A stretch of DNA of 64,000 bases from Chiloscyllium plagiosum (lineage: Eukaryota), in NCBI RefSeq assembly GCF_004010195.1, contig NC_057719.1:27353872-27417871 (forward strand). The letters are read 5' to 3'. Made by a program: the position numbers and the translations under genes. The notes beneath the pieces are model-generated. The model was not told the DNA's origin. It searched no databases and worked only from the letters and a program-made list of their open reading frames with translations. Positions within the stretch are counted from its first letter, which is position 1; every line of letters starts with the position of its first letter. Of this stretch, positions 1-64,000 are shown piece by piece.

Positions 1-279
1 TTATCTCATTTCTGAAGGCTTCCCATTTTCCAGCCGTCCCTTTACCTGCGAACATCTGCCTCCAATCAGCTTTCAAAAGTTCTTGCCTAATACCGTCAAA
101 ATTGGCCTTTCTCCAATTTAGAACTTCAACTTTTAGATCTGGTCTATCCTTTTCCATCACTATTTTAAAACGAATAGAATTATGGTCGCTGGCCCCTAAG
201 TGCTCCCCCACTGACACCTCAGTCACACTGCCCTGCCTTATTTCCCAAGAGTAGGTCAAGTTTTGCACCTTCACTAGTA
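1..279 (-). mobile_element. CR1 LINE ORF2 fragment (end of endonuclease and linker), runs off window edge
   Basis: Reverse complement aligns to ~40580-40850 of the CR1 in this window (LDLLLGNKAG..VSVGEHLGASDHNSI). Confidence 0.9.
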
Positions 280-514
280 ATTAACAAGCTACAGAAAGCA
301 GAAGTTTTGAATTGAGTTGATGTATGAGGGATGATGGAGGATTGAATGCCAGACAGATTGTACATATTAGTAACAGCAATATTTAAATAAGGGTTTCAGC
401 GATGGTAAGAGTAAGATTGGGACAGAGTTGAATGTTGTCATGGAGATGGAAGTAAATGCTGATGGATCAGGTGGAAACAGTGTGCTGAATAGAATGCCAA
501 TGTTTTACACTGAA

Positions 515-857
515 TGGGGGTGGGGATAGAGGTGATAGGTCAGAGGGGAGGGTGGAGTGGATAGGTGGGAAGGGAGATTGGCAGGTAGGACAGGTCATGA
601 GGACAGTGCTGAGCTGGAAGGTTGGAACTGAAGTAAGATGGGGGGAGGGGAAATGAGGAAACTGGCGAAGTACACATTGATGCCCTGGGGTTGAAGTGTT
701 CTAAGGCGGAAGATGAGGCGTTCTTCCTCCAGGCATCGGGTGGTGAGGGAGCAGCGGTGGAGGAGGCCCAGGACCTGCATGTCCTCGGCAGAGTGGGAGG
801 GGAGTTGAAATGTTGGACCATGGGGCGGTGAGGCTGATTGGTGCGGGTGCCAGAGAC
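515..857 (-). mobile_element. Penelope-like element fragment, C-terminal GIY-YIG region
   Basis: Peptide HFNS/PSHSAEDMQVLGLLH..LEEERLIFRL.TLQPQGIN; homologous to 16041-16240. Confidence 0.85.
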
Positions 858-1093
858 ATAAAACAGATATCCAGCTGCAGCTCACTGCATGCAGAAGTTA
901 GGTTAGCAGTTACCTGACTCCCAGGGTTGGCGGATCTGGAGAGGCTCTTGCTGTGGCACCTAGCGACTTCGGTTGTGAGCAGTTAAGGACAGGATGCCTG
1001 AACCCATAAAGATATGTTTTAAATTTGCAAGACCTTTGACTAAATGTCTTAACATTTATTGTAGAAACCATTCAAGACACTTTTGCCTGATTC

Positions 1094-1240
1094 AGAAACT
1101 TAGAAAACAGAAGCAGGAATAGGCCATTCAGCCCTTCGAGCCTTCTCTGTAATTCAGTAAGATCACGCCTGAGCATTCACCTCAGTACCCTGTTCCTGCT
1201 TTCTCCCCATTCCTTTTCATCATTTCAGCCCGAGAAACGG
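1094..1240 (-). mobile_element. Degenerate CR1 3' tail
   Basis: AGAAGCAGGAATAGGCCATTCAGCCCTTCGAGCC resembles the reverse complement of CR1 3' ends at ~45400-45497 and ~47900-47955. Confidence 0.6.
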
Positions 1241-1834
1241 ATAAGGTGAATCTCAGTTATGTGAAGACCAAATCAAAACAAAGTGTTAAATTGGCTACAA
1301 GGTAGGAAATGTGTGACTAGTGCACTGTATGGAGCTTTTGCTCCTTCTCTTCTCAACTTCATATTGAATTAAAGTTTGCGTTCCCTCTGATGAAAGCAAC
1401 TAGCTAGCCAGCCTGATAGATTTCCGATCTGTGAAGAGAGTCAGAAAAGGTATGGGTCCTTCATTCAAAGTCATTTGCGCATCAAGATCTTGAAGTCATA
1501 AAGAGAGACACAAGATTGTGAAGATAGAATTCTGAGATGACAAAAAGAGAGAGGAACTAAATGTCACGTTCTTCACGTGGTTAAAAAAAAGACATAATTT
1601 GGGCCCAGGGCTAAGATTTCCTTTCTGCTGCTTTAGCTTTATAATAATGGAGCATTGTCAAAAGGAAAGTGCAATCACTTATGCTCTAACTTATTCAACC
1701 ATGCAGCAGGTTTAATTTTGTATTTGTTTCATTCTTCACAACCTAAAGCTCAGGATAATAGGAAGCAAATGTTCTTTACTGAATTAAAAATCACACAACA
1801 CCAGGTTATAGTCCAACAGGTTTAATTAGAAGCA

Positions 1835-1869
1835 CACTAGCTTTCGGAGCGACGCTCCTTCATCAGGTG
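1835..1869 (-). ncRNA. Minimal type I hammerhead ribozyme motif
   Basis: Exact reverse complement of 1888-1922. Confidence 0.75.
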
Positions 1870-1887
1870 GTTGTCACCACTCACAAC

Positions 1888-1922
1888 CACCTGATGAAGG
1901 AGCGTCGCTCCGAAAGCTAGTG
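1888..1922 (+). ncRNA. Minimal type I hammerhead ribozyme motif
   Basis: CAC-CTGATGA-A-GGAGC gtc GCTCC-GAAA-GC-TA-GTG: stem I CAC/GTG, intact core, 5-bp stem II, palindromic AGCU stem III. Confidence 0.75.
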
Positions 1923-2243
1923 TGCTTCCAATTAAATCTGTTGGACTATAACCTGGTGTTGTGTGATTTTTAACTTTGTACACCCCAGTCCAACACCGGC
2001 ATCTCCAAATCATTCTTTACTGAAAGCTGCAATAAACGCTTCCTTCCCTGTTTAGCACTTAATTGTTTCACTAAAAACAATTGTCTTTTTAATGAGGGAA
2101 TCCTTTCTCTTGGTAAACACGTAACACCAAAATTTTGGCCTGGAATTTGTGATCCAAATGACAAATTTAGTTGGACAAGCGCCAGTCAACCAGGTGTCTT
2201 TGCTCACCATAATCCAACCTTGTCAGGCAATGTGGAGACTTCC

Positions 2244-2372
2244 TAATACATAACATTGAACATAGGACATTACAGTGCAGTACAGGCCCTTCAGCCCTTG
2301 GTATTGTGCCAACCTGTGGAACCAATCTGGAGACCATCTAATCAACACTATTCCATTCTCTTCCAAATGCCT
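2244..2372 (-). mobile_element. CR1 3' tail fragment
   Basis: GAACATAGGACATTACAGTGCAGTACAGGCCCTTCAGCCC is a typical antisense CR1 tail. Confidence 0.6.
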
Positions 2373-2750
2373 GGACGAAAGCAAATGAGCAAATAAGCAG
2401 GAGATTTTGTTTTAAAAAAAGCTTTCACCTCCCACAGGAGACATTGTGATTATAGAAGGCATCTTACTACAATGACCTTTGGGAGGCCTTAGAAAGGGAA
2501 ACTGGATGTCTCAAATGAAGGAAGAAAGCAGGACATCAGTGCAGGAGATAAAGCTGAAGCATTTGCAACAATCTTCAGCTTGAACTACCAAATCGGATTA
2601 CACATCTTGGCCTCTTCCAGATGTTCCGGCATTGCAGATGTAAGTCTTCAACCAATTTGATTCACACCACATGATGTCACAAATGACTGAAGGTACTGGA
2701 TACTGCAAACACACTGGACTTTACAACCATTTTGATTATTGTACTGAAGA

Positions 2751-4875
2751 AGTTGAGGTTTTGGTTAAGAAAAAGAAGGAAGCATATGTCAGGTATAGAC
2801 AGGAGAAATCGATTAAATCCTTAGAAGAGTATAAAGGCAGTAGGAGTATACTTAAGAGGGAAATCAGGAGGGCAAAAAGGGGACATGAGATAGTTTGGTA
2901 AATAGGGTTAAGGAGAATCAAAAGGGTTTTTAAAAATATATTCATGACAAAAGGGTAACTAGGGAGACAATATGGCCCCTCAAAGATCAGGAGAAAGTGA
3001 GGACTGCAGATGCTGGGGATCAGAGCATCAAAGGAGAAGGAGAATCGACGTTTCAGGCACGTTGATTCTCCTTCTCCTTTGATGCTGCCTTACCTGCTGC
3101 GCTTTTCCAGCAACACATTATTAAGCCCCTCAAAAATCAGCAAGGCAGCCTTTGTGTGTGGAGCCGCAAGAGATTGGGGAGGTACTAAATGAATTTTGCA
3201 TCAGTATTTACTGTGGAAAAGGACATGGAAGATATAGAATGTGGGGAAATAGATGGTGACATCTTGAAAACTGTCCATATTACAGAGGAGGAAGTGCTGG
3301 ATGTCTTGAAATGCATAAAAGTGGATAAATCCCCAGGACCCAATCAGGTGCACCTGAGAATTCTGTGAGAAGGTAGAGAAGTGATTGCTGGGCCTCTTGC
3401 TGAGATATTTGTATCATCAATAGTCACACTTGAGGTGCCAGTAGACTAGAGGTTAGCTAATGTAGTGCCATTGTTTAAGAAAGGTGGTAAGGACAAGCCA
3501 GGGAACTATAGACCAATGAGCCTGAAGTCAGTGGTGGGCAAGTTGTTGGTGGGAATCCTGAGGGAAAAGATGTAAATGTATTTGGACAGGCAAAGACTGA
3601 TTAGGGATAGTCAACATGACATGATAGAAATCATGTCTCACAAACTTGATTGAGTGTTTTGAAGAAGTAACAAAGAAGATTGATGAGGGCAAAGCTGTAG
3701 ACGTGACTTATATGCACTACAGTAAGGCGTTCGGCAAGGTTCCCCATGGGAGACTGGTTAGCAAGGTTATATCTCATGGAATACAGGGAGAACTCATCAT
3801 TTTGATACAGAACTGGCTCAAAGGATGGTGGTGAGGATTGTTTTTCAAGATTAGAGGCCTGTGACCAGTGGAGAGCCACAAGGATCGGTATTGAGTCCGC
3901 TACTTTTCGTCATTTACATAAATTATTTGGATATGAATATAGGAGGTTTAGTTAGTAAGTTTGCAGATGACACCAAAATTGGAGATGTAGTGGACAGTGA
4001 AGAAGGTTACCTTGGATTATAACAGGATCTTGATCAGATGGGCCAATGGGCTGAGAAGTAACAGATGGAGTTTAATTTAGATAAATGTGAGTTGCTGCAT
4101 TTTGGGAAAGCAAAACTTAGCAGGACTTATACACTTAATGGTAGGGTTCTAGGGAGTGTTGCTGAACAAAGAGACCTTAGAGTGCAGGTTCATAGCTCCT
4201 TGAATGTAGAGTCACAGGTAGATAGGACAGTGAAAAAGGTGTTTGGTATGCTTTCCTTTATTGGTCAGAATATTGAGTACAGGAGTTGGGAGGTCATGTT
4301 GTGGCTGTACAGGATATTGGTTAGGCCACTGTTGGAAAATTGTGTGCAATTCTGGTCTCCTTCCTATCAGAAGGACATTGTGAAATTCGAAAGGGTTCGG
4401 AAAAGATTTACAAGGATCTTGCCAGAATTGGAAGATTTGAACTATAGGGAGAGGATGAATAGGCTGACGCTGTTTTCCCTGGAGCATCAGAGGTTGACGA
4501 GTGACCTTATAGAGGTTTAGAAAATCATGCGGGGCATGGATAGGTAGACAAGGTCTTTTCCCTGAGGTGGGAGAGTCCAGAACTATAGGGCATAGGTTTA
4601 GGGTGAGAGGGGAAAGATATAAAAGAGACCTAAGGGGCAACTTTTCATGCAGAGGGGATGCATGTATGGATTGAGCTGCCAGAGGAAGTGGTGGAGGCTG
4701 GTACAACTGCAACATTTAAGAGGCATTTGGATGGATATATGAATAGGAAGGGTTTGGAAGGATATGGGCCAGGTGCTGACAAGTGGGACTAGATGGATTG
4801 GGATATCTGGTCAGCATGGACGAGTTGGACCGAAGGATGTGTTTCCACGCGATACATCTCTATGACTCTATGACT
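2751..4875 (+). mobile_element. 5'-truncated CR1 LINE (ORF2 RT to 3' tail), pseudogenised
   Basis: KPGNYRP, KAFGKVPHGRL, FADDTK (~3960), QFWSP motifs; tail CTCTATGACTCTATGACT; multiple stops and frameshifts. Confidence 0.95.
2991..3124. mobile_element. Miniature fold-back PLE pLTR element inside CR1
   Basis: GAGAAAGTGAGGACTGCAGATGCTGG end; internal inverted repeat; 16-bp TSD GCCCCTCAAA(G/A)ATCAG at 2975-2990 and 3125-3140. Confidence 0.85.
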
Positions 4876-7329
4876 TGCTCTTTGACATACTGCACCTCTA
4901 TCCAGCTGTTTCCACACAGCTGCAACACTGAAACCTACCTGCAATGTGGAAAATTGTCCAGGTATGTCCCGGGCACTAAAAGCAGGTCAAATTCAAGTTT
5001 ATCAATGACTGCCCCATTTCACTCATCAGTAAAGTGATGGAAGGGGTCATCAGCAGTGCTACAAGCATTACCTACTCAGCAATAACTACTCAGTGATGCC
5101 CAGTTTGGGTTCTGCCAGGGCCACTCAGCTCCTGATCACATTACAGCCTTGGTTCAAACATAAATAAAAGAGTCATAAAAAAGAAGAGAGTGACAGCCCC
5201 TGATATCAAGGCTATATTCGACTGATTACAGCATAAAGTATCTCTTGCAAAACCCAAGTCAATGGGAATCTGGTGGAACACTCTTAGATTTGAGTCATAC
5301 GCGGCACAAAGGAAGAAGGATTTGGTTGTTGTAGCTTCATCATCTCAGATGTGAGACATCTCGCAGAAGCTCCTCAGGGTAGCGTCTGAGGCCCAACCAT
5401 CTTCAGTTGCTTCATCAATGACCTTCCCTCCATCATAAGGTTAGAAATGGAGATGTTCACTGATGATTGCACAGCAGATGCAGCAATATCTGAACAAATC
5501 CAGGCTTGGGCTGTTAGGTGGCAAGTAACACTCATGCCATGAAAATGCCAAGCAATGACCATCTTCAACAGGAGACAATCAATCACCCCTTGATGTTACC
5601 CTCACCGAAATCAACATCCCCGGGGTTACCATTGACCAAACGTTAATAAGTACTGTGGCTACAACAGCAAGTCAGTGGCTAGGAATCCTGCGTCATATAA
5701 TTCACCTCCTGAGTCTCTAAAGCCTGTTCCACCATCTACAAAGCACAATTCAGGATTGTGATGGAATACTCTGTCTTGCCTGGATGGGTCCTGCTCTAAC
5801 AACACTCAAGAAGCTTGATACCATCCAGGACACATCAGCCCACTTGATTGGCACCACATTCACAAATATTCCCTCCCTCCACCACTGATGCTCCAAGGCA
5901 GGAGTGAGTACTTTTTAACAAGTTGTACAGTAGCAATTTACCAGCATTTTATAAACTGCATCTACCAAACCCAGAGTGACTACCATCTAGACGGATAAGG
6001 GTAGCAGATACATGGGGTCACCACCGCCTACAAGTTCCTCCCCAAGTGACTCACCATCCTGACTTGGAAATATAACACTATTCCTTCAGTGTTATTGCGT
6101 CAAAATCCTGGAATTCGCTCCTCAACAGCATTGTGGACCTACCTACAGCACACAGTGTTCAGCGATTCAAGAACAAAGTTTCCCAGAGGCAATGGGTAAT
6201 AAATGTTGACACAGCCAGCAACATTCCAGAGTGGATAAACAAAAAAGGTCTTGAGTTCTACTTGCTTGAATATAAAGGGAAGGATTTTCCTGATACTTTC
6301 CATGCTGTATGATCCTATGGCTCTCCTGAACATTGCTTTGACATTTAGGGATTTGGCAGTAGGTGAGGTTGAGTGCTAGGTAATGGAACCACCAACCATA
6401 CCTCTCCGGCAACTTCACTTGAACACAAGATCCGTTCTTAATTGGGTGGAGTGCCTGGAAAGCTAGCCTTCAGCATATCATTCAAGGGTCCAAAGCCCAT
6501 CATTCCAGGCTGATAATCGCAGTGGATCAGGAAAGGTTCCAAAAGTAGCAGGAGTTGCTAGATTTTAAAACATGCCAGTAAACTAACAGGACAAGGATGG
6601 AGTGAAATCTTGACAGCACCAGAGAGGATACATCATCAATTTGTGCGAACTGTGAAGAGTAAATATTTGGAAAGCAGGGTGATCTGAAATGATGAGCTCT
6701 TGGCTGATTATACATGCAAAAATTCCACAGGACATGACTTCCACAAATGTGAACCAGATGCAAAAAGAATATTATTCCGATAATATCTCCAAATTAATTA
6801 ATTAGCATATCCTTAGGCATCTGGAATTAATGAATAAGGTTATGCGGGTTTATCCATTGCAGGGCAAAAAAGCACAAAATTCATTTCTTGGCCATTCCTA
6901 CTTGCCCTTGTGAAAGTGGTGGATGAAATATTGTCTCCTGAACCACTGTATCCATCTGTCACTGAAACAGCCTCAGCGTTGTTGGGAAAGAAGCACCAGG
7001 TTTTGGTCCAGCAGCATTGTCTGGTGAGAGAGCTCCATGTCAGGGCAGTCTGTGGTTTGGAGCAGTGTTCCCAATCGGCATGCCACACATTAACTTCCAG
7101 CTCTGGAAGCTGCTGTTCCAGACTTCAGATCTCCACACAGCAAAAGAAAGAAATATTAGGAGGAATTTAGGCTTAAAGCAGAATTGGTAATTGTGAAATT
7201 TCCATTTGTCTACTGCCCTAAGCTTTCCAATTAGTTTAGGTTGTCGAAAGGGTGTGGCAAGTTGCTGCAGTGTATCTTATAAATGGTGCAAACTGTTACC
7301 ATTGTATGGAATGGAGGAAGGGTGGATGG

Positions 7330-7565
7330 TGTAGTGATTGTAAGGAGGTCAGCTGGGTGAACCTCATAGAATATAAGTTCCCTGATTGGGGGTGTTACTA
7401 CAGTCCAATCAAGGAGACCTGGCTGACAGATAAGAGCAGGAGTTATAGACATCCTGTTCACTCTGAGAGGTGACTCTGAGGGAGCTGAATCAGTGTCAAG
7501 GATTTTCCACATGCAAATAAAGGGTGACTTGGCGACAGGATACCAGCCTTTGTAAAGTTATTTCA
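7330..7565 (+). mobile_element. Solo LTR (~236 bp)
   Basis: TG...CA termini, CCAAT, AATAAA near 7516, flanks GATGG/CATGG. Confidence 0.65.
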
Positions 7566-10508
7566 CATGGGGATAGAGTCTCTCCAAGATATTTCAAGTC
7601 ACAGAACCTTTATTACAGCTAAGGCAGTTCTACAATAATAGATCAAAACATCCTGAAGAAATAAATTGATCACTCGTAAATGGGTAGGAACAACTCTTAA
7701 TTCATGTGGTATGTTCAATGTATAATTAAACCTCTATATCACTAGAATAAAGCTCAGTAGCAAAACACTCAGACTAAAGCTGCTCAGCAATTGCTTTTGA
7801 AGTCTTTCAGTATATTGTACTAGGGTGAATTGAAAATGCTTTCACATGGGGTCAATTTTATTGAGGTCAGCAAGGAACCATTAGAAAGGATGTGACAGGA
7901 AATAAAGAAGCTTTGTGCTCAAGAACAAAGTCAGTCTCTGACCTATAGATATATCCAAAAAAAATCCATTTGGAAACACAGGGCTGAATTTTTAAACAAT
8001 TTCATGGCTAGACAGACATGAATCAGTTTAACATGCCCCATTAGACCAAATTTCATTGGACCATGGTCCAGCACTCCTGAAAGCAGAATGTGGGCAGTCA
8101 CAGTGGCAGAAACTTGCTGTGACAGGCTGGTTAGACTTCATCCCAGTTATTATAGACACTATTCTTAGGTGTTTTAGCTCTCACTCATTACATGTGCACC
8201 ACTTCCTCTCCAACATCCTCTCATAGCCCACCATGCCATATTTCACAATCTATCAGCAGAGCGCAGAAAGCAAGGGATGAAGGAGAAGAAACTGAACAAT
8301 CTAATATTCGTACACCCTTGATCGTGAAGAAACTTGTTTTTCCGTAAGATCATTTAAAGCTTTCAAATTTCCTCACACATCTAAGCCTTTACAAAAACAA
8401 TAAAACTTCAATTCAGGCCCCATGTTAGGGCAGTTAAGCATTTATAGCCTCTTAAGCTAGTAAACTATGAACTCAGAAACCCCTCATGACTTACAACAAT
8501 AAAATAGTAGAATTTGGGGAAATGTCAACATGCACCTTTATTACCGAGAATCTTGTGGCAAAGTGGTATTCTCTTTGCCTCTAAACGTGAGGGGATTACG
8601 TGTTGCCCCGAGTCCGGGTGGCATTCTGGGATGATTGTACACAAGGGGACAAAGTTTAGTTGAATATCAAAGTTTCTTTCTCTATGCACACCTACAGACT
8701 TTGACACCCGCAACTAAGGCTCAGACTTCAAAGAAGCATTGGACCTCTGTGAACAAATAATGTCCTTGGGCTACCCTGTATTGGATCTTGTAACTGAGGC
8801 AATGGGCCCAGCTCCAGCACAAAATGGTGCCTTCATCAGGAAGATCGTCTTTCACTTGTGATAACACAAAATGTGTTTTTTTTAAGCAATATCCAAATCA
8901 AAAATGTGATCTTGTAAATAACTGGTCAAGGCAGATCTGAGACCTAAATTCCCATATCAAATTGAATTTAAAAAGTTCAAACTGCTACATCTGTTCTGCA
9001 GGGTAATGAATGATGAAAAAATTAGGTTGTACAAATCTGAGTAATGTTGTGTAAGATGATGGACAGTTTTATTTGCAACTATGTGGAAACTAAGACATGG
9101 TTCACATACAGGCAGCTGCTCCTTCCATTAAAATGAATTTATATTGAAGGCAGTTATTCTGCAGACATCTGTATTCAATTCCAGGATGGTCAGTAGCATG
9201 AATGTATCTGCAGTGCACAAGTTCAGAACAAATATTTGTCATTGATTGACTGATAATATATTAAAGCTTCGATTAAATCTCCTTTTCATTTCTGTTCCAG
9301 AGGAAATTGTCTGAATTATAGTAAGATCACATCTGGATTGTTAATCAGAAGTCGTCCCTACCTATGACAGTGAACACCAAGAAATTTTGAATTTTTACAC
9401 TATATACAAGAGCTGATTTGAGAGGACATCTCTGAAATCATTCACAATCAGACTGATGAAATCTGATATCATTATGACATTGCTCCTTCTGCACATGCTC
9501 ATTCACTATTCTTAGAACTGAGATATAGTTAACCATTTACTCCAAATGTCTGCCAAAGTTAGCTCTTCCCACAAACTGTTAACCTCATGAATAATTCAGT
9601 TTTTATCCACTCCTATGTCCTTCCCCCCTCCATCAATAACAGAAGCTTCTTATGCCCAAGTAATCAATCCCGAGGGTACTTGACTCTCTTGGACAAAGCA
9701 TGATATGTATGTGCAACCTTTCATTTTGGAACTTGAATACATTGGTGGAGTGAGATAGCAGCACTTTGTGACAACAGGGCTATGACACATACAATGGCCT
9801 GAGGGTAAAGTCAACGATGACCAATCAAAGAAAAACAGATTCAAAAGAGAACTTGAACCATCACAATTCCGTGAAAGGAAGACAACAAACTGAAATTCAT
9901 ATTCACATCATCTTCCATGTTGCGCACTGGGAATAAATAAAAGTGCTGGGTTAGCACTTCCTGCTGCTATGTAGAGCTCCCCAGCTGTGTCAACCACGGC
10001 TGCTCTGATGATGAAAGAACTATTTAATACTGTTAAGATCTGGTAGAAAAAGGGAAGAACAAACAGCATTCTGAAGAAATTCCTGGAGATGAGGGGAATA
10101 AAGGACTTTTTACCATTCCTAGGGGAGGGATTTTACTTTCTTAAGTAGTATTATCACTTATGCATTTGCTTCAGCTCTAAGCTGCTGTGCTGCAGAAATG
10201 AATCTCTGGGTGCACAATGGCCTTTTGAAGACAGCACAGGCGCCAGGGATACCAGTCTTTCAGTGGATATCAGCTAAGTGGCAGGTTGCTCCAGGCAGGT
10301 CCATGGTAGGGTGGGGCTGGAATCAGATGTGAGGAATACCACAGGGAAGGCTAAGGAATTAGATGAGTTTGGTATATTACAGCAAGAAATTTCATGAGGG
10401 CTTGTGATAATAAACTCTTCAAAAAACTCAACACAACTGACATTTACTCAATAAAAAGATTAATCTCTATGAAATATTGTGGCTCCAATCTATTACGAAT
10501 TTGATTAT

Positions 10509-12489
10509 TAGTAAGTTTTGAGAAGATGTTTGGCTCAGGTTGAGGTTCTGGATGTTGGTTTGGTCGCTTGAGCTGGAATGGTCATTTTTGGACATTTCAT
10601 CACCATACTAGCTAACATCTTCAGTGAGTCTCCAGATGAAGCACTGCTGGTATTTCCTGCTTTCTATTTATATGTTTGGATTTCCTTGGGTCGGTGATGT
10701 CATTTTCTGTGGTGACATTGTAAGAAACAAACTCAATAAAATTTTAGATGAGACCAACAAATCTGGAAACAAGACAATTTATTACGGACTTGCAAGTACG
10801 GGCTGCAATTGCACAAAGCAATTGAGCAAATTAGACTTGGGTTAGTTTACAATTATACCTTTGAGTTGAGTGAGGTCGCCTCTCCAGACTCCTAATTACC
10901 CAATCTCTCTTACTAGGCTATACAACTGCCCATCTTCGCTCCACCCTTGTTACTTCCCATGTTGGCAACCTTCCTCCCTATTAGTGCTGACATCTTCATT
11001 ACTTTGTTGCCGGTACATCAAGATATAGTTTAACATTTTGTATCAATACTGCTGGTACATTCCATTCTCTGTACACTTCATCAACTTTGTATCATTTTTG
11101 TACAGCTCAGGCATTTTAGTTATCTCAGTGTTTTTCTGAAAACTTATTTTAAAAGAGTTAACTTGCTTATATTATACTTCAGAATTAGTATTTAATTAAC
11201 TATAATTAAAAGTAAAGGTACACTTCCCTAAGTACCTGCAGAGTTAATCATTTTTCTGCTGGACCCCTTTTCTTCATGTTCTTTTATATCTGCAAAAACA
11301 ACACTTCTTTTTATTTCTAACAATATCATTTCCTACAGTGATGTAATTTCCTGTTCTTTTTCTCAGGGAGTGGTAAATGGGGTCCAAGTCAATGTGTTTG
11401 CTGATAGAGTTCTGCGTCTGCTATGTGGATGACACCTTTGTCATCACTAAACGAAAAAAGTTAGAGGAAACCTTCAAGACCAACAATAATACCCTTACTG
11501 GCATAAAATTCACTAAAGAGGGGAAAACCAACAATAAACTGCCATTCCTAGATGTCACAGTAGAATGAACTGACAATGAGGAACTTCAAACCAGCGTCTA
11601 CAAGAGAACAACACATACGGACCAAATATTGAACTACAGAAGCAATCATCCCAACACCCACAAACGAAGCTGCATCAGAACATTATTCCAATGAGCCAAC
11701 ACACACTACAGCACAGAGGAACGATGCAGAGTAGAGGAAAATCACCTAAACAGTGTATTCAAAAAGAATGGGTATCCAATGAACACAGTCCGCCAATTTC
11801 TCAGCAACAAACCCAAACAAGCAGACAAAATGCATCCACAAACCCTAGCCACTCTGCCCTACATCAAAGACATCTCGGAAATGATTGCCAGACTACTCAG
11901 GCCCCTTAGCATCATGGTAGCCCACAAATGCACCAACACACTAAAGCTGTAGCTAATGAACTTGAAAGACCCTATACAGACAACAACCAAAACTAATGTC
12001 ATTTACAAAATACTGTCCAAGAACTGTAACAAACACTACATTGGACAAACAGGCAGAAAACTAGCCACCAGGATAGATGAACATCAACTAGCCACAAAAC
12101 GACATGACCCTCTCTCACTAGTATCCTTACACAGAAAAGAAAGGACACCACTTTGAATGGGACAACACATCCATCCTAGAACAAGCCAAGCAGAGACATA
12201 CACAAGAATTTCTAGAAGCATGGCATTCCAACCAGAACTCTATCAACAAACACATTGACTTGGACCCCATTTACTACCCTCTAAGAAAAAGAACAGGAAA
12301 TGACATCACCATAGGAAATGACATCACCACCGGAAATTACATTACCAACCCAAGGAAACCCAAACATATAAATAGAAAGCAGGAAACACCAGCCGTTGTT
12401 TTTCCAGAGGCTCACTGAAGATGGTACCTAGTATGGTGATGAAACTTCCAAAAATGAACCTTCCACCTCAGCGAGCAAACCTACATCCA
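10509..12489 (+). mobile_element. Poseidon-type Penelope-like element: inverted pLTR (10509-~11412, - strand) then RT C-terminus, GIY-YIG and pLTR (+ strand)
   Basis: YVDDTFVI, KLPFLDV, NVIYKI..C..HYIGQTGR.L..R..EH; 12-bp TSD GAATTTGATTAT at 10497-10508 and 12490-12501; degenerate hammerheads at ~10590-10627 and ~12413-12450. Confidence 0.9.
10719..11322 (-). mobile_element. Solo LTR (604 bp) inserted in the PLE inverted arm
   Basis: Termini TGTAAGAAA...TTTCTAACA (8/9 inverted); TSD ACAT/ATAT; AATAAA on - strand near 10780; host PLE resumes in register. Confidence 0.8.
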
Positions 12490-13211
12490 GAATTTGATTA
12501 TGTGTCTTCGTTTGATCTGATAGGGAATCAAATACAGTGAGAAAAAAGTAGTTTCAAATAAAGCCTGAATACATCGACCACTGGAATCTGGAATTTAAAA
12601 GGTTGTGAAAGTAGATTACACATATAACCTGAAATTCCAACATTATGGATATGAGGTGGCTAAATGGGACTAATCACAACTGCTCTCAGAGAGGATCTCC
12701 TTCTGTACTGTGGGTTTCTATGATTCCTTGTACTATTCTGATCGCATTTCAGCCAGGAGAGGAATTTAGTTTTGTTTTAAAATTTACCTATTTACAGGCA
12801 TTTGTCATGATTATAAATAAAAACCATCATTTAGATAGAAGGCTGGAAAATAATATGAAGGCTGACACTCCCAGTGCTGTCTTTTTTGTATGATGTTAAA
12901 TGCAACCATCAATAACCTTCCTTCATCAACATAAGATTTCCCAAGGCAATATTCCAAAGAATAGGAGTGTTACCACCCCACCACAAAAACTGGTTTCCAA
13001 GCTAATTATTCATGTCATGACCAATATCATTGAAATAGGGTATTCAATCTATATTCTTGCACATCAGGTTTGTGTATTAGATACTATATGGCATTTGAAT
13101 TTAGAACTGAAAATATACTGGGTACTACATAAAAAGCCAGAAGTACATGTAACAGCAGTATGAAGCAGTTTCCAGTAATACGTTTGTAGCCTTGTCGTGA
13201 TTCACTGGGCT

Positions 13212-13707
13212 CGGGTTCAGAAAAGATTAACAAAGATGTTGCCAGGGTTGGATAGTTTGAGCTATAGTGAGAGGTTGGATAGGCTGGGACTATTTTTTAC
13301 TGGAATGTAGGAGATTGAGGGGTGACCTTATAGAGGTTTATAAAATCGTGGCTAGGGTAAATAGACAAGATCTTTTCCCCAGGGTCGGGGTGTTCAAAAC
13401 TAGAGGGCATAGGTTTAATGTGAGAGGGGAAAGATTTAAAATGGACCTCAGGGGCAACATTTCATGCAGAGGGTGGCGCATTAATGGAATGAGCTGCCAG
13501 AGGAAGTGGTGGAGGCTAGTACAGTTATAACATTTAAAAGGCATCCGGATAGATATATGAATATAAAGGGTATATGAATAGGAAGGGTTTAGAGGGCTGT
13601 GGGCCAAATGCTGGCAAATGGGACTATTTAGGATGTCTGATTGGCATGGACTGGTTTAATCAAAGGATCTGTTTCTGTGCTGAATATCTCTATGACTCTA
13701 TGACTCT
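13212..13707 (+). mobile_element. CR1 3' fragment
   Basis: RRLRGDLIEVYKI, TRGHRF; CTCTATGACTCTATGACTCT tail. Confidence 0.92.
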
Positions 13708-14663
13708 GGTGCGAATGAAATCAAGTCTCACCATTTCTACAGTCACCACAAAAGTGAAAACTTAGCGAAATTGCCACAAATCCCATTGTGCCACTAACTG
13801 ATTGCTATTCAGGATAAATGTAATCTACACCAGGCTCCTTCAATATCAATATAAGAATGACTTATTGTAATATTCTTAACTTTAATGAAAGCAGAAAACA
13901 CATAGGATTTCTAATTTATGCAAGCTAAACTTTAGCCATTTTAAAATTCCCACACTTACACAATCTCAAAGGGAAAAAAAAGACAAAACACGTAATATAA
14001 CAGGAAAGAAGAAAATGTGTGAGAATTCCAGTTCTATGTCATCAGCCCCAACACGGCAAAACTAAATGATTCTCACTCGATTTCCTTTCTTTGATGATGC
14101 TTCAGTATCGCCCAGCGATGATCAGTCTACAGTTTACTATTTACTTGGTCAGAGTGCGATCTCTCTGGTTTTTGGACTTTAGAGTTATTTCTTTCAGTAT
14201 TTCTGAATGTATTTTTCTGCACTATCAACAGAAAATTGGAGAAAGCAACTATACAAGGGAAAGGTAAAGGGGGAAAGGAAAGAACTGCTGTAGTTAATGT
14301 CTCCTTTCATCATTCTCTGTTTAATTTCCCTCACAGGGTCTATGTTAAACTGCAAACTGACCAGATGCTTGTTACTATGCTGAGCTCTCCTGAATCCATA
14401 ACAAATAGTCCATTTTTTTCTAGATTCAATGTATTCAAAAAGGAATTTTGGACTAAATCATACTTTTTCTGCATATGTATAAGTTTCAGAGGTTTTGGAG
14501 AGTATCTTGTGGCATGGTCTAGTGGGATTTCTCACTGTATCGTACCAAACACACCTCATTAACTACCCAGGAGAAAGTGAGAACTGCAGATGCTGGAGAT
14601 CAGAGCTGAAACATGTGTTGCTGGAAAAGCACAGCAGGTCAGGCAGCATCCAAGTAGCAGGAG

Positions 14664-14699
14664 AATCGACGTTTCGGGCATAAGCCCTTCTTCAGGAAT
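14664..14699 (-). ncRNA. Minimal hammerhead ribozyme motif
   Basis: ATTC-CTGAAGA-A-GGGC ttat GCCC-GAAA-CG-TC-GATT; weak stem I. Confidence 0.6.
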
Positions 14700-15546
14700 G
14701 AGGAAGGTGTGCCAAGCAGGCTAAGATAAAAGGTAGGGAGGACGGACTTGGGGGAGGGGTGTTGGGAATCCGATAGGTGGAAGGAGGTTAAGGTGAGGGT
14801 GATAGGCCACAGAGGAGGTGGGTGCGGAGAGGCCGGGAAGAAGATTGCAGGTCAAGAAGGCGGTGCTGAGTCCGAGAGTTGGGACTGAGACAAGGTGGGG
14901 GGAGGGGAAATGAGGAAGCTGGAGAAATTTGCATTCATCCCTTGTGGTTGGAGGGTTCCTTGGCGGAAGATGAGGCGCTCTTCCTCCAGGCATTGTGTTG
15001 CCATGGTCTGGCGATGGAGGAGGCCAAGGACCTGCATGTCCTTGGCAGAGTGGGAGGGGGAGTTAAAGTGTTCAGCCACGGGCGGTTGGGTTGGTTGGTG
15101 TGGGTGTCCCAGAGGTGTTCTCTGAAACGTTCCGTAAGTAGCCGGCCTGTCTCCCCAATGTAGAGGAGGCCACAACAGGTGCAGCGGATGCAGTAAATGA
15201 TGTGAGTGGAGGTGCAGGTGAATTTGTGATGGATATGGAAGGATCCCTTGGGGCCTTGGAGGGAAGCGAGGGGGAGGTGTGGGCGCAGGTTTTGCATTTC
15301 TTGCGGTTGCAGGGGAAGGTGCCTTCTGGATCCAAACAGACGCCACCCCTCCCTTATCAGCATTCCGGAAAGACCACTCCCTCCGCGACTCCCTCGTCAG
15401 GTCCACACCCCCCACCAACCCAACCTCCACTCCCAGCACCTGCAATCTTCTTGGTAAAAACAATGACTGCAGATGCTGGAAACCAGATTCTGGATCAGTG
15501 GTGCTGGAAGAACACAGCAATTCAGGCAGCATCCGACGAGCAGCAA

Positions 15547-15582
15547 AATCGACGTTTCGGGCAAAAGCCCTTCATCAGGAAT
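15547..15582 (-). ncRNA. Minimal hammerhead ribozyme motif
   Basis: ATTC-CTGATGA-A-GGGC tttt GCCC-GAAA-CG-TC-GATT. Confidence 0.6.
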
Positions 15583-16246
15583 AAAGCGACGTTAGGGCTC
15601 CAGCACCACTGATCCAGAATCTGGTTTCCAGAATCTGCAGTCATTGTTTTTACCAAGAAGATTGCAGGTGCTGGGAGTGGAGGTTGGGTTGGTGGGGGGG
15701 TGTGGACCTGACGAGGGAGTCGCGGAGGGAGTGGTCTTTCCGGAATGCTGATAAGGGAGGGGAGGGAAATATATCCTTGGTGATGGTGTCTGTTTGGATC
15801 CAGAAGGCACCTTCCCCTGCAACCACAAGAAATGCAAAACCTGTGCCCACACCTCCCCCCTCGCTTCCCTCCAAGGCCCCAAGGGATCCTTCCATATCCA
15901 TCACAAATTCACCTGCACCTCATTTACTGTATCCGCTGCACCTGATGTGGCCTCCTCTACATTGAGGAGACAGGCCGCCTACTTACGGAACGTTTCAGAG
16001 AACACCTCTGGGACACCCACACCAACCAACCCAACCGCCCGTGGCTGAACACTTTAACTCCCCCTCCCACTCTGCCAAAGACATGCAGGTCCTTGGCCTC
16101 CTCCATCGCCAGGCCACGGCAACACAATGCCTGGAGGAAGAGCGCCTCATCTTTCGCCAAGGAACCCTCCAACCACAAGGGATGAATGCAGATTTCTCCA
16201 GCTTCCTCATTTCCCCTCCCCCCACCTTGTCTCAGTCCCAGGCTTT

Positions 16247-16282
16247 ATTCCTGATGAAGGGCTTTTGCCCGAAACGTCGATT
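16247..16282 (+). ncRNA. Minimal hammerhead ribozyme motif
   Basis: ATTC-CTGATGA-A-GGGC tttt GCCC-GAAA-CG-TC-GATT. Confidence 0.6.
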
Positions 16283-16493
16283 TTGCTGCTCGTCGGATGC
16301 TGCCTGAATTGCTGTGCTCTTCCAGCACCACTGATCCAGAACCTGCAATCTTCTTCCCGACCTCTCCGCCCCCATCCCCTCTCTGGCCTATCACCCTCAC
16401 CTTAGCCTCCTTCCACCTATCGGATTCCCAATGCCCCTCCCCCAAGTCCCTACTCCCTACCTTTTATCTTATCCTTTTTGGCACACCTTCCTC

Positions 16494-16529
16494 ATTCCTG
16501 AAGAAGGGCTTATGCCCGAAACGTCGATT
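16494..16529 (+). ncRNA. Minimal hammerhead ribozyme motif
   Basis: ATTC-CTGAAGA-A-GGGC ttat GCCC-GAAA-CG-TC-GATT. Confidence 0.6.
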
Positions 16530-17092
16530 CTCCTGCTCCTTGGATGCTGCCTGACCTGCTGCGCTTTTCCAGCAACACATTTTTCAGCTCATTAACTACC
16601 TACTCTAACAGCTAATTCTATCCTCATCTTACCATACACCATTCCCAGAACCATTTGCCAGTCACTGGGCATCCACAAGAAAATCAACAGTCGTTTCTTT
16701 TGGTACATTTTACACTGTCAATTCACTCTTTTATACTGGCCTGTGCATTTTCATTTACATTCTCAATAAAATATCTTTCCTAGATTCTCAGTTAAGTTGC
16801 ACAATTGATGTTGTCAGATTAGAACCTCAGTAGCAGAAACAACCATCCATATAGATTTTAATATCTAGTTCATTTGACTCTAGGAAAACATAGTTCACAG
16901 TCCAAAATAGATGGGGTCTGTTGAAGTCTTATTAAAAAGTTAAATTTGTGCCTTCAAACATGTTTCTTTACCAGGAGATGGGACATTAGAATGTTTGGAA
17001 CTGCATTTCAAATGGCTGCTGTTATTTTTATATCGGAGTAGTGACCAAAGCTAATTGAAAATCTTTGAAGTGTAATGCAGTTTGGGATGTCC

Positions 17093-17521
17093 TGAGACAG
17101 TCTCAGTGATGTAAATAACCAAGTCAATTTTATAAGGACTGAATCCATGATAGTTTTGCAGCTGTGTTTCATTTTGTTTCTAGGTATCTGGTAACCTTTA
17201 ATGGAATATGATGACCTAGTCCAGAGCAATGTGTAGCAAATAACAGCTTGTGCAATGACAGTAATAGTATATCATGGCATGAAAACCAGAAAGAGATAAA
17301 ACTAAGGTCAGAAATTAAAGTTAATCAGAGTCGAGAGTGATGAAGGAAGGGCTTATGCCCAAAATGTTGATTCTCCTGCTCCTCGGATGGTGACCTGCTG
17401 TGCCTTTCTAACACCACACGTTCGACTCTGATCTCCAACATCTTCAGTCCTCACTTTCTCCTCATTAAAGCCAATCATATAGATTTAGTTATTCTGTAAT
17501 TATTTTAATTGAGTATCTCTG
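17093..17521 (+). repeat. Local direct duplication, copy 1 (copy 2 at 18557-18835)
   Basis: Manual alignment; copy 1 carries an extra PLE mini-element. Confidence 0.9.
17328..17463 (+). mobile_element. Miniature PLE pLTR element
   Basis: Ends ..CAGTCCTCACTTTCTC; decayed hammerhead; TSD ATTAAAG(TT/CC)AATCA; absent from duplicate copy 2. Confidence 0.8.
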
Positions 17522-18556
17522 AAAGCTGTTGTAAGATGTTAGCTCTTCCTCCTTAAATGCATAAGGCATCTGTATGTTTTTTTTATGATTAGCCAAACTA
17601 ATCTCACATAACTTGAACATTATGAGAGGTAGATTGCTGGCCACCCACCACCAACAGCTGAGCGGCAGCAAGCTGATGGAGCAGAAACGAGTCAACACTG
17701 TGATTACTGTAACTCACCTGGGTGGGCGACATCGCTTCATCTCGTGACTTCAGCACTTTTCTACTTTAGCAGTACCAGCAGTGCCCTGAGATGCATAATG
17801 CACCCTGCCAGTACTGCATGCGGGTACATGGAAAAGGCAGACATTGATCCTACAGGGAGGTAAATCTGGGATAATGGGTCAGGGAGGATTTGGAAAGTAT
17901 AGGGTGGAGTAGGACAAGGGATAGGGGTTCAGTTGGACTTTTCGGAGTTGTGGGTTAGAAGCAAGCTGGTGCTACCTTCAGAAAGAGTGCCCCAGAGCAG
18001 AAAGTGTATAACTGAGCATGATACTGACCCTTTCTTTAATAATCGGCCTGCCCACTCCAGCCCAGCTTTTGGCTTGGACAATGTATTATAAAGGTCAATT
18101 GAACTTTTGACAAGCTCAATTAAATCTTAGTTATTTATTTACATTTGGTGGGGGGCTTATTGATTTTCGTGCCTACCCAACCTCCCTATTATGAGGTAAG
18201 TTCAGGAATGACTGGGAATGCAGTGATCTAACCACCTGACTGATATTAAATACACTTGGCAGTAATACATAATATTCATCTCTAAGTTTACAATTAAAAG
18301 TAATACAGTTTTACAACCAAAATAAAATTCTGGGGAAATATTCTGATCTCAATTGCTTTGGACTTTCAGGAAATATTATTTGATGCATTTTTAATAACTT
18401 TATTTTGATTGTTTATTTCACTGGAATCTTCTTATTTTAATGTTTTAGGAAAGAATATTGAAAATAAACCACTAAAATAAATCAACTTGTGCTGATAAAA
18501 ATAGTTGGTACCCAAAACACAATGACAGGAGGCAATGCATAAAAAAAATGTGCATT

Positions 18557-18835
18557 TGAGACAGTCTCAGTAATGTAAACAACCAAGTCAATTTTATAAG
18601 GACTGAATCCATGATAGTTTTGCAGCTGCCTTTCATTTTGTTTCTAGGTATCTGGTAACCTTTAATGGAATATGATGACCTAGTCCATAGCAATGTGTAG
18701 TAAATAACAGATCGGGCAATGGCAGTCATAGTACATCTTAGCATGTAAACCAGGAAGAAATAAAACTAAGATAAAAAGTTTATGACAATCTTATAGATTT
18801 AATTATTCCACAATTATTTGAATTGAGTGTCTCTG
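18557..18835 (+). repeat. Local direct duplication, copy 2
   Basis: First ~154 nt differ from copy 1 at 6 positions; the remainder is about 80% identical (by eye). Confidence 0.9.
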
Positions 18836-21800
18836 TGATCACAATAGCCACCATAGTCAGATTCATACATATGGTCCAAGCTGACCCTGCTATCTGCCAC
18901 TCTCTACTCTCGATAACATCTCTCTAGCTTTCAGCTCTGATCATCTGGCCAAAATACTGACAATATTTTGCTGGATGTCACTTTTCAAGTTAGTTATTTT
19001 TGCTGTTGCAATTTCAACCCCACCCCCCTTTCATTTGTCGTATGATCACTATTTGGAAGTTCAGCATATGTCTTGGCATTCACGTTTCAAAGCCCTCGAA
19101 TTTATTCTATAGATTTCTGCTTATTTCTGAAACGTACAGGAAACTAAATTGAATTCACCATCTTAAGATTTTTTTTTCATTGTTACAAGCTCAAGTTTTC
19201 CTTCTTTTAATTCAGCTTAACAAAATGACTTCTTGCCATATCTATTCTTCAAACCTCTGTAATACATCCGTAATCTTCTGGTATCAATTGTCCTAAATGG
19301 ACAGAAGTATGTATTTGTTCCTCACCTCACTTCCATCTCACACACACCTTCCTGTCAGTGATCATTATTATTATGGCTAGTACTCCCTTGAATTATGCAC
19401 ATGAATATCTTCCGTCTTCAAATATATCTCCTTACTCACATTGCCTCCTTCTAACCTATGTAATGTAGTCAAATGAACATAATGGGAAATAAAGAATCTT
19501 AAAACTTGTTTGCATCATGTGTTAAAATTTGTTCATCTCATCCCACCTACATCATGTGTCAAAAGCAGAATTAAGATTATAGTGGGAATCTCTTGATGAA
19601 TTGACATTAATGCTCCACATGAAGTTTCATAGAGTGAAAGATTACTACTGAAAGTAAAGGAAGAATTAGAGTATGTCATTCACATGTGTGTCACTGCAGC
19701 CCTCGACTGCAGTGGAAGAGATTCTTTGCTATGGTAGGATTGTTCCCATTGAAGATCAGACTAGCTCCAACACTGACGTACAAAATTTGTACCATTGCCT
19801 ATTTTCTTTTGAGGAATCAATTTGTGGATGTTCTAAAATAATGCAATTGTATTTTTTTTTACTCCATGTTACCAGTGCCAGAAGCCATGAAGAGAAATCC
19901 CAAAGCAAACTGTATTCTCTTCTCTAGTTCCCTTTTTAACTTCTGTTTATTTTGAAAATGGAAAGACTTGCTGGACACATAAAATGGCTGAGGCTGAATA
20001 TATGATCATATTTTCAGCAGCTTCTGAATACCCTGCATTCTGTAGATATTCCAGCTAAAGGTGACGCACAGGACCTGGATACTGATTCCAGCAAGCTCTG
20101 GCCAAAGGAAGACATCAACACACATGATGCTAAAATGAGCACCGATGCTTTTACAAGTACCTTGTCACCTCGCAGTGCAAACTCTGATCAGGGAGTTAAA
20201 GTTGCACTGTTAGGTCCGCAGCCATCCAGTTAGAATTCAGAGGAAGGCCATCAGCATCTGAAATGGCTGCCCCCGTCACACGATTGAAACCATGACTGGC
20301 TGGATTGCTTAAATATACCTTCTGGATGTCTAAGTCAGTTGTTGTTTGACATCCAGAGGGAAAGCAGGACTTGAGCAGTCTGCCTTGAATCCTCCATCGC
20401 TTTCTCCAAGTTGCTCTCTGGAAAGAAGCGAAAACTATTGGGCCCAGCTCACCACAGAAACTATAATTGAACACTGACCTACAGAAAATTGTAACTCATA
20501 TGAACTGACTTTTTGTTAAAGCTCTCTAGATTTAATAAAACCTGCCATTTTGAACTCATTTCCTTTCTTGTCCTGTCTCCCTTAATTTCCCAAGTGCTTG
20601 TCTGTGTGAAAAGTTAACCACATCCTTATGCATTCCAGGCCAATAAAAATATCTTTGTAACATAGCCTGAGTCTTTTGTACTCCTAGGTGACTTCCTACA
20701 GGTAGTTCATGTGCTACCCATAACACCTCCTGTCTGTATGCTACCGGCAACATCATCTGGTGCACTTCGGCCCATTTCTCCTCTGCGCTAACCTGCCGTG
20801 GTCTCCATTTCCATCTCAGGGTTCTACTTTCAGATAATAACCCTCAGGAATATTCTCTGCCTCCTTTTCAGAGTACATATATATCTTTTATTATCTTGTC
20901 TTGCTGTTGCAAATCCCTTAGCCTCTCAGGACTAAACACTTTTGTCTGACCCTCTGCCTATTCAGGTTACCACACAGTCTGGGAAAATACCAGGGTTCCT
21001 GTTTTAACTCCTCAGCTTCTTGGTCTTCCTTGGGCTTCTCCACAACAAGGGGTATCACTCCCACTTTGGATCCTGCCAAATCATTCCCAAGAACAAACTG
21101 AATTCCTGGAACTGACACTCTGTCAATCACTCCCACTGCAACTTGAGTTGACACTCCAACCTGATCTTACATCGGAGAAGGCTAAATTTCTGTCCATCTA
21201 GCCGACAAATTACCATACTCTCGGGTAATAGATCAGAAAGAGTGCATATTCACTCATCCCTTAATATCAGCGACTGGTTAGATCCTGTATCTCTCAAAAT
21301 TATAACTTCTTGTCCTTCTCCCCCTGTTCTTTCTGAGTAAACTTTACCCACAGACGCCAATTCTTTGCAGAGATCAGGTACTAACTCCATATCCAGCCCC
21401 TGCCCGGCTGTTCTCTCTTCTGCAGCTCCACAGCTCTTCTTGGGGTCTCCTTTATTACCTTCATTAATGCCACTGGCTTAGCTTCTTTGACCACATCTTT
21501 TCCCACAGTGCCTTTCTTTAACAACCAGCGCTGTGACTTTACATGTCCCACTTTACCACAGTGGAAACACCTGAGGCCTTTCACCCTCTTGGGCATCATT
21601 TTTAAACTGTGGTAAATTCTTACCAGTGTTTTCTATTCTTGATTTCGTAGTGTAGGATCTCCCCTTCTCCCAACTTCTATCCCTCACAGGCAGAATTCTG
21701 GCCTGCAGCTTGTCTTATGCGCCAGCAAGTACTCATCTGTTAATTCTGCTGCCCTTCTCACTTCCTGAACTTTCTGTTCCTCCATGTGAATTCTTACCAT

Positions 21801-22802
21801 CTCTGGAAGTGAGTTTTTAAATCTTTCTTGGAGCCTCAAAGGTCCTATTTTCAAAGCACGCACCCATTGATCAAAATGACTACATTTAATTCTTTTGAAC
21901 TTAACATAGGTCTGACCAGGTTACTTATTTATGTTTCTGAACCACTGTCTATACGCTTCTGATACCAATTCATAAGCACTTAAAATAACCTGTTTAACCA
22001 CTTCATAATCTCTTGACCCCTCATGTGACAGTGCGGCAAATACCTCACTAGCTCTGCCTACCAGTTTAGTCTGAACTAGCACTACCCATAAATCCTTGGG
22101 CCACTCCATCTGCCCAGCCAATTTTTCAAACAAAATAAAGAAGGCTTCAACAGCTTTTCATCAAAATGTGGCAAACTTTTGACATTTTTTATATATAACG
22201 ACCTTCTCTTTTAATCTCCATCCTATTAATTTGACTTTGCTTAATAAAGTGCAACTTCTTAAATTCAAATTTTCTCTCTTTTTATTCAGCTAAGAACCTT
22301 CTCTCTCTTTATCCTCTATCTCTCTCCTTCTCTCTCCTCTCTCTCTCTTTCTCCCTTTCTTCTCTCTCTTTGCTCATCTGAGAACCTTCTCTCTCTCTCT
22401 CTTCCCTCTCTCTCCACTGTCTTACAGTCTCTTTCTCTCTCCCTTTGTTTACCTTCTAACTCCATTTTCCTCAATTGTTACTTACGTTTTTCTAACTACT
22501 GCACTTGTCTGTTTCTCTGACACACCTACGTGTTTGAGTAACTCCCTTACAATTTCAGCTTTACTTTTGTCCTTGGTTAAACCCAAATCTAACTTCTTTG
22601 TTCATTCTAAAAGTATGGCCTTTTTCTTTCCTTCTAAGCTTTCTTAGCAAATTTGAGAATCATCTTCAAATCCCAGAATCTCTTTAGCAATTTTAAGAGG
22701 CATTTCTCTCACTTTTAATTTAATCAAACGCAAGTCACCAAAATTTAATAAATTGTCTCACTTACGTTTTATTTGAAGATCTGGGACCCCCAGCCTGCAA
22801 GT

Positions 22803-22948
22803 GTTTAAATCTGCTGGGATGTTTCATACCTCCAAATCTATTCAAATCTGTCTAAACCAGTTCAAATCACAAATCCAAGAACCAAACTGTTCAAATCATG
22901 GACAAAAGCCCCCTAAACTGTTCAAATCCCAGCGACGAGCCCCCAAAC
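22803..22948 (-). repeat. Primer binding site (tRNA-Pro) plus four degenerate tandem PBS-like units
   Basis: + strand units start (G)TTCAAATC-like at 22803, 22840, 22860, 22889, 22920; the LTR-proximal unit approximates tRNA-Pro 3' end GTTCAAATCCCGGACGAGCCCCCA. Confidence 0.8.
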
Positions 22949-23666
22949 TGTTACGACATGGGTAAACCCCCTGCATAATTTAAACAAGCAACACAGAAAA
23001 GATTTATCTTGTGCTGTGAAATATCTGTGAAAATTCGAAAGGCCAAGAACTATCCCAAAGGTCATTATTTAACTTAAAAATTAACAACTTTATTTCTTTC
23101 AGTCTAACATAAAATATTAACTAACAACTATTTACAAATCCTTCCTCTAACCTATCTTTTACCTTCCCCTTCTACAATACTAATCTGATAAAACCCCCAA
23201 TTAAAGTTTACCAAAAATTCGCATTTCAAAACCAGCCAGCTGTCGAATCTTCTCTTTGTATCTTCCTCTGTCTTCTTTTCTTCTTCTTAGGGATTATGTT
23301 TTACAGGTCTTTGATAGATAAAGGTATCTTTAAGGGAACTATTCTGCGGGCAGTCTGCATATGTTGGTGGCTTGGCAGTTCTCTTCCAACTGTTCAATTT
23401 TTTTCAGTTTTATACCCCAAAGCATCAAATCGTTTCATTGCGTTAATGTTGTCAAATTCAAACTTGATTGGAGTTTGGTATTTTGGGGCATAGTTTAAAC
23501 TGATTGGCCAAATTCAAATTTGTGTTTTTTTCTCCAGGTAACCAGCTGCACCAGCTGCTGGACCAAAAGATTATATTGCATCTTGTTCAGAACACTTGGT
23601 GCTGTCGGGTAGTTCTGCTAGCTTATCACTTTCTTAAAGGTACAGTAAACCCACATCTTCATAACA
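22949..23666 (-). mobile_element. 5' LTR of the Gmr1-like element (718 bp)
   Basis: Termini TGTTACGA...TCATAACA; PBS immediately adjacent. Confidence 0.88.
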
Positions 23667-25187
23667 AGTAGTAAAGCAGTCCCTCTGCATTTTGACAGTT
23701 TTATTAATGAACTCCATCTTTGATTTTATTCTAAAGTATTTTGTTTTGCGTTTATTTCATAAATTGGAATCCAAAAGCCAGAATTTGGGGACTACTCCAC
23801 ATTCTTCGTTCGTAAGGGAGTAAAAAAGAGGAAGGTGCGCATCAAACAATAGCTCACTGTCTCAAGCTTAAGGGGGGAAGAACGGTCATGATTTAAATTG
23901 ACCCTTGATTCCGAGTTTTGTCTGTGACATTGTAAAAGTCTTTTGACATTCACCTCTCACTATGTACAAATGTATTATCAAAAAAAAACTTTATTTGTAT
24001 TTGGCAAACATTAGCTTTATAAACAAAAAAATGACATGAATCACAGCTTCAATGAAGTAGAATAATAAATCAACAAAGAAAACAAATACACTGGTGCAAA
24101 ATTTGGTCAATTATATATGCAACTAATAATTTTTGTAAAACATTTAAAGCCAATTTTAACCGTTGTTTCATGTCACTGGAGGCAAGATTAAGGAAGTTAC
24201 TTAGTTGAGACAGAGACAAAGAAATTAAGCTGGTGCATTGATTAAATTCATCTCCATCTAAGCGAATTGACTTCTGCAAACAAAATTGATAGAAAATGCT
24301 TATAAAGCTAATGTGGTACAATGGTGGGAAACAGATGCTCCCCTTCCATTCATGTCATACTGAATTTGTCCAAGTTAGTTTAGGTCAATTTCGAAAGTGC
24401 AACCAAATTTAAAACATGATTGCATTGTTCGATTTGGCAGAACTTCGTTGAAGAATTCAGAAATAAACCTGGAAGGGCATGTCAGTTTCCCTGTTACCCC
24501 ATATCGCTTGTCAGTGCAACCATCAGAGAATGGAGCCTGTCAGCTGCACAGAGCCAGGAAGCTGAATCACATCCGAGTGAGAACATACTTTCGGGAATTC
24601 GGACCACAGTGTGGCAAAGGGCAAGGGGAGCTTTGTGCTTTCTTATTTGGTTCATAGTTGGAAAGGTTATTTTATAGGATCAACTGAAGCCCAGAATTAG
24701 GTCCCAGTACAAAAGAGAGAGTGACATCTCAGAGGTGTTCAGTTGCATGGAAAATTGTGGAAAAAGTTAAAGGGAGACCTCAGGACAAGTTAGTAAAGAT
24801 TCCAGAACTAGTTTTAGGACAGAAAGTGTGGAAGGCCTCAGGAATCTAAATTCAGGTGCAGCAGATAAGGGGAGAACTATGAGGAGAGAGGGAGTCAACG
24901 CAGGTCTGAGGGTATTGTGCTTAAATGCACGTTGTATATGAAAAAGGTAAATGAGCTTGAGCACAGATTGGATTTGGTGAGTATGATGCGTGGATCACAG
25001 AGACGTGACTGCAGGGGGACCAGGGCTAGGAACACAATACTCGAGGATACACATCCAATCAAAAGGACAGACAGATTGGCAGAGGTGATAGTCTTGGTTT
25101 TTTAGTAATAAATGAAACTAAATCAATAGCAAGAAGTGGTATAGGGTAAAAAAATGTTTATAATCTATGTGTTAGAGTTGAGGAACC

Positions 25188-25842
25188 TATGGAAAATAAA
25201 GAACATGAAAGCATGGGAAGGGTTAAAGCATGAAGACCATTGGCAATCTGTGGTCTGTGGAAGGCAGGATGGGATAAGAATAGTGGAATGCTCTTACACC
25301 AATTAGCAGAGTAAGGTTCAGGCTGAAAGGTCACTATAGCAAGATGAGATACCGCAAGTAATAAAACAAGTTTCTCTGTTAAGTATCATTGTGACAAGAT
25401 TGGAACAATAAATATTTGGGACATGACATTAAAATATCTAATTAATAGTTAGTAGAGTCAGCTTGAGACAGGAGACTATTGTAATAGATGGAATAGCTAA
25501 ATATCTATCATGACTGGTTAGTCTGGAATGGAAGATCACTGTAGCAGAGTTAGCAATAAATATGGTTTTGCTTCCTTGTAGGTTTCACTTGTTAGCGAAA
25601 CTCGTGAGCTCCCTTGTGCAATTTGTGGTACCTGCCGAGAGGCAAATCAGGCCGGGATGTGTTGTCAGAGAGGGAGATATCTGCTTGTGAGCCTACTTTC
25701 GCGCTGCTGCCCATTTTCTGTGTCCCAGTCGATTTGGCCAAAATCGAGCGGAGGCGCAGATCATCCTTATCGGCTGTGCTCACACAGTGAAACAAACAAG
25801 GCTTTTGTGATCGCACAGGAATCAGTTTCGAGGAGAAATCAC
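25188..25842 (+). mobile_element. LTR-like segment, left end of 4-kb inserted block
   Basis: Starts immediately after the AACC TSD; GAAGGGTTAA motif; ends ..AAATCACA. Boundaries uncertain. Confidence 0.4.
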
Positions 25843-26560
25843 ATCCAGTTATTAGAAGCATAAGAACAAAAGCATTCTTCAGATCCTGTGCCAGAATATT
25901 GGGATGTGGTGAAAGGAAAGTGTTTCTTTTTGTTTTTCCTGGAAAAGAGCTGCAGGGGGAAGAGAAAGAAAAAAACCACCTGTTTAGTGAGTTTCCTGCA
26001 TAATCACCTCTGAGATTGATTTGAAGATAAATTATTTCCAATCACCAAAAAGCAACATGCTTGCATATATAGAGCCTCTGACTGCAGTCTCAAATGCTCC
26101 CCATATTGGCGGACAAATATGGCAGCCATCCCATGGCAACACAGGCTGCTTATCGAAGACCAAGTAAATCTGGCTTTTGGGGGTTGGTCCAAGGACGAAT
26201 CTTGGCTGGAACACTGAGAGTCATCCTTTGCTTCCAGCCGGGCTGTAGTTGTTTTTTTTAAACATAGGATATGATCTCCATTTAACACCTCATCTGAATA
26301 AACAGGAGGTTTGAGTTACCCTGAATAGGTATGCAACTTCATCTCATTCTCCACCAAATGAATGTTCCGTTGACACAATTGAATTCAATGCATTGATCTC
26401 TTTGGTTGAGTGCACGTAAAACATTTATCCTTCAAAGTGTTAAATAACATCAAGCAATAAGCTCTGTCCATCAGGAATCGTAGAGGTCTCCAGCACAGAA
26501 AAAGGCCCTTCAGTCCATCGAGTCTGCACCAGTCAAAAACAACCACCTGGCTATTCCACT

Positions 26561-26855
26561 CCCAGGGAGTTCAAAACTAGAGGGCTTAGGTTTAGGGTGA
26601 GAGGAGGAAGATTTAAAAGGGAACTGTGGGATACCTTTTTCACGCAGAGGCTGGTGCATGTACGGAATGGGCTGCCAGCAGAGGTGGTGGAGGCTGGTAC
26701 AATTACAACATTTGAAAGGCATTTGAACAGGTATATGAATAGGAAGGGTTTGGAGGAATATGGGCTGGGTGCTGGCAGGTGGGACTAGATGGGTTTGGGA
26801 AACTTGGTCAGCACAAGCAAGTTTCTGAGCTGTATGACGCTATGACTCTGTGACT
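26561..26855 (+). mobile_element. CR1 3' fragment, inserted in an antisense CR1 tail (~26475-26940)
   Basis: FFTQRLVHVRNGLPAEVVEAGTI; TATGACGCTATGACTCTGTGACT tail. Confidence 0.88.
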
Positions 26856-26939
26856 TGGCCCTTTTAGCCGTAATAGCCAAGGGCACATCGAAATCCTGCT
26901 TCAATGTGGTGAGGGTATCTGCTTCTCCCACCCTGACAG

Positions 26940-27082
26940 GAGACTGGTGCTGAGTTTAACCCGAGAGTCACCCACTCTTTAGGCGAGGGGAAGAGGTTGA
27001 GGGGACTCCTTCATGGTAACCTCAGCTGACAAGGGAGTTGGACCCATGCTTTTGGCATCATTCACCAACTGTCCAGCTAATT
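26940..27082 (-). mobile_element. Degenerate tRNA-derived SINE
   Basis: B-box-like GGGTCCAACTCCC and a tRNA-like head on the - strand. Confidence 0.5.
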
Positions 27083-27110
27083 AAACATGCAGATGTAATG
27101 GAACTGGCTA

Positions 27111-27920
27111 ATCATCATCATCATTAACGGTTCCTCACAGACCAGGACGACTCTCTCCCAGTCTCAGGCTGAGTCCATAAGTGGCTGTCAAGACCAGTGT
27201 GGCTACCACAGGCTCTGTTACACTTGGGGCAGGTGATGGTTGTGGGAAGGGGGTGGGTGGGATGTTGGTGTGGCAACGCACTCCTTTCCCTCCCACCACT
27301 CCGCCCCCACCCCTGGCTTCCACTTTTCCCTGACAGCAGGTCTCGAGGTGCTTGATGCCTTCCAGGATGCTCCCCCTCCACTCTAGACAGTCTTGGCCCA
27401 GTGATTCCCAGGTGTCTGCGGGAATGCTGCCGGTGAGGCCTTGCGGGTCTCCCTGAAGCGCTTCCTCTGGGGATCAAGGAGTGGGGGTGGCGGGCAGTGG
27501 TCAGTGCTCCGATGCTGGAGATGTTGGCCTGGTCAAGGACACTGCTGTTGGTGCATCTGTCCTCCCAGCGGGTTGGCGGGATTTTGCGCAGGCGGTGTTG
27601 GTGGGACTACTCCAGCCCCTTGAGGTGTCCACATCTCAGAGCCCTATAGGGGGGTCCGAACCACCACAGCTCTGTACCATGATCTTGGTGTCAAATCTTA
27701 TGTTGTTATCCTCCAACACCCTTGCTGTTGGTGCATCTGTCCTCCCAGCGGGTTGGCGGGATTTTGCGCAGGCGGTGTTGGTGGGACTACTCCAGCCCCT
27801 TGAGGTGTCCACATCTCAGAGCCCTATAGGAGGGTCCGAACCACCACAGCTCTGTACCATGATCTTGGTGTCGGATCTGATGTTGTTATCCTCCAACACC
27901 CTTTTCTTAAGCTTGAGCCT
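27111..27920 (-). mobile_element. RTE-clade LINE 3' end
   Basis: KRVLED..I..DTKIMV/RAVV..TLL*GSE.WT; C-terminal CPKCNRACGSHTGLDSHL; (TGA)n tail at 27111-27124. Confidence 0.85.
27543..27902. repeat. 180-bp tandem duplication within the RTE
   Basis: 27543-27722 vs 27723-27902, 4 differences. Confidence 0.95.
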
Positions 27921-28211
27921 ATCTTCTACTGAACACTTCCTTCGCTGATTGGTATCAGTAAATTCGACTCATGTCAATTAGACAGACTGGTGGAAGTGAA
28001 TCTACCTTGGACATCTCAGCTGGTTCCAGTGGAAATGACCATAATGGTTATCATTCTGACAGAGGGACCATATATGCCAGGGGCATGTCTTAGGCGTCAA
28101 TTTTAACACTCAGAGACCAAATTGAATTTTTTTTTAAAATCAGAAGCATGTCATTCTTGAGCCTGCATATTGTAGCACAATTCTCCAATAAACCACACAA
28201 AACATAGAACG

Positions 28212-29211
28212 TATGGAGCCAAACCAAAGGTGAATGCTGTGCCCAAAACTTTACAGTGGCTTATTGTATTGTGCTGCGGTGTGCTGAAGCGAAGGGTTAA
28301 CTGTACCACTATAATAACATACAGTACAAACCACAGTACATGATAGCTACTGCGCATATATTGTGTCCAATTCTGGTCTCCTTCCTATTGAAAAGATGTT
28401 GTGAAACCTGAAAGGGTTCAGAAAAGATTTACAAGGATGTTGCCAGAGTTGGAGGATTTGAGCTATAGGGAGAGGCTGAATAGGCTGGGGCTGTTTTCCC
28501 TGGAGCGTCGGAGGCTGAGGGGTGACCTTACAGAGGTTTACAAAATTATGAGGGGCATGGATAGGGTAAATAGACAAAGTCTTTTCCCTGGGGTCGGGGA
28601 GTCCAGAAGTAGAGGGCATAGGTTTAGGGTGAGAGGGAAAAGATATAAAAGAGACCTAAGGGGCAACTGTTTCACACAGAGGGTGGTACGTGTATGGGAT
28701 GAGCTGCCAGAGGATGTGGTGGAGGCTGATACAAATGCAACATTTAAGAGGCATTTGGATGGGTATATGAATAGGAAGGGTTTGGAGGCATACGGGCCGG
28801 GTGCTGGCAGTTGGGACTGGATTGGGTTGGAATATCTGGTCGGCATGGACAGGTTGGACCGAAGGGTCTGTTTCCATGCTGTACATCTCTATGACTCTAT
28901 GACTATGACTCTATCTAACTGTGACATTAGAATAACATGAAGTAGAATGTACAACTAGAGAGATAATGGGAACTAACATCACTGGTTTATTGTGTAGCTA
29001 GAGTGAGGTACTTTGATTGATATAGTTGGACATGCCGATAAGCTGACAGAAACATGATAAAAAAAGGTATAAAACTCCATGGACCCTGAGGTTCGTGGGC
29101 ATTCAAGAATCTGTTTTCTCAGTGTCACGGTTTTTTGTTTGCAAATAAAGGACCTACTTTTTGAAGAACTCTCTGCATCTCCTGGTGATTCTCTACATTT
29201 TCTCCACAACA
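28212..29211 (+). mobile_element. LTR-like segment (right end of 4-kb block), interrupted by CR1
   Basis: TATAAAA ~29068, AATAAA ~29144, ends CTCCACAACA before AACC; left boundary uncertain. Confidence 0.6.
28358..28913 (+). mobile_element. Young CR1 3' fragment
   Basis: ORF 28401-28940 ERVQKRFTRMLP..RRLRGDL; CTATGACT tail. Confidence 0.95.
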
Positions 29212-30447
29212 AACCACAAAGGAAAAACAACACTTACAAGACTTATGCGCAGGCCTCCTAGCAGTGGTCAGAAAAAAAAATTGGGAGAAAGAAAAGGTAT
29301 GTAAGAAAGGCACTATTACATAATCATGGAGAACTTCAATATGTAAATAGACTGGGAAAATCAGGTTGGTAGCCAATCCCAAGAAAATAAATTCATGGAA
29401 TGTTTGCAAGATTTGTTTTGGAGCAGCATGTGGTAGAGTCATCTATGGTACAGGCATCTTTGAATGTATAATGAGGGTGTCTTGATTAGGGAGCATAAGA
29501 GGACAGTGATCATAATATGATAGAATTCACCCTGCAGTTTGAGAGGAAGAAGTTGGAATAAGATACTATGGTATTACAATTGTGTAACAGTAGCTACAAA
29601 GACATGAGGGAGGAGCTGGCCTGAGATGATTGGAAGGAGAGTCTCACAGGGAAGATGGTAGAGCTGCAATAGCAAGAGTCTCAGGAGGTAATTTGGAAGG
29701 CAAAGCAGAAATTCATCCCAAGGAACAAGAAAGATACAAAGGGATGGGTGAGGCAACTAAGGCTGACAAATGAGGTCAGGAAGAGCATAAAAGCAAAAGA
29801 AAAACTATACAATTTGTTGAAGATTAGTGGGAAGTTTTTAACAACCATCAGACAACAACCAAAAAAGCAATAAGGGGAAGACGATGAAATATGAGGGTTA
29901 TGGGGCTAACTAGTAATATAAAAGAAGATTGCAAGAGTTTAGTTTAGACTTTTATTTAAAAGGTAAGAGAGATTAAAAAGTGGACACCGGACCATTGGAA
30001 AATGAGGCTGGAGATGCAATACTGGGGAACACAGAAATGGCAGAGGAACTGAATAGGTACTTTACATCAGTCTTCACAGTGGAAGATACCATAACATACC
30101 AGAAATTCAAGAGAGCCAGAGAAAATGGATGAGTGCAGTGACCATAATTGAGGAGAAGGGGCTAGGGAAGTTGAAAGGCCTGAAGGTGGATGAATCACTC
30201 AAACAAGATGGACTGTACTGGACAGTTCTGAAGGACATAATTGAGGAGGTTGTAGATGCATTGGTGGTGACCTTTCAGAAATCACTGGTAGGTCCTAAAG
30301 GACTGAAAAAGGGCTAGTGTAATACTCCTGTTTAAGTAGGGACGAAGGCAGAATACAGGAAAGTATGGGCCACTTAGCCTAACACTGGTCATTGGTAAGT
30401 TTTAGAATCCATCATTACAGGTGTATTTGAAGAATACTAGTTAATGC

Positions 30448-32650
30448 ATAGGGTCATAGATGTATACAGCATGAAAACAGGTCCTTCAGCCCAACGTATC
30501 TATGACAACCAAGTTACTTAAACTAATTGTCCCATTTGTCTGCTTTTGGCCCATATCCCTCCAATGCTTTCCTATCCATGTACCTGTTCAAAAATGCTGT
30601 AATTGTACCAGCCTCTACCACTTTCTCTGGCAGTTCATTCCATATATGCACCACCCTCTGTGTGAAAAAGTTGCCTCTCAAGTTCTTTTTAAATCTTTCC
30701 CCTCTAGTCTTAGACATGTCCACCCCGTAGAAAAGACCTTTGCTATTCACCTTATGTATGCCCCTCATGATTTTATAAACCTCTATAATCCCTATGCTCC
30801 AGGGAAAAAAAGTCCCAGCCTATCCAGTCTCTCCTCATGACTAAAATCTTCCAGTCTCAGTAACATCCGTGTCAATGTTTTTTGTAGCCTTTCCAGTTTA
30901 ATAACATCCTTCTATAGCAAGTAAACCTGAATTGTATGCAGTACTCCAAATGTTGGCTTACCAATGTATTTTACAGCTGTTACATGACATCCCAATTCCT
31001 ATAGGTGGAGGTGGGTACTGCAGATGCTGGAGATTAGCGCCAAGATTAGAATGATGTTGGAAAAGCACAGCTGGTCAGGCAGCATCCAGTGAGCAGGAAA
31101 ATCGATGTTTCGGGCATTCCTGATGAAGGGCTTTTACCCAAAATGTTGATTTTCCTGCTTCTCAGATGCTGCCTGACCTGCTGTGCTTTTCCAGCACCAC
31201 TCTAATCTTGACCCCAACTCCTATACTGAATGTTTTGTCCAATGAAAGCAAGCATACCAAATACCTTCTTCACCTTGTCTACCTCTGACACCACTTTCAA
31301 AGAACTATGTACCTGCACCCCTAGGTTCGACAACTGTCCCCAGGGCCTTACCATGTACCTCCTGCCCTGGTTTGTCTTATCAAAGTGCAACACTTCACAT
31401 TTATCTGAATTAAACTCCATCTGCCATTCCTCACCGTACTGGCCCAGTTCATCAAGATCCCACTGTATTCTTAGATAACTTTCTTCACGATCCATATATC
31501 ATCAATTTTGGTGTAATCAACAAATTTACTAACCAAGCCTCCTATATTCTCATCCAAATATAAATGACAAATGACAGTGGAACAATCCTTATGGCACACT
31601 GTAGGTCACAGGCCTCTAGTCTGAAAAACACGATCCTCTACCACCACTCTTATATCAATTGGCTAGCTCTCCCTGAATCCCAGTAGATCTAATCTCACTA
31701 ACAAGTCCACTATGCGGTACCTTGTCAAAGGCCTTGCTAAGTCCATGTAAATAATGTCTACCACATTACCCACATCTATCTTCCTGGTCATCACTTCAAA
31801 AAACCCAATCAAATTTGTGAGATACAATTTCCCACACACAAAGCCATGCTGACCATTCGAAATCAACCCTTGCCTTTCTGAAAGCATATAGAATCAATCT
31901 GCCAGAATGCCTCCAACAACTTACCAAGCACTGACATTAGGTTCACTGGTCTGTAGTTCTCTGGTGTTTCTTCACAGCCTCTTTTAAATAAAGGCACAGC
32001 ATTAGCCACCCTCTAGCCCTCTGGCAGCACACCTATGGCTGTCGAAGATACAAATATATCTGCTAGGGGCTGCACAATTTCTTCCCTAGCTTCCCACAAT
32101 GTCCTGGGATATACTTGATCAGGTCCTGTGTATGTATCTACCTTTATGCATTTTAAGATCTCCAGCACCTCCTCTGTGATGTGGACTCTTTTCAAGACAT
32201 CAGGAATTTTCCCCCAAGTTCCCTAGCTTCTATGTCTTTTCCACAGTAAATATTGACAAGAAATATTAATTTAAGATCTCACTCATCTCATGTGGTTCTA
32301 CACATAGATAATCTTGTGGATCTATAAGGGGCCATATTCTCTCCCTAGTTACTCTTTTACCCTTAATATACTTGCAGAATCTATTTGGATTCTCCTTTGC
32401 CTCATCTTCCAAAACTATCTCATGTCTCCTTTTGTCCTCCTGATTTCCCTCTTAAGTGTACTCCTACATCCCTATACTTCTCAAGGGATTCACTTGATCC
32501 CAGCTGCCTATACCTGAAATATGCGTCCTCCCTTTTGTTGATCAGAGCCTCACCATCTCTAGTTATCCAGTGTTGCGTGCTCTTGCAGCCTTGCCCTTCA
32601 ATCTAACAGGAATATGCTGGTCATGAACTTTTGCTATCTCACTTTTGAAA
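30448..32650 (-). mobile_element. CR1 LINE (RT to 3' tail), antisense to its host CR1
   Basis: GPDQVYPRTLWEARE, QHGFVCGK, WQMEFNSDKCEVLHF, FFTQRVVHIWNELP. Confidence 0.92.
31004..31212. mobile_element. Miniature fold-back PLE pLTR element
   Basis: Inverted arms, decayed hammerhead; TSD CCCAA(T/C)TCCTATA at 30991-31003 and 31213-31225. Confidence 0.85.
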
Positions 32651-33579
32651 GTGAATGGTAAAATGGGTTGACTGGCTGGCAGAAGGCAGCTATGATTAGG
32701 GATAAAGAGGTCTTTTTCAGGATGGTAGCCAGTGACTACTGGAGTTCTACAGGGGTCAGTATTGGGACCATAACTATTCACATTATACATTAATGATATG
32801 GAAAAAGGAACAAAGGGTATTGTTGCTAAGTTTGAAGATAACACAAAGATAGATGGAGGGACAGGTAGTGAAGAGGAAGTAGGCAAGGCTGCAGAAGAAC
32901 TTGAACAGGCCAGAAGAGTGGGCAAAGAAGTGGTAGATGGAACACAATGCAGGAAAGTGGAGGGTTATACACTTTGGTAGAAAGAATAGTGGCATGGCCT
33001 ATTCTCTAAATGGGAAAATACTTTGGAAATCTGAAGCACAAAGGACTTAGGAGTTCTAGTTCAGGATTCTCTTAAAGTTAACATGCAATCCAATTAAGAA
33101 GACAAATGTAATATTAGCATTCATTTCACAAGGGCTAGAATACAAGAGCAGGGATGTACTGCTGAGGCTGTATAAGGCTCAGGTCAGACCGCATTTGGAA
33201 TATTGTGAGCTGATTTGGGCGCCTATATCTAAGGAAGGATGTGCTGGCATTGGAGGGGGACCTGAAGAAGATTATGAGAATGAACTCAGGATGAAGGGCT
33301 TGTATAATGAGGAGTGGCTGAGGACTCTAGGTCTGTACTGAATGAAGCTTAGAAGATTGGGGGGAGGAATCTGATTGCAACTTACAGTGATGCCTGGATA
33401 GAGTGGACATGGAGAAGATGTGCCCACTCGTAGGAATATCTAGAACCTGAGAGCACAGCCTCAGAGTGAAGAAAGATCCTTTAGAACTGAGATGAGGGGG
33501 AATTTCTTCAGCTGCAGGGTGATTAATCCATGGAACTCACTTCCATAGAAGGCTGTGGAACCCAAGTCTTTGTATTTAT

Positions 33580-34181
33580 TGTGACAATGGTGTCACCTTA
33601 AAAACGGTAATTTTGTAGTGTTTCTTTTAAGAGAGGCAGCAGATGTGCCAAGCAGGCTACTGAAAACGGCCTAAATGAATAACTTAGGAGGCCTTTAATC
33701 TTTTTTAAAATTATAACAATGGAAAGGGAGTGGCTTTCTAGTTTTTTTTAGCTGTAGCACTCAGAAGCTGTTTGGAGTTGGAAGGGCTGGAAGCTTCAGT
33801 GAATGATTCCTAGCTGCTACTTTCTCTGAAATCTCTCAATGTTGTTTCCTCCTGGATTGGAGGACTGCATGTAAGAACCTGTGTCTGAATTTACATTTTT
33901 GCCAAGAGGTGTGTTTATGGGATGTTACTATATTGGAGCAGTTAACTAGTAAAAGGTGCTGTATCTATCATTTGATTAAGTTTTCCAATAGTTAAGTTAT
34001 TCTAAATTCTTCTTTCTTTTGTTTCTATTTTAATTACCACGTTTAAATAAATTGTGTTCTGCTTAACATCGAGTGGTTCAACAAGTGACATCACCTCTGG
34101 AACACGCACTTCACATCTATCTTTCAAATAAGAAAATGTTAGGGTCTAAGCTACTTCTTGTGACTAGTCTGATCCATAATA
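33580..34181 (+). mobile_element. Solo LTR (~600 bp) in CR1 3' region
   Basis: TGTGACAAT start, ..GATCCATAATA end, AATAAA ~34046, flanks TTAT/GTAT; CR1 resumes after it. Confidence 0.7.
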
Positions 34182-35769
34182 GTATTGAAGACAAGGATAG
34201 ATGGATTCTTGATTAGTAAGAGGATAAAGGGTTACAGAGAGAAGGCAGGACAATGTGTTTGAGAAACACATCAGCCATGATCAATTGGTGGGGCAGACTT
34301 GATGGGCAGAATGGCCCAATTCTGTTCCTATATTTTATGGTCCTATGGTTTGTAAAGTTGTAAAGTAGTGCATAACACAATACTGAAGTATTTTAGTTTG
34401 GTATTCTATGGTCAGAGGGGCACAATGGGGAATACAATTACAAATCTTTCTGGCCAAAGTTACAAAGAATGCCTGGAAATGTTGGAATATGATGCAGAAG
34501 CTGCTGGAGGTGGAAAATCAATTCCCTTAAATGTACAGCCTCCAACAGGGTTTGAGCATAAGTTGTGTTGACAAATATAAATGGGAAAGCTGTGGTGAGA
34601 GACTTACCAGCCAATGTAATCGCAGTGTGAAATGTAATTGGAGTGATCTGTTCAGTATAAAATGTCAACTGACAGGAGTTCCATTGTGGAATGAACCCAC
34701 CACAGTTTAGCTGTAACAGACTTCAATATGTACTCAAGAAGAGAAAATCAGATATTTAAATTCTGACTGTATAGAGTACAGATCTACATTCAAAATTGTT
34801 TTTGTTAGATATAAAATGTGTTTTTGGCACAAAATATATTTGGCGGTTTCATTCAGTCATTAATTACTGCTGAAGCAGGGCATGTTATGAGAATCAAATG
34901 GTAACTAGCCAAGGTTTTTCAGTCATTGGTGAAGGAAAGGCATTTGTTATTTGCTGTGCTGAAAGCTATCCTAAGATTTTGACAGGTGCTATGTTGACAC
35001 AGTCTATAGAGGACCGAAGGGGATGGGTACAAGGTCATAAGTTGTATGAGAACCTCTAGGCCTACACTTTTAACCACGAGTTGGATGCAGAGAGTAAGAA
35101 GAATTCCTGACTATATGAATCAGATTGTTAAAGATTACTGTGAGGATGTCAGATTTTCAATCTGTGGGAGATGCAAGCAACATCACATTGGAGTGAGTGT
35201 GGACATTTGCTGAATAACAAAGTGCTGAAGTCTTCAATTTATACAAAGTTAATTAAGATTATAATTTGTAGTTTGCTGAAAGAAAAATTGGCAGTTTTAA
35301 ATTCTGTAGTTGCAAGTTTTGAGTTTATTATCAAGGGATGCTTTGGAAGGGCAACCTAATTAAAGAATTGGTTGTAACTTAATAATCAGAGAGCTAAGCC
35401 CTTTGGGTTGGGAGCATTTTAAGTAGCCAACCCAGTGTGTCTGAGCACTTGACTGTGAATTACAATAAACAGCAGGAGTTAAGTATCTCAAAGAGAGAAG
35501 CGTTTTCTCTCAGCGAAGAAGCTGATTGGTGAGTATTTCTAGTCTTTAAAGTCAATGTAAGATCTTTAGTTTGTGTTCAGGTCTTTCCAGGATGTTTCTT
35601 ATTCTGTGTTTTTTTTTAAAATAGCCTGTACGCCATAAGATTAATACCAAATTAAGAAAGGGAAATCACACAATAAGCTGTAAAAAGCAGGCATTTGTCA
35701 GTGATTTTAATTAATAACTTAATTAAAGAGCTCAGTGTTTCTGTATAACCAATCTGAGCTCTACAGCCT

Positions 35770-36620
35770 TGCAAATTCTAGTCAGGGATGGTGGTGGTCA
35801 ATTAAACGACTCACTGAAGGATGAGGCTGCACACATATCCCAACCCTTAGAGATGGGGGAACCCAGCGCATCAATCCAAAAGAAGCATTCACATCAACCT
35901 TCACCCAGAAGTGCCAAGTGGATGATCTACCTTGACCTCCTCCAGATGTCCCCAACATCACAGGAATCAAGCTTCAGCCAATTTGATTCACTCCATGTGA
36001 TATCAAGAATTAGATAGAGGCATTGGATACTGCTAAAGCTGTGAACCACGACAATATTCTGGCAATATTACTGAAGACTAGTGCTCCAGAACTTACTGTA
36101 CCCCAAGCCAAGCTGTTCCAGTGATGCGACAACACTGGCATCTGCTCAACAATGTGGAAAATCCCTGAAGTATGTACTATGTATAAGAAAAGTAGGGCAA
36201 ATTCAACATGGTCTATTATTACTGGGTATCAGTCTACTCTCAATCATCAATAAAGGGGTCATAAACAGTGCTAACAAGCAGCACCTACTCAGTAACAACT
36301 TGCTCAGTGACACCCAGTTTAGGTTCCACAGGGCCGCTCAAGTCCTGACCTCTTTACAGTCTCAGTTCAAGTGATGAGGTGAGAGTGACATCAAGGACAC
36401 ATTTGGCAAGAAACATAGACACCTGGTAATAATATTGTCTAACTAGAGAATCTTACCATCGTCCCTAAGCATTCACTGGCATTACCATGACTGAATTCCC
36501 TGTTATCAACATCCTGGGGTATACCATTGACCAGAAACCTATTCAGACTCACCATATAAATCTAGTGGTTAAAAGAGGAGGTCAGAAGCTAGGAATCCTT
36601 CAGCGAATAACTCACCTCCA
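35770..36620 (+). mobile_element. Old CR1/L2-group LINE fragment
   Basis: Homologous to 2520-2750 plus 4875-5720 (CAATGTGGAAAA, LLSNNLLSDTQF). Confidence 0.75.
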
Positions 36621-37957
36621 GAATTCCTATACACTGCATCTTATGTTTCTGAGCAGCACAATGACCAATCAGATTGAAGAATTCCCACTGAGCCAGGCAG
36701 AGTCTCAGCTGTTCTGATGAAAGGTAATTGACTTGAAAAGTGACCTGTGTTTTTCCCTCCAGTGCTGCCTGGCCTGCTGAGCACTTGCACCATTTGCTGC
36801 CTTGATGGCAAACCAAGAAGTAAAAAAGCAGGGAATTTCATTTAAAGGATATATGCAAAAAGGTTAATAAATATTCCAAATTATAAATGGCATTAAAAGA
36901 GAAAGAATGCAAACGAATGTAAAAATAAAAAGTAATTTTACAGATTCCCCAACACTTCTTTAATGGCAATAGATGACTTGGTGCAACTAGACCTTGCTGT
37001 GGAGAAAGAACACTGCATATTGTTTGTAAAATCACCTTTTCCAAAGCCAGAGAGTTTGCTTGTCAGTAGTCACAGTTAAAGGATCTGGTGCACTCAACCC
37101 AACTATTTCAGCAATTATTAGTGCAGACCTAGTGAGGAATCACAGCGAGTTCACACTTTTGCAGTCTTTTCAATACTGCATCTATTTAGTGAAGAGCAGG
37201 GTAGCTGACTTACTTCCAGAAGCTGAACTTAGCTATGCTTGTGCAGATGGCAGAAGCTGCTGCTTGACTTACCCCATAATAATGAATGCTAATGGTCTCA
37301 CTACAATTACTGCAGCAAAATTATGGTCGATCACTTCAGGAAAGGACCATTTTCCAAATCTCAGAAACATGCAGCATCTTTTAGAGTTGGTAAACCAACA
37401 CTTGCCCATCTCCTTCTGGTGAAAATTCCAATGTGTTAGACACCCTCTGATGCTATCCACTATTGTGAGAAAGGATAGTTATTTTATTGTGTGTACCCTA
37501 ATAGATGTTGCCCAGAGAGATAGAAACGCATTTGGACTTGCACTGTAGTGTGAAAAATGGTTGTTACGTTCACCTACATAAATTAAGTAACGGAACTGGA
37601 AGAGTAATTGTCAGTGAAGTATATTAGGATGATTCAAAGAGTTGAAAGGAAAGGCTTGCAAAAATTCAAGTTTCTCTTCAATGTTTTATCCTGGGTTAGA
37701 GATGACAGCTTGCTGATTTTTATTTTCTATTCACTGGAAACAGTAGGACTCATAGATGATATTCAGAGCTCTATAAATGGAACGGTGCATTTGCCCAGTT
37801 TTACAATTTTTTAAAAATCTAAAGGAATAAATAATAATCTTAATTTTGAAGGAATAAACTGATTTTTGGAAAAAATGTGATTGTATGATAGTTAGAAACT
37901 CATTCTGTAATAATATGTATTGCTACAATTCATTGGAGGGTGTCAGATGACTTAAAA

Positions 37958-38428
37958 CCATAGGACCAGAGAAATGATACAGTACAAAAGAGGGCCATTG
38001 AGTCCATCTTGTCCATACCGACCCAAAGACACCCAGATGCTCTTTCCAAGCCTATCTTCCTGCACATGGCCCATAACCCTGCAGCTTACAGCACCAAAGA
38101 TGCAAATTCAGTTAATTTTTTAAAAAACATTTAGGGTCTCTATGTCCACCACCAACTCAGGCAGTGAAATACAGATACCCACTATCCTCTGTGTAAAATA
38201 GTTTTTCCTCAATATCTCCTGTGATCCTTCTGCCACTTAAATTGAATCTATGACCCATGGCTTTTGAACTTTCTGCCAAGGGGAAAAGTTCTTCCTCTCT
38301 ACTCTACCTCTATCCCTCACAGTTCTGTATACCTCAATCATGTCACCCTTCAGCTTTCTCAATTCCAAGTAAAACAACCCCAGCAGCTGCAGTCTCCCCT
38401 CGTGACCACAATTCTCCAGCCCTGGCAA
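37958..38428 (-). mobile_element. CR1 3' fragment
   Basis: LGLFYLELRKLKGDMIEVY. Confidence 0.85.
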
Positions 38429-41400
38429 CTTAACTTGAATTTTTCAAACTATCTGATAACTGAATCGAAGGATTCTGGAGAATCCAAGTTGAAGGATGGG
38501 AAAAACTTCTGGCTGTAACAGTCTGCTTCTTTTTTGAGGTATTTTAGGTGCTGGAGGTGATTTCCTCGAATTCCAGGAGCAGCAATTACTGTTTTATATG
38601 ATGTTGCATTGTTTTGGAACTCTGAAAAAAAGTCAAAACAATAGCACTTTCAATAGGGTGAAAAACAGGCAAAGGCAGCACATGGTCTGTATGGGAGAGA
38701 GAGAAAGAAACCCACATTGCTAACTGACAAAGCCATGAATCTGCGCAGTTACTGCCTTTGCTGTTTGAATTCATTTATTGCTGGACATCGAGTGCATCTA
38801 GGAAAACTTAACAAACAGCTAAATTCACAACTGATCTTGGAAGAACCTGTTTGGGAGAGGTCACAGCACAGAAACAGATAAGTAAGTGGCTTTAAGTATA
38901 GCCTTGCTGTATATCTACAATAGTGAGTAGAGTGGGTTCTTTCTTGATTATATGTTTTTATTGGGATCTGTCTCTTGATTAAATTTTTAAAATATAAGCC
39001 ATAAGTATTAAGTTAGCCCAGAGAAATGTTTGTAGAGCAATAAGACGGTGCTATTTTCTGGGAAAGAGCAAAATAGCCTTTAGTGGAGTGATATGCTCTT
39101 CTTGTTTAAGGGTTACTGAGGATTATATCTGCAATAAATGTCATTGGCTGCAAATCCTATCATACTGAATGGATTGGTTAGAGCAACAGTTGGAGGCAAT
39201 GAGGAATTTATAAGAGCAAGGGGGTGTGATGGATAGCAGTTATAGGAAGGGAGAAAAGTCACAGATCCAATCACATAGATGGGTTAACTCCAGGAAAAGT
39301 AGGAGAGGTACACAGGTAGTACAGGAGTCTTCTGTGGCAATCCCCATTTCAAACAAGAATGCTTTTTGGAAAATATAGGGGGTGATCAACTTTCAGGGGA
39401 ATGTAGCATGATCAGCCAAATTTCTGGTATCAAGACTGGCTGTAATGTAATGAAGGGTATGCCGGGTTCCAGGTGATCAGTTGTGATAGGGGACTCTCTA
39501 GTCAGGACATAGACAGATGTTTCTGCGGCCAGTACCAAAAAGTCAGAATGGTGTGTTGCCTCCCTGGTGCCAGGATCAAGGAATGTCTCAGAGAGGGTGC
39601 AGAATGTTCTCAAAGGGGAGAGGGCACAGCAGGAGATCATTGCATACATTGGTACAAATAACATAGTAAGGGAAAAGGATGAGATTCTGAAGAAAGAATA
39701 TAGAAGGAGATCTTCGAGAGTAGTAATATCTGGATTACTCCTGGTGTTACGAGCTAGTGCGGGCAGGAAGAGGAGGATAGAGCAGATGAATGCGTGGCTG
39801 AGGAGCTGGTGTCTGGGAGAAGGATTCAAATTTTTGGATCATTGGAATCTCTTCTGGGGTAGAAGTGACCTGTAGAAGAAGGATTGATTGCACCTAAATT
39901 GGAAGATTTAAACTAGTAACGTTGGGGGGGGGGCGGAACCAGGGAGATAGTGAGGAAAGAGATCAATCTGTGACCGGTACAGTTGAGAAAAGAAGTGAGT
40001 CAAACAGGCAGGGCAGACAGGGACAAAGCAGAGAGCAAAGTAGGACTGATACATTAAACTGCATTTATTTCAATGCAAGAGGCCGAACAGGGAAGGCAGA
40101 TGAACTCAGCTCATGGTTAGGAACATGGGACTGGGATATCATAGCAATTACAGAAATGTGACTGGGGCACTGGCAGCTTAATGTTTCAGAATACATATGC
40201 TACAGGAAGGATAGAAAGGGAGGCAAGAGAGGAGGGGGAGTGGCATTTTTGATAAGGGATAGCATTACAGCTGTACTTGGGGAGGATATTCCTAGATATG
40301 CATCCAGGGAAGTTATTTGGGTGGAACTGAGAAATAAGAAAGGGATGATCACCTTATTGGGATTGTATTATAGACCCCCTGATAGTCAGCGGGAAATTGA
40401 GAAACAAATTTGTAAGGAGATTTCAGTTATCTGTAAGAATATTAGGGTGGTTATGGCAGGGAATTCTAACTTTCCAAACATAGACTGGGAGTGCCATAGT
40501 ATTAAGGGTTTAGATGGAGAGGAATTTGTTAAGAGTGTACAAGACAATTTTCTGATTCAGTATGTGGATGTACCTACTAGAGAAGGTGCAAAACTTGACC
40601 TACTCTTGGGAAATAAGGCAGGGCAGGTGACTGAGGTGTCAGTGGGGGAGCACTTTGGGACCAGTGACCATAATTCTATTAGTTTTAAAATAGTGATGAA
40701 AAAGGATAGACCAGATCTCACAGTTGAATTTCTATATTGGAGGAAGTCTAATTTTGATGGTATTAGGCAAAAACTTTCGAAAGCTGATTAGGTGTACATG
40801 TTCACAGGTAAAGGGACAGCTGAAAAATGGGAAGATTTCAGAAATGAGATAACGAGAATCCAAAGACAGTATATTCCTATCACGGTGAAAGGAAAAACTG
40901 GTAGGTATAGGGAATGCTAGATGACTAGAGGAATTGATGGTTTGGTTAAGGAAAAGAAGGAAGCATATGTCAGGTATAGATAGGTTAGATCGAGTGAATC
41001 CTTAGAACAGTATAAAGGCAGTAGGAAGGAAAGCAGGAGGGCAAAAAGGAGACATGAGATAGCTTTGGCAAATAGAGTTAAGGAGAATCAAATGGGTTTT
41101 TTACAGATACATTAAGGACAAAAGAGTAACTAGGGAGGGAATAGGGCCCCTCAAAGATCAGCAAGATAGCCTTTGTGTGGAGCCACAGGAGATGGAGGGA
41201 GATACTATTTGCATCAGTGTTTACTGTGAAAAAGGACATAAAAGATATAGAATGTAGGGAAATAGATGGTGACATCTTGAAAAATGTCCCTATTACAGAG
41301 GAGGAAGTGCTGGATGGCTTGAAATCCCCAGGATCTGATCAGGTGTACCCTAGAGCTTTGTGGGAAGCTAGGGAAGTGATTGCTGGGCCTCTTGCTGAGA

Positions 41401-42859
41401 TATTTGTATCATCGATAGTCACAGGTGAAGTGCTGGATGACTGGAGGTTGGCTAACGTGATACCATTATTTAAGAAAGATGGTAAGGACAAGCCAGGGAA
41501 CTATAGACCAGTGAGCCTGATGTCGGTGGTGGGCAAGTTGTTGGAGGGAATCCTGAGGGACAGGATTTACATGTATGTGGAAAGGCAAGGACTGATTAGG
41601 GATAGTCAACATGACTTTGTGTGTGGAAACTCATGCCTCACGAACTTGATTGAGTTTTTTGAAAAAGTAACAAAGAGGATTGATGAGGGCTGAATGGTGG
41701 ACATGATCTATATGGACTTCAGTAAGGCATTCGACAAGGTTCCCCATGGGCGACTGGTTCACAAGGTTAGATCTCATGGAATACAGGGAGAACTAGCCAT
41801 TTGGATACAGAACTGGCTCGAAGGTAGAAGACAGAGGGTAATGGTGTTGGTTGTTTTTCAGACTAGAGGCCTGTGACCAGTGGAGTGCCACAAGGTTCAG
41901 TGCTGGATCCACTAATTTTCATCATTTATATAAATGATTTAGATATGAACATAGGAGGTATAGTTAGTAAGTTTGCAGATGACACCAAAATTGGAGGTGT
42001 AGTGGACAGCGAAGAAGGTTACCTCAGATTACAACGGAATCTTCATCTGATGGGCCAATGGGCTGAGAAGTGGCAGCTGGAGTTTAATTTTGATAAATGT
42101 GAAGTGCTGCATTTTGGGAAAGCAAATCTTAGCAGGACTTGTACACTTAATGGTAAGGTCCTAGGGAGTGTTGCTGAACAAAGAGATCTTGGAGTGCAGG
42201 TTCATAGCTCCTTGAAAGTAGAGTCGCAGGAACATAGGATAGTGAAGAAGGCATTTGGTATGCTTTCCTTTATTGGTCAGAGTATTGAGTACAGGAGTTG
42301 GGAGGTCATGTTGCAGCTGAGCAGGATGTTGGTGAGACCATTTTTGGAATATTGTGTGCAATTCTGGTCTCTTTCCTATTGGAAAGATGTTGTGAAACTT
42401 AAAAGGGTTCAGAAAAGTTTTCCTGGAACGTCAGAGGCTGAGGGGTGACCTTATAGAGATTTATAAAATCATGAGGGGTATGGATAGGATAAATAGGAAG
42501 GGGAGGGAGGAGTCTGAGACGGTCCAGGTAAATTTGAGGACGGGGTGGAAGGTGTTGGTAAGGTGGATGAACTGTTCAACCTCCTCGTGGGAGCACAAGG
42601 TAGCAGTCATCGATGTAGTGGAGGAATAGGTGGGGGGTGGTGCCAGTGTAGGTGCGGAAGATGGACTGTTCCACACATCCTACGAAGAGGCAGGCATAGC
42701 TGGGCCCATGCGGGTGCCCATGGCTACTCCTTTGGTTTGGAAAGCGGCAGGCATAGCTGGGGCCCATGCGGGTGACCATGGCTACTCCTTTGGTTTGGAT
42801 GATCTTAGCCTGCTTGGCACACCTACCTTTTATGTTAGCCTGCTTGGCACACTCTCCTC

Positions 42860-42895
42860 ATTCCTGAAGAAGGGCTCATGCCTGAAACGTCGATT
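42860..42895 (+). ncRNA. Minimal hammerhead motif (G-U pair in stem II)
   Basis: ATTC-CTGAAGA-A-GGGC tcat GCCT-GAAA-CG-TC-GATT. Confidence 0.5.
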
Positions 42896-43031
42896 CTCCT
42901 GTTCCGCTCCCATCCCCACTCCAACCTATCACCCTCACCTGAACCTCCTTCCACTTATCGCATTTCCAACGCCCCTCCCCCAAGTCCCTCCTCCCTAGCT
43001 TTTATCTTAGCCTGCTTGGCACACTCTCCTC

Positions 43032-43067
43032 ATTCCTGAAGAAGGGCTCATGCCCGAAACGTCGATT
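43032..43067 (+). ncRNA. Minimal hammerhead motif
   Basis: ATTC-CTGAAGA-A-GGGC tcat GCCC-GAAA-CG-TC-GATT. Confidence 0.6.
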
Positions 43068-43864
43068 CTCCTGCCTCTTGGATGCTGCCTGACCTGCTGC
43101 GCTTTTCCAGCAACACATTTTCAGCTAGACAAAGTCTTTTCCCTGGGGTAGTGGAGTCCAGAACTAGACAGCATAGGTTTAGGGTGAGAGGGGAAATATA
43201 TAAAAGGGACCTGAGGGGCAACCTTTTCATGCAAAGGGTGGTACATGTACGGTATGAACTGCCAGAGGAAATGGTGGAGGCTGGTACTATTGCAACATGT
43301 AAAAGACACCTAGATGGGTATATGAATATTAAGAATTTGGAGGGATATGGGCCAAGTGCTGGCAAATAGGACTAGGTTAGTTTGGGATATCTGGTCAGCA
43401 TGGATGAATTGAGCCAAAGAGTCTGTTTCTGTGCTGCACATCTCTATGATTCTATGACTTTTTGATTTCTCCAAAGAATTATAATACACCCTGCCAACAC
43501 AATTATCTCTTTCCCACCCAGTTGTGGGCTTAAAACTATGGCTTTTAACATCAAGCATGTTAAAAGGTTTAAGGGACAGCAGTCATCCTCAATTTCCAGC
43601 ATGACTCACTGCTTGGGCTGTTAGCTACTGGCCTCAATTCTGTGCTTCCAATCTTTCCAGATCGCTCGATGTAACATGTTCACAATCTCCCAGTTGGCTG
43701 TACACAAAGACATAAGGCAGATCACTGAGATTTGTTTGCCAAGATCTGCAGCTTCACCAGTGATGATGCCAGTCAAAATGAATGGTCTGTTGGGTTTTAC
43801 GCTGAATGATCGCAGCATCTTCTGTGCCTGTGCCAAATGAACTCTACACTGTCTGTGCTGCAAA

Positions 43865-44810
43865 GTCATAGAGTCATACAGCACAGAAACAGACCCTTTG
43901 ATCCAAACAGTCCATGGTGCCCATAATCCCAAACGAAACTAGTCCCATCAGCCCGCACTTGGCCCATATTTCGCCAAACCTTCCCTATTCATGTACTTAT
44001 CCAAATATCTTTTAAATATTGTAACTGTACCCACATCCACCACTTTCTCTGGAAGTTCATTCCACACAATAACCACTCTCTGTGTAAAAAAATGTTACCT
44101 TTCATGTCTTCGTTAAACCATTCTCCACTCACCTTAAAAGTTATGCCCTCGTCTTGGAGTCTTCCACTTATGGAAAAGACACTTGTCATTCACCTTATCT
44201 ATTCCTCTCATGATTTTATAAACCTCTACAAGGTCACCCCTCAATCTCCTACGCTCCAGTGAAAAGGTGTCTCAGCCTATCCAGCCTCCCCCTATAACTC
44301 AAGCCTTCCATTCCCAGAGTCTAGATTAGAGTGGTGCTGGAAAAACACAGCAGGTCAGGTAGCATCTGAGGAGCAGGCCTGACCTGCTGTGATTTTCCAG
44401 CATCACTCTAATCTAGACTCTGGTTTCCAGCATCTGTAGTCCTTGTTTTTACCTTCCATTCCCAGCAACATCCTGGTAAATCTTTTCTGAACACAGAAAT
44501 CTTCTCAGCTCAATAATATCCTTCCTATTACAGGTCAACCAGAGTTGCACACAGTACTCCAGAAGAGGCCTCACCAACATTCTATACAACTTTAACATGA
44601 TGATCCACCTCCAATAGTGTGAGCAATGAAGACAAGCATGCTGAAAACCTTCTCAACCACCCTGTCTACATATGATGCAAATTTCAAAGAATCATGCACC
44701 TGAAACCCTAGGTCTCTCTGTTCTACAAAATGCAATACCTCGGATTTATCCAAATTAAATTCCATTTGCCGCTCCCTCAGCCTATTGACACAATTGATCA
44801 AATCTCTTTG
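43865..44810 (-). mobile_element. CR1 3' fragment
   Basis: QMEFNLDKSEVLHF, RDLGFQVH; tail GTCATAGAGTCATA on + strand. Confidence 0.9.
44318..44451. mobile_element. Miniature fold-back PLE pLTR element
   Basis: Inverted arms; 14-bp TSD CCTTCCATTCCCAG at 44304-44317 and 44452-44465. Confidence 0.85.
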
Positions 44811-44945
44811 CTTTCAGTACCAGTCAGGGAATGCCATTTCAAATGATCCAGTTCTGGTCACCATACCCTTGGACCAGAGGACAAAATATCAGAATAAAGG
44901 GGCACCACTTTAAGACTGAAATAAGGAGGAATCTCTTCTTTCAGA

Positions 44946-45284
44946 TTCATAGAGTCATAGAGATGTACAGCATGGAAACAGACCCTTCGGTCCAATCTGT
45001 CCATGCCGACCAGATATCCCAACCTAATCTAGTTCCACCTGCCAGCACTTGGCCCATATCCCTCCAAACCTTTTCTATTCATATACCCATCCAAATGCCT
45101 CTTAAATGTTGCAATTGTATCAGCCTCCACCACATCCTCTGGCAGCTCATTCCATACACGTACCACCCTCTGCATGAAGAAGTTGCCCCTTAGGTCTCTT
45201 TTATATCTTTCCCCTCTCACCCTAAACCTATGTCCTCCAGTTCTGGACTCCCCGATGCCAGGGAAAAGACTTTGTCTATTTATC
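44946..45284 (-). mobile_element. Young CR1 3' fragment inside an older + strand CR1 tail (~44820-45497)
   Basis: RDLRGNFFMQRVVRVWNELP; host resumes as TTCAGA|GGGTTGAGAG. Confidence 0.9.
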
Positions 45285-45524
45285 CAGAGGGTTGAGAGTC
45301 TTTGGAACTCCTTGCCATGGACAGGTGAAGGGGCAGAGTCCTCATGTATATTTAAGGCTGGGATAGATTTTTCATCAGTAGGGGAACCAAAGCAGACGTG
45401 AGCAATATTGGATCAGCCATGATCCTATTTAATGGCAGAGCAGGTTCAAGGGGCCAAATGGTTTACTTCTGTTCCTATTTCGTATGGTCTTACGGTTTAA
45501 GAACATAATTGCACCTGACTTGCT

Positions 45525-46197
45525 GCAGAAGAGGTTCACCAGGATATTGCCTGGTCTGGAGTGATTCGGCTATGAAGAGAGACTACAACAGAAATAGAAA
45601 TTGCTGGAAAATATCGGCAGGTCTGGCAGCATCTGTGGACAGAAATCCGAGTTAACGTTTTGGGTTCAATGACCCTACTTCAGAACTGTTTCCTCTTCAT
45701 GGATGCTGCCAGATTGTTGAGATTTTCCAGCAATTTCTGGTTTTGCTTCAGATTTCCAGTTCTTTCAGGTTTTGGTTTTATGACGGGAGACTATATAGGC
45801 TTGGGTGGCTTTCCTTGAAGCAGAGAAGGCTGAGGGACGATCTGAATAAAGTGTACAAAGTTCTGAGTGGTACAGAGAAGGGTTGATAGGGAGAAACGTT
45901 TCCCTTTAAGAGAGGTGTCAATAACCAAGAGGCAGAGTTCTACGCTAAGGAGAAGAAGGGTCACACTGAACTTGTGGGGAAAAAAAATCACCAAGAGTTC
46001 TCTGATACTTGGAAGACACTGCCACTTAAAAGAGTAGAGGAGGTGGGACCCTAAAGACAGTTAGGAAGTATTTAGGTGAACACGTAAAGTATCATAGCAT
46101 ACAAATGCTGGAAAATAGAATTAGAATAGATAAATGTTTGATGACCGCCATGGCCACAATGAACCATGCTGTAAAATCTCCATGGTTCTATGACTCT
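45525..46197 (+). mobile_element. Old CR1 3' fragment containing a fold-back PLE mini-element (45586-45778)
   Basis: QKRFTRILPGLE..RRLRDDL; TSD TATGA(A/C)G(A/G)GAGACTA around the insert. Confidence 0.8.
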
Positions 46198-48319
46198 AAG
46201 GCAGCTCCTATTACCTTTTCTAGGGCAAATATGAATAGGTAATAAATACCAGCTGATCTAGCAATTCCCACTATCTACACTTAAGAATGACTTGGATGCC
46301 AAGTGTTGATTTTTTTTTATATAGTTGAAGGTTGGCGTTTTGTGAACTTTACAAAAACTGGCTTAAAAGAGGAGGAAGTCAAAGGTAAATACAACTACCC
46401 CTGGTATCAACCCCAAATAGAGGGGATTAGATGACTATATGTGGATAACTATATGAAGAAAGATTGACCCTGCTATACCTGTCTCCGTTAGAGTTTAGAA
46501 AAATAAGAGGTAATCCTAATGAAACATCTAAGATTCTGAAGGGGCTTCACAGGGTGGATGCTGAAAAGAAGTCTCCCCTTGTGGGAGAAGGTAGAACTAT
46601 GGGCAAAGTTTAAAAATAAAGGAAACTAATAAAATGGAGCATTAAATAATCCAGTCATCTCACACTAAAGGGCAAATCTAATCTGTGAGGTGTGTAGATA
46701 GGTATAAAAAATATGAGTTATATTTTCAAACATTGACCTACCGTATAAACCCCTGAATTGATCAATATTTTCAAATACTGCACTCTCTCCAGCAAAACAG
46801 ATTCAGAGAATTTCCGTCCTTGAGCATCAAACATTCCTCCGGGACAACAGTAAAATAATGAAGTCTAGATTCTCCTTTGCTAACCAGTAGCTAAACTACT
46901 CTCAATGACCATGCTCTGCCTGTCAAATTCAAGACAAATTGTATTTGTGGGCATTATTTACCCTGGAAGTTAGGCCAGAGGAGAAAGCAATTGCATTAAT
47001 AGGTACTTATACCAAACCTCCCTTTTGAACTATGTGGCTTCTAATATTGCATTAAATACTCATAAGAAAGAATCAAATCATAAAGCTATTCTATTCAGAT
47101 TATGCATGGAATTGGATAATACTTGGAAAGGATAAAATAGTCAAGAGCACCAAGCATGGAGAGTATGGGACAAAAGCAAAAGAGCAGGTCTGGTAGCATC
47201 GGTGGGTAGAAAGCAAAGTCACTGTTTCGAGTCCAGTGACCCTTCTTTAAAATAGGATGTGGAGTTGTACAAGTTCAACCAGCAGTGTACATTAGCTGAA
47301 AACTCATTTTTAATGACAATCAGTACCAATAATGTGCACTTAAATTCAAAACTAATTAATTGTAAAAAAAGTTATTGTCATAGCCTGTATATGGCTGTAT
47401 AATCTTGACTGTATAAGTTCCATTTATATTAGACATTGGAATTCTAAGCATAGATCATTCATTATTTATAGCAATTGCTTCAATAGCAGCTGATTAGAAT
47501 CTTGCAAAGCATTAATTTGTGAACGGCTGTTATCGCTATACATTGCTTAATTTAACTAATTCTAATTACCAGTGCATTCATAACCAGTTAATTAATATAA
47601 TCCTAGAAAACATCACCACAAATTGCCTACTGTGTACCATTGTACTGGAGAATACCTTCAATGTGTGAATTGTTGAAATCAAGCCTCCCACTATATGACA
47701 GGGCTGTAATTATAAACTGGCGGCAATCCAAACTCAAACAGCTGGTGGTTTAATTTTTTTCCTGTTGAATTTAAAATGTTTTCAAAGATCCACCTTTAGT
47801 CACTGAATATATTCAAGAAAGTGATAGATACATCTTTAGTTGTTGAGGGGGTATGGGTAGAAAGCATGAATATGGCATCGAGAAAGATCAGTCATGATCA
47901 TATTGAATGGCTCAGCAGGCTTAAAGGGCTGAATAGCTTACTCTTGCTCCTAGATTCTGTGTTTCAATGTTTTCAAACATTGGGAGTACTGGCTGATTTG
48001 CACAATGTTTGCTTTACTTTATAATTCAGGATGTCAGGGTTTAAAAATGACATGTACCCTTATTACAGATTGCAAGATAAAGGGGCAGTTATAGACTCTT
48101 GGAATCATAGAGACAAACAGCGCAGAAACACACCCTCAGTAACTAGTCCGTACATAATCCCAAACTAAACAAGTCCCTGCCTGATCCTTACCCATATCCA
48201 TCCAATCTTATCCTTCATTAATGAAATGAGAGTTTATCTTTTCCATTGCATCAGTCGTGGTTCTATGGTAACAATATGTTTGGATTTAAAGCTAGTGACA
48301 TTTTGGTGTTGGCTTCCTT

Positions 48320-49119
48320 TGTGATGAGTTAAAAAGTTACTCCTTTCCGGAACAGTGACCTAAACCATTATGTATCAGCGAGCAAATGACTGCAGATCCT
48401 ATGGAGTGTTAATGGAAGACTGTTTCTAATGTGGGGTTTATGGCGGCACAAGTAAACATTGGAAGCTATGAACTTACCTTTGCTTTAGAATAATCAAAAA
48501 TTGATCTTAACTTCGAAAACCCAGAGATTGAAAGGTTTTCAGACAGCTTTGAAGGAGACCTAACCAGGGTTAGAAGTAAATGGAGTTTCTCTCCTAGAAA
48601 GGAATATGGGATGGTTCAGGGAAAGATCAGTTTCCTTGATGTTAGAAGTTTCACTTGCAAAATGTTTAGCCAAGGAATATTTGGTTAGAATTTGCAGATT
48701 ATTAAACATTCAGAAAGACTAAGCTTTCAGCTTTGTGAATATTCATGTATGAAGACTTCACAGTTCTCAGGATTGAACTGGAAGAAGCAACTTAGTCAAA
48801 TCTAAAGACTTGATACAGAAGGATAATCACTCTGTATTCTGCGAAATGATGGTTTCGGGAAATGGATATGTCTTTGTTTTTCTGTGTGGTTAAGCCCTAT
48901 CAAACATTTTTCTACCCTAGACAGTTTGTCTGGTTTAATTTTATTTTTCTCTTATTACATTTCTATTTTATTGTTAAAGGAAGCCTGCAGCCTTCTGTAC
49001 AAATGCTGCAGCAAATGACCGCTGGTTTAAATTTTAGAAAAGGATATATCATCCTTCAAACTTGATTTTTGTTGTGGGATCTGACTGGTCCAGTAGTAAT
49101 ATCAACTGGGATCATAATG
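48320..49119 (+). mobile_element. Probable solo LTR
   Basis: TGTGATGA start; ..GGGATCATAATG end resembles the end of 33580-34181; no TSD confirmed. Confidence 0.45.
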
Positions 49120-49123
49120 AATA

Positions 49124-50048
49124 CCATTTATACTCGTGTAAACGTCAATCTCTTGTAAAAGTCAACCCCTTATTTTTGGCCAAAAAGTCTTATATTTTCT
49201 ATTTATCTCATGTAAACGTCAGCCCTACTATATTGCAATGTAAACCTCTTACAAAGGAAACTGCAAGTTCCCATTAACCCATTTAAACTAAATCACATTC
49301 ATTCATTCATGCCAGTAACTCCAGTCATCACTCTTTGTTTACTATATTGTATCTCTATTCATTCATTCATTCATTCATAACTCTACTTAGCCCACTTGGT
49401 TTACTACAGCACGTTTTGATTCATGCATTCATTCAGACTCAGTACTGATTGCACTTTGTTCACTATACATCCAAAAGTTAATATCGTTAAGAAGTTATTC
49501 ATTTTAATTTGGCCATTAAGTCTGAATAAAAGTGAGATATATTAGCTACATATATCTTTCATTCGTTGACAGGTTTGTTAATGTTGCTGAAATTCATTAC
49601 ATATGAGAGTAAATGGTAGGGAAATGGAAGAATTTGGCAGGAAAGCTCACGGATGGTTACACATTCAGAATTGAATAAATGTTTCATTTTAAGTGTGCCA
49701 TTATACCAGGCCATGACGATGTTGAACAATGTGACTTTGCAGGATTTAAATGATTCTTTGACATGTTAAATTTTCATACTGATATGTATAAATAAAATTT
49801 ACGACCAGTAATTCATTCTTGTATCTCTTGCTTTTATCGGGTAACTACCTTTACCGTGATTCCTTGTGTTTTTCATCTTTACCAGGGATTAGTTGGGAGT
49901 TCAAATCGACTTCTTCTAATAATACGCTATTTCAAACTGCAGCATGAATTCCAGCCCCTCAAAATCAGTGCTCATGTATTAGTCGACCCTATAAATTGAA
50001 CCTTTAAAAATGGTCTAAAGAATTCAGCTTTTACACGACTATATACGG
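49124..50048. mobile_element. Non-autonomous Tc1/mariner-superfamily (Tc2/pogo-type) DNA transposon
   Basis: TIRs CCATTTATACTCGTGTAAACGT / GCTTTTACACGACTATATACGG (17/22 inverted); TA on both sides; subterminal repeats of a TGTAAA.GTC-like motif. Confidence 0.8.
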
Positions 50049-50084
50049 TACATAAATTTAGGCTCCCACTGCAATGCTGGTACT

Positions 50085-50623
50085 GGATTGTGTTCAAAAC
50101 TGTCTCCTTCCTATCAGAAGGATGTTGTGAAACTTGAGAGGGTTCAGAAAAGATTTACAAAGGATGTTGCCAAGATGTTGGAGGGTTTGAATTATAGGGA
50201 GAGGCTGAATAGGCTGGGGCTCTTTTCTCTTGAGTGTCAGAGGCTGAGGGGTGACCTCATAGAGGTTTATAAAATCATGAGGAGCATGGATAGGGTAAAT
50301 AGACAAGATCTTTTCCCTGGGGTGGAGGAGTCCAGAATTAGAGGGCATAGATTTAGGATGAGAGGGGAAAGATTTAAAAGAGATCTAAGATGCAAAGTTT
50401 TCACAAAGAGGATGGTGCGTGCATGGAATGAGCTGCCAGAAGAAGTGGTGGACGCTGGTAAAATTACAACATTTAAAAGGCATCTGAATGGGTATATGAA
50501 TAGGAAGGGTTTAGAGGGTTTTGGGCCAAGTGCTGGGAAATGGGACTAGATTAACTTAGGATATCTGGTCGGCATGATAGGTTGGTCTGTTCCTGTGCTG
50601 TACATCTCTATGACGCTATGATT
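50085..50623 (+). mobile_element. CR1 3' fragment
   Basis: ORF 50088-50549 LERVQKRFT..RLRGDLIEVYKI; CTATGA tail. Confidence 0.93.
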
Positions 50624-50915
50624 GTAAGTACAGTTTTCATTTGAGATCTTAAAAATGACTCTAACTACTTCTCAGGTAAATGTAAGAATTCGAGAAATTC
50701 TGGTATTCTGAATTACATTTAGTCCCAGCCAATACTAAAACAAATTGGTCATTTATTTTGTTGTTGGTTGTACAGTCTGGGAGCTTAATTTTGGGCAATA
50801 TTTGAGATCAAGGTTCAAATCTTTTACTTTCGACAAAGTATTCAGTTCCATATTCAATTATTATATCTTTATGTTGTATTCGCCTGTCAATCGTTTCTGA
50901 TACTTCAGTAATGAG

Positions 50916-51097
50916 TAAGTAAAAACCAAAATAACTGAGGATGCTGTAAATCAGAAACAAAAACAGAAGTTGCTGGAAAAGCTCAGCAGGTCTGACAGCA
51001 CCTGAGGACGGGTCACAGGACCTTAAACATTAAATCTGATTTCTCTTCACAGGTGATGACAGACCTGCTGAACTTTTGCAGCAACTTCTGTTTTTAA
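50916..51097. mobile_element. Miniature fold-back PLE pLTR element
   Basis: Inverted arms, decayed CTGAGGA hammerhead; TSD TTCAGT(A/C)ATGAG. Confidence 0.8.
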
Positions 51098-51891
51098 TTC
51101 AGTCATGAGATTGCATGGAAATGTTAATTTCAGGTCATTACTGTAAGATGGGGATAGCCTAGTTACTCTGACAGTGACAACAGGCTGGTCTTATGGAGTT
51201 TATAGTAAGACTGGGCAGATACACAGGTAAATAAACATCAATAGACTTTATTCAGTATAACATGATATACATAACAGAGGGTAGGAGAGAGCACTGAGAT
51301 CCTACATGTTTGGTTCCAGTTCTATATTGTACTGACATCATCATGAATTACAGACAAATATTTTCTAATTGTCACAGTATCCCATCATCCTCCATTGCTG
51401 GAGCAGCTTGATATACTATTTCCACCAGTGTTGTCCTACAAGCTTCCCAAAAGAGCAACAAGAGGGTCCTGGAGGAGATTTGAACGGAATACCTGGTCAG
51501 AAGGTCAAAGAAATCTCAAATCATATACAAATTTTCAAAATTGTCCTCAGATCAAGTGTTTTATCATGACCCCACTAGCAGGTCCTAAAGAATGGTTTAT
51601 AAATTAAGGGTAATACCACAGACACCAGCGGTCCTGTCTGAGGAAAGGAATTGCTTGTCGCAGTGCTGCTACAATCAGGGAAATCAGATAGTTACAAAAT
51701 ATTCATGCTCAGTTCCTAGCTTCCAACACTTTTAGACAGATTGTGAAACATGATCCAACTCCAAAACTCAGAGCATGTGAATTTCCATTATCCTTGGATG
51801 AAAGAATGGTTCCCCACATCCCCAGTAAATTACTCACTCTAATCTTAAAGTTATGCTCGTTTGTTCTGGAACCTCACAACATGCCAAGCCA

Positions 51892-52208
51892 CATGGTGGC
51901 ACGGTAGCTCTGTCCTTAGCCTCACAACATCAGGGACCCAAGTTCGATTCCAGCCTTGGGTGACTGTCTTTGTGGAGTTTGCAAGTTCTCCCCATATCTG
52001 CGTGGGTTTCCGCCGGATGTTTCAGTCTCCTCCCACAATTCAAAGATGTACAGCTTAGATGGATTGGCCATGCTAACTTGCCCCGTTGAATGCAGGCTAG
52101 GTGAATTAGCCATGGTAAATACAGGGTTACAGGGATAGGGTAGGATGCTCTTTAGAGGGTTGGTGCAGTCTCAATGGGTCTCTTTCCCCATTGTAGGGAT
52201 TCTATGAT
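51892..52208 (+). mobile_element. HE1-like (V-SINE) tRNA-derived SINE
   Basis: Box B GTTCGATTCC; core TGTGGAGTTTGCA.GTTCTCCCC..CTGCGTGGGTTTCC; CR1-like tail. Confidence 0.85.
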
Positions 52209-52239
52209 GATCATTATGTTAAGCACATAAATTGGGTGG

Positions 52240-52449
52240 GAGAAAGTTAGGACTACAGATTCTGGAGATTGGAGTTGAAAAATGTGGCGCTGCATAAGCA
52301 CAGCAAGTCAGGCAGCATCCCTGGAGCAGGAGAATCGACGTTTTGGGCATAAGCCCTGCCTGATGAAGGGCTTATCCCTGAAACATCGACTCTCCGGTCC
52401 TCGGATGCTGCTTGACCTGCTGTGGTTTTCCAGTGCCACACATTTCGAC
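52240..52449. mobile_element. Miniature fold-back PLE pLTR element
   Basis: GAGAAAGT end; two back-to-back decayed hammerheads around 52335-52390. Confidence 0.8.
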
Positions 52450-53362
52450 CAAAAATAGGTAACCCATTAATCTTCAACGTTCAGGGAAAACAAGCTTAGC
52501 CTATGGAACCAAACTGCATAGCTTAGCCTTTTTAGCTCTGTTATCATTCTGGTGAATCTATGATTTAAACCCAGTAGTCATCCAGATGGTACCAAACTGG
52601 ACCTTTAATCATGCAACCGAAATCTAAATTTCTACCTTTTGCATGTCAGCCCCCTTGAGATCAAGGCTAACAGTCTGTTTGCTTTTTCTAAAAGAAAATG
52701 AAATTTCTCCTCTCCACTAATTTCATTGATTTCCATATCTGGACGGCAAAATGTTTACTCCCCCACTGCTCCCAGCTTCAGATCAGCTGGAAAGTACTGA
52801 TACAATTTTCCAAATTAGATATCCTTCCACACTCCACAGAACTATGGCAGATGGAGTTCACTTACTTAATCCATCAATGTTCCTTTGCAACTTGCTGCTC
52901 AGATCTACATTACTTACGGTAGACCACCCGGTAATCATTAGTAAACACAGCGATATGGTTGAATTCCTTCATCCAAGACATTGACAAAGGTAGGAAGCTT
53001 AGGTCCCAGTGCAGACTCCTGTGAGATAGCATTAATCACTTCCTGATCCTGCCAACTGGAGTACATTCTCCTAACTTCTGTGATCTGATAACCCTATATA
53101 ACTACACTTTTACTTTCATTCTTGTTACTTAATTTTTATCCATTTGCTGTTGTTTTATTTCTCTACCAATACATAAGATCTCTTTGCTTTATACAAGCTC
53201 TTCTTAGTTTTATCTCACTTCCTCTATTGACCAAGGTGAATTAATTACACCAATAAAACTCTTATTCTTTCATGGTATGAATGCACAGAACTTGTATTTC
53301 TTAATTTGAAAGTCTTCATTCATAGTTTTACCAGTAGTTCTGCCAATTTACTGTGTGAACTT

Positions 53363-53641
53363 GATTAGATTACTTACAGTGTGGAAACAGGCCCTTCGAC
53401 CCAACAAATCCACACCAACCTCTCCGAAGAGCAAGCCATCCAGACCCATTACGGACAATTTAGTATGGCCAATTCACCTAACCTGCACATTTTTGGACTG
53501 TGGGAGGAAACTGGAGCACCCGGAGGAAACCCATGCAGACACGGGGCGAATGTGCAAACTCCACACTGACAGATGCCCAAGGTGGGAATTGAACCCAGGT
53601 CTCTGGCGCTGTGAGGCAGCAGTGCTAACCACTTTGCCACC
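53363..53641 (-). mobile_element. HE1-like SINE
   Basis: A box GTGGTTAGC, B box GGTTCAATTCC, V-SINE core, TAATC tail. Confidence 0.88.
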
Positions 53642-54339
53642 CTAAAGCCAGCTTCACCAAAACTTAATTTGGTTCGTGACTCAGATCTCTTTCAAATTAA
53701 ATATTGAATTCCAAGCATATTATATTATGAACAAGGTTTTGATTGACAGTTAATCTGTTGAAGAATTCTGACTTAGTATTCATTAAACATAGCTATTTCC
53801 TGTTGTCCTGTCAGTTGAGCCAACACCTCGTGTCCAATGGTAAGTCCAATGGTACTGACTTGGACATACATTTCACAGGAACAGTTTGGTGAGCAATTAA
53901 AAGGAAAATTTGGTAGCTGCTGTCTGAAAGTCTCATCTGTCTGATGGGCTGGCATGAAGTTCCAGAACTATGAATATAGATAGAGACCAGTACATAAAAA
54001 GTATTTAGATGAACACTTGAAATGTCAAAACATCCAAGGCTGTGGTCTAGTACTGGAAAATGGGATGAGTGTAAATTTGACATAGTCTTGGTGGTAAAGA
54101 CTTGATGGGCTGAATGGCCTTTTCTGTACTGTGTGATTCTGTGATTTTCACAAAAAGTGAACAACCTCACAGCAATGAAAGTGAATTTATGAGTGAGGTG
54201 TCCTCCTCTCTGTCCTCTATATATTCAAAGGGGGTGTCATGGCCCAACCTCTGGAATGTAGTCATAGAATGTTAACTACAAAAGAGGTGGTCATTTAGCT
54301 CATGTGAGGGCTGGTCTTCTGCAGGAACAACCCATCCAT

Positions 54340-55005
54340 TTTTGTTATCATATTGTGTAGGTAAACCTGCAGTTCTGGTCAGGATGAAGTTCCAGGATTT
54401 TGACTCAGCAACGGTGAAGGAATGGCAATATATTTTCAAACAAGAATGAAACACAACTTGCTGAGGAGTTTGACGTAGGAGAGTTCCTGTGAGTCTATTG
54501 TCCTTGTTCCTCTATCTGGTAGAGAGTGTGGAGTTGGAATGTGTTTCTGACAGACCCTTGGCGTATTTATGAAGTGCATCTTGCAGATGTTTCATTCCCT
54601 CCATCACTGGCACAGTGTGCACATTAAAGGTGATAAATGAAGTACCAGTTAAGCATGTGGTTTGCCAGAAATTGTATTGACATTCTTGAGCATTGCAGCA
54701 ATAGCAGTCATATCAGAAAATGGAAAAATTTCAGCCACATGTCTGACTTGGCCATTATAGATGGTGCACAGGATAAGGAAAGTCAGGAGGTGAGTTATCT
54801 ACCACAGAATTCCCGGTCTCTAATCTATTCTTATAGTGAGGATGTTCTAGTTAAGATTCTGGTAGATGGTGACTTCCTGGGTATAAGTAAATGGTGAGGA
54901 TTCAATAATGACAATGCTATTGAATGTCAAGAGGAGGTTGTTAAATCCTCTCATGTTTGAGATATTTGTTGCCTGGTATTTGTGCGACACAAATGTTACA
55001 TCACA
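54340..55005 (-). mobile_element. Old CR1/L2-group LINE 3' fragment
   Basis: Reverse-complement similarity to ~5510-6140. Confidence 0.6.
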
Positions 55006-55706
55006 ATAACAGCCTGGACTCACTAAGGCCCAGGGAGGAAAACATTCCATAGAGATCCCTACAATTGATACATAGGTAAATCATGGGAAGGTTGATACCA
55101 TAAAATTAGGATGTGAATCTTAATGTATTTCATTGGGTAATCTGTATCTTGTAAATAAAAAAATTGAACTAACCTTTCCACTACGATTCTTGCCTCAATC
55201 TTCCCCAAAACATACCGTACCAGGAAGTCTTGTTGAAACATCAATAATTGTTAAAAAATAATGAAACCCAATCATGGTCTTAAATGGGATCTCATACAAT
55301 CTTATAACATCTTACTAAGTTGTACTTCCAAAGCTGGTATTGGAATTAAAGGCACAGGTTTAATGGATAGTTGGAATCTCCCCACTCTTTTATATTTATT
55401 GCACATTGGGTAAAATTTAATCACACCTTGGTTACAGCCAATAAAAATGCTTGACTATTTTAGTCTATATCACCACATGGATGACTCCCTATTTCTCATA
55501 GGCTAATATTTTATGTGATCTCTATTTCTTCATGAGAACAATGTCTTCTAAATAAAATACTAAGATATTGGTTGCAATTCAATTTCCAAGAAGGCTCTGT
55601 GTTATAACTCTCAATTCAGAATTAGTCTGTTCCATTTCCATGAAAGAAGGTAGGTTAAACATATAAGCCTCATTTTCTATTACTTCATTCCTTTTATTGA
55701 TGTTTT

Positions 55707-55982
55707 CACAGTGGTTAGCACTGCTGCCTCGCAGTGTCAGATATCCAGGTTCAATTCCCACCTCAGGCAACTGTCTGTGTGGAGTTTGCACATTCTCCCC
55801 GTGTCTGCTCTGGTTTCCTCCCACAGTCCAAAAATGTGCAGGTTAGGTGATTTGGCCATGCTAAATTGCCTGTAGTGGTCGATGTAGGGGAATGGGTCCA
55901 TGTGGGTTGCTCTTCAGAGGGTCGGTGTGGACTTGTTGGGCCGAAGGGCCTGTTTCCACACTGTGTGTAATCTAATCTAATC
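55707..55982 (+). mobile_element. HE1-like SINE
   Basis: GTGGTTAGCACTGCTGCCTC, GGTTCAATTCC, V-SINE core, (TAATC)n tail. Confidence 0.88.
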
Positions 55983-57018
55983 ATAACTGAATTGCCAAGC
56001 CATCTTCCTTGTTCATAGACACCTCCTCTTTCTGTCTAATTATAAAGGCCTGTGATCGAGTCACATGGTCAGGAACAATCTAGGATATTCCTTCCATAGA
56101 ATTTCTTTTCCTTCTACTGGTTGTTCCAACACAGTTATGGATGCCAATGTTTTAGAACTAGCCAGGACCTTCTCCAAGATAAAATCAATTCCTTCTAAAG
56201 GGATTTATTGCACTACTGCAATTCAATTTCTCCATTTATTAAGTTACTCCTCTTAGAGTCATAAAGTTATACAACATAGAAACAGGCCCTTTGGCTCATC
56301 TGATCTATGCTGACCAACAAATACAAACCATATGAATCTCATTTGCCTGCATTTGCCGACTATGTCCTGGCATTGTAAGTGCTCATCCAGATGCTTTTTA
56401 AATGCTGTGAGAGAATCTGTTTCCATCACCCTCTCAGGTTCCATTTATTGACTACCCGCAGGGTGAAGAAATTTTTTTCTCAGATCTCCTCTAAATCACT
56501 TGCTCCTCACCTTAAACATATGCTCTCTGGTCTTAGATGCCTCTGCCAAAGGAAACCGATTCTCACAATCTATTCTGCCTATGCCTCTCATAATTTTGAA
56601 TACTTCAGTCAGATTCCCCCTCAGCCTTCTCTGCTCCAAGGAAAACAAGCCCAGCCTATCCAGTCTCTCCTCATAACTGAGATTTTTCATCACAGGCAAT
56701 ATCCTGGTAAATATCCTCTGCGTCCTCTCCAGAGCAATCACATCTTTCCAATAATGTGGTGACCAACCTGCTCACAGTGTTCGATCTGTAACCAAACCAA
56801 TGTTTTATAAATTTGTAACAACATTTCCCTACTCCTATATTCTAGGCCCTACCCTAACAAAGGCAAGCACCCCATATGCCTTCTTCACCACCCTGTCTGC
56901 ATGTGCTATCACCTTCATGAATCTATAGGTTTGTACACTAAGGTCCCTTTGTTCCTCTGTACTCCCTCAAGACCTAAATTTCGCTGTGGTTCTGTTCGCC
57001 GAGCTGGAAGTTTTTGTT

Positions 57019-57058
57019 GCAAACGTTTCGTCCCCTGTCTAGGTGACATCCTCAGTGC
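57019..57058 (-). ncRNA. Minimal hammerhead motif
   Basis: GCA-CTGAGGA-T-GTCACCT agac AGGGGAC-GAAA-CG-TT-TGC. Confidence 0.7.
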
Positions 57059-58197
57059 TTGGGAGCCTCCTGTGAAGCGCTTCTGTGGTGTTTCCTCCGG
57101 CATTTATAGTGGCCTGTCCCTGTCGCTTCTGGTTGTCAGTTTCAGCTGTCCGCTGTAGTGGCCGGTATATTGGGTCCAGGTCGATGTGTTTGTTGATGGA
57201 GTTTGTGGATAAGTGCCATGCTTCTAGGAATTCCCTGGCTGTTCTTTGTTTCACTTGCCCTATAATGGTAATGTTGTCCCAGTCAAATTCATATTGCTTG
57301 TCGTCTGCGTGTGTGGCTATTAGGGATAGCTGGTCATGTCGATTCGTGGCTCATTGATGTTCGTGGATGTGGATCGTTAGCTGTCTTCCTGTTTGTCCTA
57401 TATAGTGTTTTGTGCAGTCCTTGCATGGGATTTTGTACACTACATTAGTTTTGCTCATGCTGGGTATCGGGTCCTTCGTTTTGGTGAGTTGTTGTCTGAG
57501 AGTGGCTGTTGGTTTGTGTGCTGTTATAAGTCCTAGTGGTCGCAGTAGTCTGGCTGTCATTTCAGAGATGGTGCAGAACTGCAAAAAGAGGAAGAGGAAC
57601 ACCTACACAAGGTATTCGCAAAAAACGGATATCCTTGCAATTTCATCAACAGATGCCTAAGGGAAAGACAACAGAACGAGGACATGCCGCAACCCAAAGG
57701 ACTAGCCACACCACCATACGTCAAGAACATCTCTGAAATGACAGCCACACTACTGCGACCACTAGGACTTATAACAGCACACAAACCAACAGCCACTCTC
57801 AGACAACAACTCACCAAAACGAAGGACCCGATACCCAACATGAGCAAAACTAATGTAGTGTACAAAATACCATGCAAGGACTGCACAAAACACTATATAG
57901 GACAAACAGGAAGACAGCTAACGATCCGCATCCAAGAACATCAACTAGCCACGAAACGACACGACCAGCTATCCCTAATAGCCACACACGCAGACGACAA
58001 GCAACATGAATTTGACTGGAACAACACTACCATTATAGGGCAAGCGAAACAAAGAACAGCCAGGGAATTCCTAGAAGAATGGCACTCATCCACAAACTCC
58101 ATCAACAAACACATAGACCTGGACACAATATACCGGCCACTACAGCGGACAGCTGAAACTAACAACCGGAAGCGGCAGGGACAGGCCACTAAAAATG

Positions 58198-58798
58198 NNN
58201 NNNNNNNNNNNNNNNNNNNNNNNNNNNNNNNNNNNNNNNNNNNNNNNNNNNNNNNNNNNNNNNNNNNNNNNNNNNNNNNNNNNNNNNNNNNNNNNNNNNN
58301 NNNNNNNNNNNNNNNNNNNNNNNNNNNNNNNNNNNNNNNNNNNNNNNNNNNNNNNNNNNNNNNNNNNNNNNNNNNNNNNNNNNNNNNNNNNNNNNNNNNN
58401 NNNNNNNNNNNNNNNNNNNNNNNNNNNNNNNNNNNNNNNNNNNNNNNNNNNNNNNNNNNNNNNNNNNNNNNNNNNNNNNNNNNNNNNNNNNNNNNNNNNN
58501 NNNNNNNNNNNNNNNNNNNNNNNNNNNNNNNNNNNNNNNNNNNNNNNNNNNNNNNNNNNNNNNNNNNNNNNNNNNNNNNNNNNNNNNNNNNNNNNNNNNN
58601 NNNNNNNNNNNNNNNNNNNNNNNNNNNNNNNNNNNNNNNNNNNNNNNNNNNNNNNNNNNNNNNNNNNNNNNNNNNNNNNNNNNNNNNNNNNNNNNNNNNN
58701 NNNNNNNNNNNNNNNNNNNNNNNNNNNNNNNNNNNNNNNNNNNNNNNNNNNNNNNNNNNNNNNNNNNNNNNNNNNNNNNNNNNNNNNNNNNNNNNNNN
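58198..58798. other. Assembly gap (601 N)
   Basis: Run of N. Confidence 1.
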
Positions 58799-58942
58799 AC
58801 TCTATCAACAAACACATCTACCTGGACCCAATATACCGGCCACTACAGCGGACAGCTGAAACTGACAACCGGAAGCGGCAGGGACAGGCCACTATAAATG
58901 CCGGAGGAAACACCACAGAAGCGCTTCACAGGAGGCTCCCAA

Positions 58943-58982
58943 GCACTGAGGATGTCACCTCGACAGGGGACGAAACGTTTGC
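58943..58982 (+). ncRNA. Minimal hammerhead motif
   Basis: GCA-CTGAGGA-T-GTCACCT cgac AGGGGAC-GAAA-CG-TT-TGC; stem I GCA/TGC. Confidence 0.7.
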
Positions 58983-61764
58983 AACAAAAACTTCCAGCTC
59001 GGCAAACAGAACCACAGCAACGAGCACCCGAGCTACAAATCTTCTCACAAACTTTGAACACCTAAAATTCATTGTGTATGCCCTTCCCTTGGTAGGTCTC
59101 CCAAAATGTTTCACCCCATACAAATTGGGATTAAATTCCATCTGCTATTGCTGTGCCCAGTTTACCAGCTGATCAACATTAGACTGTAGTCTGAGACCAT
59201 CCTCCTCAGTATCAACAACACCACCAATTTTCATCTGGAAACTTATTGGTTAAACCTTCTCCATTCACATCCAAATCGTTAATGTAGATAGCAAACTGCA
59301 AGGGTCCCAACACCTATCCCTGTGGTATATTGATGGTCATAGACTTCCAAATACAAAAACACCATCACTCTTGCCTCCTATTTGTACATCAATTTTGGGT
59401 CCAGTTGGGCCAACTTGCCTTGAATCCTTTGGGTTCTTACCTTTTGAACCAGTCTTCCACGTGGGATCTTGTCAAATGCCTCAGTGAAGTCCATGCGAAC
59501 CAAATCAACAGCACTACCCTCTTCAAAAATGTAATCACATTTTCATAAAAGCTCAAATAAATTAGTCAGATAAGTTGTCCCTCTAACAAATCAATGCTGA
59601 CAACCCCCGATCAGTCTCTGCCTTTCTATCATTCAGAACTTTTTCCAATAACTTCCTTACCACTGACATCAAACAAACTGGCCTGTAATTATCTGGTCCA
59701 TCCCAGCTGCCCTTCCTGAACAAGGGACCCACATTAGCTATTCTCCAGTCATCTGGCATTTCACATGTGGCCAGCAAGGTATTAGTTATCTTCCTCAAAA
59801 CCCCAGCAAACTCCTCCCTTACTTCCCATGGCAGCCAACTACTGGGGATTTGTGGACCTGTATGCATGTTAAAATGACTATTTCTCCTTATTTGTATTAA
59901 CATGTTCTAGAACCTCACACTCCCATTTGAAATCCCCAGCTATAATATTTTTCTTCTCTGTGAATACAGATGAGAAATATTCATTTAAGACCTCAACCAC
60001 TTCCATTGGTTCAATGCACAGGTTGCCTCTTTGGTCTCCAATAGATCCTACCTTTTCCCTGATAATCCTTTTACTTTTAATTATAAAAAGCCTTGGTTTT
60101 TTTATTCCATCTGCCAAAAGTATTTCAAGGCCCCTCTTTGCTCTCCTAATTTCCTTTTTAAGCTATTCCTAAACTCTTTATACTTTCGAAGGGCCTCCCC
60201 TCTTTTTAGTACAATTAATATGAATCAAATGGAAGACAAGTATTACCTTTCACCAGCATCAGCCACTGACTTGCTCCAGTATCTTTATTTGTTTACCTCC
60301 TTGACTAGAAATATATGAAAATACTGCTCTTTATGAAATAAAATATTCAGAACCTCCAATGGTTTTATTCTCTTTATCATTAATTCAGGAAGAACCTTGT
60401 TAACTGCCCTGACTCACCTTTCCCTTCCGAATAGATTCTCGGGGAACATGATCCATCTGTACTGCAGCTACATGTTTAATACACATTGCCTTTCCTGGCA
60501 TACTCTTTTCTAGGGATTCCTAAGACTGCAATCAGTATCCCATTTAATTTCCAACCAATGGCTTTGTTACATCCAGTAAAATTCTGATGGAAACATATTA
60601 TTTTCTTTACATGACTTTTGAATACTTATATTATTAACTAATCTCATGTTCAGGTTGCTATTATCCCAGTTGCCAGCGAGAGATTATTTGGCATTAATTC
60701 CCAACTTGAAAGGCAGAGTGGAAGCCTGGTGGCTAAAGCTAGCAAGCATCTTCTCTGGGCTCCCATGCTGGCCAGCGTTTCCCAATATCTCCGAGCTTGG
60801 TCCATGGGCAACAGCTAGCTTTACTCTCATCCTCGAAAGTTAGCATTGACAAGGCACTTTCCGACTGCCCTCCTGGCACTGCTGAGTACAAGTTTCACAA
60901 GAGCAGCACCATGGAGCCATGGCCTAATTCATGAAGCTACTTGTGCAGACGTGCGTGAATAAACGTGCAAGGGCTCACTGAGGGAAATCCTCCATGAAAC
61001 GCCCCAAAACAGAGAATTACTGGAAATATGAGAACATTCAGTCGTTCCAGAAGAGTCTTAGCATCAATCAAAGCCATTTTGAAATTCCAAACTATGCTAC
61101 AACAAGATACCTGTTTTTTTAAACCAGAATCTCCATGTACTCATTCCTTGAGAAGAACTGCAGATCCCTCTTAGTTCAATAAGTTCTTATCCTGCTCTGT
61201 GCCGTACACTTTGTTAGGACGCCAGCTGATCCCAGAATGAAACTTGGCTTGATTAGATCAGAGGTTTCATTTCTGCTGATAATTACCATGGATTTTAGTA
61301 AATTAAACATATTCAGAAAGCTCGTTAACGAAAGAACATAAGTTTGTTACGTAAAAGAACAACAAATAAGCTGTATATGTGAAATTTGAAAATATTTCAA
61401 CATAAACAACAAAACCAAACCTATTTTCCTGGAACTTCTTTTCCAGTTAATCAATCCCAGAGAAATATCACTCCTCTATTAACGTTAAAATTCCTTACTC
61501 AACTATTTCCAGATTTATTTTCCAAATAATTTCCAGTACCGACAGCCAAGAGACTTCAATAATGTCTCATATTCTGGAGATTCTACAAATCCAACAAACC
61601 AACCAAATGGTTGAATGAAGCTGCACTCTTGAAAGTAAAATTTAACTCTTCTCAAACTGTTAGTTTCCCCAGGATTATTTTCTCCGTATGTCATAAATGT
61701 TCACAGTGTAAACACCTAATCAGTTCACAATGCAGGCTCTGTTTCATATACAGAAGTGCTCTTA

Positions 61765-62070
61765 CATAGAATCCCTACGGTGTATAAGCAGTCCAACCCA
61801 ACCCTCTGAAAAGCATCCCTCCCAGATCCGTCCCATAACCCTGCATTTCCCATGGCTAATCCACATTGCCTACAAATCAGGGACAATTTATCATGGCCAA
61901 TTCACCCAACCTGCACATTTTTGGACTGTGGGAAGAAAACAGAGCACCCAGAGGAAATCCACACAGGTGCAGAAAGAATATGCAAATTCCACACAGACAG
62001 TTGCATGAGGCTAGAATTGAACTCAGATCCCTAGCACTGTGAGGCAGCACTGCTAACCATTGAGCCACCA
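61765..62070 (-). mobile_element. HE1-like SINE
   Basis: GGTGGCTCAATGGTTAGC head and V-SINE core on - strand. Confidence 0.85.
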
Positions 62071-63154
62071 TTACATTCCTAACACCAAAATGCCTATGTT
62101 TTTTCTTCATTTATTAACCACTACCAGTAGGTCACCCGTGACTTCCAATTTATAATTTTCACACAAAGCCCTTTAAGGGTGAGGGAGGGTTAGTGAGAGG
62201 GGGAGATGTCACCAACACAGATATCCTGCTAAATACATGATTTATATTGCATCAATTCTTAGAAATGATGTAATTAGCTCACTATTCCAAATGACTGTCT
62301 GACATCTTCACAAAAAAGTTATCTTAACAGAACTGAAACCAAAATCTATTTTACCTCCACTTAGAACAAATTCACTGAATGAAAATAATACATATCATAC
62401 ACCTTCATCACATTATAAAATTAATAGTGATAATTTCCACTTTTAACATTATGTTGGAAGGAAAGTTAGTGATGGAGCTGTTGTAGATCTTTGGGCCTAG
62501 CACATCACCCTGAGGCACTGGTGGCTCTTGTGTTGTGGTGGCCTGGATTCATGTCGCTCCATTCCTGTACCGGTTAATTAGAGGAACTCATGCTGAAATG
62601 TCCTACAACTGAAATACTTGATACCCAACAATTACAGTAATTCTCCTTCATGCTAACTATGATTCCAAACAGTGAAGTGTTTTCCTTTTGATTGCCATGA
62701 ACTTCACATTAGCTGGCGCTCCATGATGCCCTGACGTGTAGGACACTTAGACACTTCAACTTCAGGAACGTAGTTGTAGAGCCTTGGACAAACAAGGACA
62801 AAATGAGGTTGACATCAAATGTATACATGATGAAGATGCAGCAATGATGTCAGATTCACAGCACCAGATAAAGAGATCAGAATGGAGCAGAAGCTCCAGT
62901 AAGTAAAAGTTCTTGCAAAAGAAACCTGGAGCTTCAGTGGCATACCTTTGTGAGACTAGACAGCCCTAAATAACTGACCATACCCCGACCATACAATAAG
63001 AAGGCAGTTCTGGAACCAAGTAGTTCTGGCAAAAATACAAACTGAATAACTGAGTACTGTTGACCAGTTATTATTGAGCAAGTGCCATTACACAGCACTG
63101 TCACCTGAAATCACTTTGCTGATGAGTCTGACTATCTATCTTATATTTTTTGCT

Positions 63155-63281
63155 AGGAGAAAGTGAGGATTGCAGGTGCTGGAGATCAGAGTAAAGGGTG
63201 TGGTGCTGGAAAAGCACAGCAGGTCAGGCAGCATCCGAGGAGCAGGGGAATCGACGTTTTGGGCATAATCTCTTCATCAGG
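63155..63281 (-). mobile_element. Solo PLE pLTR mini-element
   Basis: GAGAAAGTGAGG...TTCATCAGG; ~18-bp TSD TATCTTATATTTTTT(G/A)CT. Confidence 0.85.
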
Positions 63282-64000
63282 TATCTTATATTTTTTACTG
63301 TTCATTCAATTCTTCAAAGATCAGTTTCATTAAGAAATTACTCGACCGATTCACACAGATCCTAGATGCCCTCTACAGGACACTGTCATTTTGATCCCCC
63401 TCTCATGACAATTTACCATTTAAAAGCTCATGGAAATTACATGTGCAGATATTTCGCTGGCTACAGTAAACTCAAATCCAATATTACCAGAAACACTTGT
63501 GATGCCTGAAAAGTCGGCTGCCTTTAGGGACTTGAACGGTTCTTTTACTGTCAGTCTGTGGAAATTGAAGTCTCCAATTACAATGCCCTGTTTTTGGAAA
63601 AAGCAAATCTGGTGCATTTAACCAGAAGGCTGTAATCAGGCAGCCCAAAGGTAATGCCAGTAAAGGTTTTATTTTTGTTCCTCATTTCCTGCTAGAGAGT
63701 TTCAACAGCCTGCTCTTCTTTCAGCAACCTCTCAATCTAGTGGTTTATACATAATTCTGTATGATTTATGATTTTCCTAAGATGCTCAAAACCTACCTAT
63801 ACCCCATAAGTGGAAGAGACAATGAAATCATCAGCCATGTTGTACAATTTATGATTTTACTGTGTTCAACTCCTACCTTCACAGCTTTCAGTTCAACAGA
63901 GGTGACAATGAAATCATGATTGGAGTGAATTGCTTCAATGTTATTTAAAACTATCCTCCCTGCAGCACACATTTATGTATTTTGTTGATAGTGCTATGCC

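Follow-up and report, generated by a model that had tools for sequence, protein, structure and literature searches.

A variable array of probable tRNA-Pro primer-site variants beside the LTR of a Gmr1-like retrotransposon in Chiloscyllium plagiosum

The window analysed here, a 64,000-nt stretch of the Chiloscyllium plagiosum genome, contains a truncated LTR retrotransposon on its minus strand. The 5′ LTR (22949..23666) has TGTTA...TAACA ends, and coverage by 126 family loci stops at 23666. Inward of the LTR lie a 3-nt spacer read from the sequence (22946..22948), five short tandem units, a constant leader of about 100 nt reaching from the array to the start of gag (22704..22802), and decayed gag, protease region and integrase start (20600..22703), whose translation carries stops. 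The gag gene begins near 22703 and is broken by stops, the element is truncated at about 20600, inside integrase, and no second LTR of this element was found within the 64-kb window. Elsewhere in the window, long, almost perfect nested inverted repeats (94–97%) were noted at 57101-58197, 56983-59018 and 14603-16590, the last sitting amid recurrent interspersed repeats, as well as a 180-bp tandem repeat at 27543-27903 with two copies of 97% identity.

Similarity search yielded 3937 candidate loci for this family in the genome. Pfam searches of natural open stretches in relatives identified a SCAN domain (PF02023, E=3.9e-08) in copy L331, H2C2, rve and p58_C in copy L314, and RVT_1 followed by RT_RNaseH ahead of the 3′ LTR in L325 and L329, so that integrase lies upstream of reverse transcriptase (RT) and RNase H in the order typical of Gmr1. 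Copies with two LTRs have LTR ends identical to those of the window LTR, along with 4-bp target duplications and a polypurine tract; the LTR pairs within such copies are 79–89% alike, and the 4-bp duplications were found in L325, L329 and L331. By domain order, gag and LTR features, the window element is a member of an abundant, old and dead Gmr1-like Ty3/gypsy family. The SCAN gag, integrase-before-RT order, paired LTRs and target duplications of the relatives bear out the original prediction, made from the sequence alone, that the array adjoins a Gmr1-like LTR. A SCAN-like gag, integrase upstream of RT, TG..CA LTR ends and a tRNA primer site are the features given for Gmr1-like Ty3/gypsy elements in the accessible parts of earlier reports (PMC3587641, PMC4592553), and the window family has this gag type, integrase-RT order, LTR ends and tRNA primer site in common with them. 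The family was also matched in sequencing runs of three other species, with array skips of 60–68 nt in runs of two other species. No RNA data set was listed as containing the family, and one RNA run gave 32 reads, every one less than 95% alike and hence uninformative on expression.

Matches to the motif RTTYAAATC start at 22803, 22840, 22860, 22889 and 22920, and 5 of the 13 matches in the window thus fall within 126 bp, compared with 4.75 expected over the whole 64 kb. The five tandem motif-led units first read from the sequence are thereby confirmed, and their differing middles agree with the sequence as quoted at the time. The LTR-proximal unit 1 (22920..22945, minus strand) is a site of type A, with a 2-nt insertion and a complement of the T loop behind it; as predicted, it corresponds to the tRNA-Pro 3′ end with an insertion of two bases, and AAC separates it from the LTR, which ends at 22949. 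This 3′ end is common to 17 of the 18 Pro genes found in the genome, and the insertion sets the window site apart from the canonical perfect 18-nt Pro complement. Unit 2 with its linker (22889..22919) is a Pro site of type C, a type that is LTR-proximal in other copies. Unit 3 with its linker (22860..22888) is of type D, decayed and nearer to type B than to any tRNA. Unit 4 (22840..22859) consists of two repeats of about 10 bp of a T-loop-like motif and lacks a CCCA end, which refines the original reading; a longer form (X) of this unit is present in one subfamily. Unit 5 (22803..22839) includes an AATCT linker, which departs from the AACT-like linkers correctly noted elsewhere in the array. 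The junction after unit 3 is identical to the LTR junction, in agreement with the claim that one junction joins units and LTR; the commonest junction between primer site and LTR in the family is AAACTG (59 copies).

Comparison of the units with tRNA ends made use of a library from the host genome that is incomplete, with 33 ends for 9 amino acids and one true Gln gene. Some tRNA genes among loci L283-L312 combine a Pro-type 3′ end with an anticodon that ARAGORN calls as Gln(ttg) or Val(cac). Apparent “Gln” best matches of units 1 and 3 were likely mostly due to a Pro-bodied gene with a changed anticodon, and were merged with Pro thereafter. Unit 1 matched Pro best (P=0.001 against shuffles), unit 2 was borderline (P=0.06), and units 3, 4 and 5 gave P=0.95, 0.99 and 0.49 against shuffles with the 33-end library. 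Intact A, B and C units match Pro (P<=0.004 against shuffles), and the Pro score of intact C units was exceeded in 0 of 500 shuffles; the view of unit 2 as a decayed Pro copy agrees with this for its type, the window copy itself staying at the borderline. Across 28 five-unit arrays, the median Pro score falls from the LTR inward as 19, 12, 5, -3 and -1.5 (of 30); in the same order, shuffles are outscored by 21/28, 4/28, 1/28, 0/26 and 0/28 copies.

The array had been proposed to record, in polarised order, a succession of primer tRNAs used in the past (Pro, Trp, Gln), with a Gln-like distal unit and a Trp-like unit 3. Type B does start with 12 Trp-like nt, one form of C with 13 Gln-like nt, and window unit 1 with 15 Thr-like nt; the likenesses of B and C, however, require only a single change at position 62, a position at which each of the three other bases is found, and whole units fit Pro far better. 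The chance that distal units match tRNA ends no better than shuffled sequences, anticipated in the original prediction, is what was found for units 3–5 with the 33 ends and 9 amino acids of the library. Unit 3 shows no tRNA match above shuffles, and the end of unit 5 on which the Gln likeness turned is nearly private to the window copy, ACCTCCA having been counted once against 22 ACCCCCA and 13 TACCCCA. Assignments of units to Gln, Trp or Thr were accordingly rejected. Since neither the Gln nor the Trp matches exceed those of shuffled sequences, the array is not a record of different primers, and we consider such a reading very unlikely. All units that can be assigned are tRNA-Pro sites, and most of them contain a 2-nt insertion. 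Exact Pro sites with T-loop extension make up 8 of 179 genome-wide, and 7 of the 8 belong to the window family.

Variation among copies was assessed with an anchor outside the array, a leader motif with 340 exact matches in the genome, of which 90 were read, 5 proving unreadable and 85 readable; unit labels were assigned by hand, with 5 disagreements with an automatic parse. Most readable copies (75/85) carry a constant head, equivalent to units 5 and 4, and one site unit; six carry two site units and four carry three. Unit number thus varies between copies, as the original prediction had suggested checking, and the identical array fixed in all members that it had envisaged as the opposite case does not exist. 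A fixed five-unit array had been suggested by a first similarity search, in which five-unit copies dominate the best matches because the window query selects for them, and was abandoned in favour of the outside anchor. In the 85 readable copies, the outermost site is of type A in 35, B in 30, C in 9 and P in 9, with 2 unclear. The tRNA-length form is P, found in only these 9 of the 85; A, B and C are each 2 nt longer, with the extra bases placed differently. Among arrays with several site units, the orders D-C-A, D-C-P, D-A, D-P, D-B, B-A, D-C, A-A, D-A-P and A-C-P were observed from inner to outer, together with D-A followed by a C/P-like unit; type D was never outermost in these orders, and A and C occur in both relative orders. 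In copy L165, the whole array and the first LTR bases are locally duplicated in tandem.

The tRNA-length unit stands at the LTR side in all 41 ordinary arrays that contain it and is never inner, and type B does so in 30 of 30 viewed units (46 matches in all). The 41 P arrays include four near-identical duplicates. Four near-identical D-C-P copies (L399-L401, L409), three of them inside 25 kb of one contig, likely reflect segmental duplication. A targeted search for arrays in which a further unit follows an A or P unit produced 14 matches, among which neither an inner P nor four site units occurred. New units had been expected always to be LTR-proximal: this is true of exact tRNA-length units (41/41), but a strict order is not supported, given arrays such as A-C-P, D-A-P, B-A and A-A. 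In the five copies for which the end of the 3′ LTR was viewed, it is never followed by a primer unit. Since 3′ LTRs carry no primer unit there, unit 1 is likely the working priming site, and the inner units likely did not prime. The D-C copy L219 could be a case of a re-exposed unit.

One reading of this variation invokes neutral slippage between short AAC/GTT repeats, with decay and deletion from one long ancestor, and neither selection nor ordered growth. Unit 4 plainly derives from short-repeat slippage, arrays of the form D-C-x prevail among the long ones, and single-A copies are sister to D-C-A copies on the LTR tree, which fits collapse of a longer array. However, neighbours within an array differ in allele type, every one of these types serving as an outer site elsewhere, and orders such as D-A-P, A-C-P, B-A, A-A and D-B exist. 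Moreover, copy L108 (B-A) nests within the B clade of the LTR tree with support 100, and therefore represents a gain on the LTR side; and the recurrence of three different 2-nt insertions, along with the mismatched site, 1 nt longer, of a sister family described below, also argues against slippage, which we judge unlikely. In L190 and L196, the linker that closes the inner A unit is the one typical of the C-to-A junction instead of the LTR linker; these units, like the B-A array of L108, suggest homologous switching onto a long array that already existed. Gains and losses are not countable because the flank trees are poorly resolved, the leader tree being star-like and the LTR tree, computed in quick mode, containing mosaic haplotypes.

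On balance, the array is probably a variable stack of Pro primer-site variants, of which only the LTR-adjacent unit is likely to have primed, the inner ones being likely retired, rarely extended on the LTR side and often reshuffled or collapsed. Type D and units 4 and 5 are assignable to no tRNA of the library and are likely retired sites as well, to judge by their layout and by the likeness of D to B. New unit orders look like the outcome of template switching between existing arrays.

On the LTR tree, the 18 rows with the P form call for 17 changes, and P hence arose repeatedly. All 49 matches to a P pattern were viewed: 41 are ordinary arrays, 7 are long fusions of LTR and tRNA-Pro, and 1 is unrelated, so that 7 of 48 family P matches extend far into the tRNA, beyond the T loop. 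A dedicated pattern for long tRNA-Pro copies gave 19 matches, of which 18 are fused to a family LTR and one is a tRNA retrocopy; the loci with fused copies are L410-L428 except L426, plus L404. Base 58 is changed in 8 of the 18 fusions (7 G, 1 T). Ordinary P units show a change there in 1 of 41 (Fisher p=1.5e-4), and B units in 3 of 46; as position 58 was free in the search pattern, the comparison was made with these ordinary P and B sets instead of neighbouring positions. In 11 of the 19 fused copies, the tRNA part stops at gene index 34–38, with a mode one base 3′ of G37, and two copies extend to the D arm. We take tRNA-Pro to carry m1G37. Errors at m1A58 and m1G37 are known signatures, according to the accessible part of PMC11417395, and the fused tRNA copies are likely genomic fossils of errors and stops induced by tRNA modification. 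Read-through of RT past position 58 into the primer, as originally predicted, did happen in this family. The presence of G at 58 in one P copy had initially been taken as proof of an 18-nt stop; this was dropped, the fusions indicating that G more likely marks read-through. At seven loci (L411, L412, L414, L416, L418, L419, L427), the read-through product abuts a piece of LTR or leader in inverted orientation, which makes a head-to-head structure, and L123 and L426 are tRNA-Pro retrocopies with a CCA end, unattached to a family LTR.

Whether such read-through built the arrays is a separate matter. The original prediction had fresh units added by read-through, and a corresponding reading makes read-through into the T loop of tRNA-Pro, with rejoining at GTT, the main recurring engine, inner units having begun as fresh tRNA copies that mutated later. 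In its favour are the 7 of 48 matches that run far into the tRNA, the start of units 1–3 at G53 with a perfect T-loop motif and the GTTTAAA of unit 5 and the sister family, the G at 58 in the otherwise normal copy L342, and the identity of the junction after D with the LTR junction. The last feature fits read-through, and a jump onto another element RNA would give an equal junction. Against it, no long read-through copy among the 18 rejoined its own array, and inner units are allele types that serve as outer sites in other copies. Furthermore, none of the 41 P arrays has caught a fresh addition onto A or B, for which a P unit would lie outside an intact A or B and be joined to it by a linker of the LTR type, though single A and single B are the commonest arrays. 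Read-through as the main engine is therefore rather unlikely; addition to the array by this route appears to be rare, and reshuffling is likely dominant over it.

A sister family, with 4055 candidates and a gag homologous to that of the window family, gives a view of a simpler arrangement. In most of its copies (loci L253-L282, sites at about 1560–1600) a single mismatched Pro site is found, 1 nt longer, and tRNA-type revertants occur in 6 of 30, the query itself being a revertant. Non-tRNA bases at 53–56 are kept in all six revertants, which argues that read-through is not the rule in this family. Unit 5 and the single site of the sister family have the GTTTAAA start and AATCT linker in common, suggesting that unit 5 is likely the oldest retired primer site; the leader alignment behind this is weak and ambiguous in register (z 0.2–5.1), and the best alignments shown place the sister site further inward. 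A T-loop-like stretch in the leader at 22768-22800 aligns with the site of the sister family and is possibly a sixth, older unit.

Inner units could also have been kept for RNA structure, with an inverted piece of the site in unit 5 folding onto the site and regulating priming. Folding of the window copy pairs the site with unit 5, at 8.6 expected pairs where controls give 0.8; but whole-leader folding gave z=-0.94, and pairing exceeded the control in only 8/24 D-C-A, 6/25 A, 5/22 B and 2/13 P copies. Across the family, folding of unit 5 back onto the site is thus unsupported, with pairing above control in a minority of copies, and a structural role seems extremely unlikely.

For the variable stack of Pro sites, which we prefer, the following mechanism may be proposed. 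In roughly one insertion in ten, copying of the primer during plus-strand synthesis would turn the outer site back into P, and the T-loop complement behind the 18-nt site would allow correct landing of short read-through products, as has been proposed for HIV. Rarely, a strand-end jump at the common GTT/CTGTT onto a read-through tRNA copy or the RNA of another element could add a unit at the LTR side, after which homologous template switching between co-packaged RNAs would swap, add and delete units. The 2-nt insertions were likely favoured if, as we suggest, they blunt host recognition of a perfect Pro site. A more speculative extension, quite unlikely as it stands, is that the leader stores escape alleles of the Pro site as cassettes, a collection to which read-through adds, in which mutation hides the site from host silencing by tRNA fragments or zinc fingers, and from which template switching restores stored alleles. 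If so, the leader would be both a dated record and a reservoir in an arms race between priming and silencing.

Irrespective of this, the family offers a large natural data set on questions studied so far mainly in HIV and mouse retroviruses. With its three 2-nt insertion alleles, it bears on the trade-off at the primer site between priming and silencing; tRNA-type revertants founded no clade in the sampled copies. It also bears on how often RT passes position 58 in vivo, and it demonstrates that a Ty3/gypsy element can inherit primer sequence. If the fused tRNA copies are indeed fossils of modification, ancient germline tRNA modification would be readable from genome sequence alone.

CRISPR arrays are polarised, with the freshest unit at one end, and the window array had been likened to them. 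The likeness is confined to the polarised layout, which stands, as does variation in unit number; a strict order is not supported, A and C occurring both ways. Unlike in CRISPR, unit order appears to have been reshuffled, and the window array involves no dedicated integrase step, foreign spacers, constant repeat-spacer period or sign of guide use. No description of a variable primer-site array was found for Gmr1-like or other elements in the openly accessible papers searched. The nearest parallels come from retroviruses, here taken from those parts of the cited papers that were accessible. In HIV-1 of the MAL type, a partial PBS (primer-binding site) duplication, 23 nt long, lies directly downstream of the working site and is polymorphic among isolates (PMC3185550); whereas this is one partial duplication, the window family has up to three whole sites in several allele types and orders, plus an older head. 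Primer complementarity beyond 18 nt is conserved in lentiviruses, with a second RT stop at position 54 (PMC8599865), and HIV proviruses with tRNA inserts of 7–54 nt have been described as defective products (PMC12657518). Lentiviruses and the window family thus both have a T-loop complement behind the site, and primer read-through fused to the LTR in defective products. The window family differs in that its copies are fossils of a germline retrotransposon, which show a changed base 58 and terminate close to 37, and in repeating the T-loop motif, which is likely a handle for recombination. Drosophila Gypsy has two sites at opposite ends of its genome, an arrangement not comparable to the window array (PMC1635307). 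In the mouse elements ETn, MusD and IAP, the commonest PBS alleles mismatch the tRNA and perfect revertants are dispersed over the tree, escape from tRNA fragments having been proposed to explain the mismatched sites of mouse retroviruses; Ty1 and Ty3, in contrast, strictly inherit their own site (PMC7472051, in the part available). The window family, itself of the Ty3/gypsy type, departs from such strict inheritance by its tRNA-type revertants, and resembles the mouse elements in its mismatched sites and scattered revertants, while additionally stacking its alleles in cis.
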